Positions 1-64,000 are shown, numbered from the stretch's first letter. The stretch: 64,000 nucleotides of DNA from Negaprion brevirostris (GCA_030324005.1 JARDVH010000031.1:38609614-38673613); one strand, 5' to 3'. Notes: generated from the letters alone by a model not told the origin. Translations and numbers: made by a program.

Positions 1-133
1 AACCGATTTATTTGATAATAGACTCACGAGCTTTCGAGGGGACACCCTCTTCGTCAGGTGAATGGAGAGTTCTGGCCAGACTTTTTACTGTGTTTACCCC
101 AGTTCAACGCCAGCATACCCACATCATGACTCT
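1..133. mobile_element. Partial Penelope-associated short repeat (same family as 36173-36358)
   Basis: gtttatatttg...agctttcg...ccctcttcgtcaggtg...ccccagttcaacgccagcatacccacatcatg. Confidence 0.45.
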
Positions 134-268
134 TCCCAATGCCATACCATTAACTGAGTAATTCCTGCCCTGGTTCAATCTACCAAAATGCATCACCTTG
201 CATTTGTCTAAATTGAACCCCATCTGTCATTCGTCAGCTCATTGGCCCAATTGATCAAGAGCTGTCAC
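134..268 (-). mobile_element. CR1-like LINE fragment
   Basis: ccaaaatgcatcaccttgcatttgtc...aattgaaccccatctgtcattc, reverse of the CR1 RT W.M.FN..KC.V.HFG region. Confidence 0.55.
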
Positions 269-375
269 ATTTTTCTCACACTTGTTTTATGATATGGGTA
301 AACTAATTTTTGGGATGTCACCAATATAAGATTTGGGGTCTTTTCTATTAAAGATGGATTTCTTTTTTTTTCCAG

Positions 376-960
376 AATATCCTGATTATGAACTTGACCA
401 ACAATATCTTGAGGGTCTGATTGTAAGACAAGGTGGAGTGATCAGATTAACGGTGCCCATAAAAGGCAAACCTATTCCCATCTGTAAATGGACAAAGGAA
501 GGTCGTGATGTTAGCATGCGTGCAATGATTGCAACTTCTGATACCCACACTGAACTTGTAATAAAGGAAGCAGACAGAGCTGATTCAGGCACTTATGACT
601 TGGTTCTAGAAAATAAATGTGGCAAAAAGACAGTATACATTAAGGTGAAAGTGATTGGAAATCCCGATCCTCCACAAGGACCACTTGAATTTGATGACAT
701 TCAAGCTCGTTCTGTCAGAGTATGTTGGAGACCTACTGCTGATGATGGTGGATCTGATATCATTGGGTATATTGTTGAGAGACGTGAGGTACCCAAAGCT
801 GCCTGGTACACTGTTGATGCCAGAGTAAAGGAGTGTTCCATTGTTGTTAAAGGCCTGAAGGAAAATTTGGAATATCACTTCCGTGTTTCTAGTGAAAACC
901 AATTTGGCATTAGCAAACCTCTAAAATCAGAAGAGCCAGTTGTACCAAAGACACCACTAA
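376..960 (+). CDS. TTN: TTN A-band exon (Ig + Fn3), 585 nt
   Basis: ttccag|AATAT ... CTAA|gtaagt; YPDYELD...PKTPL. Confidence 0.93.
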
Positions 961-3900
961 GTAAGTAGAACATTGTTCATTGTAGCCTTAAGCAAAGACT
1001 ACATTATCTTACCTTTTGCATTTAATTAATTTTTCACATACTGTAGCTAATTCATTGCTGTCATTCTAGATCCACCAGAGCCTCCAAGCAATCCACCAGA
1101 AATACTGGATGTCACCAAGAGTTCTGTCAGCCTCTGCTGGTCAAGGCCAAGGGATGATGGTGGCTCACGTGTCACTGGCTACTTTATTGAACGTAAAGAG
1201 TCTACCACAGACAAATGGGTGCAACAAAACAAGACCCATATTACCACAACAATGTATACCATTGCTGGGCTTGTTCCAGATGCTGAGTATCAATTCCGTA
1301 TTCTGGCAGAGAATGACATAGGCCTTAGTGATCCAAGCCCACCATCTGATTCCGTCCAATGCAAAGATCCTTTTGGTAAGTTTTATCGAATCTATGTAAG
1401 TTCACTGTATGAATATGCAATTTTAAAGTAAGATTTCAACAGCAGTGCAACTGTTGTACCTTAGAAAGGCGCCTTACTATCAATTTAATCACATTAAAAG
1501 TTAATATAATTCAAAAAATTATATTTCACAGATAAACCAAGCCAACCTGGAGAGATTGAGGTTACTTCTGTCATGAAGGATAGCATCACTATAGAATGGG
1601 AACGTCCTGAATGTGATGGTGGCAAGGAGATTATTGGTTATTGGGTTGAATATCGTCAATCTGGTGACAGTGCGTGGAAGAAATGTAACAAGGAACGAAT
1701 AAAGGACAGGCAGTTCATGCAGGGAGGTCTTCTGGAAGCCACAGAATATGAATTTAGAGTCTTTGCGGAGAATGAGACTGGTGTTGGCAGACCCCGTAGA
1801 ACCATAATGGCAATCAAGACTAAATTGACTTGTATGTACTTTTGTTTTGTGTTTTAATTTAAATTAATGTTATTGTGTTGTTAGAAATTACNNNNNNNNN
1901 NNNNNNNNNNNNNNNNNNNNNNNNNNNNNNNNNNNNNNNNNNNNNNNNNNNNNNNNNNNNNNNNNNNNNNNNNNNNNNNNNNNNNNNNNNNACTGGTGTT
2001 GGCAGACCCCGTAGAACCATAATGGCAATAAAGACTAAATTGACTTGTATGTACTTTTGTTTTGTGTTTTAAATTAATGTTATTGTGTTGTTAGAAATTA
2101 CTCCTGCTCATGCTTCTTTTATCTTATCAACAGCTGGAGAAGAACCATGTGTTAAGCAAGAGATTGCTGAGGTTACTGCTAAACTAGGCGAATCAGCCAC
2201 ACTGACCTGTCAGATTACTGGTAGACCACTTCCTGAAATTATATGGTATCATTTTGGAAAGGAATTGCATCAAAGTCGCAAGTACAAAATGAGTTCAGAT
2301 GGACGTAATCATTCAATTACCATTGCAACAGAAGATCAAGAAGATGAAGGTTTGTATACATGCAAGGCTACTAATGATGCTGGAGAAACAGAGATCAGCG
2401 GTAAAGTATTGCTCGAGGCTCCTCCACAATTTCACCCTGCGTATCCATTAAAAGAGCAATACCTTGTAGGTGTTGGTACCAGTCTTCGCATCCATATTGT
2501 ATATATTGGGCGTCCTGTGCCTGCTATTCGCTGGTTCCATGGAAAGAAACCCTTGACAGATTCAGATAACGTTTCCATAGAAAACACAGAGCACTATACT
2601 CACCTCGTAGTGAGAAATGTCCAACGGAGGAATCATGCTGGAAAATATAAGGTGCAGCTGAGCAATGCATTTGGAGCAGTTGAAACAACATGCAGTGTGG
2701 AAATCCAAGGTAATCTATGGTTAGTTTTATTGAGTTATTGCCAGATAATTTCATTAAACAGTACATTTAATATTATTTACATTTGCATGTAGATAAACCA
2801 GCAATGCCGGAAGGACCAATAGTCATTGATGCTTTGCTGAAGAACTCTGCTGTAATCAGTTGGAAACCACCACTTGATGATGGAGGTGCATTAATTACCA
2901 ACTACATTGTGGAAAAACGCGAAGCCAAGGAAGGTGAAAAATGGCGTCTAGTATCATCCTCCATTGCGAGCACATCTTGTAGAATTTTGCACCTCATTGA
3001 CAATGCTGGCTACTATTTCCGTGTTTCTGCTCAAAATCAGTTTGGAGTCAGTGAACCATTAGAAGTTTCCTCTGTTGTCATAATCAAGAGTCCATTTGGT
3101 AAGTATCTACATAAATTAAGTTGTTACTTGCCCACCGTCTTGCTATATTTTGAATTCTAATATGTATGTTGTTTTTCCTCCTTATAGAGAAACCTGGGAC
3201 ACCAGTCAAACCTGTTATAAGTGCGGTCACAAAGAACTCCTGTGTGGTTTCATGGAAACCACCTGCCAGTGATGGTGGTGCAAAGATTAAAAATTATTAC
3301 CTTGAAAAACGGGAGAAGAAACAGAATAAATGGATTGCTGTAACAACCGATGAAATACATGAAACAGTCTACTCCGTGAAAGGCCTCATTGAGGGCTTGG
3401 AGTATGATTTCCGTGTCAAATGTGAAAATCTTGGTGGTGAGAGTGACTGGAGTGAAGTATCCGATCCTGTTGTTCCAATGTCTGATGTACCCATCATGGC
3501 CCCGAAGTTCAAAGAAGAAATACGCAACTTGAGTGTGAAATATAAGGGCAATGCCACTTTTGTTTGCAAGATTACTGGTAATCCTAAACCTGTTGTGAAA
3601 TGGTTTAAACAAGGAAAGGAAATTGAGCCTGATGGTGAAAAGGTGAAGATCCAGGAATTTAAAGGAGGATACCACCAATTGGTGATTACTGGTGTCACAG
3701 GAGATGATGCCTCTGTGTATCAGGTCCGAGCAGTCAATCAAGGAGGCTCCATTTCATCGACGGTCTCTTTGGATGTTGACGGTGTGTATCATGTACCAAT
3801 TATGTTGTATAATAATGAGGGGATGTAATTGGTCTTGGGAGTAGTGCAAAATGGGTGAATCAACAGCTCATTTTACAATCCATTCAATTATCTTTTCATT

Positions 3901-6900
3901 GAAGTCATTGGAAAAAATCAATTGGATAGAGTGAAAAACAAGCCGTTTATACACTATTTCCCATTTGTTCCCGAGACCAACTTTACCTCTGCTAAGTTCA
4001 TTGTTTTACATTAACTTGCTGCCTTTAAATATTTATATTTACTTTTAAAACTTTTTTTTTTGTCTCCAGTTCCTGCCAAGATTCATCTACCCAAACAACT
4101 GGAAGGCATGGGTGCAGTTCACGCTCTCCGTGGTGAAATAATAAGCATTAAAATTCCTTTCAGTGGCAGACCTGATCCAGTAATCACATGGCAGAAGGGT
4201 CAAGATCTTATTGATAATAATGGTCACTACCAAGTAATAGTAACAAGATCATTTACATCTCTTGTATTCCCCAATGGAGTTGACAGGAAAGATGCTGGCT
4301 TCTATGTTGTATGTGCCAAGAATCGATTTGGTATAGATCAACAAACAGTTGAATTGGATGTGGCTGATGTACCTGACATGCCACGAGGACTTCAAGTTAG
4401 TGACATTACACGTGATTCCGTTGTATTAACATGGAATCCTCCAGCTAATGATGGTGGAAGCAAAGTCATTAACTATGTCATTGAAAAATGTGCAACAACT
4501 GCAGAGATGTGGATTCGAGTTGCACAGTCACGTGACACTCATTACACTGTTGTGAATCTTTTCGGCAAGACCAGCTACCAGTTCCGTGTGATTGCTGAGA
4601 ACAAGTTTGGCCAGAGCCTGCCATCAGAGCCAACCGATCCTATAGTCACTAAAGAAGATAAGACAAGAGTTATGAACTACGATGAACAGGTTGATGAATC
4701 AATTGAAATTACCAAAAGCAAGGCTACCCATTCCACTATTAAGGAACTTCACAGTCGATACTCAATTGCTGAAGAGCTGGGACGTGGACAGTTTAGTATT
4801 GTTCATCGGTGTATTGAAAACACCAGTAAGAAAACATACATGGCGAAGTTTGTTAAAATAAAGGGTGCTGATCAGGTGCTGGTGAAGAAAGAGATTGAAA
4901 TTCTCAATATTGCGAGACACAAGAATATTCTTTGGCTACATGAATCATTTGAGAGCCTTGAAGAACTAGTCATGGTCTTTGAGTTCATTTCAGGCCTTGA
5001 CATCTTCGAGCGCATCAATACAACCAACTTTGAACTGAACGAAAGGGAAATTATTATCTACACCCGCCAGATCTGTGAGGCACTCGAGTTTCTACACAGT
5101 CAGAATGTTGGCCATTTTGACATCAAACCAGAGAATATAATCTACACCACAAGAAAGAGCTCTTTTCTTAAGATTGTTGAACTTGGACAGGCCAGACAAC
5201 TCAAACCTGGTGACAACATTAGAATCCAATTCACTGCTGCAGAGTATGCAGCACCTGAACTCCATCAACATGATGTGGTCAGTGCAGCTACTGACATGTG
5301 GTCAGTTGGTGCACTTGTGTATGTACTTCTTAGTGGTCTAAATCCATTTATTGCTGAAACAAACCAACAGGTTATTGAAAACATTATTAGAGCAGAATAC
5401 AACTTTGACGATGAAGCTTTTAAAGATATCACCACTGAAGCTCTAGACTTTATCGATCGCCTGTTGGTCAAAGAAAGGAAGGCTCGGATGACAGCTGCTG
5501 ATGCTCTTGAACATCCATGGTTGAAACAGAAGACAGAAAAAATGAGCACCAAAGTGATTAAGACTTTGAGACATAGAAGATACTATCAAACCCTTGTTAA
5601 GAAAGAATTAAATGTTGTTGTTTCTGTAGCTCGGATTTCTTCTGGTGGAGCTGTTAGAGCTCACAAGGGAGTTACAGTTGCCAAGGTTAAGATAGGTCCA
5701 ATTGAAATTGGACCACTTACTGGACAAGTAATGCACGCTTCTGCTGAAGAAGGTGGTCATGTTAGGTATTCCTGCAGGATAGAAAATTATGATCAATCTA
5801 CCGAAGTCACATGGTACTTTGGTGTCAGGCAACTGGAATGCAGTGATAAATATGAAATTACATACCAAGATGGTTTGGCAACAATGTATGTTAAAGACAT
5901 AAACAAGACAGATGATGGTACCTACAGATGCAAAGTGGTAAATGACTATGGTGAAGATAGCTCCTATGCAGAGCTGTTTGTGAATGGTGTCAGAGAAATG
6001 CGTAAATTCTATATGGAACGCACAGTGAAGAAAGTAAAACGTAAAGTGGATGCTATGAGACTCCTTGAAAGGCCACCAGAGTTTACATTGCCTCTGTATA
6101 AACGTTCTGCATATATTGGAGAAGATGTCAGATTTGGTGTCACTATAACAGTTCACCCTGAACCACGGGTAACCTGGTTGAAATCTGGACAAAAGATCAA
6201 ACCTGATGAAGATGACAAAAAATATACTTTTATTTCTGACAAAGGCCTCTATCAGCTGATCATCCACAGTGTAACAAAGGATGATGATGCTGAATACACC
6301 GTAGTAGCTCGCAATAGATATGGTGAGGACAGCTGCAAAGCCAAATTAACGGTATTACCTCACCCACCTGCAGCAGATACCACAATGAGACCCATGTTTA
6401 AACGTTTGTTGGCAAATGCAGAGTGCATGGAAGGCCAAAGCGTTCGTTTTGAATGTAGGGTGTCTGGCACACCATCTCCTGCTCTGAAATGGGAGAAAGA
6501 TGGACAGGCTTTGGCATTTGTTCCAAATATTGAATTTGTCCATGAAGGTTTGGACTACTATGTTTTGCACATAAGAGATACGTTACCAGAGGACTCTGGT
6601 GTTTACAGAATTACTGCTACCAACAGCGCTGGATCTGCGAGCTGCCAGGCCTATCTAAAGGTTGAACGCATGACCTACGTTAAGCGTCAATATGAGAGTG
6701 AGGAGGAACGACAGCGACATGCTGAGAAACAAATTAACAAAACAGTGAGAATGGCTGAAATTCTTGCAAATGTTGAAGCCGTTCCACTGACAGCCGTAGC
6801 AAAGGAAGCTCTGCGAGAAGCTGCAATAATGTACAAACCAGCTGTCAGCACCAAGAATGTCAAAGGTGAATATGAAATTTCAAAAGTAGAAAAACAAAAG

Positions 6901-9900
6901 GAAGAAAAGAGACTTCGTATGCCCTATGATATTCCAGAACCTCGTGTGCATGCAGCAAGTACAATTGAAGAGAATCAAGAGATCAAACAATTTGTTCCAT
7001 TATCTGACATGAAATGGTACAAGAAACTGAGAGACCAATATGAAATGCCAGCACCCATGGAGAGAATTGTAACAAAACGACCAAAACGAATCCGTCTGTC
7101 CAGATGGGAGCAGTTTTATGTCATGCCTTTGCCACGCTTTACTGATCAGTATAAGCCCAAATGGCGTATACCAAAAATGTCACAAGATGACCTTGAAACA
7201 GTTAGACCTGCTCGAAGGCGCACACCATCTCCTGAGTACGAAATATATTACAGACCAAGGAGGAGATCACTTTGTGATTTGTCAGATGATGATTTACTCC
7301 GCCCTGTTGACGAGTACCTTTCGATGAAGAGAGTAGAGGAAGAAAGATTGCGTCTTGAGGAGGAACTTGAATTAGGATTTTCTGCTTCACCTCCAAGGCA
7401 CAGCCCACCACGTTTTGAGTTATCAGCCCTTCAGCACAGACAGTTAGCTACAGCAAAAGAGGAGGAAACACATGTCAAATACCAAGGATACCACATTCCT
7501 TCCAAGTATGAAGCTGGCCCAAGCTTTATTGATCTCCGGCAGCGTCATGACAAAGCTATTTATAAGCCACCAAAACAAAAGCAAAGAATGATGGAAGACA
7601 GAGAAGATGATGAGTTGCTTCGACCAATTTCTACTGTCCAGAAATTATCCGCCTACCAAACAGAACTTGAGCATATGGAACGTGAGGAAAAGACAAGGAT
7701 CAAAAGTCGACGGGAAAGAGAGATTTTTGTGACAAAATCTGAAGAAGAACAACAACAACAAAGTTTTGAAGTTAAGGAATACGTTCGCAAAGAATCTCCT
7801 GAAGTCTCAAAGCTTCTTAGGAGAAGAAGATCGCTTTCCCCAACTTACATTGAATTGATGCGACCTGTATCTGAACTAATCAGAACTCGACCACGCCGCA
7901 CAGAACTTGAAAGCGAAGGCGTAGAAAGACGATCTCCCACACCAGAGAGAACACGTCCACGTTCACCAAGTCCAGTATCGCGAGAGAGCTCACTTTCACG
8001 TTTTGAAAGGACTGCCAGGTTTGACATCTTTTCACGCTATGAATCAATGAAATCTGCTCTAAAGTCTCATAAGACTTCTGAAGGAAAATATGAAGTTATT
8101 ACTCAACAGCCTTTCAGTCTTGACCATTGTCCACGTGTAACTTTGAGAATGCGTTCTCATCGCATCCCCTGTGGTCAAAATACCAGATTTACATTAAATG
8201 TTCTGTCCAAGCCAAGAGCTGAAATTAGTTGGTACCACAATGGTAGAGAAATTCAGGAGAGTGACAAGTACCACTTTACTGACATGAATGGTGTCCTAAC
8301 ACTAGAAATCCGGGATTGCCAAGCTGAAGATAGTGGAACCTATCGAGTTGTTAGTTCTAATTACAAAGGAGAGGCTTCTGACTATGCAACACTAGATATT
8401 ACGGGAGGTGACTATTTTACCTACCTGTCTCGCCGTAAAGATGAGGAGCAACCAAAATTACTTGTACCTGAACTGACGAGGACTGATTTTTATCAACTCT
8501 CTTCGTTTAAAGCAGCAACAGAAATTGAAGAAGTCAGTGAGATGAAAGAAACTACGGTAGAAGAATCAGAAGTAAGGGAATCCATCAGTTCTAAAGAAAG
8601 ATTAGCTTATGCATCCAAGCAAACTCTTCCAGCCAAAATAGTAACAAAACCACAGTCAGTCACAGTAGCAGAGGGAGAATCTGTTAGGTTTTCCTGTGGC
8701 ATTGACGGTGAGCCAACACCCACTGTGACATGGATGCATGCTGGGCGAAGAATTTCATCCTCCAAACGCCTGTTTATTATGACAACACAGTATAAATCTA
8801 CCTTTACAATTTCATCAGTCCAATCTTCTGATGAAGGAAGTTATACAGTGGTGGTAGAAAATTCTGAAGGCAAACAGGAAGCACAGTTTACTCTGACTAT
8901 CCGCAGAGCAGGAGCAAAAGAATCAGGTATTGTTGAGACCATGAGAACTAAGAGAGTCAAATCACCAGAACCCGCCACTTCTCTTCCAAGAGTTAAGTCA
9001 CCTCCAACTCTCAGAACACCTTCAGCAGAACGAGTAGAGATCCCTGCAAGTGCTCCACCCAAGATTTCTCAAGAATTGAAAGCTGAAGTTGCTGAAGATG
9101 GTACGGTAAAACTCACGTGCGCAGTTGAGAGCACAGCCCTGAATGTGAAAGAATTGACTTGGTTCAAAGATGGACGTAAAGTAAAGGAAAACAGTCACTA
9201 TAAACTGGAATATGCTGCTAATGGTGTCTATAATCTCAGTATCCATGGAATTAATGCAACTGATGAAGGAGAATACACTTGTGAAATCACTGGTGAAGGA
9301 GGCATTTCCAAAACCACTTTTTCCTTCGTTGGTCAAGTGTTCAAAAGCACTGTTGCTAAAGTGGCCAAAATAACTGAAGTTCAGAAAAAAGCTGCTAAAT
9401 CGTATGGAAAAACAGAAGTAGTTCAGGAACAAATTGTGAAAAAAGAACTTAAAGCGTCATCCACAGAAATTACAACCACGCGGGTGCAAATGACTGCTGT
9501 AGATGGCCAAAAGGCCATACTTAAGGCAAGCATACCAAATGCTTCTGATGTGAAATGGGTCTCAAATGGTTTGGAACTAATCAATTCAGAAGATTATCGA
9601 TATGGTGTATCTGGAAATGACCATACTTTAACCATCAAAAAGATCAGCTTTAGAGATGAAGGTACAATCACCTGTGAAGCAAAAACTGAGCACGGAAGAG
9701 TTAAATGTCAGTTTGATTTAACAATTCAGAAGAGACAATCAAATGCGCCGGCATTCATTGTGCAGCCCAAGTCCCAAAATGCTAATGAAAGACAAAGTGT
9801 GACATTTACTTGTGAAATATCAGGAGATCCTTCTCCAGAGGTTGAATGGATGAAAGACAATCATCCTGTGAGTACTTTATTAATTTATGTTTGCTATTCG

Positions 9901-11167
9901 TTTATGAGATTCTCCAAATCAAATTACTTACTGTGTTTATGACGAAAGGGCTTATGACGAAAGGGAACTTGTTTCATATTTCAGATTGCAATTTCAAGAA
10001 ATTTGAGAGTGAGTCGTTTGAAAAATAAATACACCCTGGAAATTCTGAGTGCAGCATTCTCTGACAGTGGAAAATATACAGTAACAGCAAAGAATTTCCA
10101 TGGGCAGTGTTCTGCAACAGCGTCTTTAATTGTACTAGGTATGCTATTGCCTTAAATTATTGCACATTTGCATTTTCTGTACATCTGATTAACATTGATT
10201 TTATTTTACCCTGAAGCTGAGTTTCTTCGGTATACTGTTGAGCAAAAGTCTGGCAAGTAATTGAATATTTTTAACATTAATCTTCATTTTTTATAATATA
10301 AAGTAGATGCAAATGATTCAATGTTTTATTTGGTCTATCAGCAAATAACTTGTGACACACTCAAGTAGGACACAGATTTTTATCTTCATTTAATGATTTT
10401 ACCTTTCCCGCACGTTGAACGTGAGGCGATTTATGCATCACATCTGTTTGCTATGCTCCACAGCTCTAATTGAAGAACCTTCTAAAATGGTAGTTCTGGA
10501 GACGGGTGCTTCTGCCAGCATGCAGGAACATTTCACTGCCAAGGCACAGGAACACTTCTCTTCCAAGGCAATGCAAATGACCAAACAAGAGGCCAGCAGC
10601 AGCATGACTGAAGTTAAATTTGCCAGCATGTCTTCAAGTAGCATGTCATCATTTAAAGAATCAAAATTATCAATGAGCTCCAGCTCTTTCATGGAGCATT
10701 CCAGTATGAGTCATCTAGAAGCAAGTACTGGCAAAATGATAACCGGCATTACTAAAGGTGATATTACCAAAACATTTTTAAAAATGACTTTTTCTATTAG
10801 TCGCATCCAGTTGTACCAACATACTGGAAAGAGAAACTAACCTGTTTACTGTATGTTTTTTTTTACAGGATCTTCTCCTAAAATTGAAGCTTTACCATCA
10901 GATATCACTATTGAGAAAGGAAAGGTTCTAACAGTTGCCTGTGCTTTCTCTGGTGATCCTATGCCTGAGGTAAAATGGTCACGTGGGGGAAGACCTCTTT
11001 CTGACGATGAGGATGGTGGCAGATTCCACATTGAAACAACAGATGATCTAACAACACTCATTATCACAGGTGTCAAAGAAAATGATGCAGGACGCTACAC
11101 TCTAAGACTCACAAATGAATTTGGATCGGATTCTGCCACTGTAAATATTAAAATCAGATCAGTATAA
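376..11167 (+). CDS. TTN: Titin, 3' portion (10 coding exons: 376-960, 1070-1375, 1532-1831, 2134-2709, 2793-3098, 3188-3781, 4070-9867, 9985-10138, 10464-10757, 10869-11167); gene continues upstream of the window
   Basis: Ig/Fn3 repeats, titin kinase, M-band Ig domains, C-terminus ...DSATVNIKIRSV*; all junctions GT..AG and frame-consistent. Confidence 0.98.
1070..1375 (+). CDS. TTN: TTN A-band exon (Fn3), 306 nt
   Basis: ttctag|ATCCA ... TTTG|gtaagt; PPEPPSNPPEILDVTKSSVSLCW...CKDPF. Confidence 0.93.
1532..1831 (+). CDS. TTN: TTN A-band exon (Fn3), 300 nt
   Basis: tcacag|ATAAA ... ACTT|gtatgt; KPSQPGEIEV...KTKLT. Confidence 0.92.
2134..2709 (+). CDS. TTN: TTN exon (two Ig domains), 576 nt
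   Basis: caacag|CTGGA ... CAAG|gtaatc; GEEPCVKQEI...CSVEIQ. Confidence 0.93.
2793..3098 (+). CDS. TTN: TTN exon (Fn3), 306 nt
   Basis: atgtag|ATAAA ... TTTG|gtaagt; KPAMPEGP...IKSPF. Confidence 0.93.
3188..3781 (+). CDS. TTN: TTN exon (Fn3 + Ig A168), 594 nt
   Basis: ttatag|AGAAA ... GACG|gtgtgt; KPGTPVKP...VSLDVD. Confidence 0.92.
4070..9867 (+). CDS. TTN: TTN giant M-band exon (A169-A170, kinase, M1-M6, M8, N-half of M9), 5798 nt
   Basis: ctccag|TTCCT ... CATCCT|gtgagt; uninterrupted ORF (4060..9942 in the track). Confidence 0.95.
4759..5523 (+). other. TTN: Titin (pseudo)kinase domain
   Basis: YSIAEELGRGQFSIV, YMAKFV, HFDIKPEN, ELGQ (DFG position), APE, DMWSVG, HPWL. Confidence 0.95.
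9985..10138 (+). CDS. TTN: TTN exon Mex4 (C-half of Ig M9), 154 nt
   Basis: tttcag|ATTGCA ... CTAG|gtatgc; IAISRNLRV...DSGKYTVTAKNFHGQCSATASLIVL. Confidence 0.93.
10464..10757 (+). CDS. TTN: TTN exon Mex5 (is7, Ser/Met-rich), 294 nt
   Basis: ccacag|CTCTA ... AAAG|gtgata; LIEEPSK...SSMTEVKFASMSSSSMSS. Confidence 0.88.
10869..11167 (+). CDS. TTN: TTN last exon Mex6 (Ig M10) to stop codon
   Basis: ttacag|GATCT; PKIEALPSDITIEKGKVLTVACAFSG...IRSV-TAA. Confidence 0.95.
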
Positions 11168-12291
11168 AGATCTGAATCTGCTGACACATAAATTAAACTT
11201 CAAAATAGATACCTTAACTGCTATGAACTTGAATTTCTGACCTGTATATATTATTTTACATATTTTTTTACCTAACGTGACATTGTGCATTTATACCAGA
11301 CTAGACAATATCTGAACAAGTGGTAGATTGTGCATTGATTATTGCACGTGGATTTAGGAATTTTTAACCATTTTCTGTGACATGTACATACTGTATATAG
11401 CCGAACTAAACGGTTATGGAAGTTTTGTACCTTGTGTTTTATGAGATTTTTAATGGAACTTTTGAAACTGATAGTTGTCAGGGGAAAGTTTGAATAGGAC
11501 GACTACCTTGTTCAACTTGGAACTAAAACTTGTACCTCAACATAGTGTTGATGTCTAAGAATACCTCAGCAGGTGGAGAGGCTCCCTGNNNNNNNNNNNN
11601 NNNNNNNNNNNNNNNNNNNNNNNNNNNNNNNNNNNNNNNNNNNNNNNNNNNNNNNNNNNNNNNNNNNNNNNNNNNNNNNNNNNNNNNNCCTGTTGAAGAC
11701 AACCTACACCCAAGAGATGATACTATGCACTGTACCTAGATACATGCAATACAAGTTTGTGGAATTAGAAGGCTATGTCTGTGATGCTATTTACATATAC
11801 CCTCCTGCAAATAACACCACAAGACTTTAGCCAATGAACCGACTATGTCATATCACTGTTTAACATAGACAGGATGGTTAACTATGAATACGAAGTACAA
11901 GCGGCCATTACTTTGTATTACCGTCTTTAATGTGCACTGTTTCCAACATTGGAATTACTTGGATAGTTTGAATGAAAAATAGATCAACCTGGCCATACCC
12001 TCATTTCAGCAAACTGTTTCAAGTACTTCTATGTGGAAATAGTGCTAACTCAAGGAGGTTCAGATTTACCCTGGGGTGCACTGACTTTGTGTGGTAATTG
12101 TAGAATTTTATTTCATATTATCTGTTTTAAGGGCATAAGTAACAGAAATTAACCACATTGAAGCAAAAAAACCTTTGTGCTCCAACATTTTAATGCCCTG
12201 TGCAGTAACTTTAGAGAAATAAGTAGTGTTTAATTAATTTTATTGAACCTCCTTGACAATTAGAAAAGTAAAATTGTACTCCTGATTGAAA

Positions 12292-12297
12292 AATAAA
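12292..12297 (+). terminator. TTN polyadenylation signal (3'UTR ~1.15 kb)
   Basis: AATAAA followed by gcatgctttctgcacct and a T-rich downstream tract. Confidence 0.7.
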
Positions 12298-12799
12298 GCA
12301 TGCTTTCTGCACCTATATACATTTCCTTGCTTTTTTTTCACAAGCTTAATCAACTAAAGGCATCAAAGTGTACAAACCAGTTCAGAACCTTAGTAACTTT
12401 ACCTCTATTAGAGAGAAATTTATTTCACGGAAGTTTAGAAGATAAAAGTGTGTAAATCAATAGAATTTTGTGGTTGGGAGGTGGGGTGGTGGTGGCAACT
12501 GAAGGATATGTAAAATTCCCTGGGTACCTTTCCTGTCCCCAACTTTATGTGGATCGGGTGAGGCTCTAAGAGGCCACTTTCTACCTGACCTCAATTTTGA
12601 AGCTAGTGGGAGCAATTCAGGGGCAAGGTATCCCAACTGGTCACCTTACTTGGGCTTTGGATGGGACCGGGGGTGCGGCACCTCCTTAAAGGCCCACTCC
12701 TCACATCAGGTGCTCCCCCACCCCTGCAAGGCCTCTATATCAACACATCTCCCACCCTCCCCCCTGCCAAATCACCAAGTGTTTGGGCCTTTGATTAAG

Positions 12800-13590
12800 G
12801 AGGTTGTAGCTCAGGGAATGTTTGATGTTATTTATATGGAATTCCAGAAGGCAATCAATAGGCTCCAACAAATGACTTAGAAAAAATGAAAATATATGAA
12901 ATTGGAAGCAACCTATTGACATAGGTAGTATGTTATTTAGGAGTTAGGAGATCAAGGGTACAGTACTCCGACTGGCAGGATGTGACTAATGGAGTTCCCT
13001 GGGAATCTATACTCGGGCCTTAGCTTTTCCTTATAATTACCAATGTTTTAGCTTGAGCAGTATCTTCACATTTGCTCACCACTACATTAGGTGGCACAGT
13101 AAATGGTGTAAATGGGAGCAAAGGGATAATGATACATCAAGTGGGCAAAAACTGTTACAGATTGAGTTTGATGTGGGGAATCATGAAGTGACCACTTTAG
13201 ACAGAAAAGAGATAGGCTAGAGCACTTTCTAAATGGTAAGAATTTAGTAAGTGTGGAAAAGTGGAGAAATTTAGGGGGTCCACATACTAAAATCATTAAA
13301 AGTTATTGGGCAGTTGCACAAAATAGTTTTAAAAGCTAATGAGATGTCTTTATATTCGGAGTCTAAGATTAAAGAGAAGGAAGTTCTGCCAAAGTTAAAT
13401 AAAGCTTAGATTAGAGCATTTTTGCAGTACTGCATTCAATTGTGAACAGCACACTTTATTCCACACAATGGACTTGGAGTGAATACATTGCAGCTTCATC
13501 TTGAATGATACATGGAGCAAAGGAGGTTCAATTATGAGAACAGGTTTCATAGAATAGGCTTCTGAGTATAGAATATTAAAGGGTGATCAT
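12800..13590 (+). mobile_element. Decayed CR1-like LINE RT fragment
   Basis: DVIYMEFQKA motif at ~12824; gttccctgggaatctatactcgggcct (GVPQGS-like); degraded 3' RT motifs. Confidence 0.6.
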
Positions 13591-13616
13591 AAGTTTTGCA
13601 TCTTGAATTTGGCTAG

Positions 13617-14387
13617 GATAACTATGGTATGTTTCTTCAGTATGATTCAAATGACCACTAGGAAGCTTTTATCAAACTAAGTTTAATTAAGAATATAGTT
13701 AATATGTGGAATGAAAATTAGCAATAACTTTTATCAATTTCAAACAAAAATAAAACAACCATGATAATGTTTAGCCATTAACAAACATATCTAAGATGTT
13801 CCAATCAAACCAAAACTTTCCATGGACAAAACCCTTTAAACAATTTCAACACAGCAAAGTCTAATGCTGACGTGATATTGGAATTGAGTCCTTTGGAGAA
13901 CTGAAAACGCTCAGTCTTGTAAGTTCTAGCAGTCCTCTTGACACACCGAGAACAGTTAGAAATCAGAACAGCATTCTAGAATCCCAGGTAGACTTTGGTC
14001 AAGGCACCAACAGTAGAATCTTTCCTTCAGTAAGGCAAGATGCATTACTTTCAGCTAACCAGCAGAATTTCCAAAACCAGGGAGAGAGAGAGAGAGAGAA
14101 AAACTTTACAGTTTGATGCCCCTTCTAAAACTAAAACAGAAAACAAAACCTTAAACTCACTGGAAAAGAAAAAGAAAACTGTTGAAAAACACATGACTGT
14201 CCTCCTAACAATGCAGGATCATAAAACACCCTAGAGTTAAAATAAACAGACCCCATTTAAGCAATTGAAGTAGCAATAAAAGGACATCTCCAAACAAGCT
14301 GGTGCCATAATGAAAAAAATGACAAGCCAAAAAGACTGCAGAAAACATGATGTACAAAAGAAATCTCAAAGGTGCACTAACGTCACA
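13617..14387 (-). mobile_element. Possible solo LTR-like repeat
   Basis: ~770 bp A-rich segment ending ...cgtcaca, organised like the 30453 LTR; left terminus and TSD not clean. Confidence 0.3.
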
Positions 14388-14656
14388 ATAGTATTTACCA
14401 AACAGAAAGACAATTCATCCAAACAGGTCCATGAGGTGTTCAATGCTCCAAAAGAGCTTCCCATCCTACTTCATTTAACCCTACCAATGTAACCTATAGC
14501 CTTGCTCGTGTATCAATCTACCTCCCTCTTAAATATATCTATGCTTTCTGGCTTAATTATTTCTTGTGGTAACTTTTCCACATTCCAACCATTCTTTGAA
14601 GTGAAGAAGTTACACCTGAATTCCCCATTAAATTATTGACTTTCATATGACCCCTA

Positions 14657-17600
14657 TTTTGATTTGATTTATTATTGTCGCATGTATTGGTATACAGTGA
14701 AAAATATTTTTCTTTGCACACTATACAGAAAAAGCGCACCAGTCATAGTGAAGAAAAGGAGAGAGTGCAGAATGTAGTGTTACAGCGATAGCTATGATAG
14801 AAAGATCAGCTTAATACAAGGTAGTTTTTTCCAAAAGTCTGATGGCAGCAGGGAAGAAACTGTTCTTGAATCAGATGCTACATGACCTCAGACCTTTATA
14901 TCTTTTTTCAATAGAAGAAGGTAGAAGAAAGTATGTCCGGGGTGCATGGGACCCTTAATTATGCTGGCTGCTTTTCAGAGGCAGCAGGAAGTAAAGACAG
15001 TGTCAATGGGTGGGAAGCTGATATAAGTGATGGACTGGGCTTTGTTCACGACCCTTTGTAGTTCCTTGTGGTCTTGGACACAACTGGAGCCATACCAAGC
15101 TATGGTACAACCCGAAAGGATGGTTTCTATGATGCATCTGTAAAGGTTGTTGAGAGTTGTGGACATCCCAAATTTCCTTAGTCTTTTGAGAAAGTAGAAG
15201 CATTGGTAGGCTTTCTTAATTATAATGTTGGCATTGGGGGAATCATGACAGGTTGTTGACACCTAAAAACTTGAAACTCTTGACCATTGCTATTTCGCCT
15301 CCATTGATGTAGACAGGGACATATCCTCCACTACGCTTCCTGAAATCGATGACAATCTCCTTTCTTCTGTTGACATTGAGGGAGAAGTTATTGTCATTAC
15401 ATCAGTTCACCAGATTCTCTATCTCTTTCCTGCTCTCTGGAGCAGTATACTTGGTGGCTGGTGAGTTTTTGGATTTGCGATTTAGTTTTTTTCTTCTCTC
15501 TATTGCCGGTTCGCGGGGTTTTTGTTTGTTTTCGCTTTCTATAGCGGGAGCTAGGCGCGGGGGCAGTCGGGAAGGGAGCACAGGAGTACAAAAAGAAGGC
15601 CGCAGTAGACAGCAGGCAGCATCGGGAGTGGGCAGCAGAGTGAGGTGGGTGCAGAGTGAGTGCTGTAAGGGCTTTGGCTCACAGGGCTTAGGCACAGTGA
15701 GTTACTGGTCCATTTTTTCCTGTTTTCCATTTCTGTGTCCATAACTCTAAGGGTGGTCAAGTAAATGGCAGGGTCCTTGGGGAGACGTGTCAGCTGCATT
15801 AGGTGCAATATGTGGGAGTTCCTGGAGACAATGCATCTCCCAAAAGTCCACATCTGCACCAAATGTCTGGAGGTGCAGCGTTTGAGGACCCGAGTTAGGC
15901 AATTAGAGCTGCGTCTGGAAGATTTATTTTTAGTCAGGGAGAACGAGGCAATAATGGATAGGATCCACGGTCACGTGGAGATCCCAGAGCCTGNNNNNNN
16001 NNNNNNNNNNNNNNNNNNNNNNNNNNNNNNNNNNNNNNNNNNNNNNNNNNNNNNNNNNNNNNNNNNNNNNNNNNNNNNNNNNNNNNNNNNNNNNNNNNNN
16101 NNNNNNNNNNNNNNNNNNNNNNNNNNNNNNNNNNNNNNNNNNNNNNNNNNNNNNNNNNNNNNNNNNNNNNNNNNNNNNNNNNNNNNNNNNNNNNNNNNNN
16201 NNNNNNNNNNNNNNNNNNNNNNNNNNNNNNNNNNNNNNNNNNNNNNNNNNNNNNNNNNNNNNNNNNNNNNNNNNNNNNNNNNNNNNNNNNNNNNNNNNNN
16301 NNNNNNNNNNNNNNNNNNNNNNNNNNNNNNNNNNNNNNNNNNNNNNNNNNNNNNNNNNNNNNNNNNNNNNNNNNNNNNNNNNNNNNNNNNNNNNNNNNNN
16401 NNNNNNNNNNNNNNNNNNNNNNNNNNNNNNNNNNNNNNNNNNNNNNNNNNNNNNNNNNNNNNNNNNNNNNNNNNNNNNNNNNNNNNNNNNNNNNNNNNNN
16501 NNNNNNNNNNNNNNNNNNNNNNNNNNNNNNNNNNNNNNNNNNNNNNNNNNNNNNNNNNNNNNNNNNNNNNNNNNNNNNNNNNNNNNNNNNNNNNNNNNNN
16601 NNNNNNNNNNNNNNNNNNNNNNNNNNNNNNNNNNNNNNNNNNNNNNNNNNNNNNNNNNNNNNNNNNNNNNNNNNNNNNNNNNNNNNNNNNNNNNNNNNNN
16701 NNNNNNNNNNNNNNNNNNTAGGAATAATGGGGTTGAAGGCTGAGCTGTAGCCAATAAATAGGAGTCTGACGTAAGTGTCTTTGTTATCTGGGTGTACCAG
16801 GGTTGAATGCAGTGCCAGGGAAATGGCATCTGCTGTGGCCCTGTTGCGGTGGTAGGTGAACTGTAGTGGATCCAGGCAGTCCTGGGGGGCTGGAATTGAT
16901 TCATGTCATGACTAACCTTTCAAAGCACTTCAGAATGATGGATGTCAACCACTGGACGATAGTCATTAAGGCACGCTGCTAGGCTTTTCTTTGGTACTGG
17001 GATGATGGTCATTTTTTTTGAAGTAGATAGGGACCTCAGATTGTTATAAAGAGAGGTTGAAGATGTCTGCAAATACCCCTGCTAGCTGATCCTTGCAGGA
17101 TCTGAGTGCTTACTAGGGTAACCCATCCAGGCCAGTCACTTTGTGAGTTGACCTTTGAGAAAGTTGCTCTGATATCTGCAATGATGACCTCAGACACAGA
17201 TTCATCCAAGGTTTCCAGGGTGGAGGGCGTGCTGTTGCTGATCTCTTGCTCAAAACGGGCATAGAATACATTAAGCTCATCAGAGAAGGGTATGTTGGAG
17301 TTGGCAATTTTACGTGCCTTCAACTTGTAGCCTGTAATGTCTTGCAGACCTAGCTATAGTCGGCGGGGGTCTGTGTGGCTAGCCTGGGACTCTAGTTTGG
17401 CCCGGTATTGTCTTTTGGCATCTTTGATGGGTCTCTTTAGATCGCATCTGGCTTTCTTGTATAGGTCAGGGTCACCTGACTTGAATGCCTCAGACCTGGA
17501 CTTCAACGAGCAGTGGATATCCCTGCTCATCCATGGTTTCCAGTTGGGAAACATGTGGATTTGCTTCTTTGGCACATAATCTTCTACATACTTACGAATG

Positions 17601-17930
17601 AAGTTAAACACTGCAGTGGCACCCTTGTTCAGGTCACAGTGTTTTTAAATACTGACCAGTCTATTGACTTCAAGCAGTCCCACAGGAAATGATCAGATTC
17701 CTCAGATCAACATTTCAACTTTCTTTGACGGATTCTCCTGTTTCAGTTTTTGCTGGTAAGCTGAGAGCCGGAGCACAGCCTTATCGACTGATTTGTCAAA
17801 TTCTGGGCAGGTGATAGAGCGGTAGGCATGTTTATTTCTGTAGTAGTCGTCTAGGGTGTGTGGGCCTCTGTTGCAACAGGAGACATGTTGGTGGTATCTT
17901 GGTAGGATGCTCTTGAGCTAATCTGATTGA
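14657..17930 (-). mobile_element. Rex1/Babar-type LINE (degenerate), interrupted by a CR1 5' end and a gap
   Basis: ORF pieces KKAYQCFYFLKRLRKFGMS...YRCIIETILSGCTIAWYGS, DELNVFYARFE, FPNWKPWMS; (ATTTG)n tail at ~14657-14672. Confidence 0.75.
15379..15993 (+). mobile_element. CR1 LINE 5'UTR and ORF1 start nested in the Rex1 element
   Basis: ORF at 15765 MAGSLGRRVSCIRCNMWE...HICTKCLEVQRLRTRVRQLELRLEDL, zinc-finger/leucine-zipper typical of CR1 ORF1; GC-rich upstream. Confidence 0.7.
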
Positions 17931-18450
17931 CCCTAGTCTTGCCACCTCCACTGGAAAAGTCTTCTCTGTATACCCTATTAAACACTGTCAACCTCTTACA
18001 GAATTACCCCTATGTTTTATCTTTTCAACATTCAGCCTCTTCAACCTTTCCTGATAAGTGAAACACCTCCATTCTAGTATCATCTTAATAAAGGTTTCTT
18101 TCACCCTTCCCAATGTCCATATATCCTCTTAATTATGTGACAACCAGAACTTTTTACAGTGTGTTATGTGTGGTCCAACCAAGGTTCTACACAAATTTAA
18201 CATAATTTTTTAAAAAGCACAGGGTATGTTATATTTTAAATCTGCATCATTAATTAATAACCTTCACACCTGTATCCAAAGCCTCTCTGCTGCTCTATCC
18301 CATTTAGACTTTTTTTTTGAGTACGTGACTTCCCATCTCCACTTATCTATATTGAGGTACATTTACCAATTGTACACTCATTCTACAAGTTTATTAATAA
18401 TCTGCCTGTGTTCTGTCACAGCTTTTATGTATTTTCTCCCTAATTTGTTG
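17930..18450 (-). mobile_element. Old CR1-like LINE fragment (continues at 14420-14655)
   Basis: accagaactttttacagtg...ggtccaaccaaggttctacaca, reverse CR1 3' RT motifs. Confidence 0.5.
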
Positions 18451-18602
18451 CCACTGAAAGTATACAGAACTAAGATGAAAAAATGGAATTGTGGTACACA
18501 ACAGCTATGATCTTATTTAATGGAGGAAAGAATCTTAAGGGGTTAAGTGTTCCACACCTGCTCCAATCCTGCTTCAGTTGCTACAAAATAACCTTACTGT
18601 TT

Positions 18603-18898
18603 AAAGTTTATTTTATTCGTGTCACAAATAAGCTTGCATTAATACTGCAATTAAGTTACTATGAAAATCTCCTAGGTGCCACGCTCCAGTGCCTGTTCTG
18701 GTACACTGAGGGAGAACTTAACATGGCCAATGCACCTAACNNNNNNNNTTTCAGACTGTGGGAGGAAACTGGAGCACCCGGGAGGAAACCCACGCAGACA
18801 TGGAGAGAACGTGCAGACTCTGCACGGACAGTGACCCAAGCTGGGAATCAAACCCAAAACTCTGGCGCTACGAGGTTGCAGTACTAACCACTGTGCCA
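18603..18898 (-). mobile_element. tRNA-derived shark SINE (HE1-like)
   Basis: reverse tggcacagtggttagtactgc A-box, ggtttgattccc B-box, cgtgggtttcctcccgggtgctccagtttcctcccac core. Confidence 0.8.
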
Positions 18899-19624
18899 CA
18901 GCTGCATTGAATGTAAATTACATGCAAGTAACACATTTGCTTCAGTAATCGTGAGTGTCGCTAATTTAAATTTACACATTTATTAATTGTAAAGGGCATT
19001 CCTATTTCTCAGAAGTTGCAGTAATGAGTTCTGCACCACACATTTCAGAAACAAGAATGAACTTGGTTACTGTTGTCAGGCTTTTGGTTACATATTCAAA
19101 ATCATCACAAACATGTTTGAGTGGTTACTATAACATTTTGCCATCCTTCTTTGTAGGGATGCTCATATTTTGTACTTGCTTATATAGGATAGAGCTTGCA
19201 AATCCCACATTTAGCAGAAAACAGTTTTAACTCACATTCAGATCTTAACCAAACATGCATTGATCCCATAGATTGTATACAATATTGAAGTACTCCGGTA
19301 GCATGGAATCTTGTTTCCATAATCAGCAATTACCAATGGAATAAAAGAAATTGTGGACGAGAACAGGTTAACTGATCCAGCAAGCTTATTCCACAAGCTG
19401 CAAGTTTCCCTCATTTATTGTATTCATCTCTGGTCAGAATACAATTTACCAGTTCACTTCCTTCAAAGGAATTAACTGCGTCAGGCCATGTTACTACTGC
19501 TTTAAACCACTTTGCATCTGGATCCTTCTCAATAACAAAGTGATCTATGTCAGATTAAACCATCAGGATCGAAGTCACTAATCCTCAGTTCATATTTTTT
19601 TCCAGAAGTTATCCAGTTCTGTTG

Positions 19625-19850
19625 GTTCGTGACTGAGGCCAGCACTTATTATACATCCCTGATTGCTTGAGGAGGTGATAGTGAGCTGCCTTCTTTATCC
19701 GCTTTAGTCCATGTTGTGGAAGCACCCTTTTAGTGCTATTAGATAGGCAGTTCCATGATTTTGATCGAGCAATGAAGGAGCAGAATGGTGTGTGACTTGA
19801 ACAGCAAAATGCAGGTGATGGTGCTCCCATGTGCTTGTTGCCCTTGTCCT
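19625..19850 (-). mobile_element. L2/SINE-tail fragment (same tail as 52355-52702)
   Basis: ggccagcacttattatacatccctgattgcttgaggaggtg...gagctgccttc. Confidence 0.5.
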
Positions 19851-22800
19851 TTGATTCAGCTGTCACTTCAAATCCTTTTTTATATGCAGAAAGAATTTCC
19901 CTTCTATTGGTGGGAACCTACTATGCAATGTTGATAAACTATTGCACATACTTGGGGAACACTAACTCTGTGATAATTCACCCATGGAGCCCTCATGACT
20001 CAAAGCTCAGTATTAGATTAGTGAACTGGTGATCAGGGCTGTCTTCTTCATTCATGCATGATGCAGCATGAGAAGTTGAACAAATATAATAAGGCTTATT
20101 CAACTACAACATGTGCCCTAGAGCATCTTATATGCATCCTGAAACTCTTTTAGGCACTTAAGATATCCAAGTACAGCACAGCCAGAAACAACACATAAAT
20201 TATTCACATAAAGGCTTGCTGCGTTTCGAATCCGAAAGTGGTGATCAAACCAAGAATCTGCAGCCACAACTCCAAAGTCAGGGAATGTGCAGTTAGAAAC
20301 CGGAACAGGAGTCGACAGCCAGAGAAAGGACAACATAACCGAAAACCCAGTGCTGTCAAACCTGTATTTATTTTGCACCTTTAATATACCAAACATACCC
20401 AAGGAGTTTGACATAGGAGTTAGGTGGCCTGATGTCAAGTGTTGCCACATGAGCAGAGATGGCCAAAAACTTAGTCAAACAGGTAACATTTAAGAAACAT
20501 TTTAAAGGAGCAGAGAGGTGGACAGACAATGACATTTAGGAAAATAATTCCTGTGTTAAGGGTCTCAGCTGTTGNNNNNNNNNNGCGGGGGTGTGCAAGA
20601 ATGGATCCTAAGATTGCATCAGAGATAGTGGTGCAGAAGCTTGGCAAGTGATACTCTGGCTACAATAAGATGGATAAGAATGGAACCAGGAAAGTACCAG
20701 CTGGATGATGTTTCTTTAGAAAAAGTACACATGCCAAAATAAATTTAAATCTCACAGGCCTGCTCAATTATTTCCCATCACCATCACATTCAGGCTTCTG
20801 AAAAAGTTTTTCAACAGTAAAAATCTTTTCTATGGATGAATTCACAAGATTTGCAATCTTGGCAAGCACAGCACTGTGGTAACAGAATGTTGTTGGGCAT
20901 CAATCATTTCTTCTTTAGGTATTTGTTTTAGAAAAAGTATTTTGTTCACACACAAGTGATCACCATCAGAAAGGACACCATATTGCTATTATTTTAAACT
21001 AGTATTGAATTATTTTGTTCTTTTCTAGATTTTATGCTCCAGGGATAACAAAACAATAAAACATACATAACTATTTAGGACTAGACTTTTGAGATGAAAC
21101 TCTTTTTTTGAGAACACAGAAAAGATTTACAATAGCATGAGTCAGATGATGCATATAGGTGCCGACAATCATCTTTGCTGTACTGTTCAATCTAGAGGGT
21201 TAGGGCATTATTAGATTAATAAACCCATAAGCTTCAACTTTCAGAACAGCAATATTTGTGAACCCGCTATATTTATGGCTTTCCAACTCAAAATTAGGTG
21301 CATCACTGCATGTTACTCATTACGTACAAGTATTTCAGCTCTGCAGTCTCAGGAATGTTTTCCCATTTTATTTTGATCAATTAAAATTCTGATGGGAAAC
21401 AAGGTAAGAAACCATAGACCAAGTAGCAATGGCAAGTTTTTATTCTTACAATACAGATCATGTTTTCAGTGTTGAGGACATTTAAAATGTTCAATTAAGT
21501 ATACAAAAAATCTTAAGTTAAAGTATTCCCTTTAGTGTTTATATATATAACCCCATTATTTTCTCTTTATAGTTACAAAAAATTAGTTAATATACCTGAA
21601 TATAGATTTTGGTCCAACTGATTAAACAAACCAAGCCTGCCTGATTTTATTTAGCAAGAAATTGGAGCCACAAAAAATGTTAATCATAATTGAAAAATAT
21701 CCAAACCTAAATAGCTACGTTCCTACAGTACATACCTCTTCTTTAAGAACCACATCTGGTAGTCTTTTAGTACTTGTGAAAAGTTAAAAGCATTGGCTAA
21801 TTGGCACAGGTTTCTGTTGGTCATTGAATAGAGCCCAAATGTTTAAAGATAACTATCTAACGATATAATTTCTCAATTTAAAAAGTATTTTAAAGCCATA
21901 CTGTGGTCTGTTCTAAGATATTCAAATGTCTTCTTATAACAAGATTCATAGATTTCTGGTTGCATTAATTAATGGACTTCCGTCATAATAGGAATATATT
22001 AAAGAGTAATGCTTAAATGTTTGTGGCAATCTTAAACATAACTATTCAGAATTTTCTCAGACTTCAGAAAACAATTTAGAGAAATCAAAATGCTTCCATA
22101 TCTCTTNNNNNNNNNNTTTCATTTTCTAGATTTTATTGCTATAGTTGAATATACTGGCTTCCCAAATTTTAAAATTTCAGTGTTGAGTTAAAGAACAGGA
22201 ATATCTTATCTCACACAGTACATCCTCAATATCCCATCCTTTGCATCTGCATGTGGACTAAATGAATTTAAATGCATTTGAGACCTGATTTGCAGTGTAG
22301 TTAAATTCTATATCTATGCATGATTTATGTATGCAAGATTCAAATATGGTCTGGAATGGTACACTCCAAAAATAAAGCATCAAATGTGGTTTAGCAAAGC
22401 GTACAGGTAGAATTTGGTACTGGTGAGTAAATGCTCAAGAGTTGGTAAAAAAAAATTCCAAGACTGCTCAATTATAATTACAAATTACATGTTGACCTAA
22501 AAGGTTGCTGGTATGCCATTTGTGACTAATTCAGTCTACATATATAGTCAGTATAAGGAATAGTTTTGGAGGGTATACATAGTAGACCTAGGCAAATCAT
22601 TTACCAAGACAGATATTCTAATTTATAGATGCTGTGATATATTGGAGAAGTTCTTTAAGGAAAACAGTGGCTATTTGTGTTAGTGATAGAACTGCTCAAC
22701 CAAAATTTGGTTGTTCAGTAATCAAGGATTCAATATTTGGTTTTGGAGATAACAAATACTATCAATGTTACAAATTATTTTATAAGGTTATATAAAAAAG

Positions 22801-25800
22801 TTCAATAGTTAATGAGAATTGCAAAAATTTATTCAGATTATATAAATCTCACCAGAGCTTATCAATGTGACTGAAAAAGTGAGTAGTTAATCAGCATATT
22901 AACAGTACACCCCTTCCCCACATAAGCTTAACATTCAGAACTCAACTTTAATTCAAACTATTATTAATATAACATTTAATGTCACTATGTTTCCTATTAG
23001 TTATTCTCTTCAAGTTCTACTAACATGTAAAAGATCTAGTCTGTTGGGTAAACACAATTAGCATAATTGATTGAATATATTAGAGTACAGACTGTTGAAA
23101 TATTCAATCACCTCTCATCAGCAGAGCTACAACTTTGATTGTGTATACCTCTCTAAAGGGGAGGTGTTTTCCCTCGTTATTTTCTCAATGCAAATAACAT
23201 TTCAAGCTTGACCAAAAGTATTTTCATGAAAGTTTAATTTCTTTATACAAAGAAATGTAATTGAAAGATAGCAGATAGTGATCAGCAATGAAACCTATTT
23301 CACATGCCAAACCAACACATCCTAATGGACATACAGACATGGCAAAATCCATCTCCTGGAATCTATTTTACATTCACTGAAAGCAAAATTTAACATTGTA
23401 CATGTTAACATTGTAAATCAACCATGTTGAGATCTTAATGGCTCAGGATTACCCATTAATTAAGATTATAATACTTCAAAATGCCTACTCTATAGTGCAT
23501 TAGATAAAATCTTTCTTTTTGAAGTTCTCTTCCTCTTTTAAATCTCCAAATCTAATGTACTAAACTTTAAATTGTTAAACTATATTACTAAGAAGCATCA
23601 AGGTTCAATAAGTGTGGTAATTTTTCTATCATTCTAAATTTTAATAGCGAAAAATGTCACTAATAGAACTTAGTGCTACATCTTTTAAGACACAAATAAA
23701 TGGGAAATTTTCTTTCTCCATCTACTTTCTTCCCTCCCTTCCTGATGATGAGCTTTGGGTTCAATCTATTACTTTATCCAAGTGGCCATTATTTACACGT
23801 GAACCAAAACAGTCAATGTTAACATACTATCTGACCATTAGATGTGGGAAAAAAAAATTGGGTTGTGCAGTGGGAGATATCAAATTTGAGCTTGATTCCA
23901 TGTTCCCCACATCTACATGCGTGAGCTAAGAAAATGAAAGGCAAGGTCAATAGCAGTTGGTAATTGAAATACTGATTAATTTTTCCTTTCTGCAACACAG
24001 GATGCCAAGCTCAATTGCACCATCCTGATCATTGCTTCAGCAGGAGGCTAGTTAACTTAACATAAACCAAACATCTTGACATGAGACTCAGTTTTTCACT
24101 GGATAAAGTCACTAAATTATTGGCCAAGCTGCAAAATCATGTATTTTAAGCTTAAATACCCAAACTGATGTATTTTCAAAGATATTGCTTGATATAAAAT
24201 TCTATTCCTTTAACAATTGAATTTTGCATGCAAATTCTTAATATTCACAGTATTTAATATTTATGAAAAAATATACACAGCACAAAATGATGGCATGGTT
24301 AACCATTTACATCCATATGTAACCAATTGGTTNNNNNNNNNNNNNNNNNNNNNNNNNNNNNNNNNNNNNNNNNNNNNNNNNNNNNNNNNNNNNNNNNNNN
24401 NNNNNNNNNNNNNNNNNNNNNNNNNNNNNNNNNNNNNNNNNNNNNNNNNNNNNNNNNNNNNNNNNNNNNNNNNNNNNNNNNNNNNNNNNNNNNNNNNNNN
24501 NNNNNNNNNNNNNNNNNNNNNNNNNNNNNNNNNNNNNNNNNNNNNNNNNNNNNNNNNNNNNNNNNNNNNNNNNNNNNNNNNNNNNNNNNNNNNNNTCAAT
24601 CTTTAGATAAAATACGCACGTCACAGCTTCAAATGTTTTGATAACTTAAACCTATAACAAGGAAGAAAGATGTGATCTCAAAGAACTGGAGTGCTATTAA
24701 TCTGAATTTTAGTTCAATATGTAGCAGAACAAAGATTATGTCCACAATTTTGTTTCCTCGTTTGCTAAAATAAGAAATTTCTCCCCCACTTTCGTAATGG
24801 TATTTTTCAGACTGGAAGAGGCAGATTTGTAGAAAAAACTAAACAATTAAACAAAATTGATTGGCAAATATAAAGCAAATGAAGTAACAGGTAGAAGAGG
24901 TTTCTTGAACTGAATTTTTTTTGGCTAACTGGACAATAAATGAATTGCCATTCTAATTTTTTTTACAAAACTACATTTTGTTCTAATTTAAATGCACTTG
25001 TCTAAACAACATTTTGGAGAGAGCCACATTTCACTCCTCTGAAATATCTATGTCCTCTCTGCTTAAAAAAAGGCGCAACAGATAAAGAAATGCAAGAACT
25101 TTGAATTGCACAGCCAGTTAAATCTCTGCAAATACGCAGAAAACAACTGGTTATGGGAAGGAAACAGTAAGAAGAAAAATAGCTCTGAACTATAACGCCT
25201 TTTGACCACTGGAAAATAACACATTAATTCTATCTCAGATAAATACATTATCATAGATACATCAATTTCAAAGAAAAGCTCTATTTACCTCAGCTGGAGA
25301 CGCTCATATAAAGATTACATCTAAGTCATTGCCAGTAACATTTTGTTCCAGGGTTTCCATAGTCATTCATTAATCTATTTTTATTGGATATAAAATACAC
25401 TACGCTTACCATCTCCGCTAAACTGCATACACTTTGAATTGGGAAGAATTTACTCGTGTCTCTTTTACAAAAGATTTTATAATATAGTGCAGAACACATT
25501 AGTTTTAACCATGTTGTGTTCTGGAAGCTGTTTCTACAGGTATTTGAGTTCTGGTATAACCAGTACTAATTGGCTGCTACTAGAAAAGATGAAGCAAAAT
25601 CCAAACCTCATCCTAAGACAGTGTACAGCACTGATGTATGTACAAAGATTCCATTCAAAATGTACAAACACCAAATTAAATAAAAGGTCTAAACAAAGAT
25701 CAACATTTAACAGCAATTGCTCCAAAATGTACATCCCTCCTGGATAGATAGGTGCAAACAATGGACATGTACAACCCTAAGGATTCAATTCATGGTATCA

Positions 25801-26200
25801 AACTTGTCCTGGCAACAGTCACAAAAGTACACATCTCTAGCACTATTGTGTTGTCACATGTTATATCCTCATTTTTTCAATCAAGTATCACTGTTGTGAC
25901 CAACTTTTAATGACACCTTGCTATGTGTGAATAAGTCCTAGACCAGACCATCAATAAACAACAGATTCCACAATATAGTGTAGAAAATACAGTTGTAATT
26001 TGCTGAAAATATATAATAGAAATCAGATTAGGTAAGCTTGTCAACTTTTCTGATTTTATGTAGTAAAGTGCAGAGAAAGTCATTTAACTGGGAAACTGCA
26101 GATCCATTTCACCTTATTGGAATACCTAAATGCCAGCAGTAACTGCATAGCAATATCAGCAGAGTGAGCATCTTTTTACTCCATTTTAATTCACATGTTT

Positions 26201-26340
26201 TCAACTTGAAAGTGCAACAAAAAGACTCTCTGTCTCAGATAATTTATTCCTCGAGTTTGCAATATTTTCTTCTGGAATGGCCATTGGAGGGAATTCACCA
26301 TTTGCAGTCTGTGAGGAACTGCAAGTAATCTGAGCAGTCT
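26201..26340 (-). CDS. PLEKHA3: PLEKHA3 exon 8 coding part to TGA
   Basis: ttacag|AG ACT...[15 protein letters not shown]...LSS*. Confidence 0.85.
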
Positions 26341-29300
26341 CTGTAAATGGTTGAAAGATAAAAGTTTATAATCTTGGTTCAAAGTGTACATTTTACCTCC
26401 ATAAATATTACTTCCAAGCATCTAACTTCAAATAAGAGAGTAAACGGATATTAAAATCCTCCAATTTGGCTTAGTTGTGCCTTGCACATAGCCAAGAAGG
26501 TGCACTTATTGCAAAGCATAGACGGGCCAAGTCAGTTTCTTCAATGTTTCAATGAAAGTCCTGCCTTCATGACCAGTGGCTGAGTATTAATCATTGGTGC
26601 AATTTAAACCCACTGCAGCATGCTTTGAAGTACAACCAACACTCTACCTAACAGCAGCTATACTATTAGATATCTGCCTACATTTTATGTTCATTTAATG
26701 TTGTGAAGTAGCAGTGAATTATTAACAAGGTCATATGTCAAGCAATCATTTACATAAACAGCTCGCTCAGCCCAACTGATCAGTGTTGATAGTCAACGTA
26801 CACAATCCCGTTTCCAAATTTCTATACCTTTAATCATTTGCCAAAATTATTCAGGAATGTTGAGTTGGTTTCTCCTTGTGTTCTACAGTTTTATCATCTT
26901 CAAAGAATGTTGCATTTTATACAAAATTCCTTACATTTAATTCTTATACCTATATCTCCTCAATCTAATCATCACAATCACTGGAAACAGTCCACTATGT
27001 TCTACTCTGTCCCATCGTTAAAATAACCACCTGTCAAAATCACCATATCATTTCCGTTTTATAAAAAGCAGTTCAATAGATATATTCTAAGAAGTTATAC
27101 AACTGTGAAATTAAATTTGCTTAATTCATGTGATTTTGTTCATCGTTTNNNNNNNNNNNNNNNNNNNNNNNNNNNNNNNNNNNNNNNNNNNNNNNNNNNN
27201 NNNNNNNNNNNNNNNNNNNNNNNNNNNNNNNNNNNNNNNNNNNNNNNNNNNNNNNNNNNNNNNNNNNNNNNNNNNNNNNNNNNNNNNNNNNNNNNNNNNN
27301 NNNNNNNNNNNNNNNNNNNNNNNNNNNNNNNNNNNNNNNNNNNNNNNNNNNNNNNNNNNNNNNNNNNNNNNNNNNNNNNNNNNNNNNNNNNNNNNNNNNN
27401 NNNNNNNNNNNNNNNNNNNNNNNNNNNNNNNNNNNNGCTAAATATATTTAAGACGCGGGTTGATAGGTTTTTGATAGGCAAGGGAATTAAGGGTTATGGG
27501 GAGAGGGCGGGAAAGTGGAACTGAGTCATGACAGATCAGCCATGATCTTATTGAATGGCAGGGCAGGCTCGAAGGGCTAGATGGCCTACTCCTGTTCCTA
27601 GTTCTTATGTTCTTAGATCAGGTAGACATTTGCTGTGCACTGGGCCAGCTTTTAAAAATGATGCCTGGATCATTGCTTTGCTGAGTTGATGATGGGGCAA
27701 GCAAATCAGAGGATGCCCGCCAGCAATACAATGTAGAACCCCCAGCAGCCTGCCCTTTTTCTCAAAGTCCTACACTATTGCAGAAAAAGCCACCATTGGC
27801 ACCAACGTCTGGCAGGAAAAGGGGCATTGAGGCCAACTATGTCAAAGCTGCAGAGGGAACTGATAATGCACCATGGCCACAGATATTTCTAAACAAGTAA
27901 GTGATGTTTGATTGGAAGTATCATAAGGACATGCTTTACTGACAATTTATACAAATAATGACACCCAAGGTTTCTCAAAGAAGGGATCGATTTGCTCTCT
28001 TACTTTCTGCATGTTCAAGAACACTATCGCTGCATGATTCAGCACCTGAATACACCCATATTCTCCTATGTTCTTCACCATGTGGTGTCACAATAATTGC
28101 TTCCTTTTGGTGATTAGTGTTCAGTTTCCTGTTGAAGACAACATTTAATTTCAACACAAAACATGTTCAGGAAAGTAATCATTCAAGTATAAAATAGATA
28201 AGTCAAACTGCTGAATGGTGACGGACTGGCAACCAGAATAATAAAGTCCAAACTCATAACTACATTCAAATAGAATCTTTTATAACCAGAAGCTAAACAT
28301 TAAGACGTTAAACATCATTAGCATTCATATCCTGTTCTGTCCTTGCTTGCATTCAAATCAATTGTGACCAGCTTTATGCTAACAATATCGGGGCACAGTT
28401 ACACTGAGGAATTAAGAACTCTATCATTACTGCAAATGTTGATTGCCAGCACATTCTACAACATACTTATATTGCATCAGTCACAATACCAACATGCTGG
28501 GATAGAAAATACTATAGTTAAAAAGGTCTCATCATTAACGATCACAATTACCAGTACCCAAATATAATTTGAAACTACAACCAGTAATATAATTCCTTTC
28601 CCTTACCTATCATAAAGAATGGTACCAGGATGGCTAATGGATCGTTTCATCTGCAATATCAAAATGAAAGTTACCAACTTTAAAATCATCTAAATTAAGC
28701 TTGTATCACAACTCAATTTACATCAGGTGCAAATCATGAAAAAGACAAAGTTTTACAAGAAATAGCAGTAATCAAATTGCAAAAACATTAGAAAGTTTTT
28801 TTTATAGTATCATACCCGAACCATCTGAACAGGTGATGGTGATACAGGAGAGACAAGTGGATCAGTGAGAGAGAATTGGAACATTTCTGGTTTAAACTTG
28901 GCATTGGCTATTTTCATACACTCATCAAGAGTTGTAATGAAGGTATTGCAAGTGGCACTGAGCAAGGATGAGGCTTCACTCATGTTCTATGAAAAAACAA
29001 AATGTTATTTAAATGTAGAGATTTCACAACATACTTTAAATGTAGACTGCACAATTGATCGTTGTCGTGTATCTATATTAATCCAAATACAAAGCTACGC
29101 AGGAACCTAAAAGCTTGATGCAATTTATAGATTTCATGCAAAATGTTTTTAAGTTATGAAATATGAAGCAGCACTTTACCCAACTTCTATTATTGGAATA
29201 AGAATTCAGCTTTTGTTTATTTTACAGACTTAGCTGGGTAACTGTTCATTAATTCACAAACTTGTAGCAGAAAGATAGGTAAACACTTTAACCTGATAAT

Positions 29301-32300
29301 GAAGTAAGCAGAAAAAGAGGAGAGAGCATCTACTCTTTTGTATAATATTCACAGAAATAGTGAGGTTATAGAACTCACTTCCAGAGAGGATGGTTATGGC
29401 ACAAACTGTCAGCATTCAAGATTATCTTTGACAGGTGGATGAAGGGACATTGTACAAGTTCTGTAAATGCAAACAGAACTTTTTCCTTGGATGAAAGATC
29501 AGCACCAACATGAATGGGCAGCATGGTGGCACAGTGCTTAGTGCTCCTGCCTCACAGCCCACGGGACCCAGGTTCAATCCTCGGTCCTGTCTGTGCAGAG
29601 TTTGCACATTTGCCCCGTGTCTGTGCGGGTTTCCTCGAAAGACGTGCTGGTTAGATATACTGGAATGCTAAATTCTCTCTCCATATTCCCCAGCAGGCAC
29701 CGGAATGTGGCAACTAGGGGATTTTCACAATAATTTCATTGCAGTGTTATCGCAAGCCTACTTGTGACACTACTAAATAAACTTCTTTGGACTTGTGATC
29801 CATTTCTATTGTAGCTTTTATGTATTTCGATGACTTGGTAGAATGATTTACATATAGCAAAAGAAAAACACTTGTCAACAAAAGAAAGTCATAGACTGAC
29901 CATAAGGCAGTTTGACTCAGGAGCTTCTGACTATGGCCCAACAGTCCACTGCACATCCATGAGAGTAGGAAATTTAATTACATGTTTACCAAATCTAACA
30001 TCTATCAGTTTATCTTCTGATACATCATACCTCAGCAGAGGATGAGAAACTTGGCTGGTCTTGTCTGACAGACTCCTGTATTGTATGAACTTGCTGCATC
30101 AATAAATCACAGTACAACCGAAGTTCTGACATCTTAGTTTTGAGAGACTCATTGGTTTCACTGATTTCTAGAGAATTCAAATAAAAGCGCACAATTTACA
30201 GATAAGCCAAGGGATTCATTTACACAAACGAGCTCAGTATCAGTTTGTTCAGCAAGAGTGAATGGATTAATTTGAATGGACTGAGAAGGAAAGGGAATGC
30301 AGTACCAACGTCAATCTATTTTGGTTTTTTTGCGACTTTGTGTAATTTACAAAATGAAAATTGGTAACTTTCAGAGAGCAACTGATATTTTTGAACATAT
30401 ATCTAAAAAGTTATAATCGTTGCATTTACTTTTATTTTCCTAATCAGCATGGTGTAAGGGTCCTGGACCAGAATCCCAGACCAGAATCCCAAATTACATT
30501 AAGAAGCCAGACTAGACCCCAACTATTTTTCTATTTTGGCATAAATGTGAGGATCAGATGCTTCACTCCAGGATTAATTCCACTGACAAATTAGGGATAC
30601 CTTATAATAAAGCAAACTTTATTTAATAACACCGTTTAAGTATAACTCTAACAAATAATGGAGCTTAACTATTAAGGGTTGAACAATAGTTAAAAATGAA
30701 GGAAAACATTTCCTTCCGTAGAAATTATTTAATTTCTAATTTATTACTGTTTCAGTTCCAAATATGCAACATTCTCTTACAGGCTTAAAATTCCACTTTA
30801 AATTCAGTTAGGAACATAAATATACTAGCTATGAGTGTAAACAGCCTTGAAGCAGTGAGAGATTTTTGTGGAGAGAGCAGTTTGTAGAAAATCTGTCTTC
30901 AAAACAAACCTCAGCCAGAACTGAAAGCTGTTTTCCTCTGCTACAAACCTAGTTCCTCCCATTTAGTATATTTATTGGTATTTATATATTTATTAATATT
31001 TATATATTATCATTTACCTAGCTCCTCCCAATCAACCTAATCAAAAACCCTTGGGGAATAATTCACTTATAAACAAAACTCGATTAGCTCTTGTAAATAA
31101 ACACTACATGGCCCAATGAGAAATTATTCTACTCTCCTACAGCATCCGAGCTGTGTCCCCTCCAGATATACTGATTACTTGTAGAAAAAACCTAAATGTT
31201 AAAACCAATCCCCTTAAACATAAAATATAGCAATAGCACACTATCATCACAATGGGTTTAGTAGGCACTATCAATGATTTGCTGACTTTGGACATTTTCA
31301 TATAATCAACTCCAAATGACTTAACCCAGTTACGTTCACTAAAATGGGCATAAGAAATAGTGTAAGGGTGACCAGAAAAACCTAATTATTTGCACAACAG
31401 TTTATCAGGAAAACAAAGTTACAACAGAGAGTTTACAATTGCCTCTATTGTGTGTTACAAATCTTGTTTGCAATTAATGTTACCTTTTTCCTTTTTAGTC
31501 CTGGTATCTGTCAGACATGCTTTTGAACTTCCTAATGCCACCAACCATCTCTGCCTTTCAGCAGCATTGACTGATTTCACATAGAAATGCTGCTCTCCAG
31601 GAATAATCAACTCCATTCGTGTGCTGTCTGTTGGATGTACTAATTTTAAAGAAAAATAACTTATGAAATATTCTAGTAGTATGCCAAATGCAAAATACTT
31701 ACAATAATTTTTTTTGGAAATTTGTAATTAAAAACTACAATTGGTACTCTAACATCCATAAAAAAGGTTAGCAACCTACAACGATTTACAAGCTATCTGA
31801 TAAATTATCAAGTTTTGATTTTCTGAAGATGAACCTTCAGTAAATGTGAATTAAACCAATGCTTAGAGCATCTTGCCCTAAATTCTAAAACACAGAATTT
31901 AAAGAACTCTAAAATGAAGATCCCACAGTAGTAATATGTCACAAGGAGTTTGGAAAGAAATGTATATGATAAACTACTTTCATTCACGATATTTTGACTT
32001 GGGAAATAGGTTATTCTTTACCTTTAATTTCACAGACAGCCATTTTGATACTTCCTTTGCTGCCTTTATTAACATCATCCTGAGAATCATAATAGGAAAG
32101 TATGCCATTGTCCAGTATGAACCAACGAGGCTGCCAACCTGGGAGAGAGAAATAGCAATTGCAAAACCTGGTTCGAACTAATTTTTTGAAGCAACAACGT
32201 TCACAGGACAAGAACTCGTTTCTTTGGAACTAATCCTACCCAATTATTTTGACCTATATAGATGGAAAGTAAAAGGCTATTCTGATCCCAATTTTGAACA

Positions 32301-35300
32301 GTAATGCTAAAAAAAATCTTAAATATTAAACGTCATTGATGTACATGTGGGCTACATCCTTGAATAGCAGAGCATGAATTACTGTAGGATTAGGTGCTGT
32401 AAAGGTAACCCTTTGTAAACCCTGTAAAGGTAATAAAATGTTAGCAACCTGATTCAAATCTAAGAAAAGATGATTTAGAAAGTATTCTGCCAGTTGTAAG
32501 CTCCTATGTGAAATATGTTGGACAGGCTGAACCCAGTTCCTATGTACACAGTTCTAAACTCCAAAATGGAAATGTTACATTTGCATTCAATGGGCATAGA
32601 AGGATATGGGCCAAATGCAGCCAATTGGGATTAGGTTAGGGTTAAAAGGGTGGCATGGACAAGTTGGGCCGAATGGCTTGTTTCCGTGCTGTAAACCTCT
32701 ATGATTTCAAATCAGGGTAGATATCTTTTTGGAAAATAATAATTCGGAACTAGACATGTTACAACCCGACCTGAGTGTATTTGATATCAACAGTGGAATA
32801 TGAAATAGAAAAGAACTCTGTTCCCAAGACAAATATACTTCACTTTGCTTCATACATTCTAAAAAAAAGTTTAATGATTACAGTACATTCAGAGGTTATA
32901 TTGGGTGAAGCTAATGTGGTCTAGTTTGAAAAATAATACAAGAGAAAAACTCAACTGATGATCCCTCAAGTGTACTGTTATCAGTGGATTACATAAGAAC
33001 ATAAGAACATAAGAAATAGGAGCAGGAGTAGGCCATGTAGCCCTTCNNNNNNNNNNNNNNNNNNNNNNNNNNNNNNNNNNNNNNNNNNNNNNNNNNNNNN
33101 NNNNNNNNNNNNNNNNNNNNNNNNNNNNNNNNNNNNNNNNNNNNNNNNNNNNNNNNNNNNNNNNNNNNNNNNNNNNNNNNNNNNNNNNNNNNNNNNNCTC
33201 CTTGATGACGGATTCTAACATTTTACCAACAACAGACGTTAAACTAACCGGCCTATAATTCCCTGCCTTTTGCCAGATTAGTAGCCAGATTAGATGCTGA
33301 TTAGTAGCAGCATCCCTGACTATTGCCTTATTCAAGATTAGATTAGAGTATGCAGTTAGGGAGAAAATACTTTATTTTAGAATTTAAAATCCCTCACTCC
33401 ATTTCAAAAAATTAAACATGAACTCTGTTTCATGTCTGATCTGTCATTCAATAAATTCACAACTGATTTGACTGTGGCCTTAACTCCACTTGCATGCCTG
33501 CCCTTCCATAACACTTGATTCCTTTGTAGATCAAAAATCTGGCTTTATCAGCCTTGCTGGGGAATAGAATTACAAACATTAATGGCACTCAGAGAACCAA
33601 TCCTCATCTCCATCTTAAATGGTACAGCCTTATTTCAAAGCTCCCCAAATTCAAGTTTCCCCCATAAGGGGAAACATTCTCTCAGCATTTATCTTCAAAC
33701 TCTCTCAGAATTTTAGGTTTCAATAAGATCAGCTCTCATTCGTCTAAAGTCCAATCAGTACAGACCCAACTTGCTCAACCTTTTCTCCTGAGACCAATCC
33801 CTCACCATAGAAATCGACCCAGTGAACTTTCCCTGAACTGCTCCTAATGCAAGTAAGGTGACCAAAACTGTACAGTGCTTCAGGTATGGTCTCAATCAAT
33901 GCCTTTGTAGTTGTAGAAAGACTTTCCTACTGTTGTTGTCCAAGAAAAATCCTTTGCAAGAAAGGTCAACATTCCATTTGGCTTCCTAATCTCTTGCTGG
34001 GCCAGCATGTTGGCAGTTCACATACAAGGACACATCTCTCTGTCCTGCAGCATTCTNNNNNNNNNNNNNNNNNNNNNNNNNNNNNNNNNNNNNNNNNNNN
34101 NNNNNNNNNNNNNNNNNNNNNNNNNNNNNNNNNNNNNNNNNNNNNNNNNNNNNNNNNNNNNNNNNNNNNNNNNNNNNNNNNNNNNNNNNNNNNNNNNNNN
34201 NNNNNNNNNNNNNNNNNNNNNNNNNNNNNNNNNNNNNNNNNNNNNNNNNNNNNNNNNNNNNNNNNNNNNNNNNNNNNNNNNNNNNNNNNNNNNNNNNNNN
34301 NNNNNNNNNNNNNNNNNNNNNNNNNNNNNNNNNNNNNNNNNNNNNNNNNNNNNNNNNNNNNNNNNNNNNNNNNNNNNNNNNNNNNNNNNNNNNNNNNNNN
34401 NNNNNNNNNNNNNNNNNNNNNNNNNNNNNNNNNNNNNNNNNNNNNNNNNNNNNNNNNNNNNNNNNNNNNNNNNNNNNNNNNNNNNNNNNNNNNNNNNNNN
34501 NNNNNNNNNNNNNNNNNNNNNNNNNNNNNNNNNNNNNNNNNNNNNNNNNNNNNNNNNNNNNNNNNNNNNNNNNNNNNNNNNNNNNNNNNNNNNGAGGCCC
34601 TTCGGCCCATCGAGTCTGCACCGAACACAATCCCACCCAGGCCCTACCCCCATATCCCTACATATTATACTCACTAATCCCGCTAACCTAAGCATCCCTA
34701 GACACCAAGGGGCAATTTCTCAGCATGGCCAATCAACCTAACCCACACATCTTTGGACTGTGGGAGGAAACCGGAGCACCTGGAGGAAACCCTTGCAGAC
34801 ACGAGGAGAATGTGCAAACTCCACACTAACAGTGACGTGAGCTAGGAATCAAACTCAGGACCCTGGAGCTGTGAAGCAGCTAACAAATGTCTCACTACTA
34901 GCTCTTTAATAATGGATTCTAGCATATTCCCAGATGACAGACATTAGGCTAACTGGCCTATGGTTTCCTGCTCTCTGTCCCCTCATTTCTTTAACAAAGG
35001 TATTACATTTGCAGTTTTCTAATCTGCTGGGATTTTCCAGAATGTAGAGAATTTTCAAAAATTACAACCAACGTATCCGGCAACCAATTCCATTAAGGCG
35101 CTAGGATGCAGGCCAAAAGGTCCAAAGCCCTTGTCAACCTCGTGTCTTATTAGAATTCTCATTATTTTTTCTCTAGTATATTGATTGTTTTATGTCTTGA
35201 TCTTCTTTTATTCTTGTGAAATGCTTTGTGTCTTCGACTATGAAGAAGAATATACCCTTTGCCATTTCCTCATTTCCCATTATTAATTCCACTGTCCTAT

Positions 35301-38300
35301 CATCAAAGGGACCAATGCTCACTTTAACTACACTTTCCCTTTTTATATACAGGGACTGGACCCCTTTTCTGGCATCCCGAAAAATCGGCTGCATTTGACA
35401 GTGTCGCCATGTTTAGCAATTTGAATATGACGTGCAGATTAATTTGTCAAGCTCTCACCTTATTTAATGGTACTATTGACTGCCACATCAACTACCTGTA
35501 CAGTGTTTCTCTGTAGTTCTAGCCTTTATTATTCCTGGTTTCATGTCAAAAAGGTAAACAAATAATCAGCAGAAAATGGAGTTAGTATCTGGGTAAAGAA
35601 CAATGCTTCAGTGAAAAGTATGGTGCTGGTACATTGACATTTATGAGTTAAAGAAACAAAGGGAGGAGTTTCTTAAAGCTTATGCTGCCAGTAATTTGTC
35701 CTAATTAATGGATAATAGGAGAACATTCCATCAGTCAAGACTATCCATGCAGACTAAGTGCTACTAAGTGAATCAGGCAGCATCAAAGCTAGAAATATCC
35801 ATTTGATCATCACCATGGGCCAAGTTATTATGTGGCAAAGTGAAAGCGTTCCATGAAGAACCACACTTAACAACACCATGCAAATACTCACTACGTTGGT
35901 ATAACAAATGTTTAAAAACACTATGGTGTTTGTCTATTCAAAGTATGCGGTCAAAAAGCTTCAGGTGCCCTTCAAGCTGCAGAGGCATAATTAGAAGCAT
36001 TTTCCACAATAATATCAGAAGGTCTAACAGCAGAGTAAGTGTATAATATCGATGAGGCCTCTATCTTAGAGGCACGTTCCCAAGAAAACTGATGTAACTG
36101 CGGGTGAGACTGCAGCTATGAGATTCAAAGATTTTAAGGAACAAACAGCTTACTATACTGGGATGTTCAAATGCCATGATGTGGAGATGCTGATGTTGGA
36201 CTGGGGTAAGCACAGTAAGAAGTCTCACAACACCAGGTTAAAATCCAACTGTTTATTTGATAGTACAAGCCAATGGAGCAGCGCTCTGTAAGTTTGTGGC
36301 TTGTGCTACCAAATAAACCTGTTGGACTTTAACCTGGTGTTGTGAGACTTCTTACTATGTTCAAATGCAGCATGCACCCACAGGTGTAAATTGCTTATTA
36401 CTGGTAAAAGTCAGAGTCCGAGGTCTTTTAAGGGGATCAAGAATTTTTCTGTTTCTTATAAGGCCAATTTTCCTTGATTGATACGAGAATCATTTTGTCC
36501 CTGAAGCCAGAACTCATGATCAGTGGGGGGTCTTGCCAGGGCTGCAAAATTATGTTACTTTGTGATAATATGCTGCACATCCCACTGCAGAGCTCATCAT
36601 CCGCGACAATGTTTTTGGAATTTATTTGTCCAGTCCATGGATAAAGGAATTCTGCGGGCATTTGGGCCCAAGGCTGAATTAACCTGCAAAGAGCTCTCAG
36701 TGCACAGGAGGCTTGGAACTTAAGAAATTCCAGAAAGAATTCAATACAAAAGATGCACTCAGGAATGTTGTGAAGGACCAATCTATTCCAAAACGTTTTG
36801 ATAAATGGATGGCACAGCTTATGATTTTTAAATGGTAAGTGAAACTGCACCTGATTTTAGTGGTTTTTGGGTGTCTGAGGAGAAAAAAATTGAAGATATG
36901 CAAAGGAATAATCATGAGCTTAGATGAAGAAGCAGTTGAGGACTGTATAAACACTGATAATGGTGCTCTAGTTCACCTCCTTCCTCACTGACAGTGAGAT
37001 ATATGATACGGTCACAAATAAAAATAAACAGAACAAGAGTGATAATGATGAAAATAATGTGTTGGATAAACAGGTCTGGCCACATCTGTGGAGAGAGAGA
37101 AAGAGTTAACATTTTGAGTCCATACGACTCCTCTTCAGAGTTGAAGAGTGATAGAAATGTGATGGACCTTTTACTGTTGGAGAAAAGGTCAGAGATAGGT
37201 GGGAGTGCAGATGATATTTGACAAGGTTGCCATAAATACAATACAAAGATTAATGGTCATGTTAAAGACTATAGAAAGTGCTAATAGTGGCAGAAGGTAC
37301 GATTGCAGAATGTGTTAAGAGCAGAACAAGGGTCAGTACTCTATGCAAGCAAACCATAACAAGTTACAGATGCCTCCGTGGGGAGAGGGGGTTGGGGGAA
37401 AAAAGTAAGATTTAAAAAAATCAAAATGGGGTGGCAGCACAGCTGCCTCAGTGTAGGGACCTGGGTTCAATTCCAGCCTCAGGAACTCTTTATGTAGTTT
37501 GTTTATCTCCCTGTGACCACATAAGTTTTCTCTGGGTGCTCCCACAGTTCCCTCCCACAATCTAAAGATGTGCAGATTAGGTTGATTGGCCAAATTGCCC
37601 AGAATTCAAAATTAAATGTGATGAGTTGGTGTAGCCTCAATGAGCAGAACAACCTCCTTTGGCACAGTGGGGATTCTATGAGAGAGTTCATGGTCTGTAG
37701 TTGTTGAATTCAATGTTAAGTCCAGAAGGTTGCAAAGTATCAAATCGGATGACGTGGTTCCATTCCTCCGGTTTGTGTTGCGTTTCACTGGAACACTGCA
37801 GCATGCCAAGGACGAAAATGTGCGTTTGAGAGCAACACAGTGAGTTAAAATGGCAAGTGACAGAGGGGTCAAGGTCATGGTTGCGACTGAGCGAAGGTAT
37901 TCTACAAATCAGTCACCAAATGTGTGTAATCTTCCCAATGTAAAGGAGGCGGCATTGTGAGCAGCAAATACAGTAGACTAAGTTGAAGACAGTGCAAGTA
38001 AATCATGGTTTTACCTAAAAGCGGTTCCTGGTGCCTTGGATGGCGAGGAGGTAAAAAAGCAACTGCAAGGGAAGGTACACACCATGGCAAGGAGACAAGG
38101 AGTTGGGGATGATGACGGAGTGGATCAGGGTGTCATGGAGGGAACAATTTCTATGGAATACTGACAGAGGTTTGTGGGGAAGATGAATTTTATGGAGTTG
38201 GCAGAATTGGCAAGGGTTAATCCTTTGAATGCGAAGGGGTGGAAAGTGAGGATAAAGGGGATGATTCTGGAAAAGANNNNNNNNNNNNNNNNNNNNNNNN

Positions 38301-40110
38301 NNNNNNNNNNNNNNNNNNNNNNNNNNNNNNNNNNNNNNNNNNNNNNNNNNNNNNNNNNNNNNNNNNNNNNNNNNNNATAAAGGGGATGATTCTGGAAAAG
38401 AGGGAAAGGGGCGAGGGCAGAGGTGAGAGAGATGGATTGCACATGGTTAAATGCCCTGTCAAGCAGTGTGGGAGGGAACATTGGTGCAGGAAAAAGATCA
38501 CTAGAAGTGCAGTTTGGAAACAGAGCAACATTTAGGCAGATGTGACGCTTGAAGGAACTGGGATAATAGAATGAAGTTCTTCCAGGAAGCAGGGCGAGAG
38601 GAACTGTAGTTGAGGTAGCTATGGACGTCAGTGGGCTTATAATGAATATTAGTAGTCTATCACCTGCAAAGGAGACAGAAGTCAAAGAACAGAAGTGTTG
38701 GAAATTGACAATATGAGGGAGAGTGTGGGGTGGAAATTGGAAGCAAAATTGATCATTTCTAACATTTTCCTTTTTCCACAGCTAGCAATCACTAGCACAC
38801 CATCCAGCCCTTCGCTGACAGGGTTCTTGGCCTTGGCTGTCCAATTTCTAACATTTCCACTCTCATCCCTTCTCCCCCCCCCCCCGCATCCAAGATAGAG
38901 CCCCTCTCTTCCTTTCACTTCACTAGCTTCCATTTTTTAACAGACCATCCTCTNNNNNNNNNNNNNNNNNNNNNNNNNNNNNNNNNNNNNNNNNNNNNNN
39001 NNNNNNNNNNNNNNNNNNNNNNNNNNNNNNNNNNNNNNNNNNNNNNNNNNNNNATAGCAGATCCCACCCTCCCTTTTTCTTGCATTTGGAGGGACCATTC
39101 CCTCCATGATACAGTTGTGTATTTCTCAATTACCACCAACAGCTCCTTCCCCTGGCATGGTTCCTTTCCACACAAGCACAGGAGATGTGACACTCGCACT
39201 TTTACCTCCTCTCTACTCACCATCCTAAGTTCCAAACACACTTTTCATGTTTACATATACTTATTTCAATTACTACATTAACTGATTGAAATAGATCTGT
39301 TCATCACTGGGGAGACCAAACACAGTCAGACTGACTGCTTTGCAGATTATCACCATTCAGCACACAAGCATGTCCTGAGCTTCCAGTCACCTGTCACTTT
39401 AGTTCTCCACATGCTCTCAGGCAGACTCTTCCATCCTTGGCCTATTGTTATGCTCCAACAAAGCTCAAAAAGATTGTGAAACAACACTTCCTATTTCAAT
39501 TTGGCTCTTCACAGTTCTCCCAACTCAACCTTAAGTTTAACAATTACAGACCATAACGTCTGCTCCTATTTTGTTTCCTTTTTTTTAATGTAGAGATTTT
39601 TTTGTTTCTGCTTTTAGGAGGGGTTCATGCTACCATTCCCAATTCCTCTGGACACACCTTTCATTTCTTTACCTTCACTATTGTCACTTAATTTATCGCT
39701 ATACCAAGTCTACTGTCATTTAATCTTTCCTTTCTTTGCACGCTATAATAGACATTCAGTTTTGTTCATGTTATCCTCCCAAAACCCTCCCTTTCATTTA
39801 CTCAAGAACAACAACATTCCTAACTTTTCCCAGCTCTGACTACAGTTCTTCACATTTAGACATTAACTTTCTTTCTCCGCAAATGTTGCCAAACCTGCTG
39901 AGTGTGTCCAGTATTTCCCGTTTTTCAGCTCTCTATCACACATCGTATTTCGCTCTTCGCCATAACTTATTGACCGGGTATCATTATCACTGCACAATCC
40001 CCCTCACTTATACACCCTGGGAGATGGACACCTTCAACACCCACCCATCCCCGGCCTGCTCCCCGCTCACCCGTCAGGTAATTAGTCCACTTGTACAGGA
40101 TCCCTTCCAT
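26201..40110 (-). CDS. PLEKHA3: Pleckstrin homology domain-containing A3 (FAPP1), complete 8-exon CDS, ~307-309 aa
   Basis: [30 protein letters not shown]...; exons 40110-40071, 32138-32022, 31639-31484, 30167-30031, 28986-28822 (or 28816), 28650-28607, 28128-28004, 26340-26201 splice in frame. Confidence 0.95.
27437..27615 (+). mobile_element. CR1 LINE 3' end
   Basis: [24 protein letters not shown]; ends cctactcctgttcctagttcttatgttctta. Confidence 0.8.
28004..28128 (-). CDS. PLEKHA3: PLEKHA3 exon 7 (125 nt)
   Basis: aacag|G AAA CTG...[15 protein letters not shown]...A|gtaaga; phases match exons 6 and 8. Confidence 0.8.
28607..28650 (-). CDS. PLEKHA3: PLEKHA3 exon 6 (44 nt)
   Basis: cag|ATG AAA CGA TCC ATT AGC CAT CCT GGT (MKRSISHPG) ... 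AG|gtaagg. Confidence 0.88.
28816..28986 (-). CDS. PLEKHA3: PLEKHA3 exon 5 (165 or 171 nt, tandem donors)
   Basis: [37 protein letters not shown]...[11 protein letters not shown](VR). Confidence 0.9.
29516..29786 (+). mobile_element. tRNA-derived shark SINE (HE1-like)
   Basis: gggcagcatggtggcacagtg...ggttcaatcct...ttcattgcagtgtt...aataaa. Confidence 0.8.
30031..30167 (-). CDS. PLEKHA3: PLEKHA3 exon 4 (137 nt)
   Basis: [31 protein letters not shown]; ag/gtatga. Confidence 0.93.
30453..31251 (-). mobile_element. Solo LTR (799 bp) with 4-bp TSD in PLEKHA3 intron 3
   Basis: TG...CA termini (tgtaag...atcaca) flanked on both sides by ATGG; minus-strand AATAAA near 30620; related copy at 54669-55410. 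Confidence 0.75.
31484..31639 (-). CDS. PLEKHA3: PLEKHA3 exon 3 (156 nt)
   Basis: [42 protein letters not shown]; ag/gtaaca. Confidence 0.95.
32022..32138 (-). CDS. PLEKHA3: PLEKHA3 exon 2 (117 nt)
   Basis: [38 protein letters not shown]; ag/gtaaag. Confidence 0.95.
32990..35400 (-). mobile_element. Cluster of CR1 LINE fragments
   Basis: cataagaacataagaa tail at 32992; [21 protein letters not shown]; further reverse RT pieces at 33420-34056 and 34890-35340. Confidence 0.7.
34594..34880 (-). mobile_element. tRNA-derived shark SINE
   Basis: ggactgtgggaggaaaccggagcacctggaggaaacc...gtgcaaactccacac. Confidence 0.75.
36173..36358. repeat. Palindromic short element (Penelope-associated/MITE-like)
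   Basis: agtaagaagtctcacaacaccaggttaaaatccaac...gttggactttaacctggtgttgtgagacttcttact, ~46-bp inverted arms. Confidence 0.7.
37040..38750 (-). mobile_element. Degenerate Penelope-like retroelement (RT C-terminus + GIY-YIG); a SINE fragment is inserted at ~37428-37600
   Basis: [24 protein letters not shown]...IPFILTFHP; reverse LYIG...FVEYLRSV...VTCHFN at ~37845-37945. Confidence 0.65.
38800..39930 (+). mobile_element. Second degenerate Penelope-like fragment, inverted relative to 37040-38750
   Basis: ggggagaccaaacac (GETK)...cctgagcttccagtcacctgtcactttagt ([10 protein letters not shown]); tail acctgctgagtgtgtccagtattt. Confidence 0.6.
40071..40110 (-). CDS. PLEKHA3: PLEKHA3 exon 1 coding part
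   Basis: ATG GAA GGG ATC CTG TAC AAG TGG ACT AAT TAC CTG ACG G|gtgagc. Confidence 0.93.
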
Positions 40111-40630
40111 TTTCACATCTTCCGATTCGGCGTCACTTCAGCATCAGCTCGCCTTCACATCCAGGCCGCAGCAAAGCCCCCAGTGGCCCAATCCAGTCCG
40201 GCCCGCGCTCTCGCTTTCATTGCTGCGCGGGCCTGAGTTCGCCCGTGGCCGCGGCCTCAGACGCAGATCCTTCTCTCAGTACCATCCCGATAGCCAGCCA
40301 GGCACCCACCCTCCCTGTCAACCTTTGACCTCCCACCCTCGGCACCGGAAGTTCCCGCCCTAACACCGCGAGGGGGGGGTCCCGGCAGCACCGACAGGGA
40401 AACGCAGTAGCCGCGCAGCCGCAGAAGGTGCCCGTCCTCCGGCGGCTAGGACAGGCTTGTCTCGCGCGCGAATAGGATTGGGCGGTAGGGTCGCTGACTG
40501 ACAGCTCGAGTAGCCAATGACAGTTGAGAATCCCCCCGTCCGTTGTCTGGGTTACGTGGCCCGTTGCTACGTGGCAGCGGAGCTCGAGTTGCTGCTGATG
40601 GTTAGAGTGTGGTGTTCGTTAACCAGCCTC

Positions 40631-40842
40631 ATGTCCACCATGTACCGATACAGCGCCTTGCTGTTCTACTCGTTGGTTTGCTCTGTTCTCTTCAACTGCA
40701 TTTGCGCGGAAGACGCGGAAGAAGTAAAGATAGAAGTTTTGTACAAGCCAGAAAACTGTCCCGTGAAGAGCAAACGTGGAGATGCGCTTAATGCTCATTA
40801 TGATGGTTTCCTGGCAAAAGACGGCTCCAAAGTTTACTGCAG
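40631..40842 (+). CDS. FKBP7: FKBP7 exon 1 coding (ATG 40631, or better-Kozak ATG 40640)
   Basis: [36 protein letters not shown]...YCS; TGCAG|gtcagt. Confidence 0.9.
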
Positions 40843-43800
40843 GTCAGTGTTTTCCTCTTTACATGGAAAATGATAAATTTGGATTTTACTTTGTACGTTT
40901 TCTGCCAATTCCATTCTGCACCTTCTCCTAAAGCAAGTTGGTATTTCATATTCGAAAGCAAAATACTGTGGATGCTGGAAATCTGAAATAAGATACAGGG
41001 GATACTTAGGTCCATCTGTGATGAGAGAAACAGGAGTTAAAGTTTCAGGTTGATGATCTTCCACCATTACTAGGAAAAGTTCGAACCTTCTGGACAAATG
41101 GTAAAAGAGCCAGAGGGATGGGATGGGATGGGAATGCAGTAAGGAAGATCCGTGATGAATGGGGAGCAGGTGAGATTATTTGACAGATTATGCCACTAGA
41201 TATGCCATTGGGAGTGGTGATGAAAGAGACAAAATATGTGGCAGAAAATGTGGCAAAATGATAAACAGATGCTGTCCAAAAGCAAAAATAAGGAAGAAAC
41301 AAGATAGCAAGAACAAAACCTGCAAAGAACATGGGGGAAGAGATTACAATCTGAATTTGTTGAACTCAAATGGTGAGTTCAGAAGGCTGTAAATGCCCGA
41401 TTGAAAGATAAAGTGCTCTTCCTCGAACTTACATTGAGCTTTGTTTATTGGAGCTACTCCAATCCCAGTTGGCGTTACTACTGGACTGGACCTCCCAGAA
41501 TTGGAATAATAACAAATAAATGGCAGAGGAACTTAATAGTTACTTTGCATCAGTCTTCATGGTGGAAGACACCAGTGGGATGCCAGAGCTCCAGGAGAAG
41601 TGGGGGCACAGGTGAGTGCAGTGGCCATCACTTAAGGAGAAGTTTCTGGGGCACCTGAAAGGTCTGAAGGTGGATATTCACCTGGACTGAATGGACTACG
41701 CCACAGGATTCTAGAAGAGATAGCTGAGGAAATTGTGGAGGCATTGATGGTGATCTTTCAGGAATCGCTGGAGGCAGGGAGGGTCCCAGAGGACTGAAAA
41801 GTAGCTAACGTAACACTACTGTTTAAGAAGGGAGAGAGGCAGTAGACTGGAAATTATAAGTCGGTTAGCCTGACTTCAGTCCTTGGCAAGATTTTAGAGT
41901 CCATTATTAAAAATGAGATTGCAGAATACTTGAAAGTGCATGATAAAATAGGACTGAATCAACACAGCTTTGTCATNNNNNNNNNNNNNNNNNNNNNNNN
42001 NNNNNNNNNNNNNNNNNNNNNNNNNNNNNNNNNNNNNNNNNNNNNNNNNNNNNNNNNNNNNNNNNNNNNNNNNNNNNNNNNNNNNNNNNNNNNNNNNNNN
42101 NNNNNNNNNNNNNNNNNNNNNNNNNNNNNNNNNNNNNNNNNNNNNNNNNNNNNNNNNNNNNNNNNNNNNNNNNNNNNNNNNNNNNNNNNNNNNNNNNNNN
42201 NNNNNNNNNNNNNNNNNNNNNNNNNNNNNNNNNNNNNNNNNNNNNNNNNNNNNNNNNNNNNNNNNNNNNNNNNNNNNNNNNNNNNNNNNNNNNNNNNNNN
42301 NNNNNNNNNNNNNNNNNNNNNNNNNNNNNNNNNNNNNNNNNNNNNNNNNNNNNNNNNNNNNNNNNNNNNNNNNNNNNNNNNNNNNNNNNNNNNNNNNNNN
42401 NNNNNNNNNNNNNNNNNNNNNNNNNNNNNNNNNNNNNNNNNNNNNNNNNNNNNNNNNNNNNNNNNNNNNNNNNNNNNNNNNNNNNNNNNNNNNNNNNNNN
42501 NNNNNNNNNNNNNNNNNNNNNNNNNNNNNNNNNNNNNNNNNNNNNNNNNNNNNNNNNNNNNNNNNNNNNNNNNNNNNNNNNNNNAGAGGGCTAGAATACA
42601 AGAACAGGGATATACTTCTGAGGCTGTATAAGGCTCTGGTCAGATCCCATTTGAAGTATTATGAGTAGTTTTGGGCCTCATATCTAAGGAAGGATGTGCT
42701 GGCCTTGGAAAGGGTCCAGAGGGGGTTCACAAGAAATGTCCCTGGAATGAAGAGCTTGTTACATGAGGAACAGTTGAGGACTCTGAGTGTGTACTCATTT
42801 GAGTTTCGAAGAATGAGGGATGATCTTATTGAAACTTACAGGATACTGCAAGGCCTGGATAGAGTGGATGTGGAGAGGATGTTTCCACTCGTAGGAAACA
42901 GTAGAACCAGAAGGCACAACCTCAGGCTGAAGGGGCGATCCTTTAAAACAGAGGATGAGGAGGAATTTCTTCAGCCAGAGAGTGGAACTCTTTGCTGCAG
43001 AGGGCTGTGGAAGCCAGGTCATTGAGTGTCTTTAAGACAGAGATAGATAGGTTCTTGATTAATAAGGGGATCAGACGTTATGGTGAAAGAGCAGGAGAAT
43101 GGGGATAAGAAAAATATCTGCCATGATTGAGTCTGCTCTGCCATTCAATGTGCCGAGTGGCCTAATTCTGCTCCTGTGTCTTATAGTCTAATTGAACCCT
43201 GATCCAAAAGACTTATCAATGTTTTCTTAAAAAAAGAAAAGGTTGAACAGTGCCAGAGGGCTGCCAAATAGCTTTCAACAACAAAAGAATGTATTAAACA
43301 CAAAAGGCTTCACTACAGTACCATGTTCCTTCATTCTCACTAATCTTTGCAAATGTACACAAATTTTAAGTATAACACACGTTATAAAATATATCTTGTG
43401 CTATAAGGTTTTCAATAAACAGCAGTCCCAGGCTAACTCTGGCCAGGCCACCCCGACTCTGAAACCAAGCAGCAGATGCCACTCATTCAAACTTCTGTGA
43501 GTTTCTCCTCAAATTTCCCCCAGATAATGGTCACACGTGTGTTGAGGATATTCAAATTCTTCTCTTTATTATCGGGGAGAATGTAAATGTATGCGCTGCT
43601 TGACTCTGTTTATTTTCTCAATTGAATAAAGATTTGTAATGTCAAGCAGCAAACTGAAGTTACTAATCTGCTGAATATGATGATATTGTAGTGTAATTTT
43701 GTTTCTGATTCAAGAATATTTCTGTAAGCTTTCCTTAGGAAAACGAAATTAAGCTATCCTACTGCAGTCAATTTTTGCATTCTTACATTCAGCTGGGGCC

Positions 43801-46800
43801 TATTTTGTTAATGTGATTTAATTTTTTAGCTATGGTGGTCATATCTTTTAACCCATGTTTACTCTGAAGATAACAGAAATTCAGCCTCCTTCAGCTGACC
43901 TATATTTTTGAGCTGACGTTTTGATACTGAATACAAGTTTGTATTTCTTTACAGTAATTAAACAAAACATTAATAGGTTAGTGCCTAAAGTAAACTGAAG
44001 ACCACTTTAATCTTTAATCACTGCCACCCCTTTCTCTTATTCTGATTTATTTATTTTGACTTGTTCAACTGTTTACATTTATTATCGCTATGTACATTTT
44101 TCGCTTTGCTTTCTTTATCATTCTAAAGTTTCTTTTTCAATATTGCTCATTAAAAACTAGGCATGATCTTTGATGAGATTAGGCCAGTGTCTGATGTGGA
44201 TTATACAATATATTGAACATTTTTCATAAGTTTTATAATTCACTCACAAAGAAATAAAGGTGAATTCCCATTTTGTGCTGTCACTTGATTAACCATTTTG
44301 AATAGGTTGGCATGAATTGTTCAGTTACCACTTTTCAGCTAAGATGGCATGAAGAACAATATTTAATATTATAAATAAAGTGGAGATCCTGTAGATTTTA
44401 TTGTTTAGTATTGTTGAAACATGAAGCAATATAACTAGATATACTTCCAGGACATTTATAGCTTACGTAGTCATTGAAAGCGATTCTGAATTCTTTAGAG
44501 TGAAGCTTGCATTCAGATAATTCCTCGCACGTTAGGCGTAGACTAAAATCATGAATAGGTCACTGACAATGGGACGGCGGCGCGGGCTCGTTGGGCCAAA
44601 GGGCCTGTNNNNNNNNNNNNNNNNNNNNNNNNNNNNNNNNNNNNNNNNNNNNNNNNNNNNNNNNNNNNNNNNNNNNNNNNNNNNNNNNNNNNNNNNNNNN
44701 NNNNNNNNTTTTTTGCTCTTAATAGAGACATTTCTCATCAGACTAGCAAACAGAGTTTTAAAAAACTTGCACTCTCAATATGGAGCAGTTATCAAAGGCA
44801 ATTCCAGCATAAATTATAATTAAATATCTACTTGTAAGGACGGCATGGTGGCACAGTGGTTAGTACTGCTGCCTCGCAACGCCAGGGACCTGGGTTTGAT
44901 TCCCTGCTTGGGTCACTGTCTGTGCAGAGTTTGCACATTCTCCCTGTGTCTGCATGGGTTTCCTCCCATAGTCCAAAAGACATGCTGGCTAGGTGTATTG
45001 GCCATGCTGAATTCTCCCTAAGTGTACTCAGACAGGTGCTCAAGTGTGGCTATGGGGGGGGAGAGACTTCATTGCAGTGCTAAGGTAAGCCTACTTGTGA
45101 CACCAGTAGATAAACTTTTAAAACTTTTAAACTTGTATTTAAGTCATAATTCTATTAAGGTTGAGGTGTGGTAAGATTTAAATGTCTGGCTTTAATATGG
45201 GAATAGTAATCCAAATTGGTCACAACCGAGCACTGGTCCTCACACTCATGCCATTTCTAAGTAGCATATGATTTCCTCAGTGGGTCAGGATTGTTTGTTT
45301 TTTGTTGGCTCATTGTAAGAAACAACATCTGAGGGGGAAATTCTTACACCCTGTGGAATGTTCATTCTTTACAAGGTCCTGTAGAATCTTCAAAATAAGG
45401 CCAGTACTAATTACAATAAAAACAGAAAATGCTGGAAAATTTTAGCGGCGATTGACAGCATCTGTGGAGAAAGAACCAAGCTAACTTGAAGAGTCTGAGT
45501 CTTTGAGGGGCATTCAGACTCAAAATTAGCTCTGTTCTTTCTCCGCATATGCTTCCGGACCCTGCTGAGATTTTCCATAATTTTCGAGTTTAATTTCATT
45601 TCCAGCATCTGTAGTAATTTGCTTTTATATGATACTAATGTGCTGTACTGCTGCAGTATTAGGGATGTGCACAAGCTGACCATGGATTATTTGCTTCCTG
45701 ATAATATCGTAATGGTAGAACTAAACAAGAAAATCTTTACAATATCTTAGCATTGTTAGAAAGTAAACCAAAGTGTGCTTTTGCTGCACAATTGGGACGC
45801 TAGTGAGTTGGAAAGGAAGGTTGAATAAAGTTATGGGACATGACTATGGTAAGGGATCATATAACTTAGTTTATTGATCCTGTAACTTAGTTTATGGACT
45901 GAGAAGGATAGCAGCCACCTCCAATGTACATTAATTTCTGAAGTGCATTTCAGTATAACAAATTCAAATGAAAAAATGTCCTGAATACATTTTCAACTTG
46001 CTTCATGTCCTAAGGATGTCATATTTGGATTATGTATGGAGGAAAATATTGTCCTTTTACTTTGTGGTTTGTTTAGGTGGTATAACTTCTCTGCAAAACA
46101 CCTTTCATAATTGTAATTCTGTATTTTGATTTATTGAAAGATTTATAACCTAGCTAATTGAAGAAAGCATTTCATATTCCTACAGTCGTACAGACAACGA
46201 AGGCCACCCTAAGTGGTTTATACTTGGTGTTGGGCAAGTGATAAAAGGATTAGACATTGGTATGACTGACATGTGTGAAGGAGAAAAAAGGAAGTTAATT
46301 ATACCACCTTCCCTGGGATATGGAGTAATTGGCAGAGGTAATATTCAAATTCAATTTAACAGTTTTTCTTGTTTATTTTTAACATTTGTTATTGAAGCCT
46401 TGTTAACGTAATACAAATAACACAAAGTCCCTCCAGTTTAACTTGGAACATAGAACATTACAGCATAGTACAGGCCCTTCGGCCCTCAATGTTGTACCGA
46501 GCTATGTCCAATCCCAAGATCAAGCTATTCCACTCCCTATCTTTCTGGTGTGCTCCACGTGCCTATCCAATAACCGCTTGAAAGTTCCTAAAGTGTCCAA
46601 CTCCATTATCATAGCAGGCAGTCTATTCCACACCCCAACTACTCTGAGTGAAGAACCTACCTCGGACATCCCTCCTATATCTCCCGCCATGAACCTTAAA
46701 GTTATGCCCCCTAGTAACAGCTACATCCACCCGAGGAAATACTCTCTGCACGTCCACTCTATCAATCCTTCTCATCATCTTGTAGACCTCTATTAAGTCG

Positions 46801-49800
46801 CCTCTCATCCTCCTCCGCTCCAAAAAAAGTCCCAGCTCCCTCAACCTTTCCTCATAAGACCTGCCCTCCAACATAAGAACATAATAACATTAGAACATAA
46901 GAAATAGGAGCAGGAGTAGGCCATCTAGCCCTTCGAGCCTGCCCCGCCATTCAATAACATTGTGGCTGATCTGAAGTGGATCAGTTTCACTTGCCCGCTT
47001 TCTCCCCATAACCCCTAATTCCCCGGTCTATCAAAAACNNNNNNNNNNNNNNNNNNNNNNNNNNNNNNNNNNNNNNNNNNNNNNNNNNNNNNNNNNNNNN
47101 NNNNNNNNNNNNNNNNNNNNNNNNNNNNNNNNNNNNNNNNNNNNNNNNNNNNNNNNNNNNNNNNNNNNNNNNNNNNNNNNNNNNNNNNNNNNNNNNNNNN
47201 NNNNNNNNNNNNNNNNNNNNNNNNNNNNNNNNNNNNNNNNNNNNNNNNNNNNNNNNNNNNNNNNNNNNNNNNNNNNNNNNNNNNNNNNNNNNNNNNNNNN
47301 NNNNNNNNNNNNNNNNNNNNNNNNNNNNNNNNNNNNNNNNNNNNNNNNNNNNNNNNNNNNNNNNNNNNNNNNNNNNNNNNNNNNNNNNNNNNNNNNNNNN
47401 NNNNNNNNNNNNNNNNNNNNNNNNNNNNNNNNNNNNNNNNNNNNNNNNNNNNNNNNNNNNNNNNNNNNNNNNNNNNNNNNNNNNNNNNNNNNNNNNNNNN
47501 NNNNNNNNNNNNNNNNNNNNNNNNNNNNNNNNNNNNNNNNNNNNNNNNNNNNNNNNNNNNNNNNNNNNNNNNNNNNNNNNNNNNNNNNNNNNNNNNNNNN
47601 NNAATTCAGTCAAATTTGTGAGGCAGGACTTGGCCCTCACAAAACCGTGCTGATTATCCCGGATTAAACTGCATCTTTCAAAATGGTCATAAATCCTATC
47701 TCTCAGGACCCTTTCCATTAACTTACTGACCACTGAAGTAAGACCAACTGGCTTATAATTACCAGACCAACTTGTAGATAAATATTGAATGTATGACATG
47801 GTCATTAACATACACGCTTGTGTTCTATGAATTTCATAACAATGATTTAATGCATGTTACTCAACAGTGGAAGATTTTGGCCAACAGCATGAACATTATT
47901 TCAAAACTCTTCAGATTATTTTGGAAGAAAATATGATCTAATACCATGGCGTTTCCTGCACTTTTATCTTATTGTTTATTAAAGGAATGTTTGGAATGTT
48001 TTGGCATAGAACTAATTATGCATGAACCTAACAATATTATTTACTACTTTTTTACCTGTAACGTATTCTTCTGTATTGCCTTGTCTAATTGGTAATACCT
48101 CACTTTTAACTGTTTAAAATTTTCTACAGTTCGTGAGAAGAAGCTTGTCCACCTACATAATCCATTGATAACTTGAGCAATTATGCATGCTGAGAAAGAT
48201 GAACCTCTGGTGTAGAGTAGAGTGCATGTATTTATTTCTACACGGTATGTACACTCAAAATTGGTCCCGGAATTACTAGCTTCACTAATATTAATAAAAA
48301 TAGTAGGCTTCTGACAGAATAAAAATGAAGAATCACTGTAAAGATTTTGTGGGTCAAAAAGAAAGCATGTCAATGCTTTGGTAACTTTGATAGCAAATGA
48401 AACCTCATCTGCATTACCAAAGTAATAAGCACAAAAATAAAAATCAAGGTGATGGATTTGTGTTAAGAATGTTTTCCATGAAAATAGAACTCATCAATGT
48501 CAGTATAATAATGCCACGGTTGGAAGAATGGATCTAGAGTAGGCAATTTTCCAAAAGTGAGTAGTGCAGGAAGATTAAAATGGGTTTTGTAAGGTGACAG
48601 ATACTAAAAGGAGGGGGAAGAAAAGGCTAGACTTTGGTGGACCAAGCAACAACCTACAGCAAGATAGGTTTCACTTTCCCGTGGAAGTGAGCAATCAGCC
48701 TGCTTCTGTTGTGCATACTAATCTTGAAGAATTGGCATATCAAAAGTTAACCTGGAGCAAGTGGGAAATCATGCTGTTGAAAGACCTTTGCCTTGTCATT
48801 CTGCACCAATAATCATTAGTTAGTATTTGACTATCAAGATTTGTCTTTAATATGGAATTGGTCACAACTGAGCACTGGCCCCCAAACTCATGACATTCTT
48901 AAGTAGCATATGATTTTCTGAATGGGTCAGGATTGCTTCTTATTTGTTGGGTGATTAAAAACAACATCTCTGAGGAGGAAATTCCTATACTCTGTGAGGC
49001 CTCTCTCCTTTACAATGTCCTGTACAATCTCCAAAATAAGGCCAAGTACTAAAGGCATGAACTTGTTGCAATTTTTAAATTTTTTACTCCACTCTTAAAA
49101 TGACAAAGCCTATGCTCAGAGTGAACAGGAAAATCCAAATCCAATCTTTTCTTTAGAAAACAAATTCCAATTCCAATTGAATCCAATCATTGTCCCCACA
49201 GGAGAAGCAAACCAGATCCAAGCTGACAACATAAGACATTACACTGCATCTCAGGCTTGATCTGATGCTTGAACTTAGCCAAAAGACCAAGTGAATCATT
49301 GGCCTCCTGATAACTATCAAAATGGTAGAACTGAACAGAAGGAGTTCCTTGACAATACTTGGCACGGTGGGAAATTAACCTAAAATGGACGAGCTTTCTC
49401 TGTGCAAACAGGACATTACAAGGATAATTGAAATTATAGGATGTGGCTGTGGTGAGGGATCAAAAGGCACAGTACCTGTTTGAGTCAGGAAATAGTTTTT
49501 CAGTCCTATTTACTACATTAAAGAACATATTTAAAACTTTAATTACTACCTGAGAATTATGATTTAAATGTCTGTCTTCAATATGGGAATGATAATCCAG
49601 ATTGGTTAGAGTGAAACACTGGCCCCTAAATTTGTATGCAGTTCCTAAGTAGCACATAGCTTCCCCAATAGGTCAGAATTGCTTGCTATCTGTTGGGTTA
49701 TTTTGCACAACAACAATTCTGAAGAAATCTCAGGCATCAGGCATGTGCTTCCTATTAGTGAATTAGAGCACCATTTTCTTTGACAAATATAAGGCTCAAG

Positions 49801-51654
49801 TGCCCTGTCCATTTGGATGAAGGATGAAACAACAGAAACTATAGTACTTATGAGGGAAATGAAGGCCAGATGTAAACCAAGCATACCTTTACATAAAAGA
49901 GAAATAATATTTGGTTTTCTATTCAGAAAAGGTACCGCCCAATTCAACGCTGATTTTCGAAGTTGAACTCTATGCTGTGAGACGGGGGCCAAGGAGTGTG
50001 GAATCTTTTAAGATGATTGATTTGGATGGTGATAAAAAGCTTTCCCGTGATGAGGTATGCAAATTTTTTTTGGAAAGGTTGGTTATAGTTATGAAAATAT
50101 TTGAAGTCTACTCTTATGAAAAATGGTGTGTTAAATTTTTTTGAAAGCAAGACATTACCATTTTGAACTGATTCATGTAAGTAACAATATCATATTGGTA
50201 CTAAAGTAAAGACTAACGGTAGGCGAATGCTTTGCGCTGCAACTGCATGCCAAAAATGGGTAATGTTCTATTTCAAGCATTATCACTGTGATGCACATAA
50301 TGCAATTTCAACTAAAATCATTTCAACCTATAGTGCCTGTTCCCGATCTTCTTCCACTTAAGTTTATGGCAGTGCATTTCAAACCAAAGCTCCTATTTTA
50401 ACAAAGAAAGTTTATTCATGTCATCTCTGGTTCTTTTGTCAATCACCCTTTTAAATCTGTGTCCTGCTGCCAATCTAATAAAGCTTTTCTGCTCTCCAAG
50501 GCCTTGACATCCTTCCTAAAGATGTGGTGCTCAGAATTGAACACGATACTTGACTGAAGGCTAACCAGAGTTATGAAGGTTTAGCTTACTTTTGTACTCT
50601 CTTAATAAAGTCTAAGGATCCATATGATTTTTTTTTAAACAGTTTTCAATTTGTCATGCCACCATCAAAGATTGATGTGTATGTATAGACTCCTAGCTCC
50701 CTCTTTTCCTACACTCCCTTTAATTGGTACCGTTAAGTGTCCTTATTCTTCCGACCAAAATATTATCACTTCACGTTGCTCTGCATTAAGTTTCATCTGC
50801 CCATTTTACCAGTCTATATTTGTCTTACTTTTTCATGGGATGTGGGTTTCACTAGCTAGACCAGCATTTATTGCCCATCCTTAACTGCTCTTGAGAGTGG
50901 TGATGAGCAGTCTTCTTGAATCGCTGCAGCCATGTGCTGAATGAACATCCACAATGCTGTTAGGAAGGATGTTCCAGGATTTTAACCCAGCAACAGAGAA
51001 GGAACAACAATATAGTTCCAAATTAGGAAATGAGTATTGCAGGTCGTGGTGTTCCTATCTCATGAGTCTGGAAGATGCTGTCAAAGTTTCTGAATTTCTG
51101 CAGTGCGCCTTGTTAATGGAACACACTGCAGCCACTGCGTCAGTGATAGAGTGAATGTTTCTGCATGGACTGCAGACTAAGAGAGCTGCTTTGTCCTGTA
51201 TGGCACTGTTCTCATCCAGACAAGTGGAGAGTATTAACTCTTGACTTGGTGCCTTGTAGATGGTGGACAGGCTTTGGAGAGTCAGAAAGGAAATTACTTT
51301 CTGCAGAATTCCCAGTCTCTGACCTGCTCATGTTGCATAGCTAGTTCGGTTTAATTTCTGGTTAATGGTAACTCTAGGATGTTGGGGATTTAGTAATGGT
51401 AATGCCATTGAATGTCATAGAGAGGTGGCTAGATTCTCCCTTGGTCATTGGCATTTTGTGGCTAATGTTACTTGCCACTTCCAATCTCAAGCCTGTATGT
51501 TGTCTGGGTTTTGCTGCAAATGGACACAGACTGCTTCACTAATTAAGCAGTTGCAAATCGTGCCACATATCTTGTACTCTTTATTGAATGTCCCCATTTC
51601 TGACTTTTGATGGAAGGAATGTCACTGATGAAGCGGGCAACAATGGTTGGGCAT

Positions 51655-51710
<56 letters not shown>

Positions 51711-53403
51711 CGGGGGGGGGGGGGGGGGNNNNNNNNNNNNNNNNNNNNNNNNNNNNNNNNNNNNNNNNNNNNNNNNNNNNNNNNNNNNNNNNNNNNNNNN
51801 NNNNNNNNNNNNNNNNNNNNNNNNNNNNGGTATGACTCCAACCAGTGGGGTGTTTTCTCCTGATTCCCATTGGCTTCAGTTTTGCTATAACTCCTTGATG
51901 CCACACTCGTCAAATGCAACCTTTATGTCAAGGGCAGTGACTCTCACTTTGGTTCAGCTTTAACTGTCCACATTTGGACCAAGACTGCAATTATGTCAAA
52001 TCCTGGTGGCCGAAACTGAGCGTTAGTGAACAAATTATTGCTGAGCAAATGCTACTTGATAGCACTGTCAAGGACATTTTCCGTCACTTTGCTGATGAGC
52101 TCATCCTGCAATCAATTACTATCCTCCTCATTGTTTACCAACTTTCCTATAAATAACAAAGTTTTGAAATTATATCCTGTATATTCAAGCCCTGATCACT
52201 AATTTATATCAAAAAGAGCATTGGTCAAAGTCTGACTCCTCAGGGACATGACACTGTTAATCTCTTTACTGTCCCTTACAACTGTTCAACATTATTCTAT
52301 TTTCTGTTCCTTAACCAATTTCATATTCGCACTTAAAAGCTAGCAAAATTGAAGTCAAGGTTCACTAATGTCTTTTAGGGAAGGAAATCTGCTGTCCTTA
52401 CCTGGCCTGGCACTTCCATCTAGAAGGACAAAGGCAGCAGATAAAAGGGAATACCACCACCTGCAAGCTCCCCTCCCAGCGACTCATCAACCTGATTTGG
52501 AAATATATCACTATTCCTTTGCAGTCACTGGGTCAAAATCGTGGAATTTCCTCCCTAACGGCATTGTGGATCAACCCATAGAACATGGACTGCAACAATT
52601 CAAGAAGGCAGCTGACCGCCACCTTCTTGAGGGCAATTAGAGATAGGCAATAAGTGCTGGCCAGCCAGTGACGCCCATGTCCCACAAATGAATAAAAAAA
52701 AACTTCCCTGTGTGTGTTACAGTTCACTCGGGTAGTCCAAATTCTGGTAAACATTTTACTCGTGTGTTGTAGTTTGGAGCTATGGTTAATGATGGTAGGG
52801 AACTTTCTTTCTATTACATGACTAACAAGAAATCTGTTCTATTACATGGCTACAAGGAATCTGTCTTGCTTTTACCACCTGCCAAGCTATGTGTTGGAAG
52901 GATATGCAGTTTGACACTTAACCTATTTGGCCAGATTATGAACGCACCTTCCTTAGTCACCAAGTCTTGGGGTGGACTAGCTCAGAAGCAGGGATGCTAC
53001 CTACTGTACCACAAGACCATATCATTCATATTGTTATGTCTTTAATATCATAGGCTTTAATTTTGCTCACTCGTCTTATTGTGTGGTACTTCACCTATTA
53101 TACTACCCTTCGCCACATTACCCTCAACTTTCTACTTCATTGAAAAATTTGATCAAGTTGATTTTCATATCATTCTTACAAGATCTATAATTGCCTTACT
53201 TCAAACCAGATTTGAAATAAATTCTCCTTTATTAATTTCAGCTGAAGATGTATTTGCAAGAGGAATTTAAGAAAGATACTAGGAACCAAGATCCTAGTTA
53301 CAAAGATCGCGTCCTCACTGATATACTCCTAAAAAATGATCATGACGGAGATGGCTACATTTCTGCCAGGGAGTACAATGTTTTTCAGCATGATGAGCTG
53401 TAG
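40631..53403 (+). CDS. FKBP7: Peptidyl-prolyl isomerase FKBP7 (ER-resident, EF-hands, HDEL), 4 exons, ~214-217 aa
   Basis: Signal peptide, [13 protein letters not shown]...[31 protein letters not shown], two EF-hands, C-terminal HDEL*; exons 40631-40842, 46186-46337, 49927-50054, 53242-53403 in frame. Confidence 0.95.
40950..41460 (-). mobile_element. Penelope-like 3' end fragment in FKBP7 intron 1
   Basis: aaagcaaaatactgtggatgctggaaatctgaaat...catctgtgatgagagaaacaggagttaa, same tail as at 37050 and 39830-39930. Confidence 0.55.
41500..43190 (+). mobile_element. CR1 LINE (RT region to 3' end, gapped)
   Basis: [10 protein letters not shown]; [23 protein letters not shown]; [11 protein letters not shown]...DLIETYRIL; tail tgctcctgtgtcttatagtct. 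Confidence 0.85.
44838..45132 (+). mobile_element. tRNA-derived shark SINE (HE1-like)
   Basis: ggacggcatggtggcacagtggttagtactgctgcctc...gggtttgattccc; possible TSD acttgta. Confidence 0.8.
45411..45630. repeat. Palindromic Penelope-tail-derived short element
   Basis: aaaatgctggaaaattttagcgg...gaaagaaccaagctaacttga | tcaaaattagctctgttctttctcc...gctgagattttcca, inverted arms. Confidence 0.6.
46186..46337 (+). CDS. FKBP7: FKBP7 exon 2 (152 nt)
   Basis: ctacag|TCGT; [46 protein letters not shown]; AGAG|gtaata. Confidence 0.95.
46445..47770 (-). mobile_element. CR1 LINE fragments (at least two copies)
   Basis: [13 protein letters not shown]...[13 protein letters not shown]; [25 protein letters not shown]...NQHGF. 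Confidence 0.85.
49095..49297 (-). pseudogene. Diverged full-length U2 snRNA-like element in FKBP7 intron 2
   Basis: Reverse strand cttggtcttttggctaagttcaag matches U2 CTCGGCCTTTTGGCTAAGATCAAG at 21/24; colinear weaker similarity to the rest of U2. Confidence 0.65.
49927..50054 (+). CDS. FKBP7: FKBP7 exon 3 (128 nt)
   Basis: attcag|AAAAG; [42 protein letters not shown]|gtatgc. Confidence 0.95.
50830..52110 (-). mobile_element. L2/CR1-type LINE 3' fragment
   Basis: catgggatgtgggt...ccagcatttattgcccatcc tail; gccttgtagatggtggacag; reverse [10 protein letters not shown]-like RT motif near 51920. Confidence 0.6.
52355..52702 (+). mobile_element. Deu-domain/L2-tailed SINE (SacSINE-like)
   Basis: ggttcactaatgtcttttagggaaggaaatctgctgtccttacctgg...ggcaataagtgctggccagccagtgacgcccatgtcccacaaatgaataaaaaaaaa. 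Confidence 0.65.
53242..53403 (+). CDS. FKBP7: FKBP7 exon 4 coding to TAG
   Basis: tttcag|CTG AAG ATG TAT...[22 protein letters not shown]. Confidence 0.95.
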   Translation: MKMYLQEEFKKDTRNQDPSYKDRVLTDILLKNDHDGDGYISAREYNVFQHDEL

Positions 53404-53649
53404 CATTTGTGCTCTTAATATGTTTCGTATCAACCTGACTGAAATACAGTTTTTTCAGTAGTACTATTTGAGTATTTTAATACTTGCCTTGTTACTTCAG
53501 AATACAAAATATTTTTGTCAAAATGTTGATCTTTTGATACATAGAAGTTATCTTAAGCCTAATATTGTGATTAAAATTCAAAGACTGTGGAACTGGCTCA
53601 CTCTAGTGTTCGTATTTAAAAAAATATTGGATTGTACAATGACCATTCA

Positions 53650-53655
53650 AATAAA
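53650..53655 (+). terminator. Probable FKBP7 polyadenylation signal
   Basis: First AATAAA, ~250 nt after the stop codon. Confidence 0.5.
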
Positions 53656-54668
53656 TGTTTTGAAATAATCAGCTGTAATCTCATGTCTTATTTTCGTATA
53701 TTGACTGTCTGTTACCTACTTGTTGAAATTATTGAAATTGCATAACTAATTATTGCCTTTAGAAAATGCAAGCTAGTGTGTGAAAAGTTGCAGGAGCTAA
53801 GGGAACTTAGGTTGTGAAAATAAAATTATCCTTTGTATTGTTCAGCCGTTCCTTGCTAGGGGCCCCATAAATCTGCCAACCAAAGAAAGCATATTTTCTG
53901 CCTCCAATATAATTGGTAACACAGTGCTTTCTTTAATGGACAGAAGTGGAACCGAAGCTTGTTGACTAAACACCGTCAGGTTTGCCTGCTGAAGAGAACA
54001 AAGTTCAAGGAGTATAGCAAGGTGATGGTCCCTGAGTAAGTGCAGCCCCTTTTAAGGATAATTGCTCATGGGAATAGGAGGACACTTCCCCAGCCAGGTA
54101 AGCATAAATAAAGTTTGGATAAAATGAGTGAATGCCAGATACAGCCATTAGAGGGCACTGACTCCACGGTACAAAGATCACTGAGTGAGGACAGGGTAAT
54201 CATGTGAGAATCACAAAAGGTTCAGATTGACACCACTTGGTTGGGATTCCCAGTGTTTGGGAAGTAATTTACAATTCCAAATAGATCTTATCACCTGCGA
54301 GGTAACTAGACAAATTTGTTTCCGTTTTAATGCAAAAAGATTAGTCTCCAGCTATATTATGTATACCTACACATGTCTACTCTTATGCCCAGAATAATAA
54401 CCATCTGTGTCTAAGACCAATAATTTCTATCCACATGAGTTCAAATTCTGGTTTTCCTACTTACCCAGCAATTTATACATCCTAAGTGTGCAAAGTTCAG
54501 CTTTTTCATACAGGTAGCTAGTATGTCTAGGAGGAATGCAGTTCAGATACTGGGAGAGCAGAATAATCACAAATTGCAACCTTACAAGTGGTTATGTATG
54601 GTGAATTAATGGACTTTTGTTTACTTAAATTCCCCTGGGATTTCAGATTAGAGTGATTGACGGGGTCA

Positions 54669-55410
54669 TGTGATATTGTGGTTTATGTGCAATCCTGGAT
54701 CTGAAGCAGAGAAAGAAAAATGCTTTTGCAGAAAGAACATAAGAAATAGGAGCAGGAGTAGGCCATCTAGCCCCTCGAGCCTGCCCCGCCATTCAATAAG
54801 ATCATGGNNNNNNNNNNNNNNNNNNNNNNNNNNNNNNNNNNNNNNNNNNNNNNNNNNNNNNNNNNNNNNNNNNNNNNNNNNNNNNNNNNNNNNNNNNNNN
54901 NNNNNNNTAGTCCTACTGTCCTTTCTGAGCGGGAAGAGCCTCTCCACCTCTATCCTATCCATCCCATTCATCATCTTATACGTAGGAGTGGAGTTTGGCT
55001 GCTCTAGTTAAAGTTTTGCAGGCTTCTGAAAGCTCTATATATCTCTGAAAACTCTAAGGTTGTCTGCACTCATAGGAAGTATATGAGTGATTGCTAACTA
55101 TATTTAAAAGGGGGTTTTATGTCTAAGAAGGATGTTGCTTATTTGGAACTGAAATAGTGATACTTTAGAGATTAGAGTTGTTTCTGTTCATGTTTAAAGA
55201 GTGTTCAATTGTTAAGAGTTAAGCTGTTTCATTTTGTTAGAGTCATATTTAAATTGTGTTATGAATAAAGCTTGCTTTAATAAAAAGATCCCTAATTTGT
55301 CAGTGGAATTGCTCTTGGAGTGAAGCATCCTTTCTTCACATTTATGCCAAAATAGAAAACCCGTTACGGTCTAGTCTGGCTTCATAATATACTTTGGGAC
55401 TCTAATAATA
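54669..55410 (+). mobile_element. LTR of the same family as 30453-31251, with a CR1 3' fragment inserted at ~54734-54980
   Basis: 55217-55400 aligns with the reverse complement of ~30485-30670 (ccctaatttgtcagtggaatt, ggagtgaagcatc, cacatttatgccaaaatagaaaa, gtctagtctggcttc). Confidence 0.7.
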
Positions 55411-57573
55411 GCAATTTCCTGTCCTTATACTACATCAATCCTCTTTGAACTGGAACAATGGGCACCCAATGTTGCATTTATCTGCTTTGTTCATTGATCA
55501 TTTACAAACAGTAAATCGTTGCCAACATTAAGTTTCAGTGACTTATTAATGAGTCACTTTCCACAGTAAGTAATGACACAATAAGTATTTCCCTAAAAAC
55601 CTAATTAATAGTTGTAAGTGGATATAGATACAACTTCTGTACAAATGTATGTCTTTGGTACATGTTAATTTCTTGTAACTGGATGTTAACTATAAATGCC
55701 TGATTAATTCCTGGATCAAGGCTCTCCCTGATGAACCACTAGTTGGAGCCTTGGGGCCAACCTATACTATAGTTCTAATAAAGGCATTGTCTGAAACTCA
55801 GTCTTGGTCTGATTTCCTCATGAGTGAGTGAAGTACACCATAGTCGAATAGCTGTATTTTTCTCCCTAACAATTTCATGCACATGCTGATACAGAGAGGG
55901 TAAAGCTGTCATTTGTGGTGCATTGTGTGGTCAGGTACTGGTTAATTGCTACTTTTGTTAAAGCAAAAATCTGTATATTTATATCTGCTTTTAAGACAAC
56001 CTAAAGCAACAGTGGATGGAGTCACAAATTCCTCTGGATAACAAGTCATTCACACTTATGTTGGAAATTAATGGAGTCCACCAGAGAGGTCTAGGTGGCA
56101 GGTGACCCCATACAATTCACAGGAAAGACTATGCGGCCCAAATCCCAGTTACTCAGTGCAGGAATAGATGATACAGGATACCCTACTGATCATGTAAACT
56201 CATTATTGAGCCACAGAAAAGCCATTTTTCCCGTGTCCACTGGGTGGTTCAGAAATTTGGGCAAACTTGTACAGTGCCTGCAGGCCATCCAGAAAATCCT
56301 AATGGGTTTGCAATTAGGCTGTCTAATATCTCTGAAGGCACAATGGACAATTGGATGAATGGCAACAGGGAGGGGGTGCCTGCTAAGACCCCTGCTGCCT
56401 TTATATACAACTACTGTTGTTTGATGACCAATCCCCCCCACCCTCCCCATGGTGCATAACCCATGTCCACATTTGCCTATCTAATGATTTTGCAGNNNNN
56501 NNNNNNNNNNNNNNNNNNNNNNNNNNNNNNNNNNNNNNNNNNNNNNNNNNNNNNNNNNNNNNNNNNNNNNNNNNNNNNNNNNNNNNNNNNNNNNNGCAGT
56601 AATTCTTAATGAAGACTTCACTAAATTTCACACTGCCAGCTATGGTGAGATCGCCAATTGGCATGGTGTTCACAGTTGTTGAACTTCTTCCCTACTGGAG
56701 GCTTAACTCTATGGAAGGCTTATGTTGCACACTCATTGCACTTAGACATAATTAAGTATGTATTGGAGAGCTCACATGCGTTTTCTATCAGTTCTACCAT
56801 CATTGGGCTGAATCCACGTCACCCATGTTAAATTCATCCATAGCTTCAGATTATCTTCCTACAATATAGATATCTTGAAGAAAGTTGGTAGTCTATGGTT
56901 ATCTTTGTGATCATTACTCCCAACTATGAAATCAACCTTAAGCCCCTTTCATTAATATATACAGAATTCCAATTCCAGGAATAAATTCCTTTTCAGCAAG
57001 TAATCCTACCTTGTACCAGTTATTTTCTTTTAATCTCTTGATTTGCCTGTTGATTGCCTTAGGCTGTCCACAACAACAAAAAACCATGCAATGGTCACAA
57101 TCATTCATTACCTCTGAAATGAGACAACTTTGAGATTTTACCAATTGTAGCAAGATCCTTCTAGACCTCAGCCAAAGCTAATGTGTGGCTTCAAGCTTTT
57201 ATGGAATTACCTTCCAGGCATCCTTAACCCTTTTTCTCTGGCCAACTGGCATCTATCACCAAACAGGTGGCCAGGCATCTGTTTGAACAGATGACCTCCA
57301 AGAATCACTCATTGATTCAGCCTTGAAGGGAGTTTTTTTGCACAGCTTGATGGGGATAGCTAGCTTTGGCAATTTTATGAGTTTGCAATAAGTTTCTGTG
57401 GTGTTTCAATGCTGGTTTGGCTGTGTTTGATGGATTGAGACTTTGTTACATTTTCATAGGCTGATCTTAAAAATTTTTCTTGAGTATTTCAAAGACTTGT
57501 GATTATTTGACCTTTTGTTCTCCAATTAATGTATATTGGAAGAGTGTTTCAAAGGCTTAGCAAATGTGAGGGC

Positions 57574-57732
57574 ATTAGTTATTTCACAGTTAGTAGCAAA
57601 AATATCAGTCATGCTGGTAGCCTTTTTATAATAGTCAGCAAAAAATCCTCTAAATAAAGATCTAAGTTTCTGACATCATCAAACATATTTTCATCTGTTC
57701 AAAGATATGGTATCAAAATTTACACTCACTGA
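57574..57732 (-). pseudogene. Diverged partial duplicate of PJVK last exon including its acceptor
   Basis: Aligns with ~58735-58895; tttgaacag|ATGAAAA retained; 1-nt deletion frameshift. Confidence 0.85.
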
Positions 57733-58553
57733 TTCTACAATATGAAGAATGCAGAAGCAGGCTTTATCTACTGGATAAAGTACTCTAGTGTATCTTAATC
57801 CTTATATTGGGCTGGTCTAATTAATGATCTCTTGCGTCTTAAGGAACCAGTCCCATGATTATTGTGTTTTAATAACTATTCAAACATCATTTAATTGAGT
57901 TAGCAAAAGCTTTTAAATTCAGCTGTCAATAAGTTTCCAACACTGCAGCAGGCTTCTCTAAGGTTCACAAACGAACTAACCTGCAGCCTTCAGGAACCTA
58001 CCAACTACCACAAAAATAGCAATTAAGGGGAAAATTATATTTGGAGCAGACATTTAAACAGCAAACTCATTTAAACTGAAAACATGTCACTGTGACCTGC
58101 CATGTGTCCCAACCAAGGGAAAATGCCCTGCACTTTAACTCAACAAACCTTCATGCATTTACAATTTTATTCTTCAATGAATGATTAATCCTTTAAACAA
58201 GTCAACTATTGATATTCATTGCAGTTNNNNNNNNNNNNNNNNNNNNGGAAGATGAAACTGTTTACACAGTCCCTAAAAAGGTGGATGATAAATTTCAAGC
58301 ATGATCCCCAAAAACACATTGACATTACAAATTCGCAGTAATGTTCTTTCGCTAATGGATCGACCCAAGAATTAGTTCTTTATACCATTTCACTACACTT
58401 TAAAACTGCAAATTTGCAAAGGAAAGAGTTCTTTTTACACAAAGTCAAATCAACTTACTGATTTTAAAAACATGAAAAGTGCTACACAAATACTAATATA
58501 GTCTTGCAAATGTGACATCACATCCAGAAATCTAACCCACACCAAAATATATT

Positions 58554-58858
58554 TCACTTTATTCTTTTGTGCCACAAATCAAAGCACGGCACGACATGCA
58601 ATCTCACATATTTCTGCCCATTGAATGAACACTCAAGGCACCCGTATACAGTCTCTCTTCGGGAACTTCCCATGCCACAAAGAGTACAGGGTCCTTTGGA
58701 GATGTTATGGTTGAGGAGATTGACCCGCGTGTGTGCATTATCTCGTAGGTAGTTAGTGGAAATATCAGTCATGCTGCTGGTAGCCTTTTCATAATAGTCA
58801 GCAACTAAATCCTCCAAATAAAGATCCGAGTTTCTGACATTGTCCAACATCTTTTCAT
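58554..58858 (-). CDS. PJVK: PJVK last exon coding part (C-terminal Cys/His zinc-binding region)
   Basis: gaacag|AT GAA AAG ATG TTG GAC...CTLC...CLEC...H...C...KRIK-TGA. Confidence 0.93.
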
Positions 58859-61800
58859 CTGTTCAAAGATACAATAACAAAATTTACATTCACTGAAAAG
58901 ATTAATTTATCACAAGAAGCCTATGGCTTTATTCTACCTCTGATAGTATTGGAAAAGACACCTGTTAACAATAAAACAGTACTGCCAACTGGTGTTCCAC
59001 GTAACATATTTTCCAGTGAGGAACAAAATTAAGTTTCTGCCAGCAATTTATATTGAACAGCACTTTGAGTACAACTAGCACATGGAGCAGGAATTCACAG
59101 GGGAAGTGAAGCAAATAACAGTTGGTCTCATTCCCATCAACACAGCTACTCCCTGCCATCTAGACACCTCTCACTATCACTAGAAGGCTATTCCCATTGC
59201 TGCAGAAACAGAATTGCACAATTTAAAAAAGCTATCGAAAAAATGGCTATTAGGAAGCTAAGTATACCTCAAATACTCAGATATATATTAAAATGGACGC
59301 TTCCAATAGATGCAATTGCAAGTAGGGGGGGTAATATCAGACTTTCTGTCAAAATAGCAAAAGTGAAATCTGCTGCAACTCACATGCAAAAATCACAAGC
59401 TTAGTTCAGCATGATGGAGAACCTCTCTGTCATGGTAAAAATCTGTGCACATTCTACATCAGTAAGTACAAGATATATATGGATCTTCAATGAGTTTTAC
59501 TTAAATTTCTCTTATAATAGTGTTATTAGTCCGTATTTGAGGGGAGACGTACCAGATCTGAATGGACTGCCATAAAAGAAATCCGAAAAGCATCGTCGCA
59601 GCTTCCACACTGAGAATCGGCTCATTAAACCACCCAATTGCTCTGATATTTGTTCTTTTTCAAACCCACCTTCTGATTCAGATGTAACACAAAGTTCTAA
59701 AAGGATACAAATGCAGATTGGTTAGATGATCTTGCTTCATCCTGCCTAACTATAAATGCAATTTTCTTACTACTGATCAGGCTGCATAGCCTCCAACTAG
59801 CAAATGTTTCATTCAATCATTGAGAATTCACGAATTCAAAAAGAATAACACATTTTGGGTACCAGAAAAACATTTTTTTAAAGTTATTAAAATAATGCTC
59901 TGGATTTCTGCCTTATAGTGCAAGTATCAGTAATTGGCTGTGTTCTATATTTAAACTAAATAAACAGAAGCAACTAATTAGTAACCACAGAAATTATCTA
60001 AGGGTGCATTGAAGAATTTGAGCTTTGACAAAGGGTCATCTGGACTCGAAATGTCAGCTCTTTTCTCTCCTTACAGATGCTGCCAGACCTGTTGAAATTT
60101 TCCAGCATTTTCTCTTTTGGTTTCAGATTCCAGCATCTGCAGTAATTTGCTTTTATGTATTGAAGAATTCTTCAGTATTAACTAAAGGTAGTTTTAAAGG
60201 AATACAGACAATACGTTACCTACCAAAATGCCCGTCTAAATGAATGTAGAGTTCAAACACACTAAATGCAATCGTTGTATGAGCTGGAATAACAATGGCT
60301 TTGTCACATCCTTTATGATTCCGTCCATCATCAATCTGAAACTAGAATAGGTATTATAAACAGACCTATCTATCTACTTTTACAGACCAAAATTAAATAC
60401 ATAAATGCTGAAATACTTGAATTTGATTCTTATCAAAAGTATGAAAACCTTTTATTTGTACTATTTTCCCCATGCAATTCCAAGTAATAATATCTCTTTA
60501 CAAACAACACTTGCGGTATACGCAAACAAGTATATTCCTTTAGGATCAGCGGTAAAGCTGGTCGTTCAGAGAGAATTCCAGTATTGGAATCCACAGAATT
60601 TGGCACCTTAACATCAAAATCAGATTAAAAGCTGAATGCTATTTATATTTAAGGGTCAGATAAGTGTTATAACAGCACAAGTCAGATTAAAACAGGCTTG
60701 GATCTGGAGATGAAAATCAATCTCACTAAGTCTTAATACAAGTACAAAGCGTTAATTTATACCATTACACTGCAATAAATAAGAATATGAATTATAATTG
60801 AAAATGAACAATTAATTAATTGTGCAAATTATGCATGTTGTATAATTTACCTTTCTCACATCCTTCCAATGCCAGTGCCAGACATCTCACTCCCCTCAAG
60901 TAACAACCAGCCTTTTCACAGCTAATAGGATCTTAAAGTTTATAGCAAAAGAGATAGAAAATAGATCTCACATCTGATGATTCTATGCGAGGCACTTGTA
61001 CAACTAGATCTAGAGCAGCAGTCCTGGTTGTTCTACTTTGTAAAGGAGAAAGAAGCTTCATGGAAGAAGGTATTGAATGATGTAGAATTCTGACAGAAAT
61101 GGCTCAAATTTAACAAGATGTACAAATTGTTTAGATTTCAGTACACAGAGTGCTGAATATGTGGCATTAACTGCAGAGAGAGGCAGTGGAGGAAATCGAT
61201 AAAAAGAATAGAAGTATTGAATAGTAATTTCTAGGAGTGCACAATTGCGGTATTAGTTTATGGGACTGGAGAGATGGACTGCAGAATTTGTTCCAGTCCT
61301 CTTCATCTCCCAAGATCTATATCTGCTTCTTCATTCTCCACCTGTCTTCCAATACTCTAGCCTCAACCTACTATCCCACCGCTAACTTCCAGTTCCTTTC
61401 TCATCAATGGGGCTGCATGATGGTAACCCACTGCTGCCTCATAACGCCAGGAACCTGGGTTTGAATACTGGCTTGGGTCATATCTCTGAGACACAGACCT
61501 GGCCAATCTCCCAGGATCCAGGAGAGAACAGCTGGAGGTCAAAACTACGCAGGGATGCACGTTCTCCCCTTGTCTGCATGGGTTTCCTCCAGGTGCTCCA
61601 GTTTCTTCCCACCGGCCAAAGATGTGCAGGTTAGGTTGACTGGCCATGCTAAATTGCCCCTTAGTGTCAGGGGTACTAACTAGGGTAAATGCATAGAGTT
61701 ATGGGGAGCGGGCCTGGGTGAGATTGTGGTCGGGGCAGCTGAATGGCCTCCTTCTGCACTGTAGGATTCTATGAACACATTAGCACGTCTCTTGAATGAG

Positions 61801-63990
61801 TTGTGGGGTATGTCGGAATTTGAAGGAGATTTACAAAAGAAAGTAGAAAGGAAGAGAAAGCGTCTGAGCCAAATGAGTATAAGCAAGAGGAATAAAAAAA
61901 TTGTACATAAGGTGTATGAAGAGAGGAAGCAGGGTAAAGGAGAAACAAAATGAAAACTTGAGTGGGTTCATGTAAGAAATGTCACAGAAAATAAACTAAT
62001 TGTTACAAATATGATGGTTATGGAATTGTTATGTACTGTACAAAGTCCTAAAGATGTGTTGAGACTGTCAAGTTATAAACAATTATGCTTTAAATTGCCC
62101 ATTTAATTCTGAGATATTGAGTTGGGTTCTAAAGGATAGATAATCAGTATTTCTACTGACGTAAAAGGTCCATGTGATTAATGTTGTCATGGATGTGCGT
62201 TTTGAGAGCTGAAGCTTTCTAAAATATCTCTGAGACACAGACCTGGCCAATCTCCCAGCATCCAGGAGAGAACAGCTGGAGGTCAAAACTACGCAGGGAT
62301 GCAGGTTGGAGTTCACCCTCAAATTGAAAAGACAAAATTTGGTAGGACTCACAAGGCTGAAAAATTCATCTAGTTTTAGATGCAGGGAGGAATCTCCATA
62401 AAACTCTCGTTGTGGAAGATAGTTTGGAATTAAAAGTTACCAGATTGGGAAAGGAAAAGAACAGAACTTAATCCAGAGAATCATTTTGAACAGCTTCCTG
62501 AAAAGTTGAATATATACATTGGGAATGATTTTGTTAAAATAAAAATGCCCACCATGCAGGAAAAATGAGATTTTCCCTTCTGTTTTTTGGGTGCAATTAG
62601 TCACATGAAGACAGGGGATTCACTGTGGTAGGTGTTGGTGGGGCCAAATCCCACCCGAGAGGCCAGCATCAGTGCATCAGCAGGAGGGAGATCGGCACAT
62701 GTGCACTGGCCCCCCAATGGCATCCCCAATATCTGAACCTCCCCCTGATTGTTGGCCTCCATGATCAAACCTGCACTACCCCATAGCCAGTCTGATCCCC
62801 ACAATGGCCAGCCTGAACCCCTGCTACCGTTAGCCTAACCACCATCCCCAATCGCCCAGGTCCCTTCTTCCCCCCGATCACTGTGGCACAGTGCGCAGTA
62901 GTAACTCCCTACCACCACCTGGACCGCCCCCTGTCTGCAACCCCCAGAACACCCTGTTCCCCTCAAGCCCCACTCCTTGGCCCAGTGAGCAATGCCAATG
63001 TGCTGCTGGGTAGTTCCAGGGTGTCAGGCTGGCACTGCCCAAGGGGCACCCTCCATGCAAACAAACTCCCAGGAGGACCTCAATGGCCTCTGCCCCCATC
63101 AGCAAGGCCACCATACATGGTCCCCGTTGATGGGGACCAGCTTTAATGCCCACTGGTAGGAACCTCCCCTGATGAGGTGGGAAACATTAACAAGCGTGGG
63201 TGATACCATCCCAGACTGGCTAATGACATGGAAATGAAGATTTAAATATTGTAATTTAAATATTGTAATCAGCCTCACGCTGTTCTCCCACATGAGTCTG
63301 ATTACACCATAAAAATTAGCCCAGGAAAGCCTCCCGCTTACATTTCTCAGCCCGTTGGGCTACTCATGTAGTGCAGTGGGCTGGGAGCATCGTGCCCACA
63401 AAGTATATCTGTGAAATTTTTCTTTCGATTTTGTTAAAGTAAAAGGGGAAACTCAATATTGTATTTTGAACTGTAGCTGTTTACAGAGTTGAGCCAGTCG
63501 TGCTTTTAGTTTGGTTATCACAGAAGTAGTCTTGGGACATGAAATCCCATTGTGACATCCTTTCGGCAATTCACTGGAAGTTCAACTTTATTTTGAAAAG
63601 TCAACAGCCTCTACAGTGATTGTACAATTAGTCTCCAATATACTTTTATCTGTCTGCCTCACAGATAAATACCTGTTCCTTAAATTATTTGTTATTACAT
63701 ATTTCATCAGCCAACTGAAAGCAGCATTTAAATAAAAAAGTTTTGGGATGTAACTGGAATTATGCAAAATGAATTAATGCTATGTAATTACATTTTTGGA
63801 CCAACCACATCATTAACTATAATGCAATCAAAATTTACAGAGTCTTACTCTCATTGTTTTTCCTCTCATTCCTGCATGCACAGTGAGTGAGCATTGCCGA
63901 GTTGTGCGGATGCTTTCCATGACAACACACAACACCGCACGCCGACTTCCTTTCATCTGGCGAACGAGACAATGTTCCACATCAATCTTT
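58554..63990 (-). CDS. PJVK: Pejvakin (DFNB59, gasdermin family), last four coding exons; 5' part lies beyond the window
   Basis: Exons 63990-63849, 60341-60224, 59696-59553, 58858-58554 in frame; [45 protein letters not shown]...[18 protein letters not shown]. Confidence 0.95.
59553..59696 (-). CDS. PJVK: PJVK penultimate exon (144 nt)
   Basis: tttag|AA CTT TGT GTT ACA ([14 protein letters not shown]...GSPFRS) G|gtacgt. Confidence 0.88.
60020..60160 (+). mobile_element. Penelope-tail short repeat
   Basis: gggtcatctggactcgaaatgtcagctc...cagatgctgccagacctg...tttcagattccagcatctgcagtaatttgctttt. Confidence 0.6.
60224..60341 (-). CDS. PJVK: PJVK internal exon (118 nt)
   Basis: tctag|TTT CAG...[29 protein letters not shown]|gtaggt. 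Confidence 0.92.
61408..61775 (+). mobile_element. tRNA-derived shark SINE carrying an 80-bp foreign insert
   Basis: ctgctgcctcataacgccagg...gggtttcctccaggtgctccagtttc...gaatggcctccttctgcactgtaggattctatga. Confidence 0.8.
62521..63398. mobile_element. GC-rich non-autonomous element with degenerate terminal inverted repeats
   Basis: gggaatgattt ... gcatcgtgccc termini around a GC-rich body within an AT-rich intron. Confidence 0.35.
63849..63990 (-). CDS. PJVK: PJVK internal exon (142 nt)
   Basis: ctcag|A AAG ATT GAT...[11 protein letters not shown]|gtaaga. Confidence 0.93.
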
Positions 63991-64000
63991 CTGAGGAGAT

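Follow-up and report, generated by a model that had tools for sequence, protein, structure and literature searches.

The M-band region of titin in Negaprion brevirostris lacks Ig domain M7, probably through a deletion that occurred independently in other vertebrate lineages

The 64,000 nt of Negaprion brevirostris DNA analysed here, which we refer to as the window (GCA_030324005.1 JARDVH010000031.1:38609614-38673613), include the 3'-terminal part of a vertebrate titin gene (TTN) on the + strand, and the titin encoded there has nine M-band Ig domains instead of ten, with M7 missing between M6 and M8. We consider it probable that M7 was an ancestral and dispensable domain that was removed together with both of its introns by one in-frame genomic deletion, and that the same happened independently in frogs, in the common ancestor of turtles, lizards and birds, and in some teleost copies.

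The gene is identified by the arrangement of its product, in which Ig, Fn3 and kinase domains are followed by M-band I-set Ig domains with their unique insertions and by M10 as the last domain, as in vertebrate titin C-termini. Downstream of exons of 585, 306, 300, 576, 306 and 594 nt lies a coding exon of 5798 nt (4070-9867), which is bounded by AG and GT, open throughout and joined at its 3' donor in spliced contigs, and which encodes A169, A170, the kinase, M1-M6, a linker, M8 and the first half of M9. The domains M1 (5716-5985), M2 (6070-6360) and M3 (6391-6666) were assigned from translation, domain comparison and a domain tree, M4 (8128-8403) from the domain tree and from the elephant-shark primer 188F matching at 8322, and M5 (8629-8904) from its match to PDB 1NCT/1TNM (E 9e-37). 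The is4 linker (8905-9051) contains, by translation, few KSP motifs, whereas the a-type copies of teleosts contain dozens. The first half of M9 (9745-9867), delimited by the frame, by spliced contigs and by HMM comparison, ends at a phase-0 intron of 117 nt (9868-9984) seen in spliced contigs, and the second half is encoded by an exon of 154 nt equivalent to Mex4 (9985-10138; frame, spliced contigs and primer 193R at 10083). Then follow an exon of 294 nt for the Ser/Met-rich is7, equivalent to Mex5 (10464-10757), which is in frame and included in spliced contigs, and the last coding exon, equivalent to Mex6 (10869-11167; frame, spliced contigs and primer 194R at 11127), which encodes M10 and ends in a stop at 11165-11167. 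All these features lie on the + strand, the spliced frame from the 4070-9867 exon through the stop has zero internal stops, and all three predicted introns occur as GT..AG joints in spliced contigs. One contig of run X22 has a 24-nt in-frame insertion at 10521 in the is7 exon, which is an extra copy of a local repeat.

Compared with human titin, in which M1-M10 are spread over Mex1-Mex6 according to the accessible text of PMC6922384, the kinase, M1-M6, M8-M10, the is7 exon, the distribution of M9 over two exons and the order of these elements are all the same, but M7 is missing and a single exon takes the place of Mex1-Mex3. The exon at 4070-9867 corresponds to mammalian Mex1 plus Mex3 minus M7, and the introns that lie inside and after M7 among the six human M-line exons are absent from the window, which has four M-line exons, the first of them open in one piece. 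The preliminary description of this DNA had likewise read a single exon from A169 to the middle of M9, and splice sites, open frame and spliced contigs agree on it.

The absence of M7 between M6 and M8 was found by Pfam, by HMM and by AlphaFold alike. M6 (9052-9336) is recognized as I-set by Pfam (9052-9342), scores 125 bits with an M6 HMM and contains the match of primer 190R at 9271, while M8 (9475-9735) is recognized as I-set at 9478-9738, scores 126 bits with an M8 HMM and belongs to the M8 clade (100/99); these two HMMs served as controls for an M7 HMM built from eight M7 domains, which gives 1.3 bits on the linker. The linker comprises about 46-49 aa of non-Ig sequence (about 47 had been proposed), leaving no room for M7 since such a stretch cannot hold a 92-aa domain, and Pfam assigns no family to 9337-9486. 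An AlphaFold model of 9040-9744 (16-row alignment, mean pLDDT 75, pTM 0.49) contains only two Ig folds, followed in the case of M6 by a helix at residues 98-119 (22 residues) and then by a low-confidence coil at 119-145. The preliminary description had named an Ig domain within 9337-9477 as evidence that would speak against its reading, and none of the three approaches found one there; nor was a displaced M7 found elsewhere in the six frames of the 64-kb window, where the best M7 HMM matches reach at most 46 bits and all fall on other titin Ig domains. That the linker might hide an intron or a cryptic donor was also considered and rejected, there being no donor-like motif and no contig joint within it.

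The linker itself appears to be of two parts. AlphaFold and the linker alignment place a predicted helix directly after M6, in the first ~21 aa of is5 (9331-9396), and the remainder (9397-9474, + strand) is predicted to be disordered (pLDDT <50), gives no Ig signal and is, from its alignment with is5 and is6 of bonefish and mammals, where M7 was putatively deleted. Every M6-bearing row of the linker alignment retains the ~21 residues that follow M6, whether M7 is present or not. Ig-helix linkers are known from myomesin, and M6 with its predicted helix may form a unit of this kind.

Of the four runs, three have contigs that span the M6-M8 junction with no gap, and two of these three are spliced: X1 (8600-10738; unspliced, possibly from the source sample) has 0 differences, X2 (9001-9749; a spliced run of another study) has 1 difference, and X17 (8600-9867; spliced, with another organism label) has 24 substitutions and no gap, whereas X22 has no cover at 9296-9469 and counts neither way. 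X2 and X17 are taken as spliced from their exon-exon joints, contigs being the form of all this evidence, and within 9052-9867 the contigs show no splice joint, the three predicted introns being the only ones to appear. Furthermore, a sister-lineage protein with 76% identity has the same layout as the window. An assembly collapse at this junction, which the preliminary description had itself raised as a concern, is thus not borne out. The scaffold is indeed faulty elsewhere, and a collapse or mis-join could be suspected on that account, but three runs from three studies and under two organism labels, together with the layout of the sister-lineage protein, make the chance of such a fault at the M6-M8 junction negligible. 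The fault in question arose in scaffolding and lies 7 kb upstream of M6-M8, where ~110 nt (the end of the exon 1532-1831 and the start of its intron) stand on both sides of a 100-N gap at 1892-1991 (within 1780-2100).

The comparison with other vertebrates draws on 443 proteins gathered by three protein searches, three cluster look-ups and one representative search, a set that holds no named cartilaginous-fish, coelacanth, lungfish, gar, salamander, lamprey or monotreme M-band. One of the protein searches was confined to proteins of 3382-5000 aa, which excludes full-length titins (shark, coelacanth, gar and others), and its matches were largely hemicentins, obscurins and fragments of I-band titin, the region being present in 2 of the 120 matches listed, both teleost; the representative search, with is2, gave 20 matches of which one was informative (turtle P0433). 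M6 and M8 are both present in 42 of the 443 proteins, and M7 is absent from 36 of these and present in 6. The M7-less proteins are those of 15 named birds (one record being a gene model that skips the linker too), the painted turtle, a gecko, the frog Leptobrachium, an arowana model and 17 further frames, but many of these rows are close kin and the 36 therefore amount to about four or five lineages. The six with M7 are from langur, hamster (two records), two rodent-cluster records and the bonefish Albula (P0012), the last with the full M5-M6-M7-M8-M9-M10 series. The arowana model (P0013), in which M7 falls in an 83-aa gap, is not counted as a firm loss, since the record is a gene model, already spliced, whose linker is odd.

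The titins of birds, turtle, gecko and frog (P0009-P0011, P0353-P0364, P0433, P0014, P0008) resemble that of the window in having M6, a short linker, M8 and no M7, and unspliced frames of the frog and sauropsid group appear to show the same fused exon, but the length of the linker and the retained part of is6 differ from those of the window and the lineages are not one clade. Six frames (P0001-P0006), which the tree and their cluster names group with frogs, with squamates or with the window, are unbroken from A169 to mid-M9 and then pass into unrelated sequence just as the window frame does, which suggests that they are genomic and carry the same exon fusion. Since frogs and sauropsids generally share the absence of M7, it is neither a peculiarity of cartilaginous fishes nor the primitive state.

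In teleosts there are two copy types in the region. The a-type has M5-M6 followed by an intron and continues in four spliced records to is7 or M10, while the b-type lacks M6 and usually has M7-M8-M9, M7 and/or M8 being also lost in some percomorphs and a few copies retaining merely the first residues of M7. The region is in this way partitioned between the copies (P0029-P0070, P0088-P0093, P0243-P0307), the a-type having M5-M6-is7-M10 and the b-type M5-M7-M8-M9-M10. Among the stored proteins, M6 occurs without M8 in 80 (23 of which end within the first half of M7) and M7 without M6 in 40. Taken alone, the a-type frames that stop at the intron behind M6 are no proof that M7 is absent, and the eight a-type rows scored as M7-less in the 46-row tree described below were so scored from the spliced P0048, P0066, P0070 and P0225 together with the accessible part of PMC6922384, whose Fig. 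1 legend gives zebrafish (A5X6X5) and Atlantic salmon titin without M7, M8 and M9. These two titins are like that of the window in having fewer than ten M-band Ig domains with M7 among the missing, but in them three domains are gone from one of two copies, the b-type supplying M7-M9 without M6, whereas in the window only M7 is gone and cartilaginous fishes have, according to the available text of PMC12241362, a single titin gene.

The preliminary description had left it open whether M7 is a bony-vertebrate duplication of an M9-like unit or was deleted in this lineage, and it is the second of these that is supported by orthologous M7 domains in hagfish, teleosts and mammals. In the hagfish protein P0015 an Ig domain stands between M5 and M8 and is followed by is6, M8 and M9. 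Its best single-domain PDB match is 3PUC with 92 bits, multi-domain chains with alignments shown reaching at most 41 bits per domain, and M7 of bonefish likewise matches 3PUC with 96 bits against at most 42 bits for multi-domain chains with alignments shown; 3PUC is human M7 (Table 1 in the available portion of PMC6922384). In a domain tree of M1-M10 (59 rows, 92 columns), in which each domain class is a starred clade, the M7 domains of hagfish, five teleosts and two mammals form one starred clade (96/95), so that the hagfish and teleost domains both group with mammalian M7 and have human M7 as their best match. In 10 of 10 unspliced frames (five mammal-type and five teleost b-type) the intron in the middle of M7 comes five residues beyond the C-strand Trp, a position read from protein read-through in these mammal-type and teleost frames, with a Val at the break that fits a GT donor. 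Taken together, the hagfish orthologue, which comes from a single gene model in which is2-M4 and M6 are missing too, and the common intron position argue that M7 is older than the split between hagfish and jawed vertebrates and that one intron position has been kept from teleosts to mammals. The absence of M6 between M5 and M7 in the hagfish model might reflect an addition of M6 in jawed vertebrates or an annotation gap, and is not trusted because is2-M4 have been dropped from the model as well.

These observations are in poor agreement with the idea that bony vertebrates gained M7 when an M9-like unit was duplicated together with its introns, in which case the window would retain a primitive nine-domain state. 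Such an origin might seem attractive given that a mid-domain intron splits both M7 and M9, but the intron of M9 comes six residues beyond the C-strand Trp, in 5 of 5 frames as well as in the window, one codon off that of M7 rather than at an identical position. Mean identity is 27% between M7 and M9 (27.0% in Table 3 of PMC6922384, as far as accessible), as against 59% within M7 and 32% between M7 and M3, and the Ig-domain tree that the preliminary description had proposed as a means of asking whether M7 groups with M9 places M7 with M3 when left free, although unstarred (87/90 and 88/84). M7 and M9 as sisters are on the other hand not rejected (AU p=0.27), and for that reason the 92 columns do not settle the deep kinship of M7. 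With an orthologous M7 in hagfish, however, and with losses in frogs and sauropsids remaining necessary in any case, we find the duplication very hard to credit.

As to the number of losses, a gene tree of the flanking sequence from the kinase to M5 (942 columns) unites mammals and sauropsids (95/95) and places the window outside tetrapods and teleosts, at a base that is not resolved. All M7-less non-teleosts as a single clade are rejected (AU p=0.010), while frogs and sauropsids as one clade are not (AU p=0.057). The 46-row tree requires at least six changes of M7 state, four of them forced by starred branches, but these are unordered parsimony counts that are blind to gain versus loss and under which an early loss with later regains fits about as well as three losses. 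When regain of an orthologous domain with the same intron is disallowed, three losses outside teleosts become necessary, namely in the window lineage, in frogs and in sauropsids.

Between common anchors the linker measures 56 aa in the window, 61 in the sister lineage, 58-59 in frogs and 75-76 in sauropsids, and among these only the sauropsids have kept the block that opens mammalian is6. Such differences, seen at the level of protein rather than of DNA breakpoints, fit separate deletions, although later indels after a shared event could also produce them. The whole M6-M8 segment, taken between the same anchors, is 70 aa in the window versus 257 aa in langur, which makes it shorter by 187 aa than that of langur and by 117 aa than that of bonefish, the 117 aa corresponding to M7 plus about 25 linker residues. 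The preliminary description had called human is6 long, and this holds for mammals but not as a general standard, since the length is a mammalian trait due to an extra repeat of ~52 aa (P0340, P0007) that is absent in bonefish, other teleosts, hagfish and sauropsids. Rodent is5 furthermore contains short tandem repeats. A literature search for a calpain-3 cleavage site in is6 found no paper, and such a site plays no part in our reading.

Some indication of when M7 was lost comes from the elephant shark. All six of the A/M-band primers tested from the supplement of PMC12241362 map in order on the window with 1-3 mismatches each, in a comparison confined to the window, and their targets there are A170 (primer 183), M1 (185), M4 (188), M6 (190), M9 (193) and M10 (194). 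The numbers 185-194 therefore imply ten M-band domains in elephant-shark connectin, two of them between M6 (190) and M9 (193). If the authors numbered the chimaera's own domains, as the accessible text indicates that they did for the I-band, there is a hint that the chimaera keeps M7 and that M7 was lost after chimaeras and sharks had separated, but the numbering could also have been carried over from human. The same text ascribes to elephant-shark connectin an 'almost identical domain structure' to human, with 61% for the M-band, and as far as it is available mentions no missing domain.

In the deletion that we favour, the left end would lie in is5 after the post-M6 helix and the right end in is6 past the Mex3 acceptor, so that both breakpoints would fall in low-complexity coding linker and is5-like sequence would be joined to the 3' part of is6-like sequence at 9397-9474. 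Both introns would be gone, and Mex1 and Mex3 fused, because the introns presumably lay inside the deleted stretch. M7 would on this account be an ancestral, putatively dispensable domain and possibly an inert spacer bead, whose loss would shorten the path to M8-M10 while sparing the reported binding sites in is2, is4, M9-is7 and M10. One Ig bead measures about 4 nm, and losing one bead with its linker is predicted to shorten the reach of titin across the M-band. Titin extends about 60 nm into the opposite half-sarcomere, according to the available part of PMC2121001. In the accessible text of PMC6922384, ligands are given for the M3-M4 and M5-M6 linkers, for M9-M10 and for M10, whereas M7 has none and is described as monomeric with buried cysteines; the variant table of that paper covers M1, M3, M4, M5 and M10 with no entry for M7. 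Tolerance of M7 loss is plausible, the support from ligands and variants being absence of evidence from one paper.

A different route to the same product would be recombination of the gene with a reverse-transcribed transcript that skipped M7, in which case the same splice route would have given the same deletion in each lineage. Intron loss of this kind is commonest at the 3' ends of genes, which is where the region lies, and it would fit that the M7-less lineages share nearly the same stretch of ~21 aa behind M6 and that the donor of teleost a-type copies, which splices M6 to is7, is found at about that point. The shared left side is however explained by selection on the post-M6 helix, the right-hand junctions vary among lineages, the adjoining 3' introns (the one in M9 and those on both sides of is7) are still present, and neither mammals nor teleost b-type copies have an intron before M7, which means that skipping would need a cryptic donor. 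We regard the transcript-templated route as unlikely. It could also be imagined that a single ancient loss gave rise to an M7-less titin copy, whether ohnologue or tandem paralogue, and that the copies were later differentially kept or converted. This would derive the patchy pattern from one deletion, and the duplicated titins of teleosts do partition these very domains, but the flank from the kinase to M5 follows the species tree, with an M7-less clade rejected as stated above, and the available text of PMC12198301 has a single titin gene retained in jawed vertebrates. Local conversion between copies is possible, yet hidden paralogy as an explanation of the whole pattern seems to us distinctly improbable, and separate genomic deletions of M7 are what we continue to prefer.

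A broader proposition, which we advance tentatively and with more doubt than confidence, is that M7 is a deletion hotspot that was cut at least three times in single-copy titins (window lineage, frogs and sauropsids) and again in teleost copies, always with the post-M6 helix spared, mammals being exceptional among the sampled tetrapods in that M7 has stayed and is6 has grown longer. On this view the span from M6 to M8 would determine the reach of the obscurin- and calpain-3-binding end of titin across the M-band, and M-band geometry should therefore track the state of M7 across vertebrates if the hotspot reading is true.

That the number of M-band domains varies in teleosts is already in print, but we found no report in the open literature of a loss of M7 only, in birds, turtles, lizards, frogs or cartilaginous fish, although subscription papers on chicken or zebrafish connectin may mention it, as may figures and supplements. 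The accessible portions of PMC12198301, PMC7023976, PMC3859903, PMC9575118, PMC8607394 and bioRxiv 2025.08.04.668337 make no mention of it, and the 'M7 domain' in the available text of PMC8607394 is a myosin label, irrelevant to M7 of titin. The ten-domain M-band is indeed given as the vertebrate standard in the available text of PMC3859903 and PMC12241362.

The M7-less state is nonetheless visible in public bird protein records, and the sampled records suggest that a nine-domain M-band operates in the hearts and muscles of frogs, turtles, lizards, birds and the window lineage. Mammalian domain numbers may accordingly not map onto chicken or frog titin, which calls for caution. If the losses are independent, they amount to repeated natural knock-outs of one titin domain, and M7 would be the sole M-band bead that single-gene vertebrates can spare. 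For human variants in Mex1-Mex3, in-frame and missense changes in M7 are predicted to be milder than those in M8-M10, and the variation between lineages furthermore offers a comparative handle on how the C-terminus of titin is laid across the M-band. Downstream of titin, at 12900-48000 of the window, many N gaps are adjoined by fragments that appear to resemble reverse-transcriptase (LINE-type) reading frames.
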